From NCBI GenBank assembly GCA_934749845.1, contig CAKVHQ010000002.1, positions 48,962 through 112,961 of the forward strand: 64,000 nucleotides of DNA. Direction: 5' to 3'. This stretch comes from an uncultured Clostridia bacterium (GTDB lineage Bacteria > Bacillota > Clostridia > Christensenellales > UBA1242). A program made the position numbers and the translations under genes. Under the pieces are notes generated by a model. The model made no database searches and was not told the DNA's origin. It worked only from the letters and a program-made list of their open reading frames with translations. This document shows, in pieces, positions 1 through 64,000 of this stretch. How positions within the stretch are numbered: position 1 is the stretch's first letter; every line of letters begins with the position of its first letter.

Positions 1-87
1 GGCGATTTGGTCGTTTTTTGTCGAATAAATTCCTATAATGTCGTTTTGTGCGTTTTAAAGTATTCTTCTTGGATTTCCTTTGGATAA

Positions 88-240
88 TTATGTACGCCAA
101 GCTTTGGATGCTTTATCGTGGGCAACATAACCAGTGCCTGTGCTTCCAGCAATTCCTTATGGTCCTTGTTCGCCTTGAACTCCCAGTCCGCCCTGTGGTC
201 CTGTCGGGCCAGTTGCGCCTTGTGGTCCTTGTGGTCCCAT
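88..240 (-). pseudogene. collagen-like Gly-X-Y repeat mini-ORF interrupted by an in-frame TAA (possible BclA-like remnant)
   Basis: Minus-strand ATG at 240 reads M-GPQ-GPQ-GAT-GPT-GPQ-GGL-GVQ-GEQ-GP-TAA(157-159)-GIA-GST-GTG-YVAHDKASKAWRT-TAA(88-90). Gly periodicity stays in phase across the stop. Locally GC-rich in an AT-rich context. No Shine-Dalgarno seen. Confidence 0.45.
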
Positions 241-480
241 AATAGTTTCTGTGATTATTTTTTGCTCACTTTGATTGGTTTTACTATGTTTTAAGCCATT
301 ACATTTGCTTGGCTTACAAAAATAACATCGCATATTTTTTTTCTCACACTAAACTTATATATGCTCACGTAAACACTTGTGTGATGAAAAAAGTTGTTAA
401 ACAAGTTTGTAGCAATTTTTGGCTTATGATAAACGATAGATTGCAATTTATAAAAAACTCTTTTAAAAGCCAAATAAGTA

Positions 481-489
481 TGGTATAAT
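481..489 (+). promoter_or_regulatory. extended -10 promoter element TGGTATAAT upstream of the glycosyltransferase fusion gene
   Basis: TGGTATAAT lies 31 nt upstream of ATG 520, with AAGGAA Shine-Dalgarno in between. Confidence 0.45.
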
Positions 490-519
490 TTATAAAGCAA
501 AAACAAAAAGGAATTACAT

Positions 520-2526
520 ATGAAGAAAAAAGTTTTAATGACATATATGGAATCGGGAATGGGGCATATTACTTCAATTACATCAATTTCCGATAACTTA
601 AAAGCCCTTTATGGCGATGAGTTTGAAATAGTCGACTCATATATAATGCAAGAGGACCACGACAAAACATTAAAAAAATTTGAAAATTTGATTATAAAAC
701 AGACAAAAAATACTAATAAAATTAAAGGCTTTGGAAACTTTATATTTTTCTTTATTAAACTGATTGGTGGAGTAAAGACTATGAGATTTCTTCATAGGAC
801 TTTGTTTAAAAAATACACTGACGCCACATTAAAAGCCTTTGAAAAGAGAAATCCAGACATTATCGTAAGTACGCACTACTTTATGACTTTTTGTGCCTTG
901 GAGTATAAAAAGAGAATAAATAAAAATGTTAAAGTTATCACATACAACCCAGACAATAATGTTCACATTTGGTGGGATAACAGGGAGCATTTGTTCCTTG
1001 TTAACAACGAGAATGCTTTTTATGAAGCAATAGGCAAGCGAAAGTTTAACCCAGCGTTAGTAAAGCAAGTTTTCTACACCGCAAGAGATGAAATTGTCAA
1101 CTTTAACTTAACTAAAGAGCAGGCACGAGAAAAACTAGGTATTGATAAAAACAAATTTTGTGTTATCGTTGCCGACGGTGCTTATGCTTGTGCAAAAAGC
1201 AAAAAAATTACTGACCAACTTTTAAAAACCGACAAGCCTTTAACCTTAATTATGCTTGCTGGCAAAAACGAAAAGTTACTAAAACACTACAATAATCTAA
1301 AAGAAAAGAATAAAGTTAAACCAAACATCGACTTTATCGTTCTTCCTTTCACAAAAACCATTTACGAATACTATAAAGCAGCAGATGTTTTTGTAACCAA
1401 AGCAGGACCAAATGCAATTTTGGACTCTGTTTTCATGGGCACTCCAATAATCGTGGACTATTATGCTCACCCTATCGAAAAAGCAACAACAAAATTGTTT
1501 GTTGATAATTATGGCGTTGGCAAGGCAATTTATAAGCCAAAAAAAGTTAAAAAACAAATAGAAATGTGGATTGATAACCGAACCGAACTTGACCTTTACG
1601 CCGACAATACTCACAAGATTGACAAGTTCCAAAACGGTGGTAAAGAAGTTGCCCAACTAATTTACGACGAGTCCAACCGAAACGAAGTGTTTGTAAGCAA
1701 AAACGAGTATGAGAACTTTTTATACGAACTTGCTCAACAAGAAAAGTTTGACACTTACACAACACCTATGAACTTTAATAACAGCGACTATGACGCAATA
1801 AGTTACGACAAAATTAAGAAAGAAAACATTTTTTCAACCGCATACAAGTTTATCATTAAAGGCATATTAAAATTATTTGGACCTATTGTTAACATTTTTG
1901 GATACAACATCAAAATAAAAGGTAAAAATAATTTAAAGGGAATAAAGTCGGGTATTACAATCAGTAACCATGTTCATTATCTCGACAGCCTTTGGAACAT
2001 GCAAGCATTAAAATTTAAAAATAATGTTTACATTACAGGTGCTCCACACAACTTTAAAAAAGGATTTTTTGGTGCAACTTTAAAGGCAGGTGGATTTGTT
2101 CCGCTAACCACAACATTAAGCGAAACCAAAAAATTTGCCGAATATATTAAAGATATATTAAACAAGGGTGGATTTGTTCATTTCTATCCAGAGCAGGCTC
2201 TATGGCTAAAATATGAGCAGTCAAGACCACTTAAAAAAGGTGCTTTCTACTATGCAAGCAAAAACAATGTGCCAATAATTCCTTTGGTTATATTGTTTAG
2301 AAAATCTAATTTTAGAAAACATAAAAGCGTTACAGTTCAAATTTGCCCACCAATTTATCCAGACCCAAATTTAACCGAAAAAGAAAACTGTGCAATGATG
2401 AACCAAAAAGCACAACAAGTGTATGACGATACAATCATAAAATTCTATAAATACAACAAAGAAACTTACTCTATGAGTAAAATAGCCCAAAGAGAAGATA
2501 TAGAGCCACAAGAAGTTAGGGAATAG
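520..2526 (+). CDS. fusion protein: MGDG-synthase/UgtP-like GT28 glycosyltransferase (N-terminal) + PlsC-like lysophospholipid acyltransferase (C-terminal)
   Basis: N-terminal half has SGMGH near the start and ADVFVTKAGPNAILDSVFMGTPII, typical of diacylglycerol glycosyltransferases. C-terminal ~230 aa has the HX4D acyltransferase motif (NHVHYLD) and FYPEQ. Confidence 0.7.
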   Translation: MKKKVLMTYMESGMGHITSITSISDNLKALYGDEFEIVDSYIMQEDHDKTLKKFENLIIKQTKNTNKIKGFGNFIFFFIKLIGGVKTMRFLHRTLFKKYTDATLKAFEKRNPDIIVSTHYFMTFCALEYKKRINKNVKVITYNPDNNVHIWWDNREHLFLVNNENAFYEAIGKRKFNPALVKQVFYTARDEIVNFNLTKEQAREKLGIDKNKFCVIVADGAYACAKSKKITDQLLKTDKPLTLIMLAGKNEKLLKHYNNLKEKNKVKPNIDFIVLPFTKTIYEYYKAADVFVTKAGPNAILDSVFMGTPIIVDYYAHPIEKATTKLFVDNYGVGKAIYKPKKVKKQIEMWIDNRTELDLYADNTHKIDKFQNGGKEVAQLIYDESNRNEVFVSKNEYENFLYELAQQEKFDTYTTPMNFNNSDYDAISYDKIKKENIFSTAYKFIIKGILKLFGPIVNIFGYNIKIKGKNNLKGIKSGITISNHVHYLDSLWNMQALKFKNNVYITGAPHNFKKGFFGATLKAGGFVPLTTTLSETKKFAEYIKDILNKGGFVHFYPEQALWLKYEQSRPLKKGAFYYASKNNVPIIPLVILFRKSNFRKHKSVTVQICPPIYPDPNLTEKENCAMMNQKAQQVYDDTIIKFYKYNKETYSMSKIAQREDIEPQEVRE

Positions 2527-2554
2527 TATTATTTTGTTCAAAATAAATATATGT

Positions 2555-2588
2555 GAAAAAAAACACTAAATTATTTAGTGTTTTTTTA
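2555..2588. terminator. bidirectional rho-independent terminator between convergent genes
   Basis: ACACTAAAT/ATTTAGTGT stem flanked by an A-run and a T-run. Confidence 0.65.
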
Positions 2589-2589
2589 A

Positions 2590-3537
2590 TCATCTTTTTA
2601 GTCGTAAATCTGCACCATTCATGCTTATTGTTAATGAATTTGCCTTGTTAAACATCCTTGAAAATACTCTTTCGTTGTACTTATCCAAAATGTTGTTTGG
2701 CATAAGATTAGTAGTGAAGATGGTGCTTTTATTTTGCAAATTTCTTTCGTTTATTAAAATTAAAAAGTATTCGCAAGTAACATTTCTTAATATTGGTTCA
2801 GAGCCAAAATCATCAATAATCAACAGTTCAGGTTCAATAAGTTGACTTAATCCTTGCAATTTATCGGCTGATAGTGAAGTATGGCTTGTTAGAAAAATTT
2901 TATTTACTTCAAACGAACTGCAAAACAAAGCAGTGTGTCCGTTTTTAATAATTTCTTTTGCAACGCTTTGTGCTAAAAACGTTTTTCCAACACCGGTTGA
3001 GCCGATTAACACAATATTTTTAATTTTTGTTTGGTTAAAGTTATTTACAAACTCAATTAAATTTTTCTTTACAAGTTCAATATGAGGCTTATTTTCTTCG
3101 TCAAAAATAGAAGTGTCGTAGTCGGTTAGATAAGGAATGTCCTTAAAATCTATTTGCGATTGTTTCATTAAAGCATTGTTATATTTTTGCTTAACGCAAG
3201 AGCAAATTTGACCATTAACAAAGCCCGTATCTTCACATTTTTCGCAAGAAAAGTGGGGAAGCAAACTATCTTTGCTGTAGCCTAATTTATTTAATAACTT
3301 TTCTTGTTTGTTTAAAATTTTATTTATTTTTTCATCAAGTTGTTTGGTGCTTTTTTGCTCGAAAAGTGCTTTACCTTTTTCAAAAATTAAAGCATTTTTT
3401 TCTTTTTCAAGAGCATGGTATTGTGGCTCTTTATTTAATTGGTCTTTAATGGTTTCGCACTTTAAAATAGCATTGCTTCTGTTAACCGAGCATTGCTTTA
3501 AAATGTCATTGATTAAATTTGTGTTTATCATTTCCAT
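2590..3537 (-). CDS. dnaI: DnaI/DnaC-like replicative helicase loader (AAA+)
   Basis: Walker A GSTGVGKT, Walker B LLIIDDFG, upstream Cys cluster CEKCEDTG...CSC. Overlaps the end of a DnaD-domain gene, as in the Firmicute dnaB-dnaI operon. Confidence 0.65.
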   Translation of the reverse strand: MEMINTNLINDILKQCSVNRSNAILKCETIKDQLNKEPQYHALEKEKNALIFEKGKALFEQKSTKQLDEKINKILNKQEKLLNKLGYSKDSLLPHFSCEKCEDTGFVNGQICSCVKQKYNNALMKQSQIDFKDIPYLTDYDTSIFDEENKPHIELVKKNLIEFVNNFNQTKIKNIVLIGSTGVGKTFLAQSVAKEIIKNGHTALFCSSFEVNKIFLTSHTSLSADKLQGLSQLIEPELLIIDDFGSEPILRNVTCEYFLILINERNLQNKSTIFTTNLMPNNILDKYNERVFSRMFNKANSLTISMNGADLRLKR

Positions 3538-4970
3538 TTAACCTCGTTTAAGTTGTCAAATAAGGCATTTATTTGTTCATTTGAGTAACTTCTATGTTCA
3601 AAATCGGCTGTTTTATTTTGTTTTGGTTGGTCGTAATTTACAATTTTTTGTGCTTTTGCCTTTTCAAGAGTGTCAATTCCGTTTTTAAACCAATCGCTAA
3701 GCAATCTGTTAACATAGTTTAATGGGTAAGACTTTCCAACAGCAAGCGAGCAAGCATATTCAATAATTTCACTTGCAAAATTCCATGTAAAAGTCCAAGT
3801 TCTATAAAAATCTCTATCCCAACTTGTCACATTTCGGCTGAGTCCCACAATTTTTAGTAGGTTTTTAATTTTTTGGTCGGTGTCAAGAATTTGTCCAAAA
3901 TATTGGTTGATACTATCAACATTTGTTAGTCCCAGCGAGTAGAATTTTTCAACAACATCGTTCATGCCTTCCAAAGTTTTTATATTATTTTTAAAACAGA
4001 AATTGGAAATTAAGGTAAGTTCGTCTTTGCCGTAGCCCATGTTTTGCCACTTAACGATGTAAGTTTCAATAACATTTTCAAGGTTTTCATAGTAAACGCC
4101 AATTTGCTTTGTAACTAATTTTGCGGTGGAGAGCAAGTCTTTTTTATTTTGTTCGTAAGCCTCAATTTCGTCAACGGACATAAGTTTAAGTTGATAGTAT
4201 TTTTCAAGTTTGTTATTTAATTTTTCGATACTGCCTTTTTTCTTAAATGTGCCTGCCACAAAATTGATTACATCTTTATCAAAGCCAAGGTCTTTTGTCC
4301 ATTTCAAATAAAGTTGCTTGTCCATAAAATCAGGTTGTTTTTTGCTTCCTAATAGTTTTATAATTTCGGCAACTTCGCTTGTGATTGCTTCATGAATTTT
4401 TAGTTTTTCTTCAACATCTTTTACTGTTTTAATGCCTTCATAAGCCCAATTTTTTGCAACAGTTAATATGTAGGAGTATCCAACATTATTGCCTTTTATG
4501 TTAGTGCAATATTTTGCTATCATAACAAGTGCATCTGGTTCAATATGAAAGCATTCAAGCAGTCCATAGTACTCGTAAAACTCGGTTGGGGTTAACATTC
4601 TTCCGTCAATAATTTCTTCCATTTGCTTGTTAAAGTTTGCATATTTTGTTTTGCTAAACTTTTTATCAAATTTCTTTTCGCTAACTGGCAAATATCTAAC
4701 TTCAATAGGGTTTGCGTTTAAAACTAACACTAAACCTTGTTCTTCCCAGTACAAAAAGCAGTTTTCAACATCTTCAACGCTAATATTTAAAGTTTTTGCA
4801 AAGTTTTCAATACTGTTGTTTAGTTTATCTCCCATGCAAAGATAAAGCCCATATAAATAGACCTTAACACATAAATCAGGAGCATAGGGAAGGTAAGCAC
4901 TGATAAATTTATTATCAACAAGTGTGTTCGATTCTAAATTGCTTTTGGTTGAAAACTTACAAAATGCCAT
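3528..4970 (-). CDS. DnaD-domain replication initiation/membrane attachment protein (Firmicute DnaB/DnaD-like)
   Basis: Two repeats of the DnaD/DnaB_2-type helical module (LTVAKNWAYEGIKT..., YVNRLLSDWFKNGIDTLEKA). Operon position upstream of the loader. Confidence 0.6.
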   Translation of the reverse strand: MAFCKFSTKSNLESNTLVDNKFISAYLPYAPDLCVKVYLYGLYLCMGDKLNNSIENFAKTLNISVEDVENCFLYWEEQGLVLVLNANPIEVRYLPVSEKKFDKKFSKTKYANFNKQMEEIIDGRMLTPTEFYEYYGLLECFHIEPDALVMIAKYCTNIKGNNVGYSYILTVAKNWAYEGIKTVKDVEEKLKIHEAITSEVAEIIKLLGSKKQPDFMDKQLYLKWTKDLGFDKDVINFVAGTFKKKGSIEKLNNKLEKYYQLKLMSVDEIEAYEQNKKDLLSTAKLVTKQIGVYYENLENVIETYIVKWQNMGYGKDELTLISNFCFKNNIKTLEGMNDVVEKFYSLGLTNVDSINQYFGQILDTDQKIKNLLKIVGLSRNVTSWDRDFYRTWTFTWNFASEIIEYACSLAVGKSYPLNYVNRLLSDWFKNGIDTLEKAKAQKIVNYDQPKQNKTADFEHRSYSNEQINALFDNLNEVKWK

Positions 4971-4994
4971 AAAATTTTTCCTTTGATTTTCTCA

Positions 4995-5028
4995 ATAAAA
5001 ATAATATCACTTTTTTGCGTGATATTAT
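4995..5028 (-). terminator. terminator after sigG
   Basis: ATAATATCAC/GTGATATTAT 10-bp stem followed by a T-run on the minus strand. Confidence 0.6.
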
Positions 5029-5076
5029 AAATATATAATATATTTTTTAATTTTGCAAGTTTTTGGCTAAATTACG

Positions 5077-5847
5077 CTACAAATTTTTACGCATACTTTC
5101 AATAGCATTTTTTTCCAGTCTAGAAACTTGTGCCTGACTTATTCCAACTTGCTGGGAAACTTCCATTTGAGTTTTGCCCAAGTAATATCTCAACATTAAA
5201 ATTTGTTTTTCTCGCTTGTTTAGTTTTTTTAAAGCGTCTTTAAGTGCAAAATCTTCTATCCATTCGTCTTGATTGTTTTTGCTGTCGCCAATTTGGTCCA
5301 TAACTCTTACTGTCTCTTGACCGTCATTATAAACTGGGTCGAACATACTGCATGGTTCGCTAATTGCATCAAGCGCATAAACAACATCTTTGTATTTAAG
5401 CCCCAAATCTTTTGCAATTTCTTCAATAGTTGGCTCTTCCAAATTTCCTTTGGATAGTTTCTCACGAGATTTCAAAATTTTGTAGGCGGTGTCTCGAATG
5501 CTTCGGCTAACTCGCACGCTAGAGTTATCCCTTAAAAATCTTCTAATTTCTCCAATAATCATTGGAACGGCGTAGGTGGAAAATCTAACATTTAAACTAA
5601 CATCAAAATTGTTTATTGCTTTAATCAAACCAACACATCCAACTTGAAACAAGTCATCTGGGTTTTCTTTTCTTGAGCCAAATCGTTGAACAATCGAAAG
5701 CACCAATCTCATGTTTGCAAAAATAAAGTCTTGCTTGGCTTGTTCGTCGCCAGACTTAACTTTAATCATCAACTCTTCAAGTTCCTTGCCCTTTAATTTG
5801 GGTAGGTCATTTGTATTTATTCCACATATAACAACTTTGTTTGCCAT
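5077..5847 (-). CDS. sigG: sporulation sigma factor SigG
   Basis: MANKVVICGINTNDLPKLKGKELEEL... and conserved sigma70 regions 2-4, directly downstream of sigE. Start moved to ATG 5847 (GGAG 6 nt upstream) from the ORF-track start 5904. Confidence 0.9.
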   Translation of the reverse strand: MANKVVICGINTNDLPKLKGKELEELMIKVKSGDEQAKQDFIFANMRLVLSIVQRFGSRKENPDDLFQVGCVGLIKAINNFDVSLNVRFSTYAVPMIIGEIRRFLRDNSSVRVSRSIRDTAYKILKSREKLSKGNLEEPTIEEIAKDLGLKYKDVVYALDAISEPCSMFDPVYNDGQETVRVMDQIGDSKNNQDEWIEDFALKDALKKLNKREKQILMLRYYLGKTQMEVSQQVGISQAQVSRLEKNAIESMRKNL

Positions 5848-5873
5848 AAAAACTCCATAAGTCAATTTGTTTT

Positions 5874-5903
5874 TATGTTTGCCAAAGAAAAATTTTTTAT
5901 GCA
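5874..5903 (-). promoter_or_regulatory. candidate sigma-F-type forespore promoter of sigG
   Basis: Minus strand reads TGCATA-N14-GGCAAACATA, close to the GCATA/GGnnAnAnTA-type sigma-F consensus. Confidence 0.35.
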
Positions 5904-5930
5904 ATTAAACGGAAAATAGGGAAGAGTTGA

Positions 5931-5958
5931 TAAAAAAATCCAAGATAAAATCTTGGAT
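5931..5958 (-). terminator. terminator/attenuator between sigE and sigG
   Basis: ATCCAAGAT/ATCTTGGAT stem plus T-run on the minus strand, immediately after the sigE stop. Confidence 0.6.
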
Positions 5959-5961
5959 AAC

Positions 5962-6696
5962 TTACATACTTTTTTTAAGTTCTTTATTTAGTCTTGTTAT
6001 TATCTTTTTTTCTATTCGGGATATGTAACTTTGGCTAATTCCCAGTGCATCGGCAACTTCTTTTTGTGTCTTTTCTTCGGTGTCTTGAAAAAGCCCAAAC
6101 CTAAGCGAAATTATTTGTTTTTCTCGGTCATTTAATTTAGCCAAACACTTATACAAAATTTGCCTTTCGCTTGATTGCTCCAAATTTTTTGTCACACTGT
6201 CGTTGTCTATGCTTAAAATGTCAGCAAGCACAAGTTCGTTTCCGTCACTGTCGGTATTAAGAGGTTCTTCAAGGCTAATTTCATTTTTTTGCTTACTTGT
6301 CTTTCTTAAATGCATCAAAATTTCGTTTTCAATGCAACGGCTTGCAAAGGTGGCAAGTTTAATGTTTTTTTCAACATTAAAGTTATTTACCGCTTTAATC
6401 AGTCCAATAGTGCCAACGCTTATTAAATCTTCCATGTCGATATTAGTGTTTTCAAACTTTTTAGCAATATAAACCACAAGCCGAAGATTATGTTCAATAA
6501 GTTGATTTTTGGCATTTTCGTCGCCTTTTTCGGCTTCTAAAATTAAGTCAAGTTCGGTTTCACTGTCTAGTGGAGAAGGTAGTGCTTCGTTTCCGCATAA
6601 ATACAAAACCAAATTTGAATACTGTTCAAAACTGTTTCCACTAAAAAACTTTTTTATTGCACCTAATAATTTTGCTTTTATAAGTTTGATAATCAT
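5962..6696 (-). CDS. sigE: sporulation sigma factor SigE (pro-sigma-E with N-terminal pro-sequence)
   Basis: Hydrophobic/basic N-terminal pro-peptide ([18 protein letters not shown]), then [16 protein letters not shown] and regions 3/4. Follows spoIIGA. Confidence 0.9.
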
Positions 6697-6708
6697 AAAA
6701 TTGTTCTC

Positions 6709-7548
6709 CTATTTAAAATAGTCGGGACTTAATATGCAATCAGCGTCAAGATTGTCCTTAAAATCTACCACGCTTAATCCAATTAGTGCATTGTCAATTT
6801 TTAATTTATCGTCTATTACTATATTATCTATTTCAAACACCATAATTTTAGAACTTTTTGCTAAACTTTTTAGTTCAACTTCATGAATGTTTTTCAAAGG
6901 TAATCTTTCGTATTTTTTTAGCAAAACATCGCTAATTTTTGCATTAGTTAATTGCTTGAACAAATCAAAGTTTATTAAAGTTACAGGTTTTAAACTAGAC
7001 TGGTCGCAAAGTTTGTTTCCGCTATCTAAAAAGCCGTTTGCTTTAACAAATTTGTCATTAAGTTTAAAAGTGACTTCATACACAAATTTTGAAACTCGCT
7101 TTTGCTTGTAAAAATGGTTTATTAGATTTTTTATTATGTAGTACATAATAAACGAAATAAGCAAGGCTAGTCCAATAGGGAAAGAGTAAACAGTAATTGC
7201 ACCATTTTCAACAGAAAAATTTAAGTTCAAAAAGTTGCACACTGCTAGGCAAGTTCCACCAAAAATTGCTGTTATTAAAAAAAACGATAGCAAGGTTATA
7301 ATAAACCTTTTTGGTTTAGTCTTTTTTTCTAGCATTAGTGGCATTAAAACACCGCATAAAACTTTAACAAGTATCAAAATAACGCCACTAAAAAGCGGAG
7401 AAATTAGTGCTATTGCCGTTCCAAATAAAGCAATTATAAATAGCCTTAATTTGCTAACTTTAAGTTTATTTATCTTTGCAGTTAAAACTAAAATTAGCAA
7501 GTCAATAGTCATGTTGTCTATTATGGCGTATTCAATATAGACTTCCAT
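6709..7548 (-). CDS. spoIIGA: sigma-E processing aspartic peptidase SpoIIGA
   Basis: Five N-terminal TM segments, C-terminal FLDSGN aspartic protease motif, position upstream of sigE. Confidence 0.85.
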   Translation of the reverse strand: MEVYIEYAIIDNMTIDLLILVLTAKINKLKVSKLRLFIIALFGTAIALISPLFSGVILILVKVLCGVLMPLMLEKKTKPKRFIITLLSFFLITAIFGGTCLAVCNFLNLNFSVENGAITVYSFPIGLALLISFIMYYIIKNLINHFYKQKRVSKFVYEVTFKLNDKFVKANGFLDSGNKLCDQSSLKPVTLINFDLFKQLTNAKISDVLLKKYERLPLKNIHEVELKSLAKSSKIMVFEIDNIVIDDKLKIDNALIGLSVVDFKDNLDADCILSPDYFK

Positions 7549-7617
7549 ACTGAAATTTTAACAAATTCTGCCCTAACTATTGTTAGAGAATATTTGGAAA
7601 TCTCACAAAAAGAAAGG

Positions 7618-7947
7618 TTATTTTGTCACATGGCTAGTCGAGTCGCTTGCTTCTTGCACATCGGCGGTTGCGGTGTAGGTGGTTTGTTTTAGCACATTTA
7701 TTCTGTTTTGATTGTAAAGTTCAACCAATATGCAGTCGTAGCCAATTTTGCAGATGTTGCAGTATGGAATAAAAATATCTTCGGCACTTTTAAAAATGTT
7801 CCAACCACTTTTTTGACCCGGAACAACAAGCCCCAAAATTTTTCCACATGAGGTTTCAAAAACAATATCGGTTATATGCCCAAGACGCTTGCCGTCAACA
7901 ATATTTATCACTTCTTTTGCTTTTAAGTCGCAAAAACTTGTTTCCAT
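7618..7947 (-). CDS. YlmC/YmxH-family PRC-barrel sporulation protein
   Basis: CDLKAKEVINIVDGKRLGHITDIVF...GKILGLVVPG pattern typical of the YlmC/YmxH family. Confidence 0.7.
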   Translation of the reverse strand: METSFCDLKAKEVINIVDGKRLGHITDIVFETSCGKILGLVVPGQKSGWNIFKSAEDIFIPYCNICKIGYDCILVELYNQNRINVLKQTTYTATADVQEASDSTSHVTK

Positions 7948-8024
7948 ACGCTTTCCATTATCCTTTCTACATTATATGAAAATGCTTTTACAAAAAAGAC
8001 TAAAAAACGATTTTTTTCGCATTT

Positions 8025-8043
8025 AATAAAAATAATCATTTTT
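8025..8043 (+). promoter_or_regulatory. candidate Fur box upstream of feoAB
   Basis: AATAAAAATAATCATTTTT matches about 14 of 19 positions of GATAATGATAATCATTATC. AT-rich background lowers specificity. Confidence 0.4.
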
Positions 8044-8081
8044 TGCCTATTCATAAAATACATTATTTTTGAGGATATTTT

Positions 8082-8315
8082 ATGGATACTGTTAATTTAA
8101 CTAACTTTAAAGAGCAGGAAAGTGGATTTATTGTTAATGTTACAGGTGCTTTACACTTAAAAAGACGCTTGTTAGACCTTGGGTTCACTCAAGGAACACT
8201 TGTTAAAGTCATAAACATTTCGCCACTAAAAAACTCCTATTTACTAGAAATTCACGGATACATAATTGCATTAAGACGCAATGCAATAAAAAACATTCAA
8301 ATGGTTAGGGCATAA
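8082..8315 (+). CDS. feoA: ferrous iron transport protein FeoA
   Basis: 77-aa SH3-like FeoA pattern (G..V.V..........LLDLGF..G..V) directly upstream of feoB. GAGGA Shine-Dalgarno. Confidence 0.85.
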   Translation: MDTVNLTNFKEQESGFIVNVTGALHLKRRLLDLGFTQGTLVKVINISPLKNSYLLEIHGYIIALRRNAIKNIQMVRA

Positions 8316-8316
8316 C

Positions 8317-10497
8317 ATGAAAAACAAAAAAAACGCACAAACTCAAAATATTATTTTGGTGGGCAATCCAAACACTGGCAAGACCACATTTTTTAATGCC
8401 ATAACCCATAGTGACGAGCATGTTGGAAACTGGCACGGAGTTACTGTGGACTTTAAGGAAAAAACAACAACTATTAACGAACAAAGCGTAAAAATTGTGG
8501 ATTTACCGGGGATGTACTCCATGTCGTCATATAGTTTTGAAGAAGGAGTGGCGAGAGATTACTTACTTGAAAACGAGGGTAAAATCATAAATTTATGTGA
8601 CGCGAACAATTTACCACGAAACCTGTATTTAACCTTGCAAATGCTTGAAATGGGACTAAAACCTATTGTTTGCATAAACATGGCAAACGAGCTTAAAAAA
8701 AGCGGAAAAACTATCAATGCGGACTTGCTTTCAAAAAGGCTAGGGCTGAAAGTATTTTTAATAAACGCTCAAAAAAAAGTTCAAGTTAAAAAAGTTGTTG
8801 AGCAAGCATTAAGCGAATCAAACACTCAAAAATATTTTGTTGAAACATTAAATATTGAAAACGAATACATAAGCAAACTTCCATTAAATAAAGTTGAGCA
8901 AATAGTTAGCCAAAACTTGCAAAACATAAATGCCAATAAGCAATATGTGTTAATTAAATGTTTGGAAAAAGACGAGTTTGTTTTGGACAAACTAAAACTA
9001 AACGAACAACAAACCAAACAACTTGCTCAAATTTATGAGAAATGCGATGAAGTATCGGTTGCAAAATTAAGGTACGATTTTATTGATAAACTTATAAAAG
9101 ACTGCATCACGATTTCAACTAATAGCAAAATTTATGGCTACTCAAAACTAGACAAAATTGTGCTAAACAAGTTCTTGGCACTTCCAATTTTTTTGCTAAT
9201 ACTTTCGCTAATTTTCTTTTTAACCTTTTCAAGCGTAGGAAAATGGCTGTCAAATTTGCTTAACGATGTTCTTGAAAACTATGTTTTTTCGCCGTGCGTT
9301 CAGTTTATTCAAGCCAAAACCTCAAATGCGTATATAATTTCTTTTGTTAAAGATGCAGTGTTTGGCGGAGTTGGCAGTTTGGTTGGATTTTTACCACAAA
9401 TAACCATACTTTTTGTTTGCTTAACAATTTTAGAAGATAGTGGATATATGAGCAGGCTTGCATTTACTTTGGAAGATTATTTTTCAAAAATTGGTCTAAC
9501 AGGCAAGAGCGTATTTACACTTTTAATGGGCTTTGGTTGCTCCACCACAAGCACCATGACTTCACGAAACTTGGAAGATAAGAACAGTAAAATTAAAACG
9601 GCAATGCTTTCGCCTTACATCTCGTGTTCAGCAAAAATACCTTTATACACAGTTATTTGTGGAGCGTTTTTTTGCAAAAGTCAGTTTTGGATAATTCTAT
9701 CCTTGTATCTTGTAAGCGTACTAGTTGCGGTTATGGTTAGTTACTTTCTTGAAAAAACCATATTAAAAAGTGGCGAACAAAGTTTTATTATGGAACTTCC
9801 GCCATACAGATTGCCAAGCGTTAAAAGAATAACCAAAGTTGCTTTAAACAATATGAAATCGTTTATTTTTAGAGTAGGCACTTTGATTGTTTCATTTTCA
9901 ATAATCATTTGGATTTTAGAAACTTGCAATTTCAAACTTCAATTTGACGCCGAAAACAGCATTTTAAAGCAAATTGGCGTATGGCTTGCTCCAATATTTA
10001 GCCCGCTTGGTTTTGGACAGTGGGGAGCAGTTGTTTGCCTAATTTGTGGCGTTGTTGCAAAGGAAATTATCGTTGGCACTATGGGCATGATAAATAATGT
10101 TACAGACGAAATATCTTCAAATATGCTCATAAGTGAAAGTCTGCTTTTAAGCAGTTCGGCGTTGTCGTTAAATCCTTGCTCGGCATTGTCGTTCTTGGTG
10201 TTCTCACTGCTTTATATGCCATGCATATCAACTATAGGCGTTATGAAAAAAGAAATTGGAGGAAAGTGGACATTTATTGCAATAATAATTCAACTTTCAC
10301 TTGCCTATATTTTAAGTTTTGCAACCTACAAAATAGCACTATGTTTTACAATTAGTGGCTTTGTTGGTGGAATAATTGCCAGCCTAACCTTCGTAGCAAT
10401 TATTGTTGCAATAATCATATTTAAAAGGTTTATAAAGTCTAAAAACAAATGCTTATTTTGCCCCAAAAAAAGAAAATGCGGGAAAGAAAAATGTTAA
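8317..10497 (+). CDS. feoB: ferrous iron transporter FeoB
   Basis: N-terminal G-domain GNPNTGKTT, DLPG, followed by a polytopic membrane domain. Confidence 0.92.
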   Translation: MKNKKNAQTQNIILVGNPNTGKTTFFNAITHSDEHVGNWHGVTVDFKEKTTTINEQSVKIVDLPGMYSMSSYSFEEGVARDYLLENEGKIINLCDANNLPRNLYLTLQMLEMGLKPIVCINMANELKKSGKTINADLLSKRLGLKVFLINAQKKVQVKKVVEQALSESNTQKYFVETLNIENEYISKLPLNKVEQIVSQNLQNINANKQYVLIKCLEKDEFVLDKLKLNEQQTKQLAQIYEKCDEVSVAKLRYDFIDKLIKDCITISTNSKIYGYSKLDKIVLNKFLALPIFLLILSLIFFLTFSSVGKWLSNLLNDVLENYVFSPCVQFIQAKTSNAYIISFVKDAVFGGVGSLVGFLPQITILFVCLTILEDSGYMSRLAFTLEDYFSKIGLTGKSVFTLLMGFGCSTTSTMTSRNLEDKNSKIKTAMLSPYISCSAKIPLYTVICGAFFCKSQFWIILSLYLVSVLVAVMVSYFLEKTILKSGEQSFIMELPPYRLPSVKRITKVALNNMKSFIFRVGTLIVSFSIIIWILETCNFKLQFDAENSILKQIGVWLAPIFSPLGFGQWGAVVCLICGVVAKEIIVGTMGMINNVTDEISSNMLISESLLLSSSALSLNPCSALSFLVFSLLYMPCISTIGVMKKEIGGKWTFIAIIIQLSLAYILSFATYKIALCFTISGFVGGIIASLTFVAIIVAIIIFKRFIKSKNKCLFCPKKRKCGKEKC

Positions 10498-10507
10498 TTA
10501 AATAGAA

Positions 10508-10540
10508 AATGGTTTTAGTGATTGCTAAAACCATTTTTTT
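10508..10540 (+). terminator. terminator after feoB
   Basis: AATGGTTTTAG/CTAAAACCATT stem plus T-run. Confidence 0.7.
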
Positions 10541-10586
10541 GTGATAATATAGCATAGTTAAATAAAAAATAAGGAAAAATAAACTT

Positions 10587-11909
10587 ATGAAAAAACCTTT
10601 AATTGCCCTTGTTGGCAGACCAAATGTGGGCAAAAGCACATTGTTTAATAAAATTGTTGGCAAAAGAATTAGTATAGTAAAAGACGAACCGGGTGTAACT
10701 AGAGATAGAATTTATGCAAGCGGAGAATGGCTTAACTATAAATTCAATATAGTCGACACAGGTGGTTTAGACCTAAAAAACACAAGTGAAGTGCAAAAAA
10801 ACATTATGGCACAGGCAAATGTTGCGATAGAACTTGCCGATGTTATTGTTTTTGTTGTTGACGGAAAAGAAGGCTTAACATCAGCAGATAAAGAGATTGC
10901 AGACTTCTTAAGACGAAGCAAAAAACCTATTGTTTTGTGCGTAAACAAACTTGATAATAACGAAGTTGAAAATAGTTACGAGTTCTATGAGTTATCACTT
11001 GGCGAACCTTTTGTTGTTTCAGCATCAAACAGGCTTGGTTTTGGCGAACTTCTTGATGAAATTTGTTCAAAATTTCCAGCAGGCGATGTTGACGAGCAAG
11101 AAGAGCAAGCAATAAAAATCGCCCTTGTTGGTAAACCAAATGTGGGTAAAAGTAGCATTGTTAACCGATTGCTTGGCGAAGAAAGAGTTGTTGTAAGCAG
11201 TGTTGCTGGAACAACCCGTGATGCAATCGACACACCGTTTAAGTACGAAGGAAAGGATTATATCTTAATCGACACCGCAGGAATAAGACGCAAAAGAGCA
11301 GTTGAATTTATGAGCGTTGAAGATTACAGCGTTATTCGTTCTATGGAAGCGATTGAAAGGGCAGATGTTGTTGTCATCGTGTTTGATGCAAGCGAGCCAC
11401 TATCCGAGCAAGATGTTAGAATCGCAGGAATTGTTCATGAAGCACAAAAGCCAAGTGTTGTTGTTGTAAACAAATGGGACAGCATCGAAAAAGACCAGTC
11501 CACAACACAAATTTACGAGCAACAACTAAAGAAAGATTTAGCGTTTATGGATTACTACATTTCTTGCTTTGTTTCAGCAAAATCAGGTCAAAGAATTGCA
11601 AGACTTATGCCAAGCATTCAAAAAGCCTATGAAAACGCAAACCGCCATGTTTCAACAAGCATAGTTAACGAAATTTTGCAAGATGCAATAAGAATGAACC
11701 AACCACCTTCCAAAAATGGTAAGAGAGTTAAATTTTTCTTCGCTAGCGAACCAAGCGTGCTTCCACCAACTTTTGTGTTCATGTGCAACGATGCAAAAAT
11801 AATACATTTTTCATATCAGCGTTATCTTGAAAACTGTTTAAGAAAGGCTATCGACTTTTCAGGAACACCAATAAAACTAATTTTCCGTAGCCGAAGCGAT
11901 GAAAAATAA
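10587..11909 (+). CDS. der: ribosome biogenesis GTPase Der (EngA)
   Basis: Two tandem GTPase domains (GRPNVGKST and GKPNVGKSS) plus a KH-like C-terminus. Confidence 0.95.
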   Translation: MKKPLIALVGRPNVGKSTLFNKIVGKRISIVKDEPGVTRDRIYASGEWLNYKFNIVDTGGLDLKNTSEVQKNIMAQANVAIELADVIVFVVDGKEGLTSADKEIADFLRRSKKPIVLCVNKLDNNEVENSYEFYELSLGEPFVVSASNRLGFGELLDEICSKFPAGDVDEQEEQAIKIALVGKPNVGKSSIVNRLLGEERVVVSSVAGTTRDAIDTPFKYEGKDYILIDTAGIRRKRAVEFMSVEDYSVIRSMEAIERADVVVIVFDASEPLSEQDVRIAGIVHEAQKPSVVVVNKWDSIEKDQSTTQIYEQQLKKDLAFMDYYISCFVSAKSGQRIARLMPSIQKAYENANRHVSTSIVNEILQDAIRMNQPPSKNGKRVKFFFASEPSVLPPTFVFMCNDAKIIHFSYQRYLENCLRKAIDFSGTPIKLIFRSRSDEK

Positions 11910-11932
11910 TTAAAATTTAAAAATACAAATAT

Positions 11933-11975
11933 GTGCATATTTATTCAATCATATGGAAAAATATGCACTTTTTTT
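11933..11975 (+). terminator. terminator after der
   Basis: GTGCATATTT/AAATATGCAC stem followed by T7. Confidence 0.6.
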
Positions 11976-12106
11976 GTGCATTTTGCAAGAAAATTTTGCA
12001 AGTTTTGTCACAAGTTGTAATAGTCGAAAAATCGACATTTTTTATCTTTACATTTTATCATTAAGACATTAAAATTGGTTAGAAATTTTTGCTTAAGGAG
12101 TGAACT

Positions 12107-12892
12107 ATGGCTAGAAAAATTGTAATCACAAGTGGTAAGGGCGGAGTTGGAAAAACCACTATTTGCGCAAACCTTGGAATGAGATTAAGCGAACTAGGAA
12201 ACAGGGTTGTGATGCTGGACACAGACATCGGGCTAAATAATCTAGATGTCGTTATGAATGTTGAAAACCGAGTGGTTTACGACCTAGCCGATGTTGTGGA
12301 AGGAAAGTGCAGATTAAAGCAGGCACTAATTCAAGATTTACGCTATCCAACTCTTTTTGTTTTGCCTTCTAGCCACCTATACACAAACACCAAAATAACA
12401 AGTTACTCAATAAACGCAGTTGTTGAGCAACTTGCCGAAACTTTTGATTATATTTTGCTTGACTGTCCGGCAGGAATAGACAGCGGATTTCACAGAGCCG
12501 TTTATTCAGCAGATGAGGCAATTATAGTTACAACGCCAAACTTGTCTAGCATACGAGATGCGGGAAAAGTGCTGACAATTCTAGGAAGTTACAACTTAAA
12601 CAAGGTTAGTTTTGTTATTAACAGAATGCGTGGAGATTTAATTTTATCAGGCAAAATGTTAAGCGAAAATCAAATATGTTCACTTTTAAAATGCGACTTG
12701 CTTGGCATTGTTCCAGACGACGACAGTATCGCCACATTATCATGCACAAACCCATTTAAGTCCGCAGGAAGTGAGGCATTTAAAATGCTTGCAAAAAATG
12801 TACATAACGGAAAAAATTTTATTTACGACTACACGGCAAAGTATAGAGGACTTTTTGGAGGATTGAAACGAACATTAAGAAGACATATCTAA
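12107..12892 (+). CDS. minD: septum site-determining ATPase MinD
   Basis: Deviant Walker A SGKGGVGKTT, ParA/MinD fold, C-terminal amphipathic tail, followed by minE. Confidence 0.9.
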   Translation: MARKIVITSGKGGVGKTTICANLGMRLSELGNRVVMLDTDIGLNNLDVVMNVENRVVYDLADVVEGKCRLKQALIQDLRYPTLFVLPSSHLYTNTKITSYSINAVVEQLAETFDYILLDCPAGIDSGFHRAVYSADEAIIVTTPNLSSIRDAGKVLTILGSYNLNKVSFVINRMRGDLILSGKMLSENQICSLLKCDLLGIVPDDDSIATLSCTNPFKSAGSEAFKMLAKNVHNGKNFIYDYTAKYRGLFGGLKRTLRRHI

Positions 12893-12907
12893 TTTAAAGG
12901 AGGTCAA

Positions 12908-13168
12908 ATGAGTATTTTTGTTCAACCCAACGCAAAAGAAGATGAGGAGAGATTAAAGCATGTTTTAATTGCCGACAAACATTTTAATCCCGAACGAATT
13001 AAGCAAGTTATTAAAAGCGACATTTATCATGTGCTATTAAACTACGCTCACATAAAAGGCGATGATATTTATGTTGACATTGAGATAACTCCTAGCGGTT
13101 CGTATCATATAAAAGTTGACGCAATAAGCCCTAACTTAAAAATTTTCGGGGCGCTTCCTGACGAATAA
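12908..13168 (+). CDS. minE: cell division topological specificity factor MinE
   Basis: 86 aa, ERLKHVLIADKH...IKQVIKSDIYHVLLNY pattern, immediately after minD with a GGAGG Shine-Dalgarno. Confidence 0.7.
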   Translation: MSIFVQPNAKEDEERLKHVLIADKHFNPERIKQVIKSDIYHVLLNYAHIKGDDIYVDIEITPSGSYHIKVDAISPNLKIFGALPDE

Positions 13169-13194
13169 TTTTATAAAAATCTATATTTCGACAG

Positions 13195-13218
13195 AATGCA
13201 TAATTATGCATTATTTTT
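13195..13218 (+). terminator. terminator after minE
   Basis: Perfect palindrome AATGCATAATTATGCATT followed by a T-rich run. Confidence 0.5.
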
Positions 13219-13304
13219 CGTGTTTATTCTAAAAAAAATATGGTTTACTTTTTATTTCATCATAATTTGCTTATTTAACACATATAGGTAATTAAGGTGA
13301 TTTT

Positions 13305-13511
13305 ATGAAAGTAGTAGGTTTTAAGGCTCTTAAGAAAAAAGAGAAAAAGAAAAAAACAAAAATTTTCTGTATATCAAATGTATTTAGAAACGCAATGGTC
13401 ATTTTTTCGTTGCTGATATTTTTGTTTGTGTTTAGTTTAATTAACACATCTTTTACATCAACATTCAAAGAATGTATTAACAATTTTATTAAAACGCTTT
13501 TAATTTTTTAG
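13305..13511 (+). CDS. small basic single-TM protein (hypothetical)
   Basis: AAGGTGA Shine-Dalgarno 4 nt before the ATG. Lys-rich N-terminus, then one hydrophobic helix. Ends 10 nt before the spoIVFB-like gene. Confidence 0.4.
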   Translation: MKVVGFKALKKKEKKKKTKIFCISNVFRNAMVIFSLLIFLFVFSLINTSFTSTFKECINNFIKTLLIF

Positions 13512-13521
13512 GCTGGTATAA

Positions 13522-14361
13522 ATGAAAAAATATTCGTTCAGGTTTCACTGGTCGTTTTTCGTGCTTGGGCTAATAATGATTTATTTTGGCGAGGGATTGT
13601 TATATTTTTGTTGCACAATAACCGTCATTTTGCACGAATTTGGACATGCTTTTGTTGGCAAAAGTATGGGGTATAAACTAAACACAATAAGTTTGATGCC
13701 CTATGGTGCAAGTTTGTCTGGCAACAACGCACCATTCAAGCCGAAAGATGAAATAAAAATTGCCCTAGCAGGCCCACTTGTGAATTTGCTTATCATTTTA
13801 GCAATAACTTCGCTATGGTGGTTTCTTCCATCTTCTTTTTCGTTTACTCAAGATTTCTACTACGCAAATGTCTCAACAATTTTGTATAATTTATTGCCGA
13901 TTTTCCCACTAGATGGCGGAAGGGTGCTTCTTGGTTTGCTATCAATAAAAAAGCCACGAAAAACTGCCTTTAAGATAACGAAAGTTATAGGCTTTATTGT
14001 GGTTGGTTTAATCTTTGTTTGCTTTTTCCTATCTTTCTTCACAAAACTAAACTATTCACTTGGAATAAATGCACTATTTTTACTTATCGGCTTGTTTGAC
14101 GATGACAAGTCTGCTTACTACATCAACTTGCAAGACCTTGATAAGAAAAGTGAAAAGTTAAGCAAAGGCTTGTTTGTTAAGACTATTGCAATTAGCGAAA
14201 ACTCTAGCATTTACGATGCATACAGGGTGTTAGACAAAAATAATGTTAATCAAATTTATGTTATGGACGACAATTACAAAGTTAAAAAAAGCATAAGAGA
14301 AAGTGAACTTGAAAAACTGGTTTACACCATGCCACTGGACACAAAACTTAAAGATGTTTAG
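13522..14361 (+). CDS. spoIVFB: M50 site-2 metalloprotease, SpoIVFB-like (pro-sigma-K processing) with C-terminal CBS-like domain
   Basis: HEFGHAF (HExxH) in a TM helix and LLPIFPLDGGRV second metal-ligand motif. Position between minDE and rplU matches Bacillus synteny. Confidence 0.7.
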   Translation: MKKYSFRFHWSFFVLGLIMIYFGEGLLYFCCTITVILHEFGHAFVGKSMGYKLNTISLMPYGASLSGNNAPFKPKDEIKIALAGPLVNLLIILAITSLWWFLPSSFSFTQDFYYANVSTILYNLLPIFPLDGGRVLLGLLSIKKPRKTAFKITKVIGFIVVGLIFVCFFLSFFTKLNYSLGINALFLLIGLFDDDKSAYYINLQDLDKKSEKLSKGLFVKTIAISENSSIYDAYRVLDKNNVNQIYVMDDNYKVKKSIRESELEKLVYTMPLDTKLKDV

Positions 14362-14586
14362 TTTTATAAAAAAACAATTAGTTCGTCAAAGCCATGGAGC
14401 AATAAAATATTGCTAATACAATTAAGCCATAAAAGAAAGATATTCAAAAACGCAGAGATTACATAGGATATCAATTATTAAGAGAACAAATAATATAGTT
14501 TTAAAATGTAACAACTAGCAATTTTACATAGTTTATAAATTCACTAAAATTGAAGAAGAATAAAATTTGCAATTTAGGCAACACTT

Positions 14587-15102
14587 TTGACTATGAAGCA
14601 AATTTTAAAATATACATTAAATATAGTTATCGAAAATGTGCGTTTTAGTGAAACAAAGCATTCAATTATAATCTCTTTAAATGGCGCTTTAATTGTTTTT
14701 ACCGCAGGATTTTTTTCCAGCAAAGTTTTTGAAATTGCACTACTAAATTGGAGCGTTTTGCTTTTTTCAGCAATAAGCATGTTAATTAGTTTTTCGGCAC
14801 TACATTCAAGGTTCGATAAAATAAAGCGAGATTACAAAACCAAAAGAATAAACAGCTTATTGTATTATAGAGATATTTCAAGCCTAGACCCACAGGACTA
14901 TTTAAACCGCATAATTATAAATTATAATTTCCCCAAAGACTATGTTTGTGATGAGTACGAAAAAGACCTTGCCAGCGAAATTGTTGCTAATTCTAGACTG
15001 GCGGAAATCAAGTATTCATTGTTTAACAAAAGTATCTTCTTTTTAAGTCTTGCATTGCTTCTTGGCATAACACTTTTTGCAATAGTGGGGTTCGTTTCAT
15101 GA
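14587..15102 (+). CDS. 3-TM small membrane protein resembling PycTM/SLATT-type defence effectors (hypothetical)
   Basis: TTG 14587 or ATG 14593. N-terminal helix ...VRFSETK, then a TM hairpin, a ~75-aa helical soluble segment, and a C-terminal TM. No catalytic motif. Confidence 0.5.
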   Translation: MTMKQILKYTLNIVIENVRFSETKHSIIISLNGALIVFTAGFFSSKVFEIALLNWSVLLFSAISMLISFSALHSRFDKIKRDYKTKRINSLLYYRDISSLDPQDYLNRIIINYNFPKDYVCDEYEKDLASEIVANSRLAEIKYSLFNKSIFFLSLALLLGITLFAIVGFVS

Positions 15103-15605
15103 AAAGGCTTATAACACTAAAAAGCAACTACTATAAAATAAAAAAACATCGAAGGTTAGGCAATAAGTTAACCTTAACAAACGAAGATGAAAACTATATT
15201 TGTTTAGAGTTTCGTTCTTGGCTTTTGGGAATAGAGGAAGATGACCAATTACCCTTCGAAATTTCGTGCATTTGCTTATGTTTCGAGTTTGAGCAAAAAA
15301 GCGTTAATGTGTCGGTTTCCGGTTTTGAAAACACACCAAAAGTTATCGACAAAGGCTCATATGCACCACTAGAAGCACAATACTTTTTTTGCGAACGATT
15401 AAACGCTTTTGTGAATAACCAAAACAACCTAAATTCGCATGGTTTTTTGTTTGAAAAAGTAAAGCAAGACATTTATGTAATGTTTGAAAAATTTTTAAAA
15501 AAATTTCAAAACGATAAAGAGTTTTCATACCTTAATAACAAAAAAATTTTAATAGGTGAATTTTTGCACGAAAAGGCAAAAGGCTTTCGCTTTGTGTGTG
15601 AATAA
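15099..15605 (+). CDS. hypothetical soluble protein, translationally coupled to the preceding TM protein
   Basis: ATGA start/stop overlap at 15099-15102. 168 aa with no recognisable motif. Confidence 0.55.
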   Translation: MKRLITLKSNYYKIKKHRRLGNKLTLTNEDENYICLEFRSWLLGIEEDDQLPFEISCICLCFEFEQKSVNVSVSGFENTPKVIDKGSYAPLEAQYFFCERLNAFVNNQNNLNSHGFLFEKVKQDIYVMFEKFLKKFQNDKEFSYLNNKKILIGEFLHEKAKGFRFVCE

Positions 15606-15690
15606 TTACACTGTTTTGCGTATATTTATGCAAGACATTTTTTTATTATCTTTATTAAACTTTGTTGTTTTGAAAAATCAGTATTTTCGC

Positions 15691-15718
15691 TTGACTTTCT
15701 TTCGGGGGGGGGTAAAAT
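15691..15718 (+). promoter_or_regulatory. sigma-A-type promoter whose spacer contains a G9 tract
   Basis: TTGACT (15691-15696), 16-nt spacer ending in GGGGGGGGG (15704-15712), then TAAAAT (15713-15718). Lies 38 nt upstream of the lipoprotein ATG. Confidence 0.6.
15704..15712. repeat. homopolymeric G9 tract
   Basis: The only long G/C homopolymer I saw in this AT-rich window. Confidence 0.95.
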
Positions 15719-15755
15719 GGTTTTGTCAATAAAATTTAAGACAAAGGAGATTAAA

Positions 15756-16430
15756 ATGAAAAAATTAACTAAAATTTTGTCCATTGCCATTGCATTCGTT
15801 TGCATTAGCCTATGCTTCGTTGGTTGTTCTTTTGACAGTAAGCCAACTCTTAGCCGAATAGACATTAAAGGTTCAATTCAAACCGAATATGCACTTAACG
15901 AAGCACTTGACCTTAATGGTGCAAAACTTATGTTAACATATAGTGACGATTCGCAAAAAGAACTCGAATTAACACAAAGTATGGTAACAAATTTCAACAC
16001 AACAACCGCAGGCAACAAAACAATGACAATTTCTTATAAAGAAAAAACACTACAAATTGATTATGTTGTTAATGCATTTATGGTGGGAAACAAGCGGGTT
16101 AAATTTGGCGAATACTATCAAACTGGAATATATAATAAAGACCAAAATGGCAACTTAACTCTAACCGAAGATGGCTCTTATACCTACCAAGACACCACAA
16201 TACGACTAATTCTAAACTCTAATTTCACAGGAACATTCTTTCAAGCTAATAAAAGAGGTGGTGAAATGGTGGAGACTTCTATCACTTGGGAAATACAAGT
16301 TGATAAAATTGTTTTAGAAAATGAAAACGATTTAGCTCGTGTGTTAGTAACTGTTAGTGTCACTGATAATGGAGAACTTCGTATAGACATTGATACTAGC
16401 GCTTGCATCTTATCATTTCATAATGCCTAA
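15756..16430 (+). CDS. lipoprotein with N-terminal bacterial Ig-like (Big_3-like) domain
   Basis: Signal peptide with lipobox FVGC-S. LSRIDIKGS...YALNEALDLNGAKLMLTYSDDS...GNKTMTISYKEKT fits the Big_3 pattern. Start moved to ATG 15756 (AAGGAG Shine-Dalgarno). Confidence 0.7.
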   Translation: MKKLTKILSIAIAFVCISLCFVGCSFDSKPTLSRIDIKGSIQTEYALNEALDLNGAKLMLTYSDDSQKELELTQSMVTNFNTTTAGNKTMTISYKEKTLQIDYVVNAFMVGNKRVKFGEYYQTGIYNKDQNGNLTLTEDGSYTYQDTTIRLILNSNFTGTFFQANKRGGEMVETSITWEIQVDKIVLENENDLARVLVTVSVTDNGELRIDIDTSACILSFHNA

Positions 16431-16526
16431 AAGTGATAGCTTATGAAGAATTTCATACTTAGGTATGACGAAAACATGCTGTGCACTTTTATAAATCAAA
16501 TAATATTATAAATTAAGAAATAATCC

Positions 16527-16555
16527 TTGACAAAGGGTTATTTTTTTTGTAATAT
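16527..16555 (+). promoter_or_regulatory. rplU operon promoter
   Basis: TTGACA-17 nt-TAATAT. Confidence 0.6.
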
Positions 16556-16561
16556 AAATGT

Positions 16562-16641
16562 ATTCCGCGTGAAATGGGTTCCAAGCATGAATTTAGTTCA
16601 TCACCTTTGTTCAGCGAGTTATACTAAAGGGAGGTTAACAA
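16562..16641 (+). ncRNA. rplU 5' leader, possibly an L21-leader-type cis-regulatory RNA
   Basis: An ~80-nt untranslated leader between the promoter and the GGGAGG Shine-Dalgarno, in the position where Firmicutes carry the L21 leader. Structure not verified. Confidence 0.3.
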
Positions 16642-16944
16642 ATGTACGCAGTAGTATCAGTTGGAGGCAAACAATACAAGGTTAGTGAAAACGATGTTTT
16701 AGATGTTGAAAGAATGAACGCAAACATCGGCGACAAAATCAATCTTGATGTTTTAATGCTTGTTGACGGCGAAGTTGTTAAAGCAGGAAAAGATGCAAGC
16801 AAATCACAAGTTGTTGCAGAAGTTATGGGTCATGGAAAAGATGCTAAAATCTTGGTTTTCAAGTATAAAGCAAAAAAACACACCAAAAAACAACAAGGTC
16901 ATAGACAACCATTCACAACATTAAAAATTGTTAGCGTGAAATAA
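16642..16944 (+). CDS. rplU: 50S ribosomal protein L21
   Basis: MYAVVSVGGKQYKV... canonical L21. Confidence 0.97.
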   Translation: MYAVVSVGGKQYKVSENDVLDVERMNANIGDKINLDVLMLVDGEVVKAGKDASKSQVVAEVMGHGKDAKILVFKYKAKKHTKKQQGHRQPFTTLKIVSVK

Positions 16945-17285
16945 TGACAAATATCAAAATTTTTAAAAATGATGGAAACATCGTATGTGTTCAATGTATG
17001 GGACACAGTGGCTATGCAGAGCGTGGCGAAGATATAGTGTGTGCAGGGGTTTCAAGTTTGGTTCAAACTGCGGTTCTTGGTTTGCTTATGGTGGCAAAAA
17101 TCAATGTCGATTTAACAAAAGACGAAGATGTTGGCTATCTTAAAGTTAAACTACCAAATGTTATAACCAGCGAAGAAAATCACGACGCACAAGTAATACT
17201 TTCCACTATGCTTTGTGGCTTATCGGATTTAAGGGAAACCTATTCCGATTTCATAAATTTGGAGGTAATAGAGAATGTTTATTAA
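16944..17285 (+). CDS. prp: ribosomal-processing cysteine protease Prp (YsxB family)
   Basis: GHSGYAE...[10 protein letters not shown] motif. Sits between rplU and rpmA. Confidence 0.9.
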
Positions 17286-17556
17286 TTTGCAGTTGTTTGC
17301 TCACCATAAAGGTGGTAGCACAACACATAACGGCAGAGATAGTGAATCAAAGCGTCTTGGCACAAAAAAATATGCTGGCGAAAGAGTAACTGCTGGAAAC
17401 ATTATCGTTAGACAAAGAGGAAGCAAAATTTATGCTGGCAAAAATGTTGGCATGGGCAGAGATTACACTTTGTATGCTTTGGCTGACGGAATTGTAAAAT
17501 TTGAATATGTTTCAAAAGACAAAAAATGTGTTAGTGTATATCCAGAAGCAAAATAG
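17275..17556 (+). CDS. rpmA: 50S ribosomal protein L27 with Prp-cleavable N-terminal extension
   Basis: [23 protein letters not shown]...: Firmicute-type propeptide followed by the conserved L27 core. Confidence 0.97.
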
Positions 17557-17562
17557 TTTTTT

Positions 17563-17590
17563 AAAAGTTGGCTTGTTGTCAACTTTTTTT
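17563..17590 (+). terminator. terminator after rpmA
   Basis: AAAAGTTGGC/GTCAACTTTT stem plus T-run. Confidence 0.65.
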
Positions 17591-17731
17591 ATGCCAAAAT
17601 GAACGAGGGTTTTAACTTTAAAAAGTTTTATTAATGTAAGTTATTGTTTTATTTATTGATTACATAAGCAAGATTAACAATATCAATAAAATTTTCATTA
17701 TCGTTTTTATTAGGTAATAAAGCGTTAGTTG

Positions 17732-17760
17732 TCATATCAAAAGTTTTTGAAACATATATT
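17732..17760 (+). promoter_or_regulatory. candidate sigma-E-type mother-cell promoter
   Basis: TCATATC-14 nt-CATATATT, versus the consensus kmATATT-N14-CATACAnT. The -10 ends 6 nt before ATG 17767. Confidence 0.4.
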
Positions 17761-17766
17761 TACAAT

Positions 17767-18516
17767 ATGAAAATGTTAAAAAAAATTGGTGAAAAATTAT
17801 CGTTTTTTAAACGAATTAAAAAAAGCACTTGGATTAGTCTTGCAACAAATTTAATAATCGCAGTTTGCATTTTTAGTGTGTTTAACATGTGCTTTAATGT
17901 TGACGCAAAAGTAGTTAGTAGCACAGGCTATAGTGCCATTTATCGCGGTAACACCGAAAATAAAAACGCAAGTTTAATGATAAATGTTTATTGGGGAACG
18001 GAGTACATCGAGCCTATGCTTGAAGTTTTAAAGGAAAAGGGCGTTAAAACCACATTTTTCGTTGGCGGATACTGGGTTGCACAAAATGAAGACTTGCTTA
18101 AAAAAATAGTAAGCGAAGGTCATGAAATTGCTAATCACGGCTATTATCACAAAGACCAAGGCGAACTTGGGCTAGAAAGAAACAAAGAAGAAATTTCCTT
18201 GAACCATCAAATTGTAAAAGCAACTTGTGGAGTGGAAATGAACTTGTTTGCACCGCCAAGTGGTTCGTATAACTCTAACACTTTGGAAGCTGCCGAAAAA
18301 ATGAATTACAAAACAATTATGTGGAGCAAAGACACTATAGATTGGAGAGATAAAAATGCCGGTTTAATTTACACTCGTGCCACAAAAAACATGCAAAATG
18401 GCGACTTAATTTTAATGCACCCAACAAAATGCACCTACGAAGCACTTGGCAAAATTATTGATGCATATCAAAATGCCGGATTTAAATTAACAACCGTCAC
18501 CGAAACAATAAGTTAA
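17767..18516 (+). CDS. polysaccharide deacetylase (NodB domain), PdaB-like sporulation protein
   Basis: N-terminal TM, then ...TFFVGGYW...EIANHGYYH... NodB-type motifs. No Shine-Dalgarno. Confidence 0.75.
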   Translation: MKMLKKIGEKLSFFKRIKKSTWISLATNLIIAVCIFSVFNMCFNVDAKVVSSTGYSAIYRGNTENKNASLMINVYWGTEYIEPMLEVLKEKGVKTTFFVGGYWVAQNEDLLKKIVSEGHEIANHGYYHKDQGELGLERNKEEISLNHQIVKATCGVEMNLFAPPSGSYNSNTLEAAEKMNYKTIMWSKDTIDWRDKNAGLIYTRATKNMQNGDLILMHPTKCTYEALGKIIDAYQNAGFKLTTVTETIS

Positions 18517-18577
18517 CATAAAATGTTTTAGTTCTAAAAATATCTTTAAAGTATTTCGCTTTTTAGATATTTTTTTA

Positions 18578-18583
18578 TATAAT
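18578..18583 (+). promoter_or_regulatory. -10 hexamer TATAAT placed 6 nt before the start codon (leaderless candidate)
   Basis: TATAAT-ACACTT-ATG(18590), with no Shine-Dalgarno. Confidence 0.4.
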
Positions 18584-18589
18584 ACACTT

Positions 18590-19957
18590 ATGCAAAAAAA
18601 TGATGAATTTGAGGTTACTATACAAAATTTAGGAGCAAACGGAGAAGGTGTTGCCATAATAAATGGCTATCCTGTTTTTATCCCTAATGCTTTGCCAAAC
18701 GAAATTGTAAAAGTTAAAATTTTAAAAGCACTAAAAAATTTTGCCTATGCAAAAGTAATTGATTATATAAAAACTTCTAGCGATAGGGTAGAGCCAAAAT
18801 GCCCTGTTTTTAACAAGTGCGGTGGTTGTCAACTCCAACACTTGTCCATTCAAAAACAACTTGAATTCAAGCAAAACTTGGTAAAAACAAACTTTAAAAA
18901 ATTTGCTAATTTAGATGTGAATGTTGACGCTTGCTGTGCAAGTGAAAATTGCTATAATTACAGAAACAAGTTGCAAATTCCAATAGGTGTAGTAAAGCAA
19001 AAAATTGGCGACCAAATAGTTAGCCAAAATGTTGCCGGCTTCTATGCAATTTCTTCCAACCGAATTGTGCCAACAAGCAGTTGTGCTTTGCACGGAGAAT
19101 GGGCAAGTAAAATAATTTGCATAGCACTAAAATACCTTGAAATTTCGGGCGATACAGCATTCGACAGTACTATGCAAACTGGGAATTTAAAGCATGCTGT
19201 TGCAAGGCTTCTAAACAACAATTTAATGCTTTGCATGGTAACAAGAACAGGCAAACTAAAAAACGAAAAATTGCTTGTTGATTTAGTTAAAAAAGAATTT
19301 GAAAATTGCTCAATTTTTATAAACAAAAACAGCAAAAACACTAATGTTATTTTAGGCGATAAATTTAAACTGATTTATGGAAATGCAACTCAAAAACTTT
19401 CAACCTTTAACATAAATTATGAAATAAGTCCACAATCGTTTTTGCAAGTTAATTTAGACATTCAAAACAAAATTTATTCGAGCGTTTTAGATAATATCGA
19501 CAACAATCAAGTGGTTGTAAATGCATATAGCGGTGCAGGGCTTCTTTCAGCAATAATTTGCCAAAAGGCAAAACATGTGTATGGCATAGAAATTGTGTCA
19601 CAAGCAACCGAAAATGCAGACAAACTAAAAAAAGAAAATAATATTTCTAATTTAACAAACATAACAGGCGATTGCTGTGTTGAACTCCCAAAACTCATCA
19701 ATAAAATCAAGTGTGACAATTTAACAGTTGTTTTAGACCCACCACGAAAGGGTTGTGACCAAAATGTGCTATCGAGCATTTTGTCCGTGTTGCCAAAAAA
19801 AATATTTTATGTGTCTTGCAACAGTGCCACATTGGCTAGGGATATAAAATACTTAATGCAAACAAACAAATATGATATCGCGTTTGTAAAGCCATTCGAC
19901 ATGTTTCCTCAAACATGCCATGTTGAAACATTTGCTTGTTTAAAATTAAAAGATTAA
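18590..19957 (+). CDS. 23S rRNA (uracil-C5)-methyltransferase, RumA/RlmD family
   Basis: N-terminal TRAM domain, 4Fe-4S Cys cluster CPVFNKCGGCQLQH, SAM-MTase C-terminus with DPPRKG and SCN. Confidence 0.88.
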   Translation: MQKNDEFEVTIQNLGANGEGVAIINGYPVFIPNALPNEIVKVKILKALKNFAYAKVIDYIKTSSDRVEPKCPVFNKCGGCQLQHLSIQKQLEFKQNLVKTNFKKFANLDVNVDACCASENCYNYRNKLQIPIGVVKQKIGDQIVSQNVAGFYAISSNRIVPTSSCALHGEWASKIICIALKYLEISGDTAFDSTMQTGNLKHAVARLLNNNLMLCMVTRTGKLKNEKLLVDLVKKEFENCSIFINKNSKNTNVILGDKFKLIYGNATQKLSTFNINYEISPQSFLQVNLDIQNKIYSSVLDNIDNNQVVVNAYSGAGLLSAIICQKAKHVYGIEIVSQATENADKLKKENNISNLTNITGDCCVELPKLINKIKCDNLTVVLDPPRKGCDQNVLSSILSVLPKKIFYVSCNSATLARDIKYLMQTNKYDIAFVKPFDMFPQTCHVETFACLKLKD

Positions 19958-20014
19958 AATAAGATTGCAAGTTTTATAGCAAAATAATTGTCAATAATAG
20001 ATAAGGAGATTTTT

Positions 20015-21307
20015 ATGAAAACAGAGATTAAAAGATATAAAAACGGAATAACACTTGCTGTAACCAACATGGAAGGTTACGAAAGTGTTGCATTTAACAT
20101 TTTTGTTAACACAGGAAGCGTTAACGAAACCGAAGGATACTACGGAATTTCACACTATATTGAACATATGCTTTTTAAAGGAACAGAAAAGAGAAGTGCC
20201 TATCAAATTGCAAAAGAACTTGATAGTTTAGGTGCAAATGTAAACGCATTTACCGACTGTGAAGAAACAACATATTTCACAAAGTCCACAAACGAAAACT
20301 TGGAAGCATGCGTAGAGATTTTGGCTGATATGTTCTTTAACGCAACTTTTGACAAAAAGGAAATGGCTCGTGAAAAAAATGTTGTTTGCGAAGAAATTGC
20401 TATGTATAATGACGATGCTTATTCAAAAAGTGAATTATTAGTAAACTCGCTAATCTACAACGGAACTGGCTATGAAAGAGATGTTGCAGGTTCAAAACAA
20501 AGTGTTAAAGCAACAACTCAACAAAAAATTCACGACTACATGAAAAAGTTCTACACACCAAGCAACACAATAATTGCTTTTTGCGGAAACATTAAACTAA
20601 AACAAGCCGAAAAGTTAATGGAAAAATATTTCCTTTCTAAATATAACTTAACTTTGAAAGACGAAATTCCTGTTGTGGAAGTTTCAAAACCAAAAATTCA
20701 AAAACCAAAAATCGTTGAACAATCAATTAAGCAATATAAGGATAACGAACAAGCAAACATCTGTATAACATACAGTGGAATTTCTCAATACGACAGCGAC
20801 AAATACGCTTTGAATGTTCTAAACAACGCTCTTGGAAGAGGAATGAGCAGTAAACTTTTCCAAAGAATTAGAGAAAAATTAGGTCTTGTTTATACCATAG
20901 TTAGCGAGTGCAGTTACAACGTTGCTGGCGGAGATATTACAATTCACTTTGCAACCTCAACAAAAAATGCACCACTTGCACTTTCAGCAATAAGGGAAGA
21001 AATGGCTTTAATTGTTAAAGAAGGGTTAACCGAAAGCGAATTTGCTGACGCAAAAAACAACTTACTTTCTTGCTTAAAACTATCATACGAAAACACAAGC
21101 AGTGTTAATGTTGGCGTATGCAAAAACATTAGAAATTACGGACGAGTTGTAACAAAAGAAGAAAATATCGAGAACACAAAAAAAGTAACATTAGACGATG
21201 TTAACAGAGTGGCAAAAAGATTGTTTGACAGCGAAAATTATTGCATTTCTTATGTTGGAAAAAACACTCGAATTGATTTGCTAAAAAATTACAGTTTAAA
21301 AGTTTAG
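20015..21307 (+). CDS. M16-family zinc peptidase (insulinase-like, YmxG/MlpA-like)
   Basis: HxxEH motif (HYIEH) and the following LFKGT. Start moved to ATG 20015 (AAGGAG Shine-Dalgarno). Confidence 0.85.
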   Translation: MKTEIKRYKNGITLAVTNMEGYESVAFNIFVNTGSVNETEGYYGISHYIEHMLFKGTEKRSAYQIAKELDSLGANVNAFTDCEETTYFTKSTNENLEACVEILADMFFNATFDKKEMAREKNVVCEEIAMYNDDAYSKSELLVNSLIYNGTGYERDVAGSKQSVKATTQQKIHDYMKKFYTPSNTIIAFCGNIKLKQAEKLMEKYFLSKYNLTLKDEIPVVEVSKPKIQKPKIVEQSIKQYKDNEQANICITYSGISQYDSDKYALNVLNNALGRGMSSKLFQRIREKLGLVYTIVSECSYNVAGGDITIHFATSTKNAPLALSAIREEMALIVKEGLTESEFADAKNNLLSCLKLSYENTSSVNVGVCKNIRNYGRVVTKEENIENTKKVTLDDVNRVAKRLFDSENYCISYVGKNTRIDLLKNYSLKV

Positions 21308-21315
21308 TCAAAGCG

Positions 21316-21344
21316 TTTGCATAGCACAATTTTTGTGCTATAAT
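21316..21344 (+). promoter_or_regulatory. copy of the TTTGCATAGCAC 12-mer forming a hairpin that overlaps the extended -10 (TGCTATAAT) of ftsK
   Basis: TTTGCATAGCAC-AATTTTT-GTGCTATAAT. ATAGCAC/GTGCTAT is a 7-bp inverted repeat. TATAAT is at 21339-21344. Confidence 0.5.
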
Positions 21345-21375
21345 TACTCTGTAATTAAATTCAGGAGTAATCAAA

Positions 21376-24354
21376 GTGCCAATCGTAACTAATTTTGAAA
21401 AGAATTTTGACAAGAAGAAAAAAATGCCCACTTCAAAAGTAGTGGGTTTAATATTGCTTATAGTTGCAACAATCGGCTATTTGGGTCTATTTATAAAATG
21501 GATCCCTTTTTTGCATAATTTTTTAGTTGGCACATTTGGGCTGTTTTCCTATGTGTTGTTTCTTTTAATGTACTTAATTGGCGGTGCATTATTTAAAGGT
21601 GCAAAGTATGTTTACTCAAAAAAATATTTGTTTTATTTAAGCATGGCTCTAATTTGCGTTTTAGCAGTGTTTCATATTGCTTTCACATACTCAATGCCAC
21701 TAACCACTTATGGAAAATATCTTTCTGCAATTTATAGCGAAACATTAAGTGTTGGCGGAGTTTTGTTAGGGCTAATAATTTATCCACTTCAAAAATATCT
21801 TTATCCAATAGGTGCAATTTTCTTGTTCCTAATTGTTTTAGCATTTAACATTTGGCTGATATACGACTATTTAACAAGAGTTAGATACCTCAAACAAACC
21901 GACACTAAAATTTTCAATAAAAAAATTAAAAAGACATTTGAAACTCCTCAAAAAAATGTCAATGTTTCATTTGAACTCGGTCAAAAAAACAACACAAAAA
22001 TTGGTCTTGATGCACAAATTGAACAAGACCAAAAGTCTAGGGAAGATGCTTTAAAAAAACTAGGTCTAGACAAAACATTACGCAACGAGCATTTTGTTGA
22101 TAATAGGCAATTAACTTCATTTGCCAACGACTTTATGAACAAAAAAAGCGGTTCTCAAATTTTTGACCAACAACAAAACAATTACGAATCAACAAGCAAA
22201 AGTAAAAGTTCTTTAACACCACCAACCGATTATAGAGGTACATTTGGCTATAACTTGGTGGACAACAATAGTTCTAAAACAAAAAAATCTATGTCTAATT
22301 ACGATAAAAACTTGGAATTTTTGCAAGCAACATTAAGCGTACCTAATCCTAAAAACTCAAACGAAGCAGGGCAGTCGCAAGGTAAGCACAGCGATGCTTC
22401 AATGGCGGACTTTTTGGACGCAAACTTTGGTGATTATCGCACAGCAGAGCAAACATTCGCCAACAAAAAATTAGCCCAAGAAAGTTATTCAAGCAACGAT
22501 TATTCAAGCGACTATAACACAGTAAGTTCAAACCAAGAAACACCAAGCGAACCATTTATAAGCCCTGTTGACGAAACAGAAAATGATTCATTTGAAAAAC
22601 CTTTTGAAACCATTAAAGATGACTCGTTAAAAAATACGGATAATGTTCAAGAAACAACTAATTCGTTTGAAAACAAGATTGAACAAAGCGTTGACCAACT
22701 TAAAACCAACACAGAAGATAAAATTGACCTTAAAAACTTTGAACTTCCAGACTCGCTTAAACTTCCAAAAGACTCTTCGCGAAGAAGGGGACTAAAATTA
22801 AACGAAAACCAAAATTCGCTTTTTGATGTTAAGCAAGACGAACAAGCAAAAGAAGTTAAAAAGCCACATTTCTTTAAAAGATATGTTCCACCAACAGTCG
22901 ATTTATTATCTAGCGTGGCAGTGGATACAGCCAAAATAACAGAAGATGTTGAAGCAAACGCAAGAGCCATCGAAACCACTTTGGAAAACTTTGGAATTGC
23001 CGCAAAAGTTACAAACACAACAATAGGACCTGCTGTTACTAGATATGAACTTAACATGCCAGCAGGTATTAGCGTTAACATGGTAACAAAATATTCAAAC
23101 GACATTTCTGCCGCTGTTGCTTCAAGTCGTGGCGTTAGAATTCAAGCACCAATTCCGGGCAAAAGTGCGGTTGGTGTTGAAGTTCCAAACCGAAAAGTTA
23201 GCATGGTTGGAATAAGAGAAGTTGTTGAAAGCAGAGAATTTTTAGTAAATAAAAATGTGCTTTCTTATGCCGTAGGTAAAGAAGTTAGCGGAAAATGTGT
23301 TGTTGCAGATATGCACGAAATGCCACATATGTTGGTTGCTGGTTCAACTGGTTCAGGAAAGAGTGTTGCTTTAAATACACTTATTGTAAGTTTAATCTAC
23401 AAGTATGGTCCAGAAGATTTAAGATTTATCCTTGTTGACCCAAAACAAGTTGAGTTCTATTCATACAACGGGCTTCCACATATGTTGCTTCCAGAAGCTA
23501 TTATCGACCCTGCAAAATCATTAAATGCTCTTGATTGGGCGATTGCCGAGATGGAACGAAGATACGCACTTTTAAGAGAGTCTGGCGTGCGTGAAATTAT
23601 TGAATACAACAATTTGCCAGAAGTAAAAAACAAGTCAAAAGAAAAATTGGCTCATATTGTCATCATTATTGACGAAGTTGGCGACATTATGAGTTTGAAC
23701 AACATAAAGAAAGACTTTGAAGAAAAGGTTAGAAGATTAACCCAAAAGGCAAGAGCCGTTGGAATTAACTTGATACTTGCCACTCAAAGACCATCTGTTG
23801 ATGTTATTACTGGTGTTATTAAAGCAAACTTGCCATCAAGAATGGCGTTTGCAGTTTTGAATTATCAAGACAGTAAAACCATTTTGGACACTGGTGGTGC
23901 TGAAAAATTGCTTGGAAAAGGCGATATGTTATTTTCGCCAAGAGGAATTGAACCATTCCGTGTTCAAGGATGCTACATTTCAACACAAGAAATTAACAAT
24001 GTTTGTGCTTTTGTTAAAGAGCATAACGAAAGTTACTTTGATGAAGAAATTGACAAGGCAATAAATAAAGAGGACGAGCCAGAAATGTCTAGCGACATTG
24101 AACCTAGTGATGAAGGCGGAACTCATTTCGACCCACTTATGCCAGAATGTTTAAAACTAGTAATTAAAAATGGTTATGCTTCTGTTTCTATGTTGCAACG
24201 AAGGTTCAGCATAGGCAACCCAAAAGCAGGAAAAATTATAGACCAAATGGAACAAGCAAAATTTATTGGTCCAAGTAATGGTTCAAAGCCAAGAACGGTT
24301 TATATTACCGCCGAACAATTTAAAGAAATATTTGGAGAAGGAATTGACGATTAG
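21376..24354 (+). CDS. ftsK: DNA translocase FtsK/SpoIIIE
   Basis: N-terminal TM helices, long low-complexity linker, motor domain with Walker A GSTGSGKS, C-terminal gamma (winged-helix) domain. GTG start with AGGAG Shine-Dalgarno. Confidence 0.93.
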   Translation: MPIVTNFEKNFDKKKKMPTSKVVGLILLIVATIGYLGLFIKWIPFLHNFLVGTFGLFSYVLFLLMYLIGGALFKGAKYVYSKKYLFYLSMALICVLAVFHIAFTYSMPLTTYGKYLSAIYSETLSVGGVLLGLIIYPLQKYLYPIGAIFLFLIVLAFNIWLIYDYLTRVRYLKQTDTKIFNKKIKKTFETPQKNVNVSFELGQKNNTKIGLDAQIEQDQKSREDALKKLGLDKTLRNEHFVDNRQLTSFANDFMNKKSGSQIFDQQQNNYESTSKSKSSLTPPTDYRGTFGYNLVDNNSSKTKKSMSNYDKNLEFLQATLSVPNPKNSNEAGQSQGKHSDASMADFLDANFGDYRTAEQTFANKKLAQESYSSNDYSSDYNTVSSNQETPSEPFISPVDETENDSFEKPFETIKDDSLKNTDNVQETTNSFENKIEQSVDQLKTNTEDKIDLKNFELPDSLKLPKDSSRRRGLKLNENQNSLFDVKQDEQAKEVKKPHFFKRYVPPTVDLLSSVAVDTAKITEDVEANARAIETTLENFGIAAKVTNTTIGPAVTRYELNMPAGISVNMVTKYSNDISAAVASSRGVRIQAPIPGKSAVGVEVPNRKVSMVGIREVVESREFLVNKNVLSYAVGKEVSGKCVVADMHEMPHMLVAGSTGSGKSVALNTLIVSLIYKYGPEDLRFILVDPKQVEFYSYNGLPHMLLPEAIIDPAKSLNALDWAIAEMERRYALLRESGVREIIEYNNLPEVKNKSKEKLAHIVIIIDEVGDIMSLNNIKKDFEEKVRRLTQKARAVGINLILATQRPSVDVITGVIKANLPSRMAFAVLNYQDSKTILDTGGAEKLLGKGDMLFSPRGIEPFRVQGCYISTQEINNVCAFVKEHNESYFDEEIDKAINKEDEPEMSSDIEPSDEGGTHFDPLMPECLKLVIKNGYASVSMLQRRFSIGNPKAGKIIDQMEQAKFIGPSNGSKPRTVYITAEQFKEIFGEGIDD

Positions 24355-24357
24355 TTT

Positions 24358-25731
24358 ATGACAAAAGAAGAATTATTAAGTAAAAAAATTGCTTTCATTT
24401 CGCTTGGGTGCGACAAAAACACCGTTGACGCAGAAAGAATGATGTATTTGCTAAAACAATTTGGTTTTAGTTTTACAAATAACCTTAACGAAGCACAAAT
24501 TGCGATAATAAATACATGTGCGTTTATTTTGCCAAGCAAAACCGAAAGCATTAACAAAATTTTGGAAGTTTTAGAATACAAAAATGAAAACCTAGAAAAG
24601 GTTATCGTAACAGGATGTTTGGCTCAAAGAAACTATGACGAAGTTAAAACATCAATGCCAGAAATTGATGCCATTGTTAGAATTAAAAATAACTCTAAAA
24701 TTGTTGATGTTGTGTGTGGACTTTATGGCTACTTAGAGCCAATAAAACTAAAACTTAAAGAGCCTGAACGCGTACTATCAACACCAAGCCACTATGCATT
24801 TTTAAAAATTGCAGATGGTTGCAACAACTTTTGTTCATACTGCACAATTCCTTTTATTCGTGGCAGGTTTAAGTCAGAGCCTTTTGAATGCTTAATAAGT
24901 GAAGCAAAAGCGCTTGCAAGCGAAGGTGTTAGAGAACTAATACTAGTTGCTCAAGATGTTACAAAATACGGTGAGGACTTGTATGGCGAGCCAAAATTGG
25001 TTGAACTTATCCAAGAACTTTCCAAAATAAAAAATATTAAGTGGATAAGGCTACACTATTGCTATCCTAACATGATAACCGACAAACTTTTAAACGAAAT
25101 AAATAACAATCCAAAAGTTTGCAAATATCTTGATATTCCACTTCAACATATATCAACCAAAATTTTGCAAAACATGAACCGTAAGGAAACAAAGGAAGAC
25201 ATCGAAGCGCTTCTTGATAAAATTAGAAGTTTGTCTAATTATATTGCAATCAGGTCAACATTCATCGTAGGTTTTCCGGGAGAAACAAAGGCTCAAGTTA
25301 ACGAACTAATTGAGTTTTTAAACAAATACAAGTTAGACAATGTTGGCTTCTTTACATATTCTAGAGAAAGCAACACAAAAGCCGGCAAAATGCATAATCA
25401 AATTTTTGAGTTTGTAAAAAGACATAGATTAAGAAAGGTGGAAGCGGTTCAACAAAAAATTATGCTTGAAAAACAAGCCGAACTTGTTGGCAAAACATTC
25501 GATGCAATTTGCGATTCTTGTGACGAAAAGCCACAATACCAACAATTTGCCACTAACAATAAAAGCGGAAGGTACATTTTTAATTATGTGTTTAGAACGC
25601 AATATCAAAGTGTTGGCGTGGATACAATCGTTTTTGTAAGAAGTGAAAAGTTGCTCAACAAGGGCGAAATTTATAAAGTAAAAATAACAGGATTGCTCGA
25701 CATAGATTTGGTGGGCGAAATAGTTCAGTAA
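24358..25731 (+). CDS. rimO: ribosomal protein S12 methylthiotransferase RimO (radical SAM MTTase)
   Basis: N-terminal UPF0004 Cys triad, CNNFCSYC radical-SAM motif, TRAM C-terminus. The ftsK-rimO-pgsA-recA order is common in Clostridia. Confidence 0.8.
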   Translation: MTKEELLSKKIAFISLGCDKNTVDAERMMYLLKQFGFSFTNNLNEAQIAIINTCAFILPSKTESINKILEVLEYKNENLEKVIVTGCLAQRNYDEVKTSMPEIDAIVRIKNNSKIVDVVCGLYGYLEPIKLKLKEPERVLSTPSHYAFLKIADGCNNFCSYCTIPFIRGRFKSEPFECLISEAKALASEGVRELILVAQDVTKYGEDLYGEPKLVELIQELSKIKNIKWIRLHYCYPNMITDKLLNEINNNPKVCKYLDIPLQHISTKILQNMNRKETKEDIEALLDKIRSLSNYIAIRSTFIVGFPGETKAQVNELIEFLNKYKLDNVGFFTYSRESNTKAGKMHNQIFEFVKRHRLRKVEAVQQKIMLEKQAELVGKTFDAICDSCDEKPQYQQFATNNKSGRYIFNYVFRTQYQSVGVDTIVFVRSEKLLNKGEIYKVKITGLLDIDLVGEIVQ

Positions 25732-25742
25732 GGAGATTAAAA

Positions 25743-26339
25743 ATGAACACACCTAATAAATTATCATTACTTAGAATAATACTTGTTCCAGTTATGCTAG
25801 TTTGCTTTTTGGTAAACTTTCCTTATCACATGTTTGTGACTTTGGGAGTGTTTATCGTTGCAAGCGTTACGGACTTTTTAGATGGTTACATTGCAAGAAA
25901 ATATAACATGGTAACTGAAATTGGTATCTTTTTAGATTCTATTGCAGATAAAATCTTAACAACCACAGCGTTAATGCTTATTGCTGTGTTTAACTTGATA
26001 CCTCAACCATACGGAGTTTTATGCTTATTCTTGTTTGTTTCAAGAGATTTAATCGTTAACGCATTAAGACAAATTGCAAGTGCAAGAGGAATTTTAGTTA
26101 GTGCCGACAAATTGGGCAAATATAAGGCATTTATGCTTGATATAGCAATTCCAGTAATCTTTATGTTCAAAGCATTAAGCGACATTTCAGCAGGTCAAAC
26201 TTTAGTTAATGTGTTTATGTGGATTGGCTATGGCTTTATGATTTTAGCAAGCATACTAAATGTCATTTCATGTATCAACTACTTGATAAAAAACAGACAA
26301 GTGTTAAAAGAAACACCAAAAGATAATAAAACGGAATAA
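25743..26339 (+). CDS. pgsA: CDP-diacylglycerol--glycerol-3-phosphate 3-phosphatidyltransferase
   Basis: CDP-alcohol phosphatidyltransferase motif DFLDGYIARK...G..LDSIADK. Confidence 0.9.
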   Translation: MNTPNKLSLLRIILVPVMLVCFLVNFPYHMFVTLGVFIVASVTDFLDGYIARKYNMVTEIGIFLDSIADKILTTTALMLIAVFNLIPQPYGVLCLFLFVSRDLIVNALRQIASARGILVSADKLGKYKAFMLDIAIPVIFMFKALSDISAGQTLVNVFMWIGYGFMILASILNVISCINYLIKNRQVLKETPKDNKTE

Positions 26340-26346
26340 ACATTTT

Positions 26347-26362
26347 TCAAACAAATGTTTGA
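26347..26362. promoter_or_regulatory. LexA (Cheo-type SOS) box upstream of recA
   Basis: TCAAACAAATGTTTGA palindrome 16 nt upstream of the recA -35. Shares AACAAATGTTT with the sites at 61733 and 62887. Confidence 0.7.
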
Positions 26363-26378
26363 AAAAATGCCAAAACGC

Positions 26379-26407
26379 TTGCAAAATGTGGGCAAAAAAG
26401 GTATAAT
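26379..26407 (+). promoter_or_regulatory. recA promoter
   Basis: TTGCAA-17 nt-TATAAT. Confidence 0.6.
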
Positions 26408-26435
26408 GTAATTGATTAAATTTTAGGAGTATACA

Positions 26436-27425
26436 ATGGAAAACAATAAAAAGAAAGCACTTGAAGATGCAATAGCACAAATTGAAAAACAATTTGGCAA
26501 GGGCTCAATCATGAAGATGACAGAAGGCGCAGTTGAAAAATGCGATGTTATTCCAACAGGCTGTTTGACACTTGACTATGCGTTGGGAGTTGGCGGTATG
26601 CCAAGAGGAAGAATTATCGAAATTTATGGTCCAGAAAGCAGTGGTAAAACAACAGTTGCGTTGCATGTTGTGGCAGAAGCACAAAAAATGGGCGGAACAG
26701 CCGCATTTATTGATGCCGAACACGCACTTGACCCAGTTTATGCAAGCCGTATAGGCGTTAATATGGACGAATTATACATAAGCCAACCAGACACTGGCGA
26801 ACAGGCACTTGAAATTTGTGAAAACTTGGTTAAAAGTGGAGCAATCGACATTATCGTTATTGATAGTGTTGCCGCATTAACTCCAAAGGCAGAAATTGAT
26901 GGTGAAATGGGCGATAGTTTCATGGGTCTTCAAGCAAGACTTATGAGTCAAGCATTAAGAAAATTAACCAGCATAACCAACAAAACAAAAACATGCGTAA
27001 TATTTATTAACCAGTTAAGAGATAAAATTGGCGTTATGTTTGGTAATCCAGAAACAACAACAGGTGGTAAAGCACTTAAATTCTATTCAAGCATTCGTCT
27101 TGATGTTAGAAAAGTTGATACAATTAAGGACACTCAAAACAACATAATAGGTAACAAAACAAGAGTTAAAGTTGTTAAAAACAAACTTGCAGCACCTTTC
27201 AAAGTTGCCGACTTCGATTTAATGTATGGCACAGGTGTTTCAAAAACTGGTTGCTTGGTTGACCTTGCCGTTGAGTATGACATTATCGAAAAGAGCGGTT
27301 CATGGTTTAGTTATAATGGCGACAAGATTGGTCAGGGCAAAGAAAATGTAAAATCTAACCTTGAAAACAACCCAGAACTATATAACGAAATTGAAGCAAA
27401 AGTTAAAGAAAAAATGTTTGCATAA
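26436..27425 (+). CDS. recA: recombinase RecA
   Basis: GPESSGKTT Walker A and conserved L1/L2 regions. Confidence 0.98.
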
Positions 27426-27458
27426 ATTAAAAAATTTAGCAAAAAAAATAAACAAAAA

Positions 27459-27486
27459 AGGGTAGTATTTAACTATCCTTTTTTTA
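27459..27486 (+). terminator. terminator after recA
   Basis: AGGGTAGT/ACTATCCT stem plus T7. Confidence 0.7.
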
Positions 27487-27530
27487 TTAAATTTCTTTAG
27501 CAAACTTTTAGCAAAATATTTTTCAAAAAA

Positions 27531-38275: not shown

Positions 38276-39088
38276 ATGTTTATTATTTTAACAGGAAGTT
38301 CTGGCGTTGGAAAAAACACAGTTATAACAGAAATTGAAAAGAGAAATGACCATTTCAAACTTATGCCAACTTACACCACAAGGCAAAAAAGACCTAACGA
38401 GATTGACGGCTATCCGTTCTATTACATAACAGTTGATGAATTTCAAGAAAAAATCAAAAATGGTGAACTAATCGAACATGAGCATATTCACAATAATTTT
38501 TACGGAAGTTCGTATAAAATTTTAAACGATAACTTAAAAGACAATATCGTCTTGATAAAAGATTTAGGCATTGAAGGTGCTCAAAATTTAACATATAAAA
38601 TTTCGGGAATTACACCTGTTGTAAAAATCTTTTTAACCACCACCAAACATGAACTTAAAAAAAGACTAAAAGGCAGGGGCGAAAAGCAAATTAAGTTAAG
38701 GCTAAAAAGATATAAGCGTGAACAAGGCGAGATAAATAAGTTTGACTATATTATTTATAACAACGATTTATTAAAAACTTGTGATATTATCGAAAATATT
38801 TATGCAATAAACTTAATTGATATTTTGCCAACTAAAAATGTTGAAAAGATAAGCACAAGAAAAATCAATAAATACGCAAGCATGCTAATGCGTGGAAAAA
38901 TCTTAAAGCCAGTCAAAGTTGCTTTACACGACAATCAACTTTACATTATAAAAGGTCATGAAAGATTTATTGCAGGAATTTTAACCAATAAACTTGTGGC
39001 AAAACTAATAGTTGATAAACCAGTTAAAAATGTTAGTGAAGAGCAACAAATTAAATGGAAAGAATTATTAACTCAAAGTGCAAAATAA
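38276..39088 (+). CDS. guanylate-kinase-like domain fused to a C-terminal ParB/Srx-like domain
   Basis: N-terminal: GSSGVGKNT P-loop, TTRQKRPNEIDGYPFYY, E...NFYGSS, Arg-rich lid. C-terminal ~85 aa: KPVKVALHDNQLYIIKGHERFIAG, resembling the ParB/sulfiredoxin DGhHR core. Confidence 0.6.
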   Translation: MFIILTGSSGVGKNTVITEIEKRNDHFKLMPTYTTRQKRPNEIDGYPFYYITVDEFQEKIKNGELIEHEHIHNNFYGSSYKILNDNLKDNIVLIKDLGIEGAQNLTYKISGITPVVKIFLTTTKHELKKRLKGRGEKQIKLRLKRYKREQGEINKFDYIIYNNDLLKTCDIIENIYAINLIDILPTKNVEKISTRKINKYASMLMRGKILKPVKVALHDNQLYIIKGHERFIAGILTNKLVAKLIVDKPVKNVSEEQQIKWKELLTQSAK

Positions 39089-39120
39089 AAAAACAGTAGA
39101 TTATTCTACTGATTTTTTTT
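39087..39120. terminator. bidirectional terminator between convergent genes
   Basis: CAGTAGA/TCTACTG stem flanked by A7 and T8. Overlaps the last codons of the minus-strand HAD gene. Confidence 0.6.
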
Positions 39121-39984
39121 ATCATTTTGCTCTTTTAATTTTAAAAGTTCTTCTTTTTGTTGTTTGCTTAAAGCCTTTAAATTGTGTTTATATTTGCACT
39201 CCATTAAAATTTGTTGAACTAAATTTTCCATTTCGCTACCCTTGGAATAGTCTGCCTCAACAAAATAAGGAATACGATTGTTACTTAAAAGTTCTAGCAT
39301 AGATTTAAAATTAGTATCTTTTTTATCATAAACGCCAATCGCATTTCCGCCACTTTTAACGCACAATCTCATGCAAGGAACATCTGTTAAACTATCTCCA
39401 ACATAAATCATGTTTTCAAATGGAATTCGTCTTTCTTCGTGTTTCATACTGTCGTTAACAGAGTTATCTGTAACATCCATAATTCCTTTGTTTATCCTAA
39501 ACAAAAATTGTGTTTTATTTGTATAGTTTAATGCCTGACCAGCCCAAACAGGTCTGCCATTATCATCAAAAATAAATTGAGAAGCAAAAATTTTAGTAAA
39601 TTCTTTTGCAATAGGGCTTGCTTCCAAAATTTCTTTATTGCCTGATGAAATTATGTAATGCTCAACTTTTATGCCGTTTTTTTGCCCAAAGTCGTTTATT
39701 CTTTTAAACCAAGTTTTAACACCTTTAAACAGTTCAATGTTTTTTCCCAAATTGTTTAAATCTTCTCTTGTAAATGACAAATTGCTTTGTCTGTATTTTT
39801 CCACCATGTAATACATATATCCAGCCGCACCATCGGCTTGATATTTTAAGCAAGTGTTTCTAACTTCCTTCCAAAATTCGTCGGGCGGAATACCAAGTTT
39901 ATCAATAAAGCCATATTCTTGCATATCCTTTGGCGACAACGTTTTGTCAAAATCGTAGCAAATGCCAACAATTAGTTCTTTCAT
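39106..39984 (-). CDS. HAD-superfamily hydrolase
   Basis: Motif I YDFDKT (DxDxT) at the N-terminus and a late GDSLTD motif. Start moved to ATG 39984 (GGAAGG Shine-Dalgarno). Confidence 0.7.
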   Translation of the reverse strand: MKELIVGICYDFDKTLSPKDMQEYGFIDKLGIPPDEFWKEVRNTCLKYQADGAAGYMYYMVEKYRQSNLSFTREDLNNLGKNIELFKGVKTWFKRINDFGQKNGIKVEHYIISSGNKEILEASPIAKEFTKIFASQFIFDDNGRPVWAGQALNYTNKTQFLFRINKGIMDVTDNSVNDSMKHEERRIPFENMIYVGDSLTDVPCMRLCVKSGGNAIGVYDKKDTNFKSMLELLSNNRIPYFVEADYSKGSEMENLVQQILMECKYKHNLKALSKQQKEELLKLKEQNDKKNQ

Positions 39985-40103
39985 AAATACCTTCCTTATA
40001 AATATATAACATATTTTCGACAAAATGTCTACTTGTTTTGCAAAATTATACTAAACCTGAATATTCATATCAATTCTACAAAAACTATTTTTAGGGAGGA
40101 ATT

Positions 40104-40538
40104 ATGGAACAAAATAGAAAAAGAAATTTGCTAAATATGACTTACTACGCACTAGTAACTCTATCCATTTTAATAGGCGTAATTTTTATGATTTATTTAG
40201 CAACTCAAACTGTAACACTATACGCTAAAATTTGCTACTGGATTATAGCCGATTTAATTATTGGCATAGTTATTTTTGACATTATATGTACTAATATAAA
40301 AAAGTTTAAATATATCGTAGGCATAATTTTATACATAACTACGCTTGTTGTGTTTGCCTTGTCAGTAATTTTTTACATAACTTTAAGCACAAACTTAATT
40401 TTGCCAGTAGCACAACTTTTTGCTTATCTCGCACCATTCACAATGTCCTATATGATGATTATTTTCACAATAATATTATTTAATATAGGTCTAATTTTGG
40501 TGGAAAATAAGCCAAAAAGAACAAGGGCAGTGAAGTAA
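40104..40538 (+). CDS. small polytopic membrane protein (hypothetical)
   Basis: Four hydrophobic helices. GGGAGG Shine-Dalgarno. Confidence 0.6.
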   Translation: MEQNRKRNLLNMTYYALVTLSILIGVIFMIYLATQTVTLYAKICYWIIADLIIGIVIFDIICTNIKKFKYIVGIILYITTLVVFALSVIFYITLSTNLILPVAQLFAYLAPFTMSYMMIIFTIILFNIGLILVENKPKRTRAVK

Positions 40539-40575
40539 TTGCCACTCTAATAAAAAATCCCGCAAAGACGGGATT

Positions 40576-41262
40576 TTATTTTTTATAGTGTATTATCATT
40601 TTATCTTCTTTGTCTAAATACTGTGCAAGAATTATATTTTTAAGTTGTTTTTTGTTTTCTACCCCTAGTTTTTCAAACAACCATTCTTCATCTTTGTTTA
40701 AATCGGTTAAACTAGAGTGGGAAACAAGCCCGTCAATTACCATATAGTATGATAAACTTGGCTTTTCTGCCTTAATATTAAAGTCCTCAACAACTGTTGG
40801 CTTTTGCTCCGCCTTGGGCAAAATGCTAATTTGACCACTATTTTCAAAAATTGCATAAGCGATGTCGTTTAAGTTAAAATAGCCTTGTTCTCGGCATAGC
40901 GCCAAAACTTCGTTAACATCCAACTTGCTTTTTTTCAAAAAATCGTATTGTATCTTTCCATCATAAATTATCGTTAACGGCTTGCCTTTAAAAAACTTTT
41001 TCATTAAAGGACCTTTTCTGCCAAGCAAAGTCACGCATAAATCAAAAAGGAAAAACACTGCCATTGCAACTAAATAGTACCAAAAAGGTGAGTCGGAAAG
41101 GTCAGTTGCCATTTCGGCAGCAATAGAGCCTATTGATATTCCCATTACATAATCAATAAATTCGAGTTGTGCAATTTGCTTTTTTCCGCTAAACTTGCTT
41201 ATAATAAACAAAAATACCACACTGCCTAAACTCATCAATAACAATTTAATAACTTCATTCAT
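40576..41262 (-). CDS. DUF421/YetF-like membrane protein
   Basis: N-terminal TM helices plus a C-terminal ...LDVNEVLALCREQGYFNLNDIAYAIFENSGQISILPK pattern typical of YetF/YdfS proteins. Confidence 0.6.
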   Translation of the reverse strand: MNEVIKLLLMSLGSVVFLFIISKFSGKKQIAQLEFIDYVMGISIGSIAAEMATDLSDSPFWYYLVAMAVFFLFDLCVTLLGRKGPLMKKFFKGKPLTIIYDGKIQYDFLKKSKLDVNEVLALCREQGYFNLNDIAYAIFENSGQISILPKAEQKPTVVEDFNIKAEKPSLSYYMVIDGLVSHSSLTDLNKDEEWLFEKLGVENKKQLKNIILAQYLDKEDKMIIHYKK

Positions 41263-41339
41263 AACCTAAAGTATTGACACTAACCAAAATACTAAACTAA
41301 AAATATTCTAAAAAAATAGATAAAAATAAAAAATTTTCC

Positions 41340-41368
41340 TTGACAAAATATTTATTTTATAATAATAT
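41340..41368 (+). promoter_or_regulatory. promoter of the tRNA cluster
   Basis: TTGACA-17 nt-TAATAT, 19 nt upstream of the first tRNA. Confidence 0.6.
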
Positions 41369-41386
41369 AGGTAAGTCAGTGTTTAT

Positions 41387-41462
41387 CGAGGTGTAGCGCA
41401 GCTGGTAGCGCACGTGGTTTGGGACCATGGGGTCGGGAGTTCGAATCTCTTCACCTCGACCA
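41387..41462 (+). tRNA. tRNA-Pro (anticodon TGG)
   Basis: Cloverleaf read by eye: acceptor CGAGGTG/CACCTCG, anticodon loop TTTGGGA, TTCGAAT T-loop, encoded CCA. Confidence 0.85.
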
Positions 41463-41480
41463 TTGTTTAGCAAAGTTTAC

Positions 41481-41557
41481 GGGCCTTTAGCTCAGTTGGT
41501 TAGAGCAGCCGGCTCATAACCGGCCGGTCCGCGGTTCAAGTCCGTGAAGGCCCACCA
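41481..41557 (+). tRNA. tRNA with CAT anticodon (Met, or Ile2 after lysidine modification)
   Basis: GGGCCTT/AAGGCCC acceptor, anticodon loop CTCATAA, encoded CCA. Resembles Firmicute Ile2(CAU) tRNAs. Confidence 0.8.
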
Positions 41558-41589
41558 GTCTTTGTTAAACACAAACACATAGGATAAAT

Positions 41590-41666
41590 GGCTTGGTAGC
41601 TCAGCTGGTTAGAGCGCCGCCCTGTCACGGCGGAGGTCGAGGGTTCGAACCCCTTCCGAGTCGCCA
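41590..41666 (+). tRNA. tRNA-Asp (anticodon GTC)
   Basis: GGCTTGG.../CCGAGTC acceptor, anticodon loop CTGTCAC, encoded CCA. Confidence 0.85.
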
Positions 41667-41726
41667 TTATCTTTAAAATTTCACATGAATTTTAGGGATT
41701 TTCATGTTTCAAGATATTTTTGAAAT

Positions 41727-41802
41727 GCCTCGATAGCTCAGTCGGTAGAGCAAGGGACTGAAAATCCCTGTGTCGGTGGTTCGATTCCGCCTCGAGGCAC
41801 CA
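41727..41802 (+). tRNA. tRNA-Phe (anticodon GAA)
   Basis: GCCTCGA/TCGAGGC acceptor, anticodon loop CTGAAAA, encoded CCA. Confidence 0.88.
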
Positions 41803-41827
41803 ATATTTTGAAATGTGAAATAATCAT

Positions 41828-41903
41828 GCTGGTGTGGCTCAATTGGCAGAGCAGCTGATTTGTAATCAGCAGGTTGACGGTTCAAGTCCGCCCACCAGCT
41901 CCA
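41828..41903 (+). tRNA. tRNA-Thr (anticodon TGT)
   Basis: GCTGGTG/CACCAGC acceptor, anticodon loop TTTGTAA, encoded CCA. Confidence 0.85.
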
Positions 41904-41947
41904 TTGTTTTATGATATAACTAACCCGATATTATAAAACATATTCGA

Positions 41948-42033
41948 GGGTAGGTGCCCGAGGGGCCAATGGGAGCAGACTGTAAATCTGCCGGCTCACG
42001 CCTACGGTGGTTCGAATCCATCCCTACCCACCA
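41948..42033 (+). tRNA. tRNA-Tyr (anticodon GTA), long variable arm
   Basis: GGGTAGG/CCTACCC acceptor, anticodon loop CTGTAAA, long variable arm, encoded CCA. Confidence 0.82.
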
Positions 42034-42040
42034 GTTAAAA

Positions 42041-42066
42041 GCAACGAGTAAAATCGTTGCTTTTTT
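42041..42066 (+). terminator. terminator after the tRNA cluster
   Basis: GCAACGA/TCGTTGC stem plus T6. Confidence 0.7.
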
Positions 42067-42394
42067 GTTTTTGTTTTATAACTAATGCTTATATTTTATG
42101 GATTCACTTTATCTTAACTTTACTAGTTTTTATTTTAAATTTATTTAACTAAATACTGTTCTGTCAGTTTACGATTAAAATACAAGTTATTATTTTGTGC
42201 CATCATTTTTCCTTTTATATTAGTCTTATACATAAAGACTTAAGATTTTTATCCCATAAAATAGTTGAGTATGAATATTAGTGCTAAAGTATTTAAAATG
42301 AAATCGATATAATGTAAATTACTAAATATGTATAAGCAATCTACTTCCACCATTTATTAAAGTAAGCATAAAAAAACTGAATTAAATTCAGTTT

Positions 42395-42895
42395 TTATAG
42401 TTCTTCAATCAAGTCCGCTATATCGAAAAGTTCAACGCTATTTTTAATATCTTTTTCTAAATCATTTTTAAAACCGCTAACAATTTCTTGCAGATTAAAA
42501 TTCCTATCGGTTTGCTTTAGTTGTTTTAATGTTCTAGTAGAGAGTATAGCCTTTTGCAAAATCCACAAATCAAGTTTGGATAGTTGGTTGTTGGGCGACA
42601 TTTGATAGAATTGAGGCATTGCTTGTTTGAATGTTAAAATGTTTATACTGTTTTCATCATTTTGCTTAACTATAAACTCAGCCATATCACTATCTTCGCC
42701 CAAAATGTATTTTTGTCCAGTTAAAATTTCTGTGTAAAACTTGCCATTTTTTACAAACATGCGCAATTGTGCAGTTGGTTCTTTTCCTTCTTCAAAAGCA
42801 TATGAGTTTGCCACCAATATATCTTTAAGACTAAACATTTTTTTGTTCATTAAATCTAATTCATCTTCAATCATTTTTTGCTTTGTGTCCTTCAT
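42395..42895 (-). CDS. hypothetical acidic protein (166 aa)
   Basis: AGGAGA Shine-Dalgarno, TTGACA-type promoter upstream, hairpin terminator ACTGAAT/ATTCAGT downstream. No recognisable motif. Confidence 0.6.
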   Translation of the reverse strand: MKDTKQKMIEDELDLMNKKMFSLKDILVANSYAFEEGKEPTAQLRMFVKNGKFYTEILTGQKYILGEDSDMAEFIVKQNDENSINILTFKQAMPQFYQMSPNNQLSKLDLWILQKAILSTRTLKQLKQTDRNFNLQEIVSGFKNDLEKDIKNSVELFDIADLIEEL

Positions 42896-42988
42896 AGTAA
42901 TTTCTCCTATATTTAATTTATCATAAATTTATATTTTGTCAATAGCAAATCTTTGTATTTGCTTTTTTTACGCCCTAAAAAGTCATGT

Positions 42989-42995
42989 TTCGACA
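42989..42995 (-). promoter_or_regulatory. Spo0A box (TGTCGAA) upstream of the spoIIA operon
   Basis: Exact 0A-box heptamer on the minus strand, ~85 nt upstream of the spoIIAA ATG. Confidence 0.45.
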
Positions 42996-43079
42996 TTAAC
43001 TCTAAATTTTTTTAGTTAACGATGTGCTAGCATATAACTACGATTTTTCAAGCAAAGTGTACATAAAAGGAGAGGAAAT

Positions 43080-43388
43080 ATGGAAATTAAACACAGAATT
43101 TACAACAACATTTTATATCTAGTGCTTTGCGGAGAACTTGACGAAAACAGTTCGCATTTTGTTAAAGCCACCGTTGATAACTTATTTGAAGAAAATAAGT
43201 TTAAAGAGGTTATTATCGACTTGTCCGAACTTGAATTTATGGATTCTACAGGCGTTGGAGTGCTGATTGGAAGATACAAAAAAATGAAGGAAAGAAACAT
43301 TCCAATTTATATATGCAACCCTTCAAAACATGCTGAAAAAATCTTTAAAATGACAGGCTTATATGGCATCATGCCAAAAATTAAATAG
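43080..43388 (+). CDS. spoIIAA: anti-sigma-F factor antagonist SpoIIAA (STAS)
   Basis: STAS domain with phosphorylatable Ser in DLSELEFMDSTGVGVL. First gene of the spoIIAA-AB-sigF operon. Confidence 0.92.
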   Translation: MEIKHRIYNNILYLVLCGELDENSSHFVKATVDNLFEENKFKEVIIDLSELEFMDSTGVGVLIGRYKKMKERNIPIYICNPSKHAEKIFKMTGLYGIMPKIK

Positions 43389-43400
43389 AGGAGAAATAAA

Positions 43401-43850
43401 ATGGAATTACTTAATGAAATGACTTTGACTGTAAAAGCAATTTCCGTCAACGAGGGATTTGTTAGAAGTGCTATTGCGGCTTTTTGCGTGGAAGCAAACC
43501 CAACATTAGACGAAATTACAGACATTAAAACAGCAGTGAGTGAGGCAGTAACTAATTCGGTTGTTCATGCCTATCCAGATAAAGTTGGCGAAATTTTAGT
43601 TAAAGTTAAATTGTACTCAAAATGCGTTGATATAACGATAACCGACTATGGAAAAGGAATTGACAATATCGAACAAGCAAAAGAACCATTTTTTACAACC
43701 AAGCCAGAGCAAGAAAGAAGTGGAATGGGCTTTACCGTTATGGAAAGTTTTATGGACGAATTTAGTGTGGAACGAAACAGAGGAAAGGGCATAACCATAC
43801 GAATGAAAAAAAAATTAGGGAGTGAGCAAAAACAAGTTGTGGGAGCATAG
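43401..43850 (+). CDS. spoIIAB: anti-sigma-F factor / serine kinase SpoIIAB
   Basis: GHKL N-box EAVTNSVVHAY and G-boxes DYGKGI and ERSGMGF. Confidence 0.93.
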   Translation: MELLNEMTLTVKAISVNEGFVRSAIAAFCVEANPTLDEITDIKTAVSEAVTNSVVHAYPDKVGEILVKVKLYSKCVDITITDYGKGIDNIEQAKEPFFTTKPEQERSGMGFTVMESFMDEFSVERNRGKGITIRMKKKLGSEQKQVVGA

Positions 43851-43852
43851 AC

Positions 43853-44581
43853 ATGCTCGACCATACAAAAACTCTAGAACTTATTGTCCAAGCCCAAAAG
43901 GGAGATGAACAAGCAAAAACAATTTTGCTTGAGGAAAATTCGCCCTTAATTAAAAGCATAATCAAGCCATATCGGTTCAAAGGAATTGAATATGACGATT
44001 TATACCAACTGGGTTGTTTGGGCTTTATAAAAGCAATTTCAAACTTCAATCCCGAGTTCAACACAAAGTTTTCAACCTACGCCGTGCCTATGATTGCAGG
44101 CGAAGTAAAACGATTTATGAGAGATGATGGCTCAATAAAGGTTAGCAGGGCTTTGAAATCGTTAAATATTCAAATAAACAGGTTTATCCTTGAATTTAAA
44201 GCAAGCAACAACAACGAAAATCCATCAATCGAGCAAATTGCCAAGCATTTCAAAATGGACCAACAAGAAATCGTTTTCGCAATGGACAGCAAAAAAGCAC
44301 TTTTATCGTTAGATGAAAAACAAGACGAAAGTAATCCTCGCTCAAGGTCGATAATGGAAGCCATTGAAGAACCAAACGCCATGGATAATATGATTGATAA
44401 CATATTGCTTAAAGACATATTAAATTCGCTTCCAACAAGAGAAAGAAAAATCATAGCATTAAGATATTTTGAGGACCAAACTCAAAGCGAAATTGCACAA
44501 AAACTAGGGGTTTCTCAAGTTCAAGTGTCAAGGTTAGAATGTAAGATTTTAGAAAAATTAAAAGCCAGATTTAAAGATTAA
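43853..44581 (+). CDS. sigF: sporulation sigma factor SigF
   Basis: Sigma70 regions 2-4 (YDDLYQLGCLGFIKAISNF, FSTYAVPMIAGEVKRFMRD). Operon position. Confidence 0.93.
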   Translation: MLDHTKTLELIVQAQKGDEQAKTILLEENSPLIKSIIKPYRFKGIEYDDLYQLGCLGFIKAISNFNPEFNTKFSTYAVPMIAGEVKRFMRDDGSIKVSRALKSLNIQINRFILEFKASNNNENPSIEQIAKHFKMDQQEIVFAMDSKKALLSLDEKQDESNPRSRSIMEAIEEPNAMDNMIDNILLKDILNSLPTRERKIIALRYFEDQTQSEIAQKLGVSQVQVSRLECKILEKLKARFKD

Positions 44582-44606
44582 AGCATCTACATAGTAGATG
44601 CTTTTT
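44582..44606. terminator. bidirectional terminator shared by sigF and the convergent lipoprotein gene
   Basis: AGCATCTAC/GTAGATGCT stem plus T-run. Overlaps the last codons of the minus-strand gene. Confidence 0.6.
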
Positions 44607-46653
44607 CGTTATTATCAATACTTTTGTCGTTATCGTTTTCAATCTTTTGCACTTCTTCCATTTGACCATTTTCCTTGTTTTCAACAAGTTCAGTTTTGTT
44701 TTGTTCTTTTTCCATTTTGTCTGGGTCGAATGGGTTAGGTAGTGGACTGTTAACCACAGGCGCGTTTGTTTGTTGTTCTTCCAAGTTTGTTTTATCTTCC
44801 AACACAACTGGTTTTTCATTTTTCTTTGCTTCTAGGGTTGTAAATTCTTTCTTTGCAGGAATCTCAACAGTCGCAGTGTTTTCATTTACTTGATTGTTTA
44901 ATTTTTCATCAGTCTTGTTTAAAACTTGCTTATCTTGAATGTTTGTGTTTGGTTCAGTATTGTTAAGCACATTTTCTTTTTGTTCACTAGTATTATTGTC
45001 TTGGTTTAAAACAACATCATCGTTCTTATTTTCTTCATCAATAATAACATTTTCGTTAGAGTTTGGTTCTTGACCGTAAATGTAATCTTTGCCGTAAGTA
45101 TCAATATTAGTATAAATATTTTGGTAAGTATCAATATTTCTTGGCATTAGGGCGTATGTGTCTATATTAGGCATGTTTTTGTAGTAGCCATAACCATAGT
45201 TCCCATTTGGATAATATCCGTTACCGTAAACACCATTCATGTTGTTTGCGTTATTATATCCGTTTGCTCTGTTAGCCATATAATTTGAATAATTATTTGC
45301 TATTCCTTGATTAAGTGAAGGATTAGTTACATTTTGATTTGTCATAGGTGGAATTGGTTTTCCAGCAACAGAAGAGGGTGGGAAAACCCTATCTGATCGT
45401 TTTACAACTGTCTTTGTGTTTTGTTCATTTTTAATAGGAACTGCGTTAGAGTTTTCGTATTTTTCCAAATTTGTATTTTCCACTTTTGTAGTTTGCATAG
45501 CACTGATTTTATTCGATTTTTCAGTGTTTTTTCTACTTTGCATAGCACTTAATATTTTTTGTTTTAATGGTCCATAAAACTTTTTTATACCAGAGTTGTT
45601 TGTGCTGTTATTACTCACATTTTTTGCAGTGTAAGTTTTGTTAGTGTTGTTATTTGCAATCTTATTTATTTGAGTTGTAGAATTCTTTAAAGTTTGTTCA
45701 GTGGTAGTTGTGTCGCACTGACCATTTGGACAAATAATGTTGTTCAAATCGTTTATGCAACTAATGCAATCGTTCATGTCTTGAATTCTTGTATCTAAAC
45801 ACATTCCAATTTTTCCGTAACAAGAGCAGAGAGAATCAAAGTTGCCATAATAATTTTTAAGCAAAGGTTTTAAAGTTGAAAGTAGAGAATTTAAATCTCC
45901 TTTAGTTGAATTTAACTTGCTTAAGCAATCGTTTAATTTACCTAAACATGTGTTACATTCTTCAATTTGGCTATCGGTTAATTGAATTGAACCATCGTTT
46001 AATTTATCGCATAAAGATTTGCAGTTGTTGCAAGCAATTTTTAGTTGTTGTCTGCAATTATTGCACTCTGCGTTAGCACAAATACAATCCGAACAAGTGT
46101 TATACAAATCTTCTATTTTTGCAAAATAGTTTTGTAAATTATCAGTTGTGAAATTTTCACTTGTAGAATTTACATATTTTGGTTGATATTCAAAATTTCT
46201 AACTTTATCTTGATTAGTTTTAACATTATTGCCATTGTTATTATTGCTATCAAACAAATCGTTGTTTATTTTTCTAACAGTAAAATTATCTTTAACATAG
46301 TTATTATTTGAATCGTAAAATCCAATTTTTTTAGGCAAATAGGTGTTTGAACTTGTACCAACTTTTTTGGTATTAGTTAGGGTATAATTATTTGTTGAAT
46401 TGTAAGTTTTTTTGCTTACATTTCCTGTTGTAGCAGTATTAGTATTTCCGCTAGATATTGGGGAAATATCCTTAATTTCCAACTGTACATCAGTTGCACT
46501 ATCCAAGTTGTTTAAAACTTGAACAATTTTTTGTGTTTCCTTATTTATTTTGTTGCTAACTTGTTTTGCTGTTTTTGCTTCGCCACAGCCAACTAATAAA
46601 ACTGCTGTGATTAAAGCCAAAATTAAAACAAATGAACGCTTCAAATGCTTCAT
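44587..46653 (-). CDS. large Asn/Tyr-rich lipoprotein with a Cys-rich central module (hypothetical)
   Basis: Lipobox LLVGC-G. Many Cys residues in ~130 aa (CSDCICANAECNNCRQQLKIACNNCKSLC...). NIDTY repeats and Gly/Tyr/Asn-rich stretches. Confidence 0.7.
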   Translation of the reverse strand: MKHLKRSFVLILALITAVLLVGCGEAKTAKQVSNKINKETQKIVQVLNNLDSATDVQLEIKDISPISSGNTNTATTGNVSKKTYNSTNNYTLTNTKKVGTSSNTYLPKKIGFYDSNNNYVKDNFTVRKINNDLFDSNNNNGNNVKTNQDKVRNFEYQPKYVNSTSENFTTDNLQNYFAKIEDLYNTCSDCICANAECNNCRQQLKIACNNCKSLCDKLNDGSIQLTDSQIEECNTCLGKLNDCLSKLNSTKGDLNSLLSTLKPLLKNYYGNFDSLCSCYGKIGMCLDTRIQDMNDCISCINDLNNIICPNGQCDTTTTEQTLKNSTTQINKIANNNTNKTYTAKNVSNNSTNNSGIKKFYGPLKQKILSAMQSRKNTEKSNKISAMQTTKVENTNLEKYENSNAVPIKNEQNTKTVVKRSDRVFPPSSVAGKPIPPMTNQNVTNPSLNQGIANNYSNYMANRANGYNNANNMNGVYGNGYYPNGNYGYGYYKNMPNIDTYALMPRNIDTYQNIYTNIDTYGKDYIYGQEPNSNENVIIDEENKNDDVVLNQDNNTSEQKENVLNNTEPNTNIQDKQVLNKTDEKLNNQVNENTATVEIPAKKEFTTLEAKKNEKPVVLEDKTNLEEQQTNAPVVNSPLPNPFDPDKMEKEQNKTELVENKENGQMEEVQKIENDNDKSIDNNEKASTM
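45491..45549. repeat. copy of the dispersed repeat embedded in coding sequence
   Basis: GTTTGCATAGCAC-TGATTTTAT-TCGATTTTTCAG-...-TTTGCATAGCAC. The first ~35 nt are nearly identical to 27531-27566. Confidence 0.75.
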
Positions 46654-46768
46654 AAAATATCCTCCGTTTTTAACTATTGATAGTTTGTACAGTTTTGCAA
46701 AATTTATTTATTAAAAAAAGTGTATATTTGGAAAAAATTGGCAATAAATAAAAGCGGAGATATGTAAA

Positions 46769-47278
46769 ATGAACAAAGAAAGTGAAAAAGATAAAGGGCT
46801 TCAAACCAAATTAGAACATGAAATTTCGCCCAAAAAAAGAAAAGAACGAAATGAAAAATATAATGCTTATGTAGAGGCAAAGTCACCCAAAACAAAAAAT
46901 TTTCCTTCGCTTATAAATGCATTTTGGGTGGGAGGACTAATTTGCTGTATTGGTCAGGGAATATACGACATTACTAGCCTTTTATTTCCAGCGATGACAG
47001 ACACAGAGTTAAATGCTTGGATGCTTATTATTTTAATTTTCTTTACCTGCTTTTTAACCGCTATTGGTGTGTTTGACAAAATTGGAAACTTTGCAGGAGC
47101 GGGAACAATCGTTCCAATAACTGGCTTTGCAAACTCGATTGCCAGCCCAGCACTGGAATACAAAAAAGAAGGCATTATTTTTGGAGTATGCTCCAAAATG
47201 TTCGTAGTTGCTGGACCTGTTATCGTTTGCGGAACAGTCGCAAGCGTAATTGTAGGCATAATTTATCTATTTATTTAA
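46769..47278 (+). CDS. spoVAC: stage V sporulation protein AC
   Basis: ...AFWVGGLICCIGQ... and GAGTIVPITGFANS motifs. First gene of the spoVAC-AD-AEB trio. Confidence 0.9.
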   Translation: MNKESEKDKGLQTKLEHEISPKKRKERNEKYNAYVEAKSPKTKNFPSLINAFWVGGLICCIGQGIYDITSLLFPAMTDTELNAWMLIILIFFTCFLTAIGVFDKIGNFAGAGTIVPITGFANSIASPALEYKKEGIIFGVCSKMFVVAGPVIVCGTVASVIVGIIYLFI

Positions 47279-47289
47279 TGTGAGGAAGT

Positions 47290-48312
47290 ATGAATTATAA
47301 CAGAATAGGAAGTCAAACTATAGTTTTTAAAAATCAGCCAAAAATTATTGGCAACTATGCCATTGTTGGACAAAAAGAGGGCTCTGGTCCTTTTGGAAAA
47401 TATTTTGACTATGTTCTTGAAAACGACTTGTTTGGAGAAAAAACCTACGAAAAGGCAGAACGCAAAATAATGGAACATGCAATATTTAGTTGCGTGGATA
47501 AAGCACAAATCGACCCTAATGAAATTGATGTGATTTTGTCTGGTGACTTACTAAACCAAATAGTATCATCAAGTTTTGCTGCTAGACATTTTGATAAGCC
47601 ATTTTTAGGGTTATATAGCGCTTGCTCAACCATGACAGAGAGTTTGGCGATTGCAAGTTGTCTCGTCGATGGAAAATATGTGAAAACAGCAGTTTGTGCC
47701 ACAGGAAGCCATTTTTCAACGGCAGAAAAGCAATATCGTTTCCCACTTGAACTGGGAAATCAACGCCCACCAGTTGCTCAATGGACTGTTACAGGAGCAG
47801 GAACAACGCTATTATCACTAAACGGAGATAAGAGTTGTCCAAAAATCACTATGGCAACTTTTGGAAAGGTTGTTGACTATGGCATTGCTGACGCCAATAA
47901 CATGGGAGCAGCCATGGCGCCTGCTGCTATGAATACTTTAATTGCACATTTTAGTGATACCAAAACAAGACCAAGCGACTATGACCTTATTTTAACGGGA
48001 GATTTAGGTAAACTTGGAAGTGAAATCTTACGGGATTTAATGGAACGAAATGGCTATGCTCTGGGTTCAAATTACAGTGACTGCGGACAAATGATTTTTG
48101 ATGACCATCAGCACACATACCAAGGCGGAAGTGGAGCAGGTTGCAGTGCTAGCGTTTTTAATTCTTATGTTTTGTCGCACATAAAAGACGGAACTTATAA
48201 AAAGGTGCTGTTTTTAGCAACTGGTGCATTATTAAGCCCAACAACAACTTTTCAAGGGGACACAATTCCCGCAATTTCACATGCTGTTGTGGTTGAACGC
48301 GGAGATGAGTAA
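47290..48312 (+). CDS. spoVAD: stage V sporulation protein AD (thiolase-like fold)
   Basis: 340 aa with ...GDLLNQ...YSACST... thiolase-like motifs. GAGGAAG Shine-Dalgarno. Confidence 0.92.
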   Translation: MNYNRIGSQTIVFKNQPKIIGNYAIVGQKEGSGPFGKYFDYVLENDLFGEKTYEKAERKIMEHAIFSCVDKAQIDPNEIDVILSGDLLNQIVSSSFAARHFDKPFLGLYSACSTMTESLAIASCLVDGKYVKTAVCATGSHFSTAEKQYRFPLELGNQRPPVAQWTVTGAGTTLLSLNGDKSCPKITMATFGKVVDYGIADANNMGAAMAPAAMNTLIAHFSDTKTRPSDYDLILTGDLGKLGSEILRDLMERNGYALGSNYSDCGQMIFDDHQHTYQGGSGAGCSASVFNSYVLSHIKDGTYKKVLFLATGALLSPTTTFQGDTIPAISHAVVVERGDE

Positions 48313-48324
48313 AAACCGATGAAA

Positions 48325-48361
48325 CGCAGAAAAATCGGCATGTTTTAAGTGCTATGCAAAC
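48325..48361. repeat. half-copy of the dispersed repeat between spoVAD and spoVAEB
   Basis: GCAGAAAAATCGGCATGTTTTAAGTGCTATGCAAAC. The right 26 nt match 27561-27586 except for 2 positions. Confidence 0.7.
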
Positions 48362-48381
48362 TTATATTAAGGAGAAAATTT

Positions 48382-48747
48382 ATGTTATTAACTTATTTAA
48401 AAGTATTTTTAGTTGGCGGAATTATTTGCTTAATAGGACAAATACTTATCATCAAAACTAAAATGACTTCGGCAAGAATATTAGTGTCGTTCTTGGTTGC
48501 AGGTGTTTTTTTGGAAGGTCTAGGGCTATATGACCCAATAGTTGATTTTGGAAAAGCAGGGGCAACAGTGCCAATCGTTGGCTTTGGAAGAACACTAGCA
48601 AAGGGAGTTATAAAACAAGTGTCAACAAAAGGGGTTATTGGTCTATTTACAGGAGGACTTATGGCAACCGCAGGCGGAATTGCAGCCGCAGTTTTCTTTT
48701 CGTTTATTTTCTCACTGATATTCAGTTCTCACACAAAAAGATTTTAA
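48382..48747 (+). CDS. spoVAEB: stage V sporulation protein AEB
   Basis: ...FLVGGIICLIGQ... and GATVPIVGFG motifs. Start moved to ATG 48382 (AAGGAG Shine-Dalgarno). Confidence 0.88.
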   Translation: MLLTYLKVFLVGGIICLIGQILIIKTKMTSARILVSFLVAGVFLEGLGLYDPIVDFGKAGATVPIVGFGRTLAKGVIKQVSTKGVIGLFTGGLMATAGGIAAAVFFSFIFSLIFSSHTKRF

Positions 48748-48748
48748 G

Positions 48749-48770
48749 AATGGGCATTTGCCCATTTTTG
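48749..48770 (+). terminator. terminator after the spoVA genes
   Basis: AATGGGCA/TGCCCATT stem plus T-run. Confidence 0.65.
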
Positions 48771-48815
48771 TTTTGTTAGAATTATTGAAATTTATTGTTC
48801 ATATATTTTAAATAT

Positions 48816-49496
48816 ATGGGAAAAGTTTGTTCTAACAAAGAATATAAGAAAAGGAAATTAAAAAAACACCTAATAATTCTCACAATAACCGTTTTGATTA
48901 TAAGCGGAATTTTTGCATATTTTAATCTATATGTTAATCCTATCGTGGTAACAACAAATAAGTCCACAATTAAAGGGAAAACCAACGAAATAATAAACAA
49001 AGCAATAGAGCAAACGCTCAATCAAACCGATGTTTATGAACAACTTATAAATGTAAGTTTTGATAATGAAGGTAATGTGACCAGCATAACGGCAAACTCG
49101 CTTAATGCCAACAAAATTAACAATTCAATACTATCTAACTGTCAAGAAGCCTTAAACAACCAATCTAACCTATATTTTGATGTTCCGCTTGGAACTTTTA
49201 GTGGAATACCTTTGCTTAATGGCATAGGCCCTAAAATAAGAATTAAAATGTTACCTGTTGGCAACATTCAAAGCAGTTTTAAAAGCAATTTCACAAGCGT
49301 AGGAATAAATCAAACACATCATGAAATTTTTTTAAATTTCAAATTAAGCGTTTCAGTACTTCTGCCCGGAACTGACAAAACAGTTGATGTTTACTCGCAA
49401 GTTTTAATTGGCGAAAGCATAATTGTTGGCAAAGTGCCGGAAATATATTTTGGAAGTAATAATGTGTTAAGCTCTCAACTAAATTTAGTTCCTTAA
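48816..49496 (+). CDS. yunB: sporulation protein YunB
   Basis: N-terminal TM, then ...FDVPLGTFSGIPLLNGIGPKIRIKMLPVGN...GINQTHHEIFLNF... typical of YunB. Start uncertain (TTG 48795 or ATG 48816). CATATATT sigma-E-like -10 at 48800-48807. Confidence 0.75.
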   Translation: MGKVCSNKEYKKRKLKKHLIILTITVLIISGIFAYFNLYVNPIVVTTNKSTIKGKTNEIINKAIEQTLNQTDVYEQLINVSFDNEGNVTSITANSLNANKINNSILSNCQEALNNQSNLYFDVPLGTFSGIPLLNGIGPKIRIKMLPVGNIQSSFKSNFTSVGINQTHHEIFLNFKLSVSVLLPGTDKTVDVYSQVLIGESIIVGKVPEIYFGSNNVLSSQLNLVP

Positions 49497-49739
49497 TGCT
49501 CAAAATTTAAATCAATTTAGATTGATTAACTTATTTATTTAAAAAGTCAAATGACTAAAAAACACTTAAATAAAGCCATACTAAATGGAAACATAACTCG
49601 AATTGTATAAAATTCTATAAATAATATTTTCGCCCTTACACACTTTTAACATAGTTACTTAATTCTTATAAGTTATTTAACAAGCAAATAATCTTAAAAC
49701 AATAGACTTTTTTTGCTTGTTTTTGTATAATCTAAAATC

Positions 49740-50897
49740 ATGAGCGAGAAAATTTTTTTAGACAATGCAAGCACAACAAAAATAGATGAGAAGGTTAACC
49801 AACTAATTTCCAAAACAAACTTGGAGGATTTTTATAACCCATCAGCAATGTATCATGAAAGTTTAGTAATAAAACAAAAACTAGAGCAAGCACAAAAGAC
49901 TATTTCAAAGTACCTTAATGTTGAAAGTAAGAATATACTTTTTACTAGTGGAGCAACAGAATCCAACAACCTTGCCATTATGGGCAGTGTTACAGCAAAG
50001 AAAAATGCAGAATATATCTTTTCAAGTGGAGAACACCCATCGGTATCTAATGTTGCAAAATTTTTAGAGCAAAAAGGTATGATTATAAAATTTGTTAAGT
50101 TAACTGCTAACGGAGTGGTGGACCTAGACGATTTAAAGTCTAAATTAAGCCCAAACACTCATTTTGTTAGCATTATGTTTGTAAGCAACGAAACAGGGGC
50201 GATAAACGATATTCAAGCCATTTCAAACATAATCAAGTCATACAACAAAAATATAATTTTTCATGTTGACGGCGTGCAAGCGTTTGGCAAAATTCCATGC
50301 GACCTTTCTTCCTTGCAAGTTGACGCATTCTCGATTAGCGCTCACAAATTTCATGGACCAAAAGGTGTTGGCGTTTTATATTATAAAAACTTAAATGCAT
50401 TAAAGCCTCAAATGATTGGAGGCGGACAACAACTAAATTATCGTAGTGGAACAGAGAATGTTAGCGGAATTTTAGGTATGGAACTTGCATGCCAAATTGC
50501 CAACGAAAACATGCAAGAAAACTTTAACAAAGTTGCTCACTTAAAAAATTTATTTATCGAGCAAATACGCAAAGACTTGGAAGAAGTTGATTACCAAATC
50601 AACCAAAACGAAACTAACAACAGCCCATACATTTTGTCAGTAAGTTTTAAAGGGCTTAAAAGTGAAGTTTTAATGCACTTGCTTGAAAGAGAAAATGTGC
50701 TTGTTGGAACAGGAAGTGCTTGTTCAAGCAAGAAACAAGAAAACAGAGTTTTACAAAGCATGGGAAAACAACCAGACTATGTTAAAGGCAATATTAGAAT
50801 TAGTTTTTCAAGAATGAACACAACTGAAGAAGTTGAAACAGCAAGCAAGGCTTTTACAAAAGCGGTGCTTGAATTAAAACAAAATATAATGGGATAA
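49740..50897 (+). CDS. cysteine desulfurase (class V aminotransferase, NifS/NifZ/IscS-like)
   Basis: PLP-Lys motif SAHKFHGPKG and active-site loop GSACSS. Adjacent to thiI. Confidence 0.88.
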   Translation: MSEKIFLDNASTTKIDEKVNQLISKTNLEDFYNPSAMYHESLVIKQKLEQAQKTISKYLNVESKNILFTSGATESNNLAIMGSVTAKKNAEYIFSSGEHPSVSNVAKFLEQKGMIIKFVKLTANGVVDLDDLKSKLSPNTHFVSIMFVSNETGAINDIQAISNIIKSYNKNIIFHVDGVQAFGKIPCDLSSLQVDAFSISAHKFHGPKGVGVLYYKNLNALKPQMIGGGQQLNYRSGTENVSGILGMELACQIANENMQENFNKVAHLKNLFIEQIRKDLEEVDYQINQNETNNSPYILSVSFKGLKSEVLMHLLERENVLVGTGSACSSKKQENRVLQSMGKQPDYVKGNIRISFSRMNTTEEVETASKAFTKAVLELKQNIMG

Positions 50898-50903
50898 GGG
50901 ACT

Positions 50904-52076
50904 ATGATGGAACAAAAAACCGTATTTTTAATTAGATATAGCGAAATTCACTTGAAGGGTGGAAACAGACACTATTTTGAAAAGGCACTATTAAAAAACA
51001 TCAAAATTGCACTCGAAGATATTGATTGCTCTGTTAGCATGTTTAGTAGTCGTTACTTTGTTAGCGATTTTGAGCCAAAAGATGAAAACATAATTGAAAA
51101 AAGACTAATGACTGTTTTTGGCATTCATTCATTTAGCAAGGCAATTAGGATTAAAACAGATAAAGCCATATTGTTTAATTTCTTTGAAAACTATAAACTA
51201 GATGCAAAAACTTTTAAAGTGTCAACAACACGAGCAGACAAAAGTTTTCCTATGAGTTCTATGGAAATTTCACGAGAGATTGGTGGAGTTATCCTTGAAA
51301 ATAATCCTAATGTGGAAGTCGATTTGCACAGCCCAGAAAAAGTAGTATCTATTGATATTCGAGAAAATGGATTTACTTATATTTTTGACGACAGCGTTAA
51401 AGCACTAGGTGGAATGCCAGTTGGAACAGCAGGAAAAGGTCTTGTTTTACTTTCAGGCGGAATTGATAGCCCAGTTGCTGCATTTAGAATTTCAAAGCGT
51501 GGAATGAACATTATGGGTATTCATTTTCACAGTTATCCATACACCAGTGAACAAGCAAAAAACAAAGTTGTTAAACTTGCTTCGCTAGTTAAACCATACA
51601 CTCAAATTTACAAACTAATTTGCATACCTTTCACAAAAATTCAAGAAGAAATTCACAAGCATTGCGACCCAGAATTTATGATAACTATAATGCGTAGATT
51701 TATGGTTAGAATTGCCGAAAAAGTGGCAAAAACATATAAATGTCAAGCGTTGGTTACAGGCGAAAGTTTAGGGCAAGTTGCTAGTCAAACAATAGAGAGC
51801 ATAACCAGCACAAACAGCGTGGCACAAACTATGCCAATATTAAGACCTTTAATTTCTATGGATAAAGAAGAAATTGTGGAAATTGCAAAAAATATTAACA
51901 CATTTGAAACATCAATTTTGCCATACGAAGATTGTTGCACTGTCTTTTTACCAAAATTTCCAGTAATCAAGCCAAAACTGGAAAAGGTAATAAGAGAAGA
52001 AAGCAAGTTAGACATTGACGCATTAGTTGACGATGCTGTTAATAATTTGGAAGAGATAATCGTACCAAAAGAATAA
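50904..52076 (+). CDS. thiI: tRNA 4-thiouridine synthase ThiI
   Basis: THUMP N-terminal region and PP-loop SGGIDSPVA. Confidence 0.92.
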   Translation: MMEQKTVFLIRYSEIHLKGGNRHYFEKALLKNIKIALEDIDCSVSMFSSRYFVSDFEPKDENIIEKRLMTVFGIHSFSKAIRIKTDKAILFNFFENYKLDAKTFKVSTTRADKSFPMSSMEISREIGGVILENNPNVEVDLHSPEKVVSIDIRENGFTYIFDDSVKALGGMPVGTAGKGLVLLSGGIDSPVAAFRISKRGMNIMGIHFHSYPYTSEQAKNKVVKLASLVKPYTQIYKLICIPFTKIQEEIHKHCDPEFMITIMRRFMVRIAEKVAKTYKCQALVTGESLGQVASQTIESITSTNSVAQTMPILRPLISMDKEEIVEIAKNINTFETSILPYEDCCTVFLPKFPVIKPKLEKVIREESKLDIDALVDDAVNNLEEIIVPKE

Positions 52077-52097
52077 AAGCCATTTTTGGCTTTTTTT
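52077..52097 (+). terminator. terminator after thiI
   Basis: AAGCCA/TGGCTT stem plus T7. Confidence 0.65.
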
Positions 52098-52309
52098 ATT
52101 TTTACTTTTATAGACAAAATTTGAACATTATTTTATTTGACTTTATGGCAAAAAAAATGTAAAGTGATTATGTATATAAATTTATCTTTCAATTTTTTAT
52201 AAAATTTTATATATATTTCAAAGTGTATTTTATTAGTTATAGGCAGTAGCCTATATGTTTGTGCATCTACACTTTGGTCTTAAAAATTTTTAAAGGAGTT
52301 AGGCAAAAC

Positions 52310-53908
52310 ATGACAAGTATTTTTAACATGCTTGCCACTTTAGAAGTTCCTGTTTGGGTTTCCATATTAGTAGTCATCATTGCACTATCTTGTGGTTTAG
52401 TTTGTGGCTACTTTGTTGATAAACACTTAACAACAAAGAAATTTGGAAAAGCAAAAAATGCTGCAAACAAAATTATTGAAGATGCTTATGTTGAAGTAAA
52501 AACAACAAAAAAAGAAGCAATCTTGGAAACCAAAGAGCAAATTCAAAAACTCAAAGCAGATGCCGACGAAGAAATTCGCCAACGCAGATTTGAAGTTCAA
52601 AAACAAGAAGACAGAATGGCTCAAAGGGAAGAGTTCTTAACAAAAAAAGAGGAACAACTAGACAAAAGGCAAGATATTATTGACCAAACAAAACAAAGAC
52701 AAGAAGAGATGGAAAAATCTCTTGAAGCAGAAAAACAAAAAGTGGCTCAACTTCAAAGCGATGCTAAACTTGAATTAGAAAGAGTAAGTGGGCTAACCAA
52801 AGAAGACGCTAAAAAAGAGTTGCTTGCAACTTATGAAGAAGAAGCAAAAATCGACGCCGTAAGGCTTGTTCGCAATATTGAAGAAAAAGCCAAAGACGAA
52901 GCAGAAAAGAAAGCAAGAAACATCATTACAGGCGCAATTCAACGATATGCAGCCGACCAAACAAGTGAAGTCACAGTTTCAACTGTTATTCTTCCAAACG
53001 ATGAAATGAAAGGAAGAATTATCGGTCGTGAAGGACGAAACATCCGTGCGCTTGAACAAGCAACAGGAGTTGACTTTATCGTTGATGACACACCAGAAAG
53101 CATTGTAATTTCTGGATTTGACCCAGTTAGACGAGAAGTTGCAAGACAAACCCTTGAAAAACTCATTATTGATGGACGTATTCATCCAGCAAGAATTGAG
53201 GAAATGGTTGCAAAAGTGCAACGAGAAATTGACCAAACAATTAAAGAAGCAGGCGAAAACACCGCATTTGATGCTGGCATTCATGGAATTCACCCAGAAC
53301 TATTAAAAGTTTTAGGAAGATTGAAATACAGAACAAGTTACGGTCAAAATGTTTTAAAACATTCGCTTGAAGTATGCCATATTGCAGGAGCACTTGCTGC
53401 CGAACTTGGTGCAGATGTTAAAATTGCAAAACGCGGTGGATTGCTTCACGATATAGGCAAAGCCCTAGACCAAGAAACCGAAGGAACACATGTATCCATT
53501 GGTGTTGACTTATGCCGAAAATATCACGAAAGCGAAGAAGTTATTCATTGTATTGAAGCCCACCACGGTGGCGTTGAATATAGAACAGTTGAAGCAATGA
53601 TTGTTCAAGCAGCAGATGCAATTTCAAGTGCAAGACCGGGCGCAAGGCGTGAAAACATCGAAAACTATATTAAAAGACTTACACAACTTGAAGAGATTGC
53701 CAACAGTTTCAAAGGCGTTGACAAATCCTACGCAATTCAAGCAGGTCGTGAAGTTAGAATTATTGTTAAACCAGATGAAATTAAAGACGAAGATGCAGAA
53801 TTTTTGGCAAGAGATATTGCTCGTAAGATTGAAAACGAAATGCAGTATCCAGGTCAAATTAAAGTTAATGTTATTCGTGAATGGCGTTCAACTGATTATG
53901 CAAAATAA
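52310..53908 (+). CDS. rny: ribonuclease Y
   Basis: N-terminal TM, coiled-coil, KH domain ([12 protein letters not shown]), HD domain (LLHDIGK). Start moved to ATG 52310 (AAAGGAG Shine-Dalgarno). Confidence 0.95.
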
Positions 53909-53916
53909 AAAAGAAA

Positions 53917-53944
53917 AACGAGCCTATAAAGGTTCGTTTTTTTT
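53917..53944 (+). terminator. terminator after rny
   Basis: AACGAGCC/GGTTCGTT stem plus T-run. Confidence 0.65.
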
Positions 53945-53975
53945 CATAAATAAACTTTATAATTTTTTAAAATAA

Positions 53976-53999
53976 AAGTTGTGTCAAAAGTTGTGTCAA
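53976..53999. repeat. perfect tandem duplication of a 12-mer (AAGTTGTGTCAA x2)
   Basis: Read directly. Lies between two terminators with no gene facing it. Confidence 0.9.
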
Positions 54000-54033
54000 T
54001 ATATTTTTATTTTATTTTTTATTTTTGTAATGA

Positions 54034-54059
54034 AATAAAAAAAGCCCGAAATTTCGGGC
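54034..54059 (-). terminator. terminator after tRNA-Trp
   Basis: GCCCGAAATTTCGGGC palindrome followed by a T-run on the minus strand. Confidence 0.7.
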
Positions 54060-54067
54060 AATTTTAA

Positions 54068-54143
54068 TGGCAGGCGAAGTAGGACTCGAACCCACGACCA
54101 ACGGTTTTGGAGACCGCGACTCTACCAACTGAGCTATTCGCCT
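54068..54143 (-). tRNA. tRNA-Trp (anticodon CCA)
   Basis: Reverse complement reads AGGCGAATAGCTCAGTTGGTAGAGTCGCGGTCTCCAAAACCG...TTCGAGTCCTACTTCGCCTGCCA. Confidence 0.88.
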
Positions 54144-54240
54144 AAGTGTTATTATCATAACTCATTATATATTTTTTGTCAAGAAATATTGTACAAAATA
54201 TAAGTATTCAAGGAAAATAGTGGACTTTTATTTTTTTGCT

Positions 54241-54249
54241 TGCTAAAAT
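54241..54249 (+). promoter_or_regulatory. extended -10 (TGCTAAAAT) ending 6 nt before the rnhA ATG (leaderless candidate)
   Basis: TGCTAAAAT-TTCTAC-ATG(54256), with no Shine-Dalgarno. Confidence 0.4.
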
Positions 54250-54255
54250 TTCTAC

Positions 54256-54717
54256 ATGGAAAATTTACCAGTAGTTGATTTATACACAGACGGAGCTTGT
54301 AGCCAAAATGGAACATGGATTGGCGGATATGGTGCTGTGCTAATTTATGGCGATAACATTAAAGAAATAAGCGGTTATGAAGAAAACACAACCAACAACA
54401 AAATGGAACTAAAAGCCGTTATTGAGGGTTTAAAAGCATTAAAGCGAAAAGTTAGTGTAACTGTTTATACCGACAGTGCTTATGTTTACAATGCCTTTAA
54501 AAATAACTGGATTGAAGCATGGCAAAACAATGGCTGGATTAACTCTCAAAATAAGCCAGTGTCGAACAAGGATTTATGGTTAGAACTAATTGCCCTGTGT
54601 GACAAGCACCAAGTTTCATGGCAAAAAGTTAAGGGACATGCAGACAATAAATATAACAATCAATGCGACAAACTCGCAACAGAACAAATCAAACTACATA
54701 GCAAAAAAGACGAATAA
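54256..54717 (+). CDS. rnhA: ribonuclease HI
   Basis: YTDGAC...TNNKMELKAV...YTDSAYV...KVKGHADN..N..CDKLA carries the DEDD catalytic pattern. Confidence 0.92.
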   Translation: MENLPVVDLYTDGACSQNGTWIGGYGAVLIYGDNIKEISGYEENTTNNKMELKAVIEGLKALKRKVSVTVYTDSAYVYNAFKNNWIEAWQNNGWINSQNKPVSNKDLWLELIALCDKHQVSWQKVKGHADNKYNNQCDKLATEQIKLHSKKDE

Positions 54718-54752
54718 AAAACACTCAAAATTGAGTGTTTTTTTGTTATTTA

Positions 54753-56519
54753 TTATCTCATATCTCTACGCTTAAATACTTCAAATATTAAAACTGTTAA
54801 GCCAATAATTGAAATTAAGGTGTAAACAGCGCTTATCCAGAAGTTAACTCCGTTTGCAACAGGCGATGTTAAAACTGAAGCAAGGAAATCGTTACTTGTG
54901 GATACAAACGAACTTCCAAAATATTTGTACAAGTTGATATTTGTGAATGGAAGAACTGCTAGCCAAGCCGATTTTCCAAGTAAAGTATTTAACACAAGTG
55001 TTCCAAAGAAGGCTAAAATAGAAACTGCTACTGAACCTATTTGTGATTTAAACAATAGTGAAATTGCCATGGCAAGTAATACAAAGAATACCATTTCTAC
55101 CATTAAAGTTAAAAGCATAATTGCATATAAAGCGAAAGGTGACATAGCCACAGCCTTGGTTGCATTAAATACAACTAGAACTTGCATACTTGCTCCGCCA
55201 TAGGAGATTAGTCCCATAATTAAAGTTGCAACAGCACTAACTAAAATCAAAATAATTCCAATAAGAAGTGTTGCTAACAATTTACCACCAAGGATTTTTT
55301 CTCTTTTATATGGTCTAATTGCAAGCATTTTCATAGTGCCAGATTGTAACTCGCCAGTAATTGTGGTGGCAGCAACTGTAACTACATATATAATTATAAT
55401 AAACATGCAAAGTCTTAAAGCGTAATATGAAAAGTCATAGCAGTTAATTTTGAAATTGGATGGTTGCATTAAGTTGAATGGATTTGCGTAATCCATACTG
55501 CATGTTCCATGATTAGAGTAGTAGATGAGTTTTGATTGTGTTTCTTGGGCTTCGTAAAAGTTAAAGTTTTCCAAGCCATAAAAACTATTTAATTGTGTTC
55601 CGCTATAATCTTTCAAAGCATTAAGATAAATTCCGTTTGTAACAAGTTCTAATGTTTCGTTACAATGCAACTTAAATTTGGTTGCAAGAAGTGAAAGGTG
55701 GTTTATATTGCTTGTTCTAGTGTTTTCAGTTCCACTTTTGTTTGCTTCGTGGAATTGGTCAATTTCGGCACGAATTTCGCTAATTTTGGTTCTTGCAACA
55801 TTAACATATTCATACAACGAATTAACATAACTTGCATCTGGTTGGAAAGGTTTTAATTTGTTGATATAACCGGATAAGATAGGAGAGAACTTGCTACCAA
55901 TTTCTCTTACAAAATCATTAACCAAAACTTCTTCGTCGCTATGTGCAGATGAGTAGTTAACCATATCATCATGCCATTGAGTAACTTGCGATAAAATTTG
56001 GCGATTTAGTTTAGCGTTGGTTAAAACATGAATTTCTTGTTTGCCAATTTGGCTTACGCCACCAAATTGATTATCATATTTTCCAACATTTTCGCTGTAA
56101 TAATTTTTAAAATCGGTGAAGGACTCAATAAATTTATTGCGTTCTGTTTTTGTATCTGCAGTTGAGCCTCTTGATAATGAATCTCTAAACTTAACATATT
56201 GTTGATACATTGCTTCAACTTTGGCATTTAAACTGCCAATTATGTCGTTTTCGGTTACATAACTATCAATAAAACTTTGAGCAGAGTCGATGTTCCTTTC
56301 AAAATTATTTAAAGAATTTGCTAGTGTTCCATTTAACTCTGTATAAAATTTATCAACAGTGTTCGCACTTGATGATGGCGTAACATAATATTTATCTCTG
56401 TCGCTTGGGCTATACAAAAATGAACAGCACGCAAGAACAAAAATCAAAATACCAGCCAAAACATAAATGCCGGGCTTATAAAACAATTTTTTAAATTCTG
56501 CTTTGCAAATACGAAACAT
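54753..56519 (-). CDS. ABC-2-type permease with a ~330-aa extracytoplasmic domain after TM1
   Basis: One N-terminal TM, a large soluble domain, then five C-terminal TM helices. Follows the ABC ATPase with a 9-nt gap. Confidence 0.7.
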   Translation of the reverse strand: MFRICKAEFKKLFYKPGIYVLAGILIFVLACCSFLYSPSDRDKYYVTPSSSANTVDKFYTELNGTLANSLNNFERNIDSAQSFIDSYVTENDIIGSLNAKVEAMYQQYVKFRDSLSRGSTADTKTERNKFIESFTDFKNYYSENVGKYDNQFGGVSQIGKQEIHVLTNAKLNRQILSQVTQWHDDMVNYSSAHSDEEVLVNDFVREIGSKFSPILSGYINKLKPFQPDASYVNSLYEYVNVARTKISEIRAEIDQFHEANKSGTENTRTSNINHLSLLATKFKLHCNETLELVTNGIYLNALKDYSGTQLNSFYGLENFNFYEAQETQSKLIYYSNHGTCSMDYANPFNLMQPSNFKINCYDFSYYALRLCMFIIIIYVVTVAATTITGELQSGTMKMLAIRPYKREKILGGKLLATLLIGIILILVSAVATLIMGLISYGGASMQVLVVFNATKAVAMSPFALYAIMLLTLMVEMVFFVLLAMAISLLFKSQIGSVAVSILAFFGTLVLNTLLGKSAWLAVLPFTNINLYKYFGSSFVSTSNDFLASVLTSPVANGVNFWISAVYTLISIIGLTVLIFEVFKRRDMR

Positions 56520-56528
56520 AATTTTCTC

Positions 56529-57464
56529 CTATTTAATACTATTTATTGCTTTTTTCTTTGAAACTAATTCAGTGAACACTTCTTCAAGTGATTTTGTTAT
56601 AGTGCTAATTCCATAAATTGAAATGCCTTCTTTAATAAGCATAGATGTTACGACTGGGATTTTTCGTTCGTTCATTTCAAAAATAATAGTGTTTCCAGCC
56701 AAATATACCGGTACTTTATAATTTAGAATGATAAGTTTGCCCGCAAAATTTGGATAGTCAACTTTGATGCAAACCTTGTTTTGTTTTTCAATACCCTTTT
56801 TAAGTTGTTCGATTGTTTTAACTTCAATAAGTTTGCCACCATCAATAATCCCAACAGTGTCGCATAATTGTTCCATTTCGGAAAGAATATGGCTGGATAT
56901 CAAAATTGAAATTTTTTGTTCCTGCGCCAACTTTCTTAAAAATGTTCTCATTTCTTTTATGCCATTTGGGTCTAATCCATTTGTTGGTTCATCTAATATC
57001 AAAAGTTTTGGATTGTGGAGAAGTGCTTGTGCAATACCAACTCTTTGTTTCATGCCCAAAGAGTAAGTTTTCACTTTATCAAAAATTCTTTTTTCCATTC
57101 CAACTAATCTTACAACTTCATTTATTCTTTGTTGTGAAATGTGAGGGTAGAGGCTAGCAAAATATTTTAAGTTATCCATTCCAGACATATATGGATACAA
57201 TTCTGGATTTTCAATAATTCCACCAACATTTAAAATTGCTTTTTCAAAATCTTTTTTAATATTTTTGCCGCAAATAAAAACTGTTCCAGTTGTGCATGAA
57301 ATTAAACCAGTTATCATTTTTATAATTGTTGTTTTTCCAGCGCCATTAGGACCGATTAACCCAAAAATTTCCCCTTCAAAAATTTGAAAGGAAACATTAT
57401 CAACGGCAACTCTTTCGCCAAATTTTTTTGTTACATTGGCAACATCTAAAACTATTTTTGTCAA
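56529..57464 (-). CDS. ABC transporter ATP-binding protein
   Basis: Walker A GPNGAGKTT, signature LSLGMKQR, Walker B LLILDEP. TTG start with AAGGAG Shine-Dalgarno. Confidence 0.92.
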   Translation of the reverse strand: MTKIVLDVANVTKKFGERVAVDNVSFQIFEGEIFGLIGPNGAGKTTIIKMITGLISCTTGTVFICGKNIKKDFEKAILNVGGIIENPELYPYMSGMDNLKYFASLYPHISQQRINEVVRLVGMEKRIFDKVKTYSLGMKQRVGIAQALLHNPKLLILDEPTNGLDPNGIKEMRTFLRKLAQEQKISILISSHILSEMEQLCDTVGIIDGGKLIEVKTIEQLKKGIEKQNKVCIKVDYPNFAGKLIILNYKVPVYLAGNTIIFEMNERKIPVVTSMLIKEGISIYGISTITKSLEEVFTELVSKKKAINSIK

Positions 57465-57521
57465 AATATTTTATCTCCTTATTATTATAATAATAACATT
57501 CAAAAAACAAAACTGCAAAAA

Positions 57522-59666
57522 TTATTTGGCATAATATGGAAGTTTGCTAAAAATTTTATTTAAAACAGGCATCGTTGCGTACAAAATTAGCAAACAAGAA
57601 GGCACAACGAAACTAAAACAGTAATTTCCTATTGTTTTCAAAGTCATACCAGATAGGTTGTTAAACAAAAATAACAAGCCAAATCCAACAACTGCCACGA
57701 TTAAGTTAAGTAAAAAGCGTTTAGTTTCAAATTTATATATAACACGTTTATATTTGCCATATGAATACGAAGCAATTTCGATAATCATAAATAGCCCAAT
57801 AACAGATGCATTTGCAAGCATAAATAACTTTTGGTTATTTACTAAAATAAATTGTTGTTCTTTTACTAACGAAAATGTTAAAAGAAGGGCAATAGCAATT
57901 AGCGACAATATCATGCTTGAAGTAAAGTTTAGTTTGCCAATTCTTGTAAACTTACTTGTTTTAATTTCCGGAACATTTTTGCGAAGATACCTTATTTCGT
58001 AATCGCTAAAATTATATCCATGATTTTCGCATTTCTTGTCAAATGACAAGTTGTTAGTGCTATATTGTGCTTCTGTTTGACTTATGGTTGCTTTTTCGTT
58101 GAAACTTAAGTCATTCGAGTTCGTAGTATTTATTTTGTCGTAATAATTTTGTTCAAAGTTTTTATAATTACTGTTTTGTTCTTGGTTATAAGCCTTTGTG
58201 GAACTATATTTTGAAGAATCTAAACTCAAATTGATATTGTTCATATATTCGTGTGCTAATGATTGGTCGTTATTTTTTCTAACCACTTGTTCAACTGGTT
58301 CTGGTTCAGCAACTTGCTCTGTTTTAGCAATTAAGCTTTGCTTATCACTGTCATCATAAACATCGCCAAAAATGCTTTTAAAATTTATGTTGTTAAAGTT
58401 ATCAACAAAATCTTTAGTAAAGCCCAAATCTTCGGTTAAATTGGTGTTTTTATCGTTAATTTGACGCATAGTTGAAGAAGTAACTTGTGACTGTTCAAAT
58501 TCTTTATTTTCATACTTTTCAAAAGTTTGTGAATTTTGAGCGCTATCGGCTTGAATCTCTTGGCTATTACTATTTGCATTTACCAAACTGCTATCAAAAA
58601 TTTCCACCTTATGCAAATTTTCATCAACTTTTGGTGCATTTAAGTTTCCAGAAAGTGCCTCACTCATTCTTCTTTCTTGCATCAAGCGTTCTTGCTCTGT
58701 TTGGTCAAAAAAGTTTTCTTCTTTTTTAGGCTCTTCATTTGTTTTAGATTGTTCTTCAAACGACTTTTGAAACTTTTCATATAGTTCATCAAAATTATCT
58801 TTTTTAACAGCAGTTTCTTGCATTGTGGAATTGTTAAAACTGCCCATAAAATCACTGGTTCTGTCTAAATCTTCAAACGAAACAGGAGTGGTGGACTTTT
58901 CTTCTTTGTTTTCATAAAAACTTGTTGAAGACTGGTTAATGAAATCGTCGAAATTTATTTTGCTATTCAATTTTTCTCCAACCGAAACTTCTTCTTGTTT
59001 TAAAGTTTTTTCTTCAACAATTTTTTCTTCTTTTTGTTCAACTATATTTTGTGGCTCAACCTTTTCTTCACGCTCTGGTTGCTTAATTTCTTCCACTTTT
59101 GGTTGAGTAGCAATTTCTTGTTGAGCCTCTTCATTTTTTTTATTGCTTAAATCTGCAAAAGAGAACAAATCAAACTGATTTTCATTAACTTTATGACCAA
59201 AAGTTTTATTTTCAGTTTGTGGAGCAGGCGAGTTGATTGCTTGACTTAATTGTTCATTAGTTTTTTGAGCATCAAAAAGCGAAGATTTTGCATCTTGTAA
59301 ATCTTCTTTAATGTTATCAATATTTTTCTCTAATTCGCTTTTTTGAAACATAGAGTCAACCAAGTCGTTTCGTTCATCTTCCCACGAAAAGTTGGTTTGT
59401 TCAATTTTTCTTCTTCCTTGCTCGGTTAAGCGGTAATAATGGCGTCTACCACCAATATCACTATCACCCCAATAAGATTCAACTAATTTTTGCGACTCCA
59501 ATCGTTTAAGTCCGCTATACAAACTTGGCTGTTTTAAAATATAGTTTCCATTTGTCTTTTGTTCAACTTCTTGACAAATTTCATAGCCATATTTATCGCC
59601 AGATTGAAGGGCTTTCATGATAATATTATAAACCGAACCTCTGCCTGAACCTATGCTTTGTTTCAT
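57522..59666 (-). CDS. membrane-anchored PadR-family transcriptional regulator with a long low-complexity linker
   Basis: N-terminal winged helix (GDKYGYEICQEV...LKQPSLYSGLKRLESQKLVESYW...RRHYYRLTEQG), ~470 aa acidic/Asn/Gln-rich linker, ~5 C-terminal TM helices. Start moved to ATG 59666 (GGAGA Shine-Dalgarno). Confidence 0.75.
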   Translation of the reverse strand: MKQSIGSGRGSVYNIIMKALQSGDKYGYEICQEVEQKTNGNYILKQPSLYSGLKRLESQKLVESYWGDSDIGGRRHYYRLTEQGRRKIEQTNFSWEDERNDLVDSMFQKSELEKNIDNIKEDLQDAKSSLFDAQKTNEQLSQAINSPAPQTENKTFGHKVNENQFDLFSFADLSNKKNEEAQQEIATQPKVEEIKQPEREEKVEPQNIVEQKEEKIVEEKTLKQEEVSVGEKLNSKINFDDFINQSSTSFYENKEEKSTTPVSFEDLDRTSDFMGSFNNSTMQETAVKKDNFDELYEKFQKSFEEQSKTNEEPKKEENFFDQTEQERLMQERRMSEALSGNLNAPKVDENLHKVEIFDSSLVNANSNSQEIQADSAQNSQTFEKYENKEFEQSQVTSSTMRQINDKNTNLTEDLGFTKDFVDNFNNINFKSIFGDVYDDSDKQSLIAKTEQVAEPEPVEQVVRKNNDQSLAHEYMNNINLSLDSSKYSSTKAYNQEQNSNYKNFEQNYYDKINTTNSNDLSFNEKATISQTEAQYSTNNLSFDKKCENHGYNFSDYEIRYLRKNVPEIKTSKFTRIGKLNFTSSMILSLIAIALLLTFSLVKEQQFILVNNQKLFMLANASVIGLFMIIEIASYSYGKYKRVIYKFETKRFLLNLIVAVVGFGLLFLFNNLSGMTLKTIGNYCFSFVVPSCLLILYATMPVLNKIFSKLPYYAK

Positions 59667-59689
59667 CTTTTGTCTCCTTAATTTAACAA

Positions 59690-59719
59690 ATTTTAACATA
59701 TTGTTTTACAATATGTCAA
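59690..59719 (-). promoter_or_regulatory. padR-like operon promoter with a 21-bp perfect palindrome filling the spacer (candidate autoregulatory operator)
   Basis: Minus strand reads TTGACA-18 nt-TAAAAT. ACATATTGT-AAA-ACAATATGT (59696-59716) spans the spacer and the edge of the -35. Confidence 0.55.
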
Positions 59720-59722
59720 ACA

Positions 59723-59746
59723 ATACTATGCAAAATACTATGCAAA
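59723..59746. repeat. exact tandem pair of ATACTATGCAAA (one-mismatch variant of the dispersed 12-mer)
   Basis: Two abutting copies 3 nt upstream of the padR-like -35, followed at 59756-59768 by TGCCGAAAAATCG, the repeat core in reverse complement. Confidence 0.8.
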
Positions 59747-59798
59747 CTCTAAAAGTGCCGAAAAATCGTTGCTTTTTTTACTTTTGTGTTTTAAACTT

Positions 59799-60473
59799 AT
59801 GAATATGATAACACCAAAACTAATAAAGCGAAGTGACAGAAACAGTCTTGCATTAACGATAGATGATTATGGCGATTTGATTGTTAAAGCGCCAAGAAAT
59901 ATGACCTTGGACGAAATTTTTTCGTTCATTAACAAAAAACAAAAATGGATAGAAGAAAAGCAAACAAAAACTAAATCAATTTTGCAAAAAAACTACGAAG
60001 TAGTGAACTATGAAAAGATTTTTTATCTAGGAAAATTATTTAAAATTTATCAAACAAAGGGGATAGATGAGCCATATTTAACCAATGATGGACTAATTAT
60101 AAAGTCAACAAACTCTTTGAATAGCCGAAAAGCAATGCTTAAATCGTTTTTAATTAAGCGTTGTGACGACATTTTATTCCCAAGAATAATCAATCAAACA
60201 AAGCGTTTAAATGCCGAATTTTCGGCGATTAAGGTTGTTTCAAGCAAAACAAAATGGGGTATGTGTGACAGCAAACGAAATTTGTATTTTAATTACAAGC
60301 TTTTAATGCTTTCGCCAGAACTAATTGATTATATTATCATTCACGAAATTTGTCATTTAAGCCAGTTAAACCACAGTTATAAATTTTGGAAATTGGTAGG
60401 AAAATACATGCCTAATTATAAGCAATGCCAAAAACTACTAAAAGACTGCAACTTTTTAATAAAGTTATTTTAG
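59799..60473 (+). CDS. YgjP-like (DUF45/M48-type) zinc metallopeptidase-fold protein
   Basis: C-terminal HEICH (HExxH) followed by ...H...FW. Start uncertain (ATG 59799 or 59805; the ORF track uses TTG 59769). Confidence 0.7.
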   Translation: MNMITPKLIKRSDRNSLALTIDDYGDLIVKAPRNMTLDEIFSFINKKQKWIEEKQTKTKSILQKNYEVVNYEKIFYLGKLFKIYQTKGIDEPYLTNDGLIIKSTNSLNSRKAMLKSFLIKRCDDILFPRIINQTKRLNAEFSAIKVVSSKTKWGMCDSKRNLYFNYKLLMLSPELIDYIIIHEICHLSQLNHSYKFWKLVGKYMPNYKQCQKLLKDCNFLIKLF

Positions 60474-60650
60474 ACGAGTAATACGAGTAATAAATGATTT
60501 GGTGTATAAGAGATAATAATTGAAACAATTCATAAACCAAATACGCTAAACATTACAATTTATATTGAAAAAGAATTTCTTAAGCATAGCATTAGCTATG
60601 TTTTTTTGGAGTAGGTGAATAAAAAATTGTTTTTATTTATATTTATAACT

Positions 60651-60676
60651 ATTCGCAAAATACAGATTTTGCGAAT
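60651..60676. repeat. 26-bp perfect palindrome ATTCGCAAAAT-ACAG-ATTTTGCGAAT (hairpin or recombinase-core-like site)
   Basis: Read directly. Its left arm plus flanks (TATTCGCAAAATAC, 60650-60663) recurs at 61788-61801. Confidence 0.8.
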
Positions 60677-60757
60677 TTTATCCCTATGAAATAGCCCGAA
60701 AAGTCGGGAGTTTATATTTTTTACTATTTTTTAAATTTTTTCAAGTTTTCAAAATTC

Positions 60758-60790
60758 TTAAAAAAATCGTAACTTAATTTCGTTACGATT
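60758..60790 (-). terminator. terminator of the NTase-like gene
   Basis: AATCGTAAC/GTTACGATT stem plus T-run on the minus strand. Overlaps the stop codon. Confidence 0.65.
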
Positions 60791-61712
60791 TTTTATCAAT
60801 TACTTCTTCAAAGTTTTCAAAAGCATATCTAATTTTGTTAACAAATTGCTTTGCTAATTTTATTGAGTAAAGCGATTTGTTGTTAAACATTAAATCAGTT
60901 TCGTCAGCAAGCATAAAATTATTAGGTTTTTTGTTAAGCATGTAAGTTATAATATTTTGTATCATAGCATAATTGTTGTTTTCCAAAAACAAATTGTTTG
61001 GAATGTTGTATAAATAATTTTCAACAAAACCATTTTTGCCGATATATAATTCAGTTTCTTCGGCAAGCAATAATTCAAGTTCTAGTGCTTTGAATAGTTT
61101 TACAACTTTTCCAAAATTTTGCTTTGTTTGTTCATTTTTTTTGTCTATATTATCTAAATATTGGGTTGGATTTACATTAACCCAAGTGTTCACACGTCGA
61201 CATAAAAAATTCTCATTCCCAAAGTCATAGCAAATTGTGATTTTTGCAACGACATTTTGAGCAAACCTAATCATAATTTGGTTGCGTTTTGTGTAAATTT
61301 TCGCAATCGAAGGCATTTGCGCTCTTAAGTAAGCGTCAAACCTTTCAGCCACTTGTTCTGCTTGCATAATGCCTTTATTTGTTGCAACGCCCATAATTTG
61401 TTGATAAGTGCTAACTTTAACTTTACCTTTTTTTGTGACTTTTTGAGATGTCACTGCTAAATTTATATTTTCTCGGTCTGTTTTATAAATTATATAAAAT
61501 TCTATTAGTGAATTTTCATAGCCAGTGTTTGAAATATAATCGCCAAAAGGAAAAACCGTCAATATGCCAGTTAATAAGTCGTTAAAAGCCGTATCTTTAA
61601 TTTCTTCCAACTTTGCGTATAAGTCTTCATATAAAGTGTATATTTTAGTATTTTCTCGTTTTTCTTTGTCTTCAATCGCTTTTAAAACAATGCTTAAATT
61701 TTCCTTTTCCAT
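60783..61712 (-). CDS. diverged nucleotidyltransferase-fold protein (SMODS/CD-NTase/MNT-like) with incomplete catalytic triad
   Basis: FGDYISNTGYENSLIEFYIIY aligns to hG[GS]x9-13-DhDh with only the second carboxylate kept. Later KITICYDFG and NPTQYLDNI...FGKVVKLFKALE resemble the helical segment of pol-beta-type NTases. GGAAGG Shine-Dalgarno. Confidence 0.5.
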   Translation of the reverse strand: MEKENLSIVLKAIEDKEKRENTKIYTLYEDLYAKLEEIKDTAFNDLLTGILTVFPFGDYISNTGYENSLIEFYIIYKTDRENINLAVTSQKVTKKGKVKVSTYQQIMGVATNKGIMQAEQVAERFDAYLRAQMPSIAKIYTKRNQIMIRFAQNVVAKITICYDFGNENFLCRRVNTWVNVNPTQYLDNIDKKNEQTKQNFGKVVKLFKALELELLLAEETELYIGKNGFVENYLYNIPNNLFLENNNYAMIQNIITYMLNKKPNNFMLADETDLMFNNKSLYSIKLAKQFVNKIRYAFENFEEVIDKKS

Positions 61713-61729
61713 TCATACCTTCCATTTTT

Positions 61730-61758
61730 ATTATAAACAAATGTTTATATAAAATCAA
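61730..61758 (-). promoter_or_regulatory. promoter of the NTase-like gene overlapped by a LexA-type box
   Basis: Minus strand reads TTGATT-17 nt-TATAAT. The palindrome ATAAACAAATGTTTAT (61733-61748) covers most of the spacer and part of the -10. Confidence 0.6.
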
Positions 61759-61787
61759 TTTATTTATACAATATTTTTTGTCGCAAG

Positions 61788-61801
61788 TATTCGCAAAATA
61801 C
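61788..61801. repeat. second copy of TATTCGCAAAATAC
   Basis: Exact 14-mer also at 60650-60663, in the same orientation. The two copies bracket the NTase-like gene and its promoter. Confidence 0.8.
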
Positions 61802-61821
61802 TTTTTTAAATTAAACACATG

Positions 61822-61830
61822 TGCTATAAT
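61822..61830 (+). promoter_or_regulatory. extended -10 (TGCTATAAT) ending 6 nt before the recombinase ATG (leaderless candidate)
   Basis: TGCTATAAT-TTAAGT-ATG(61837). The same TGTGCTATAAT 11-mer occurs at the ftsK promoter (21334-21344). Confidence 0.4.
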
Positions 61831-61836
61831 TTAAGT

Positions 61837-62877
61837 ATGGAAAAACTTAATTATTTTCAACAACGAAACATAAAAAACGAGCAACAACTGCAAAAAATTT
61901 TGAAAGATTTACCCATGTTTTGCGAAGACTTTTTTATTGGAATTGAAAGCCGTACAACGCCACTTACAAGGCTTGGTTACGCACAAGATTTAAAAAGATT
62001 TTTTATCTTTTTAACCACACAAACTTATGCTTTTTCAAACAAGTCGCCCAGCGAACTAACGCTTGCCGATTTAAACAGAGTTACGGATTCTCATATTGAA
62101 AAATATTTGGTTTACTTAAATTCTTACGAAAATCAAAACAAAGTGTTTATTAACACAAGAAAAACAAAAGCAAGAAAGTTTTCTAGCGTTAAAACCATGT
62201 TAAGATTTTTCTATCGCAAAGGCAAAATCGACCAAAATATCGGCGATAAATTGGATAGTCCAAAGTTAAAAGACAAGGAAATTATCAAACTTGAACCCGA
62301 AGAAGTTGTAAAACTTTTAAATGCCGTTGAAACGGGCGAAGACCTTTCCCCTGCCGAAAAGAAATTTCATGACATTACAAAATGCCGTGACATTGCAATA
62401 ATGACGCTTTTTTTGGGCACTGGAATTCGTATAAGCGAGTTGGTTGGACTAGATGTTAGCGACATAGATTTTAACCAAAATGCGTTCACTATAACCCGAA
62501 AAGGCGGAGCAAGAGTTATTCTCTATTTTAGCGATGAAGTTAAAACTGCTTTATTGCAATATCTTGATGAACGAAACGCGAAAGCAAGCGAAGACGAACC
62601 TGCTTTTTTCCTTTCCCTTCAAAATAAACGAATTACCACAAGGGCTGTGGAGAAACTAGTAAAAAAATATTGCAGTTCGGTTATCCCACTAAAAAAGATT
62701 ACTCCGCACAAACTTAGGTCAACCTACGGCACAAATTTATACAGAGAAACTGGAGACATTTATATCGTTGCAAGCGTTCTTGGTCATAAAGATGTTAACA
62801 CTACCAAAAAGTATTATGCTCAAATTTCTGACGACATGAGACGAAGTGCTTCAACGAAAGTAAAATTAAGAGATTAA
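61837..62877 (+). CDS. tyrosine site-specific recombinase (XerC/XerD-like)
   Basis: N-terminal SAM-like core-binding domain. Catalytic residues in GTGIRISEL, HKLRSTYGT, LGHKDVNTTKKYY. Start set to ATG 61837, because the ORF-track ATG 61819 lies inside the -10 region. Confidence 0.85.
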   Translation: MEKLNYFQQRNIKNEQQLQKILKDLPMFCEDFFIGIESRTTPLTRLGYAQDLKRFFIFLTTQTYAFSNKSPSELTLADLNRVTDSHIEKYLVYLNSYENQNKVFINTRKTKARKFSSVKTMLRFFYRKGKIDQNIGDKLDSPKLKDKEIIKLEPEEVVKLLNAVETGEDLSPAEKKFHDITKCRDIAIMTLFLGTGIRISELVGLDVSDIDFNQNAFTITRKGGARVILYFSDEVKTALLQYLDERNAKASEDEPAFFLSLQNKRITTRAVEKLVKKYCSSVIPLKKITPHKLRSTYGTNLYRETGDIYIVASVLGHKDVNTTKKYYAQISDDMRRSASTKVKLRD

Positions 62878-62887
62878 AAATTTTTTA

Positions 62888-62926
62888 GAACAAATGTTTG
62901 ACAAACTAATTTTTATGTGTTATAAA
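62888..62926 (+). promoter_or_regulatory. lexA promoter with an autoregulatory LexA box overlapping the -35
   Basis: GAACAAATGTTTG (62888-62900) overlaps TTGACA (62898-62903)-17 nt-TATAAA (62921-62926). Confidence 0.7.
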
Positions 62927-62958
62927 TATATCGAGAAAAAATTAAAGGAACTTGATAA

Positions 62959-63570
62959 ATGAAAAAAATTGAACAAAATTTAGAGAAATTAGTTGATTAT
63001 ATTTGTGATTGCAGTTCTAACATGAACTATCTTCCAAGTGTTCGAGAAATGGCAGACCATTTGGGCATTAAAAGCACATCAACCATAAGTTATTATCTTG
63101 ATATTTTAGACAAACGAGGCGTTATAAAAAAGAGTTCTAACTCCAAAGCAAGAGCATTTGAAATTATCGACAACAAAAAAGAAGAAGAAATTCCTATGGT
63201 AAAAGTTCCACTCGTTGGTAGAGTAACTTGCGGAACGCCAATTTTGGCTGTTGAAAATTACGAAAGCATCTACTCTTTCCCACAAAACTTATTTAATAGC
63301 CAAGATTTATTTATGCTTCAAGCCGAAGGAAACAGCATGATAAACGCCGGAATACATAACGGCGACTATATTGTTGTTCACAAACAATCTTCGGCTGAAA
63401 ATGGCGAAATTGTTGTTGCTATGGTAGACTATCACGCAACAGTAAAAAGATTTTATCGTGAAACAGGCCGTTTTAGACTTCAACCAGAAAATGACACAAT
63501 GAGTCCTATCTACACTTCCAATGTGATAATTCTAGGTAAAGTTGTTGGACTAATTAGAAAAATGAGATAA
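62959..63570 (+). CDS. lexA: SOS repressor LexA
   Basis: N-terminal winged HTH (PSVREMADHLGIKSTSTISYYL), S24 peptidase Ser (GNSM) and Lys (VKRF). Confidence 0.95.
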   Translation: MKKIEQNLEKLVDYICDCSSNMNYLPSVREMADHLGIKSTSTISYYLDILDKRGVIKKSSNSKARAFEIIDNKKEEEIPMVKVPLVGRVTCGTPILAVENYESIYSFPQNLFNSQDLFMLQAEGNSMINAGIHNGDYIVVHKQSSAENGEIVVAMVDYHATVKRFYRETGRFRLQPENDTMSPIYTSNVIILGKVVGLIRKMR

Positions 63571-63583
63571 AACTAATTAAAAA

Positions 63584-63610
63584 AAGGAAGAATTCAATCT
63601 CTTCCTTTTT
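63584..63610. terminator. bidirectional terminator between lexA and the convergent gene
   Basis: AAGGAAGA/TCTTCCTT stem flanked by A- and T-runs. Confidence 0.65.
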
Positions 63611-63613
63611 CAT

Positions 63614-64000
63614 TTACTTCACTTTTTTATTTCTTCTGCTCAACAAAGCAGTTGCGACTGCTAGAACCAATATTGTTGGAGCAATAAATAAGCCCAAATC
63701 ATTAACTATTCCTGTTGAAGAAACCGTCTTTTTTGGTGCTGAAATGTACATCGCTGGAACAACAGTAGTTAATTTCCAAGAATAACCAGTCGAACCAAGA
63801 GAAGTTCCATCTTCGTCATCGTCTGCAATATCAACAATATAAACATACCTACCGTTACTTAAACTATTATTTGGCGTACGAATCCACCATGTAGAAGATT
63901 TACTTTCAAATTTTTTTTCTTTATTTAAATCATCAGTTAATGGAATAAATGCTTTTTCCCCTGTTTCTTCATCGCCAAACACATCTAATTTACTTAACAA
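63614..64000 (-). CDS. C-terminal part of a surface/membrane-anchored protein (N-terminus outside the window)
   Basis: Open to the window edge. WWIRTP...VVPAMYI segment, then a hydrophobic helix plus basic tail (SRRNKKVK). Confidence 0.55.
   Translation of the reverse strand: MLSKLDVFGDEETGEKAFIPLTDDLNKEKKFESKSSTWWIRTPNNSLSNGRYVYIVDIADDDEDGTSLGSTGYSWKLTTVVPAMYISAPKKTVSSTGIVNDLGLFIAPTILVLAVATALLSRRNKKVK

Follow-up and report, generated by a model that had tools for sequence, protein, structure and literature searches.

The window, namely the whole stretch of 64,000 nucleotides of clostridial DNA that was analyzed, carries two overlapping small genes, hereafter abbreviated as ORF1 and ORF2, downstream of a gene for an M50 protease. 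The features of this locus are the following:

13305..13511, + strand: small single-pass membrane ORF of 68 aa in the position of Bacillus spoIVFA, with no LytM domain
13522..14361, + strand: SpoIVFB-type M50 intramembrane metalloprotease, with the motifs HEFGH and NLLPIFPLDGGR and a C-terminal CBS-like tail
14362..14592, + strand: M50-ORF1 spacer of 231 nt, with a promoter-like TTTACA-16-TAAAAT at 14523-14550 and no terminator
14593..15102, + strand: ORF1, predicted three-helix membrane protein of 169 aa, belonging to the PycTM / CBASS-2TM effector family
15099..15605, + strand: ORF2, predicted cytoplasmic alpha/beta protein of 168 aa from an undescribed family, characterized from its homologues and model
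15612..15637, + strand: hairpin and T-run resembling a terminator, at the end of the ORF1-ORF2 unit

The frame described for ORF1 in the initial annotation (14587-15102, 171 aa) is present on the + strand and opens with TTG. Translation most probably begins at the ATG of position 14593, for a protein of 169 aa, because all 27 homologues open with an invariant MKQxLKY. Calls of '173 aa' for ORF1 in L023 and L107 derive from the gene caller reading through the TGA of a DNA identical to that of the window, and are thus an annotation artefact rather than a variant. The layout for translational coupling is confirmed: the two ORFs overlap as ATGA at 15099-15102, in the context tcATGAaa, with the ATG of ORF2 lying over the TGA of ORF1, and about 18 of 20 distinct loci preserve a start/stop overlap (ATGA or ATGnTAA). 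The peptides quoted earlier (VRFSETK, both TM stretches, DLASEIVANSRLAEIKYSLFNKS and ISCICLCFEFEQ) are likewise all present in the ORFs. Since the homologues of ORF2 form 20 clusters (37-94% identity) and the ORF1 subfamily comprises 234 clusters, both evidently are real genes, not chance ORFs. The gap between M50 and ORF1 is 4-41 nt, on the same strand, in divergent species and most lineages, and reaches 59-231 nt within the window's own clade; given this long spacer and its promoter-like site, the pair may in that clade be transcribed on its own. The spacer is conserved between species near the start codon only, and no Rfam match was found at E <= 1 across 12800-17600; the idea that ORF1 is preceded by a leader RNA or riboswitch was rejected. 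The hairpin that follows ORF2 is also seen in L107.

The resemblance of ORF1 to PycTM effectors, suggested in the initial annotation, is borne out by several profile comparisons. The PADLOC model 'Effector 2TM' (PDLC00691) matches it with E 3.9e-25, residues 1-167 aligning with positions 1-168 of the 176 in the model, while the PycTM model PDLC02364 matches its full length (E 2.1e-23) and further PycTM models give E 4.1e-15 and 8.5e-15. PADLOC 2TM/PycTM models are matched by all the 27 members of the ORF1 family (E ~1e-24 to ~1e-31), the best-scoring family being that of the CBASS 2TM models (PDLC00691, PDLC00668 etc.), with E 1.4e-24 for the ORF1 of the window and 1.5e-31 for its best relative. 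With Pfam PF18967 the window protein scores 22.8 bits, under the gathering score of 27.2, and 18 of its 27 relatives match this family, with E down to 1.5e-7. BLASTP aligns ORF1 at 28% identity (E 3e-16) with an annotated Pycsar effector, which is encoded ~1 kb from an adenylate/guanylate cyclase gene with an IS982 transposase gene between the two. The cytoplasmic motifs FAETK, NLLxY, DPQxYL, LA..I..N and KY..F are common to ORF1 and the canonical Pycsar effector; given these residues, ORF1 may retain a ligand-gated pore activity. Invariant features of the ORF1 family are MKQxLKY, AExKH, Y111, Y117, D120, D125, K140 and N145.

The AlphaFold2 model of ORF1 contains long helices at residues 2-41, 46-84 and 121-168, plus short helices in 85-120, and fits the sequence N-terminal helix/TM1, TM2, cytoplasmic helical segment and C-terminal TM3; it agrees with the TM hairpin, soluble helical segment and terminal third TM that had been described from the letters alone. 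(Candidate structural neighbours were rejected as generic helical-bundle noise.) The likeness to SLATT proteins that had also been proposed did not hold, for no SLATT Pfam family was found for ORF1 at E <= 1, nor in its 27 relatives at E <= 0.01. ORF1 is a genuine protein of the PycTM / CBASS-2TM family. It has the same size as PycTM (~170 aa, with full-length PADLOC alignment) and shares with it the N-terminal AExK helix, the TM hairpin, the cytoplasmic helical segment and the C-terminal TM, but differs in its subfamily-specific MKQxLKY N-terminus and its invariable position after M50 and before ORF2, as well as in its core, vertically inherited context, with no PycC in the operon or within ~20 kb. 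The comparison with CBASS follows the same lines: the 2TM models score best, whereas the locus of the pair contains neither CD-NTase nor Cap accessory genes and ORF1 has no match to Pfam SLATT.

ORF2 had been described as soluble, unplaceable and neither a class III cyclase nor a CD-NTase, a description that our searches support. The protein has no match in Pfam, PADLOC, NCBIfam or PHROG, and neither the single sequence nor a profile of 40 sequences matches any PDB sequence. It contains no domain for DNA binding and none known from antitoxins. Its model is confident (pLDDT 87), and Foldseek returns no match for this model in the PDB (best E 0.12, TM 0.29) and none in BFVD. The identification of ORF2 as a cyclase or a CD-NTase was accordingly rejected. 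Low-ranking structural matches in the PDB lean towards RNase-H-like and actin-like proteins, at noise level. Only 67 relatives were retrieved among 1.84 billion representative proteins. The core motifs of the family are W..G..EDDP[LI]P.E[IV] and Y.PLEAQ.F, and ORF2 has an invariant acidic patch formed by E47, D48, E54 and E92; a basic N-terminal extension is restricted to larger members, namely the window's own group and some remoter relatives. ORF2 thus represents a new small protein family, with a predicted fold that has no detectable relative, and is worth a structure.

The order M50, ORF1, ORF2 is colinear in all the 25 distinct lineages examined, which were reached via ORF2, ORF1 or M50 searches and extend down to 31-36% identity of M50. 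This order is kept whatever lies downstream, even where both flanks differ, and neither ORF1 nor ORF2 was seen away from M50; the conserved linkage is with the M50 protease, not with rplU. Every relative carries the pair, over a range of ORF2 identities from 94% to ~25-30%, and pair and protease are inherited together throughout an entire clade of gut Clostridia. Identity in relatives is 86-96% for ORF1, 73-83% for M50, 87-92% for MinD and 89-93% for EngA, a pattern suggesting that ORF1 is under housekeeping-level constraint, conserved like MinD and EngA, whereas ORF2 evolves faster (63-73%). Pairwise identity values for ORF1 track those for M50 (r = 0.94) about as closely as those for MinD do (0.955), and this fits co-inheritance. 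The pair is missing from three or four M50 loci that are nested among those carrying it. A natural contrast is offered by L032, which contains, in this order, an M23/LytM-like gene, M50 and a DUF4132 homologue but no pair, and by L111-L113, which contain M50, then the pair, then DUF4132. The idea that the pair is a general feature of SpoIVFB-like proteases was rejected, for only 1 of 80 M50-anchored metagenome loci has it. Conserved adjacency alone is no proof of shared function.

The initial annotation had considered the pair a defence or toxin/immunity module inserted at this site, naming universal conservation at this position in the clade as the outcome that would speak against it; the pair is essentially universal there, and its linkage to M50 in 25 of 25 lineages does not support such a module. 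The neighbours of the pair are all housekeeping genes, and neither cyclase, CD-NTase, mobile-element nor defence genes occur from ~10 kb upstream to ~21 kb downstream, with no PF00211 gene at 1-37 kb of the window. ORF1 belongs to the effector families of both Pycsar and CBASS, yet no PycC (PF00211) lies in the same operon and no CD-NTase (SMODS) beside the effector, and the pair has neither the variable presence nor the mobile or defence flanks of a mobile island or recent insertion. The profile of ORF2 found nothing in viral contigs and tblastn with ORF1 found nothing in phage genomes, while the sole match of ORF1 in plasmids is a canonical Deinococcus Pycsar; a phage or plasmid origin of the pair was rejected on these searches.

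The protease that precedes the pair matches Pfam PF02163 with E 3.9e-17 and CBS with E 0.018, and its invariant residues are H38, E39, H42, N123, P126, D131 and G133, distributed over HEFGH and NLLPIFPLDGGR. The same window contains the minD-minE ... rplU-prp-rpmA synteny and a spoIIGA-sigE-sigG cluster, in which SigG scores 392.8 bits (cutoff 372), SigE 335.5 (cutoff 339) and SpoIIGA has E 4.6e-33; therefore, we consider this M50 protein to be SpoIVFB-like. The locus combines what is expected of a spoIVF type, namely M50 with HExxH and NxxPxxxxDG, minD ... rplU synteny and a sporulation sigma cascade. M50 has no PADLOC match, and its assignment to a known defence system was rejected. The 68-aa ORF upstream of it shows 51-77% identity among close relatives and has no significant Pfam, NCBIfam or PADLOC match; most of the loci with the pair have an ORF of 57-80 aa with a single TM immediately before M50. 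The Pfam families Peptidase_M23 and BofA were not found in the 68-aa ORF, ORF1 or ORF2, and an M23-like fragment precedes M50 only in L032, which is without the pair. Several named relatives (Christensenella, Catabacter) are described as non-sporulating; this would speak against a role confined to sporulation.

In B. subtilis, SpoIVFA and BofA are membrane inhibitors of SpoIVFB (PMC9042235). SpoIVFA is absent from clostridia, where the regulation of SpoIVFB is unresolved (PMC3533761, PMC9042235, bioRxiv 10.1101/2022.02.25.481979), and clostridia are often also without BofA (PMC3533761, PMC9042235). The locus studied here resembles the B. subtilis spoIVF operon in having small membrane proteins with a SpoIVFB-type M50, minD ... 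rplU-prp-rpmA synteny and sporulation sigma factors, but the pair is unrelated in sequence or domain to SpoIVFA (LytM/M23) or BofA, and its genes follow the protease instead of preceding it. We hence propose the comparison with SpoIVFA and BofA as a hypothesis of functional analogy, with no claim of membership.

The homology of ORF1, the novelty of ORF2, the conservation of the operon, the lack of a cyclase and the setting among sporulation genes are established. The explanation that we tentatively favour, at somewhat less than an even chance, is that the pair constitutes a membrane complex accessory to the SpoIVFB-type protease, specific to this clade and derived from an exapted effector fold. 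ORF1 and ORF2 would then be the distal part of a vertically inherited, clade-specific operon with the order (small TM protein) - M50 - ORF1 - ORF2. ORF1, a homologue of the small Pycsar and CBASS effectors that form pores or perturb membranes, would have been removed from the defence context; it has no cyclase partner, a core neighbourhood and core-like protein conservation. ORF2, presumably made together with ORF1 via translational coupling, may dock at the cytoplasmic face of ORF1, with its E47, D48, E54 and E92 facing the basic juxtamembrane stretch and the conserved helical segment of the latter. Most likely, the resulting membrane complex would act with the protease as its regulator, anchor or substrate, filling the role of Bacillus SpoIVFA/BofA where the spoIVFA slot holds just a 68-aa TM protein, and could affect the processing of pro-sigma-K or membrane permeability. 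The most specific version of this proposal, in which the exapted PycTM/2TM fold and its new-fold partner form a regulatory or anchoring module that replaces SpoIVFA/BofA non-orthologously and controls pro-sigma-K processing, or other regulated intramembrane proteolysis, in a large clade of gut Clostridia, appears rather unlikely to be correct in full.

Several alternatives were weighed against this accessory complex. It is unlikely, albeit conceivable, that ORF1 is a second-messenger-gated pore or channel responding to a housekeeping nucleotide, either cAMP or cGMP from a membrane class III cyclase encoded elsewhere or c-di-AMP, with ORF2 as modulator and the link to M50 being positional. ORF1 does keep the cytoplasmic motifs of the canonical Pycsar effector, and a standalone CBASS effector responding to c-di-AMP of the host provides a precedent (bioRxiv 10.1101/2025.06.19.660554). 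In the lineage of L109/L110 and L019, moreover, a membrane class III cyclase of 470-490 aa (PF00211; PADLOC PycC models E 5.7e-17) is encoded 0.5-0.85 kb downstream of ORF2, outside the operon; however, this neighbour occurs in one lineage only, a gene on the opposite strand intervenes between cyclase and pair, the PycC models would match any PF00211 domain, and the window has no cyclase within ~20 kb. The universal adjacency to M50 and the role of ORF2 would also be left unexplained by such gating.

We regard as quite unlikely the reading of the initial annotation, in which the pair, although it has become fixed at this site, would still act against phage as an abortive-infection or toxin-antitoxin-like system that has no cyclase, with ORF1 as the toxin and ORF2 as the sensor or antitoxin. 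The strong homology of ORF1 to defence effectors would fit this reading, as would the coupling of two genes with a small, unplaceable partner that evolves faster, as a sensor or antitoxin might; nevertheless, the pair is conserved clade-wide in a housekeeping neighbourhood without signs of mobility, ORF1 is conserved like MinD and EngA, unlike fast-evolving defence genes, ORF2 is without PADLOC match, and the homologue searches in viral contigs, phage genomes and plasmids yielded nothing beyond the canonical Pycsar. Type II toxin-antitoxin and holin-antiholin pairs are similar in layout only, with two small coupled genes of which one is membrane-active, whereas the present pair is strongly conserved, neither patchy nor mobile, and includes a new-fold partner.

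A comparably low probability is given to M50 and the pair being conserved neighbours of unrelated function, for instance in cell division or envelope homeostasis beside minDE, with no mechanistic link. Synteny of the min-spoIVF-rplU region across Firmicutes, including the block mreB-minD-minE-M50, has historical reasons, and the long spacer with its promoter-like site in the window's clade would agree with independence; yet most lineages show the same-strand gaps of 4-41 nt reported above, and the pair follows M50 even when both flanks have changed and was never seen apart from it. Finally, a holin-like device permeabilising the mother cell or envelope, in which ORF1 would form pores at a set developmental time, kept shut by ORF2 until M50 or sigma-K timing releases it, seems very improbable, for it is purely inferential, its sole holin-family match comes from one ORF1 family member (E 0.0087), the operon has no lysin or cortex-hydrolase partner and lineages reported as non-sporulating would fit poorly, even if PycTM effectors are reported to disrupt membrane integrity (PMC11224242), ORF1 is small with three predicted TM helices, and the operon links it to a protease activating late mother-cell transcription, with spoIIGA-sigE-sigG in the window.

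On balance, the pair seems to be a component of immunity recruited for housekeeping or development rather than a mobile defence island. To our knowledge, the only role known for PycTM and 2TM effectors is that of the killing component in anti-phage systems based on cyclic nucleotides; the PycTM/2TM protein presented here is without cyclase, shows core-level conservation and lies in an operon with a SpoIVFB-type protease and the new-fold ORF2. If the link with the protease is functional, it would clearly exemplify an exchange between immune effectors and the machinery of housekeeping or development, and would provide a concrete candidate for the control of SpoIVFB in clostridia. Across hundreds of genomes of gut Clostridia, defence finders relying on a single effector HMM would mislabel ORF1, a core gene, as an orphan effector of Pycsar or CBASS.

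The notion of '2.2 kb of non-core DNA' in this interval fails for the pair (~1.25 kb), which is found in every relative, and holds for the lipoprotein gene with its promoter (roughly 15650-16480, ~0.85 kb), which is missing from the closest relative. This gene shows the variable presence of an insertion and is the only recent insertion here.

Two overlapping genes, ORF1 and ORF2, lie on the forward strand downstream of an M50 metalloprotease gene, as the initial annotation had described them together with their ATGA overlap. The features of this region are the following:

13305-13511, 68-aa ORF, one membrane pass and lysine-rich N-terminus, in the slot of Bacillus spoIVFA
13522-14361, plus strand, M50 protease gene
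14523-14550, promoter-like TTTACA-16-TAAAAT in the M50-ORF1 spacer
14587-15102, plus strand, ORF1 as listed from TTG; likely start ATG 14593 (169 aa), from the invariant N-terminus of homologues
15099-15605, plus strand, ORF2, its ATG overlapping the ORF1 TGA in tcATGAaa
15612-15637, hairpin with T-run, 3' of ORF2
15717/15756-16430, Big_3 lipoprotein gene (insert 15650-16480), flanked by the ORF2 terminator and the rplU promoter

The ATG at 14593 is most likely the true start of ORF1, since an invariant MKQxLKY opens all 27 of its homologues. No terminator was seen between M50 and ORF1, and no Rfam family matched across 12800-17600. Public gene calls give ORF1 173 aa and a 16-nt overlap with ORF2 (9495-10016 in locus L023, 2495-3016 in locus L107); because the DNA underlying them is identical to that of the window, they reflect read-through of the TGA stop by the caller, which probably applied a TGA-recoding model to a low-GC contig, and the 173-aa version is an annotation artefact.

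All genes within 1-37 kb of the window are of housekeeping or sporulation type, with no cyclase, CD-NTase, integrase or other defence gene among them. Their order begins with a DnaB_2-domain protein and a DnaI-like protein and includes, on the minus strand, sigG, sigE and spoIIGA (5077-7548; SigG 392.8 bits with a cutoff of 372, SigE 335.5 with a cutoff of 339, SpoIIGA E 4.6e-33). This cluster, which a PRC-barrel gene adjoins, lies about 6 kb upstream, and the organism carries the sporulation sigma cascade. There follow feoAB, engA, minD, minE, the 68-aa ORF, M50, the pair and the lipoprotein gene, then rplU-prp-rpmA, polysaccharide deacetylase, rumA, M16 peptidase, ftsK, miaB and pgsA, and finally recA, class A PBP, mutS, mutL and miaA. 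M50 retains HEFGH and NLLPIFPLDGGR and occupies the position of Bacillus spoIVFB, on which grounds it is regarded here as a protease of SpoIVFB type, in a lineage that has the sigma cascade. Single-TM ORFs of 57-80 aa precede M50 in most pair-bearing loci; that of the window matched no family.

ORF1 is a homologue of the small membrane effectors of Pycsar and CBASS systems, and the PycTM-like fold guessed in the initial annotation was correct. Its score with Pfam PF18967 (PycTM), 22.8 bits, lies under the gathering score of 27.2, and 18 of 27 family members match that model; the PADLOC effector models are matched by all 27 (best E 1.5e-31), ORF1 itself aligning unambiguously and over its full length with Effector 2TM (PDLC00691, E 3.9e-25) and PycTM (PDLC02364, E 2.1e-23). 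The sole plasmid match of ORF1 in tblastn was an annotated 'Pycsar system effector family protein' of a Deinococcus plasmid (28% identity over 154 aa, E 3e-16), which shares the motifs FAETK, NLLxY, DPQxYL and LA..I..N and has an adenylate/guanylate cyclase gene about 1 kb upstream, beyond an IS982 transposase gene. The AlphaFold2 model (pLDDT 77) predicts long helices at 2-41, 46-84 and 121-168 with a short-helix segment between them, and no solved structure matched by sequence or fold. The subfamily comprises 234 clusters, every one from Clostridia MAGs and carrying the label hypothetical; precomputed annotations of three relatives (P0107, P0108, P0113) list PF27874.1 beside PF18967.

ORF2 is a member of a small and so far undescribed family. 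It had been called unplaceable, neither a class III cyclase nor a CD-NTase, and this is borne out: both candidates failed every family, sequence and structure search applied, and ORF2 matched nothing in Pfam, PADLOC, NCBIfam, PHROGs or PDB sequences. A first search yielded relatives in 20 clusters (37-94% identity), and searching 1.84 billion representative proteins with a profile only 67, many of which are about 115 aa long and lack the basic N-terminal stretch of 35 residues. No Pfam domain is present in any of 40 diverse members, and the family profile found nothing in the PDB. The conserved core, W..G..EDDP[LI]P.E[IV] and Y.PLEAQ.F, contains four near-invariant acidic residues near one another in sequence. 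AlphaFold2 models ORF2 with confidence (pLDDT 87.4, pTM 0.81) as helix-helix-hairpin-loop-helices-hairpin; a Foldseek search of the PDB returned no neighbour (best E 0.12, TM 0.29), nor did one of BFVD.

Loci of related genomes, namely uncultured gut Clostridia near Christensenellales (e.g. Catabacter, Christensenella, Ca. Caccopulliclostridium), were sampled in three independent ways: via ORF2 (L001-L022, L107-L108), via ORF1 (L024-L025, L109-L114) and via M50 (L031). The order M50, ORF1, ORF2 on one strand is found in 25 of 25 distinct lineages. The initial annotation had read the pair as non-core DNA inserted between spoIVFB and rplU, possibly a toxin/immunity or effector module, and itself named universal conservation at this position in the clade as refuting this; of its interpretation the fold of ORF1 stands, but the inserted defence pair does not. 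The order persists down to 31-36% M50 identity, irrespective of the downstream genes, which vary (rplU directly, rplU 6 kb off, a DUF4132 gene, an ABC transporter or a convergent gene). The M50-ORF1 gap is 4-41 nt in divergent species, and at about 18 of 20 loci ORF1 and ORF2 overlap (ATGA, ATGnTAA or TAATG). Taken pair by pair, the identities of ORF1 track those of M50 (r = 0.94), as well as those of MinD do. Among close relatives identity is 86-96% for ORF1, 73-83% for M50, 63-73% for ORF2, 87-92% for MinD and 89-93% for EngA, values that amount to constraint of ORF1 at housekeeping level.

The pair is no general companion of SpoIVFB-like proteases: of 80 metagenome loci anchored on M50, only 1 carries it. 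The M50s of pair-bearing loci fall into a single large group of a rough NJ tree, within which 3-4 loci lacking the pair are nested. One pair-less locus, L032 (3-3534), has an M23/LytM-like gene fragment, M50 and a DUF4132 protein homologous (E 2e-44) to that following the pair in L111-L113 (in L111, 3144-7040: M50, PycTM, ORF2, DUF4132); closely comparable loci therefore occur with and without the pair. The SpoIVFA-like LytM gene upstream of M50 in L032, a single case, is only suggestive.

Here a fold of defence effectors has its place in a conserved operon outside defence, beside a partner of new fold. Very probably, ORF1 is a PycTM-family protein and ORF2 a new family, together forming a clade-wide, vertically inherited operon partner of M50 and not a Pycsar or CBASS system. 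The two proteins may form a complex, given their conserved translational coupling and the acidic patch of ORF2, which would face the basic juxtamembrane stretch of ORF1; such a complex could regulate or anchor the protease or be its substrate. This reading is attractive because clostridia have no SpoIVFA and often no BofA, and the control of their SpoIVFB is stated as an open question (PMC3533761; PMC9042235; bioRxiv 10.1101/2022.02.25.481979). We found no paper tying Pycsar-type effectors to sporulation or SpoIVFB, and the pair would gain in interest were the protease link demonstrated experimentally.

Possibly, ORF1 is instead an effector gated by a cyclase product made in trans. In the lineage of L109/L110 and L019, ORF2 is followed at a distance of 0.5-0.85 kb by the gene of a membrane class III cyclase (PF00211, 470-490 aa; 5357-6769 in L109, 8767-10239 in L019), with one opposite-strand gene between it and the triad. 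The PycC models of PADLOC recognise this cyclase (E 5.7e-17), which they would do for any PF00211 domain. A precedent is provided by a CBASS effector that stands alone and senses c-di-AMP of the host (bioRxiv 10.1101/2025.06.19.660554). A fixed abortive-infection or toxin-antitoxin-like module and a holin-like developmental pore formed by ORF1 are possible too, as is mere synteny of M50 and the pair.

What is in fact inserted is the lipoprotein gene, which is missing even in L107, the closest relative (ORF2 94% identical), where the rplU promoter and leader follow about 150 nt after the ORF2 terminator; it is an insertion specific to the strain or species. Of the 2.2 kb formerly described as non-core DNA, only about 0.85 kb is a recent addition. 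The rplU leader (16545-16642), in which the window and L107 are almost 100% identical while the intergenic DNA on its flanks has diverged, matched no Rfam family, such as the L21 leader, at E <= 1. The promoter-like TTGACT-16-TAAAAT of the lipoprotein gene (15691-15718) holds in its spacer a G9 tract (15704-15712), as is typical of genes whose expression is phase-variable through slipped-strand mispairing; both copies at hand, those of the window and L023, have G9.

Follow-up and report, generated by a model that had tools for sequence, protein, structure and literature searches.

Does the SOS repressor LexA control a gene for a nucleotidyltransferase (NTase)-like protein in an uncultured member of the Clostridia, and what kind of protein would this bring into the response to DNA damage? 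The question arises from three short dyads in the 64,000-nucleotide stretch of DNA analysed here (the window). One is located upstream of recA, one upstream of lexA and one within the promoter of the NTase-like gene (60783-61712, minus strand). The organism is a sporulating, low-GC member of the Clostridia, with spoIIGA-sigE and YtfJ present, and the named close relatives of its RecA come from MAGs labelled Clostridiales, Christensenellales and 'Candidatus Apopatousia equi'.

The LexA operator of this clade

An earlier note on this DNA had reported the three sites, had taken their common motif as the LexA operator and had found no further copy in the window. Its positions and letters proved exact on a check of coordinates and sequence, and the 11-mer AACAAATGTTT indeed occurs only three times, at recA, at lexA and in the NTase promoter. 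The recA operator, TCAAACAAATGTTTGA (TCAAAC-AAAT-GTTTGA; 26347-26362), lies 74 nt before the ATG of recA (26436-27425, plus strand) and overlaps the -35 element TTGAAA (26359-26364) of the upstream recA promoter. The autoregulatory operator of lexA (62959-63570, plus strand), GAACAAATGTTTG (62888-62900), overlaps the -35 element of a promoter composed of TTGACA (62898-62903), a 17-nt spacer and TGT-TATAAA (62918-62926). The third site, ATAAACAAATGTTTAT (ATAAAC-AAAT-GTTTAT; 61733-61748), is a candidate operator with perfect 6-bp arms. Its 12-nt core, AAACAAATGTTT, is that of the recA operator and is one nucleotide removed from the lexA operator.

Comparison with related genomes bears out the assignment of the motif as the LexA operator of this clade. 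The lexA operator, TAGAACAAATGTTTGACA, is invariant in 15 related loci from 11 lineages whose NTase-like proteins are 40-97% identical to that of the window. Regions upstream of recA were collected from relatives through RecA homologues and contig look-ups; a metagenome scan with PgsA aimed at the same regions returned two unrelated loci only. The recA operator, TTCAAAC-AAAT-GTTTGAA, is kept between diverging flanks in the three relatives L021, L022 and L023 (RecA 88-97% identical). The L023 copy has its centre flipped to read ATTT, which implies that the orientation of the centre is irrelevant.

The motif shares with the clostridial and Firmicute LexA (Cheo) box, GAAC-N4-GTT[CT], the same dyad, the AAAT centre, the AAC/GTT cores and the overlap with core promoter elements. 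In C. difficile, GAACAAATGTTTG forms the core of the recA operator (AGAACAAATGTTTG), and the dissociation of purified LexA from this operator is very slow (PMC4234289). The clostridial consensus given in that study is GAACnnnnGTT[TC]; C. difficile LexA also bound relaxed sites, with complexes ranging from stable to unstable (PMC4234289).

The LexA protein itself (203 aa) is a full LexA equivalog: it scores 193 bits against TIGR00498 (cut-off 111), includes LexA_DNA_bind and Peptidase_S24 domains and carries the Ser/Lys dyad. Its scissile bond (around VGRVTCGTP) is Cys-Gly and not the usual Ala-Gly. This is so throughout the clade except in L016, which has Ala-Gly. The dyad is intact. The bond cleaved in UmuD is also Cys-Gly, so that self-cleavage of LexA is expected.

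Two further observations concern the surroundings of such sites. Transcription of recA apparently starts from tandem promoters: the upstream one, whose -35 element is overlapped by the box, has CAAAAT as its -10 element (26382-26387), and a second, TTGCAA-17-TATAAT (26379-26407), lies 3' of the box; this tandem layout recurs in L021 and L022. A site of the form AAC-W4-GTT at 7575, upstream of spoIIGA-sigE, was considered as a LexA box and set aside, given its TAAC/GTTA halves and the unrelated gene that it precedes. It belongs to a perfect dyad, CTAAC-TATT-GTTAG (7573-7586), 25 nt upstream of the start of the spoIIGA-sigE operon, and its half-sites are not LexA-like.

A candidate operator in the promoter of the NTase-like gene

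The NTase-like gene is preceded by a promoter of the Sigma-A type on the minus strand (61730-61758), with TTGATT (61758-61753) and TATAAT (61735-61730) separated by 17 nt. The earlier note had proposed this promoter, and a consensus scan recovered it independently. The promoter is a real one: only the most divergent lineage (L016) departs from its -35/17/-10 layout, and the letters of the spacer vary. The start codon, ATG at 61712, matches that of all homologues. The candidate box covers 13 of the 17 spacer bases and three bases of the -10 element. It thus lies within the promoter as the note had claimed, at a position where a bound repressor would block RNA polymerase.

Our preferred reading, to which we give a probability of about 0.55 on the strength of these sequence comparisons, is that LexA represses the NTase-like gene in this lineage. 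A LexA dimer would bind ATAAAC-AAAT-GTTTAT in the organism of the window and in its closest relatives. The site extends over the spacer and into the upstream edge of the -10 element of the only evident promoter of ORF 60783-61712, and bound LexA would for this reason be expected to block RNA polymerase. On DNA damage, RecA filaments would stimulate self-cleavage of LexA and the gene would be derepressed. Control by DNA damage is plausible because the core of the site is that of the organism's own recA and lexA operators and because it lies inside the promoter.

The half-sites temper this reading. Both halves of the candidate box read GTTTAT; those of the recA and lexA operators read GTTTGA (three) and GTTCTA (one). 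Each of the latter keeps either C4 or G5, and the candidate box has neither of them in either half, so that weaker binding of LexA is predicted. The box matches the classical GAAC-N4-GTTC at six of the eight core positions. Compared with the B. subtilis box, CGAAC-N4-GTTCG, its halves (TAAAC/GTTTA) have A for G and T for C and lack the flanking C/G.

The box is AT-rich and set in an AT-rich spacer, and it is possible, if on the doubtful side, that it is a chance palindrome to which LexA binds too weakly to matter, the promoter being constitutive as in the orthologues. Besides the missing C4 and G5, this explanation draws on the behaviour of C. difficile LexA, which holds some perfect-core sites only unstably (PMC4234289), and on the frequency of the motif. 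Indeed, 0.71 copies of the 11-mer are expected by chance in the whole, AT-rich window, and at least three copies were found in 6 of 100 shuffles, so that a third copy somewhere in the window is unremarkable. The relaxed form AAC-N4-GTTT occurs about as often as chance predicts (27 found, 28 expected), and only similarity over the full length is therefore informative. At up to two mismatches to the recA 14-mer, four sites have both the AAC and GTT cores: the three named above and one in mutS. Against chance stands the place of the site, exactly over a core promoter. For the intergenic DNA, 8.3 kb in all, the expectation under a first-order Markov model is only 0.08 copies of the 11-mer and 0.036 of AAACAAATGTTT. 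Moreover, in 23 related loci (about 180 kb) no stray copies occur: all exact copies lie at lexA, at recA or at the NTase promoter.

The phylogenetic distribution of the box bears on both readings. It is kept only in the subclade of the window, that is in L010/L011 (97% protein identity) and in L009 (82%). L009 has the box at 16 of 16 positions and the spacer at 16 of 17, although its leader and the region upstream of its -35 element, like neighbouring positions outside the hexamers, have changed. By comparison, the spacers of L001 and L012, whose proteins are 76% identical, differ at about half of their positions. Since these spacers drift freely and the L009 box is unchanged, the box appears to be constrained within the subclade of the window, which argues against a chance palindrome. 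Outside the subclade the picture favours chance: in orthologues at 40-64% identity the promoter and the gene order persist and the box is degenerate or absent, as it is in 9 of the 11 other lineages with otherwise conserved promoters. L002 (61%) carries ATAAATATTTGTTTAT, with a single mismatch at a key position, the C of AAC, and its spacer is thus one substitution from the box. In L015 (57%) the box is more degenerate, with several mismatches, and no box was found in the orthologous promoters of L001, L012, L005, L006, L016, L017 and L018.

Control by LexA is hence not a conserved trait of the NTase-like gene, the box being confined to the subclade of the window (at least 82% identity). In this the candidate, known here from its sequence, differs from the known Cheo boxes with which it was compared, as it is not conserved in orthologous promoters. 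A neighbour-joining tree joins the subclade of the window to a boxless sister clade, L001/L012, and the lineages with near-boxes branch one step further out; the box is therefore either ancestral, with repeated loss, or was perfected only recently. Its restriction to the closest relatives would make the gene a recent, though unproven, addition to the SOS regulon. Judged from these promoters, the candidate box is unstable in evolution, and the promoter in which it lies is otherwise conserved.

The entire 5' region has been remodelled in the box-bearing subclade. Here an insertion of 11 nt after the -10 element gives the gene a leader with a Shine-Dalgarno sequence; in most other lineages (L001, L002, L005, L006, L012 and L015) the gene has the arrangement TATAAT-N6-ATG and looks leaderless.

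Two other explanations assign the site differently. The dyad could be the operator of another regulator of AT-rich dyads, such as a local factor, its likeness to a LexA box being coincidental. L002 retains 20 of the 21 bases of the box region despite the loss of the C critical for LexA, which could mean a constraint unrelated to LexA. We consider this improbable, as neither a candidate regulator nor a further copy of such a dyad was found and the 12-nt match to the recA and lexA operators has its simplest explanation in LexA. Also improbable is that LexA binds the site to act on the divergent recombinase-lexA unit, with the lexA operator, at a distance of 1.15 kb, as its loop partner or with the site as a second, distal operator: the site does lie in the shared divergent intergenic region and the AAAT centre of all three sites is on the plus strand, that of recA, lexA and the recombinase gene, but centre orientation is irrelevant (the L023 flip), the site lies some 95 bp upstream of where recombinase transcription starts (-10 element at 61825-61830), outside that core promoter and over the NTase promoter instead, and relatives regulate lexA without the candidate box.

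If LexA does control the NTase-like gene, the mechanism, occlusion of a promoter by LexA, is a known one; the candidate target would be new and the link limited to one lineage. The finding would be modest by itself, since LexA regulons are already known to vary by lineage: in C. difficile, regulon membership does so and includes non-repair genes, with lineage-specific members as proposed here (PMC4234289). It would nevertheless bring a probably non-catalytic, uncharacterised cGAS-like protein into a clostridial SOS regulon and make DNA damage a concrete condition under which to seek its function. It would also provide a small, clean example of regulon turnover, in which an operator appears or decays within a spacer and the promoter and gene order are conserved.

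The NTase-like protein

The product of the gene (309 aa) has a CD-NTase fold with a degenerate catalytic motif. The NTase fold that the earlier note had assigned is recovered in the predicted structure as a full, bilobed CD-NTase (CdnE-like) fold. The AlphaFold2 model, built on 21 sequences, has a pLDDT of 88 and a pTM of 0.85, and its top 12 PDB matches in Foldseek are all CdnE enzymes (E 1e-12 to 9e-10). The full-length match to CdnE CD-NTases of CBASS (PDB 7X4A, 6E0N, 7X4T and 6E0K) has E values of 1e-12 to 1e-10 and TM scores of 0.57-0.67. The proteins also share a C-terminal motif, FVENxLYNVPN, and the K..T and K..E positions. The ORF gave no match in a local copy of Pfam, and its homologues carry PF26305 (CD_NTase_C), a label that comes solely from their precomputed annotations. 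Models of CBASS cyclases (PADLOC and NCBIfam) match weakly, mainly in the C-terminal half and far below their cut-offs (about 43 bits or less for PADLOC).

The catalytic motif hG[GS]...[DE]x[DE] with a third acidic residue was not found in the protein. In a profile alignment to EmCdnE and LpCdnE, whose N-terminal stretch is below significance but whose register agrees with the predicted strands, GS is paired with G57-D58 and D-V-D with L69-I70-E71. GD thus stands in place of GS, and a hydrophobic residue occupies the position of the first Asp in DxD; at D163, where the third acidic residue is usually found, members of the family have D, K or N. Of three acidic positions expected for catalysis, two are therefore not conserved, with the loss of the first Asp in DxD, and DxD is also missing in about 25 more distant full-length relatives. 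Since the motif is degenerate, nucleotidyltransferase activity is improbable, and the protein is more likely to be inactive or non-canonical. It would probably bind a ligand or nucleic acids, or catalyse a non-canonical reaction, and not synthesise cyclic oligonucleotides.

A similar condition is found in the Mab21-type homologues of cGAS, eukaryotic proteins with a cGAS-like fold which lack the catalytic residues, suggesting a non-enzymatic or ligand-binding role. The degenerate metal-binding triad is common to both, an analogy at the level of the superfamily only.

The reading as an active CBASS cyclase was rejected on account of the catalytic motif and the lack of an effector gene. In the fetched loci no effector, Cap2/Cap3 or HORMA gene was found beside the NTase-like gene and, in contrast to genes for CBASS cyclases, it is a core syntenic gene of the chromosome and not part of a defence island. 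The family is rare: a set of 5.8 billion proteins contains 22 clusters of it at 90% identity, and a scan of GTDB genomes yielded two true relatives only (46-47% identity).

The recombinase, a conserved palindrome and the surrounding genes

Wherever contigs reach far enough, the gene order is kept: lexA, an XerS-like tyrosine recombinase, the divergent NTase-like gene, a YgjP-like peptidase, a PadR protein and an ABC transporter. The NTase-like gene is thus a rare core syntenic chromosomal gene that always adjoins the XerS-like recombinase gene and lexA. The recombinase gene (61837-62877, plus strand), divergent from the NTase-like gene and upstream of lexA, keeps this position in every fetched lineage whose contig extends that far. 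Its mRNA is apparently leaderless: TGC-TATAAT (61822-61830) is followed by ATG at 61837, and this ATG lies 6 nt past TATAAT in the aligned lineages.

Outside the coding regions of the locus, conservation is highest not in the LexA box but in the unit GTATTTTGCGAATA[CG]TT, read in the sense of the NTase-like gene. One copy of this unit lies between the divergent promoters and a second makes up an arm of a palindrome. This conserved palindrome, TATTCGCAAAA-TACAGA-TTTTGCGAAT (60650-60676), lies downstream of the NTase-like gene and is a candidate dif-like core site for the recombinase. A half-copy, AAGTATTCGCAAAATACTT (61786-61804), consists of one palindrome arm and 3 nt of the centre. It is located between the two divergent promoters, where no other block of intergenic sequence is so well conserved, and is centred at about -42 relative to the recombinase start, which is apparently leaderless. 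Palindrome and half-copy thus bracket the NTase-like gene. The palindrome is kept in 11 lineages (L001, L002, L005, L006, L009, L010, L012, L015, L016, L017 and L018), and in L016 both arms have changed together, that is, they co-vary. Two other identities were rejected: the palindrome is not a terminator, as no T-run is conserved on either strand across the lineages, and TTTTGCGAA does not fit TGNCGAA, the Spo0A box.

It is a reasonable hypothesis, from the sequence relationships described here, that the palindrome is the dif-like site of a single Xer recombinase, with the NTase-like gene placed between the recombinase gene and the site. The resemblance is to the XerS/difSL and XerH/difH modules, in which a single recombinase resolves dimers (PMC5357621, PMC2965235) and an inverted-repeat site likewise lies near the gene. 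For the XerS/difSL type a site of about 28-34 bp at the replication terminus is expected. The recombinase, of about 350 aa, has the XerS model NF003462 as its best model and matches it over the full length, at 184.6 bits, under the cut-off of 267. The inner layout of the palindrome (...AAAA, 6 nt, TTTT...) resembles the difSL arms TTTCCGAAAA and TTTTCTTGAAA and the difH arm AGTTATGAAAA (PMC5357621). In contrast to the XerS/difSL arrangement, the full palindrome is 1.1 kb from the recombinase gene, the NTase-like gene intervenes and only the half-copy adjoins the recombinase promoter.

The sign of the GC skew and the strand of the genes switch once in the window, at about 54-55 kb, with genes on the plus strand to about 54.7 kb and on the minus strand thereafter. 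This switch, about 6 kb from the palindrome, would fit a replication terminus nearby; the window ends 3 kb past the palindrome. A gamma domain is seen in the FtsK of close relatives, and the orthologue in the window (992 aa) is encoded at 21376-24354.

The widest interpretation is that a degenerate cGAS/CD-NTase-like core gene of Christensenellales-like sporulating Clostridia, lying beside lexA and between an XerS-like recombinase gene and its dif-like site, was drawn into the SOS regulon in one lineage. The protein, not a phage-defence cyclase, would then help to deal with DNA damage or chromosome dimers at the terminus, for instance by sensing DNA or nucleotides. In this full form we regard the proposal as unlikely. 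That the gene is cargo of an ancient Xer-integrated element, which might be part of such a history, is speculation.

The remaining features concern the neighbourhood of the locus. Against Rfam, the whole window and the region 60400-61900 gave tRNAs only, none of them near the locus, which indicates that the conserved hairpins belong to no known RNA family. The YgjP-like and NTase-like genes converge on an intergenic region of 300 nt, which contains a GC-rich hairpin, CCCGAAAAGTCGGG (60690-60720), followed by a T-run on the plus strand and kept in L001 and L002; it could end a small transcript. Further along, the PadR protein (725 aa; 57522-59699) combines an N-terminal PadR domain, a long, low-complexity linker rich in acidic and polar residues and a C-terminal multi-pass membrane region. 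It is syntenic in relatives, and the ABC transporter pair is encoded next to it.
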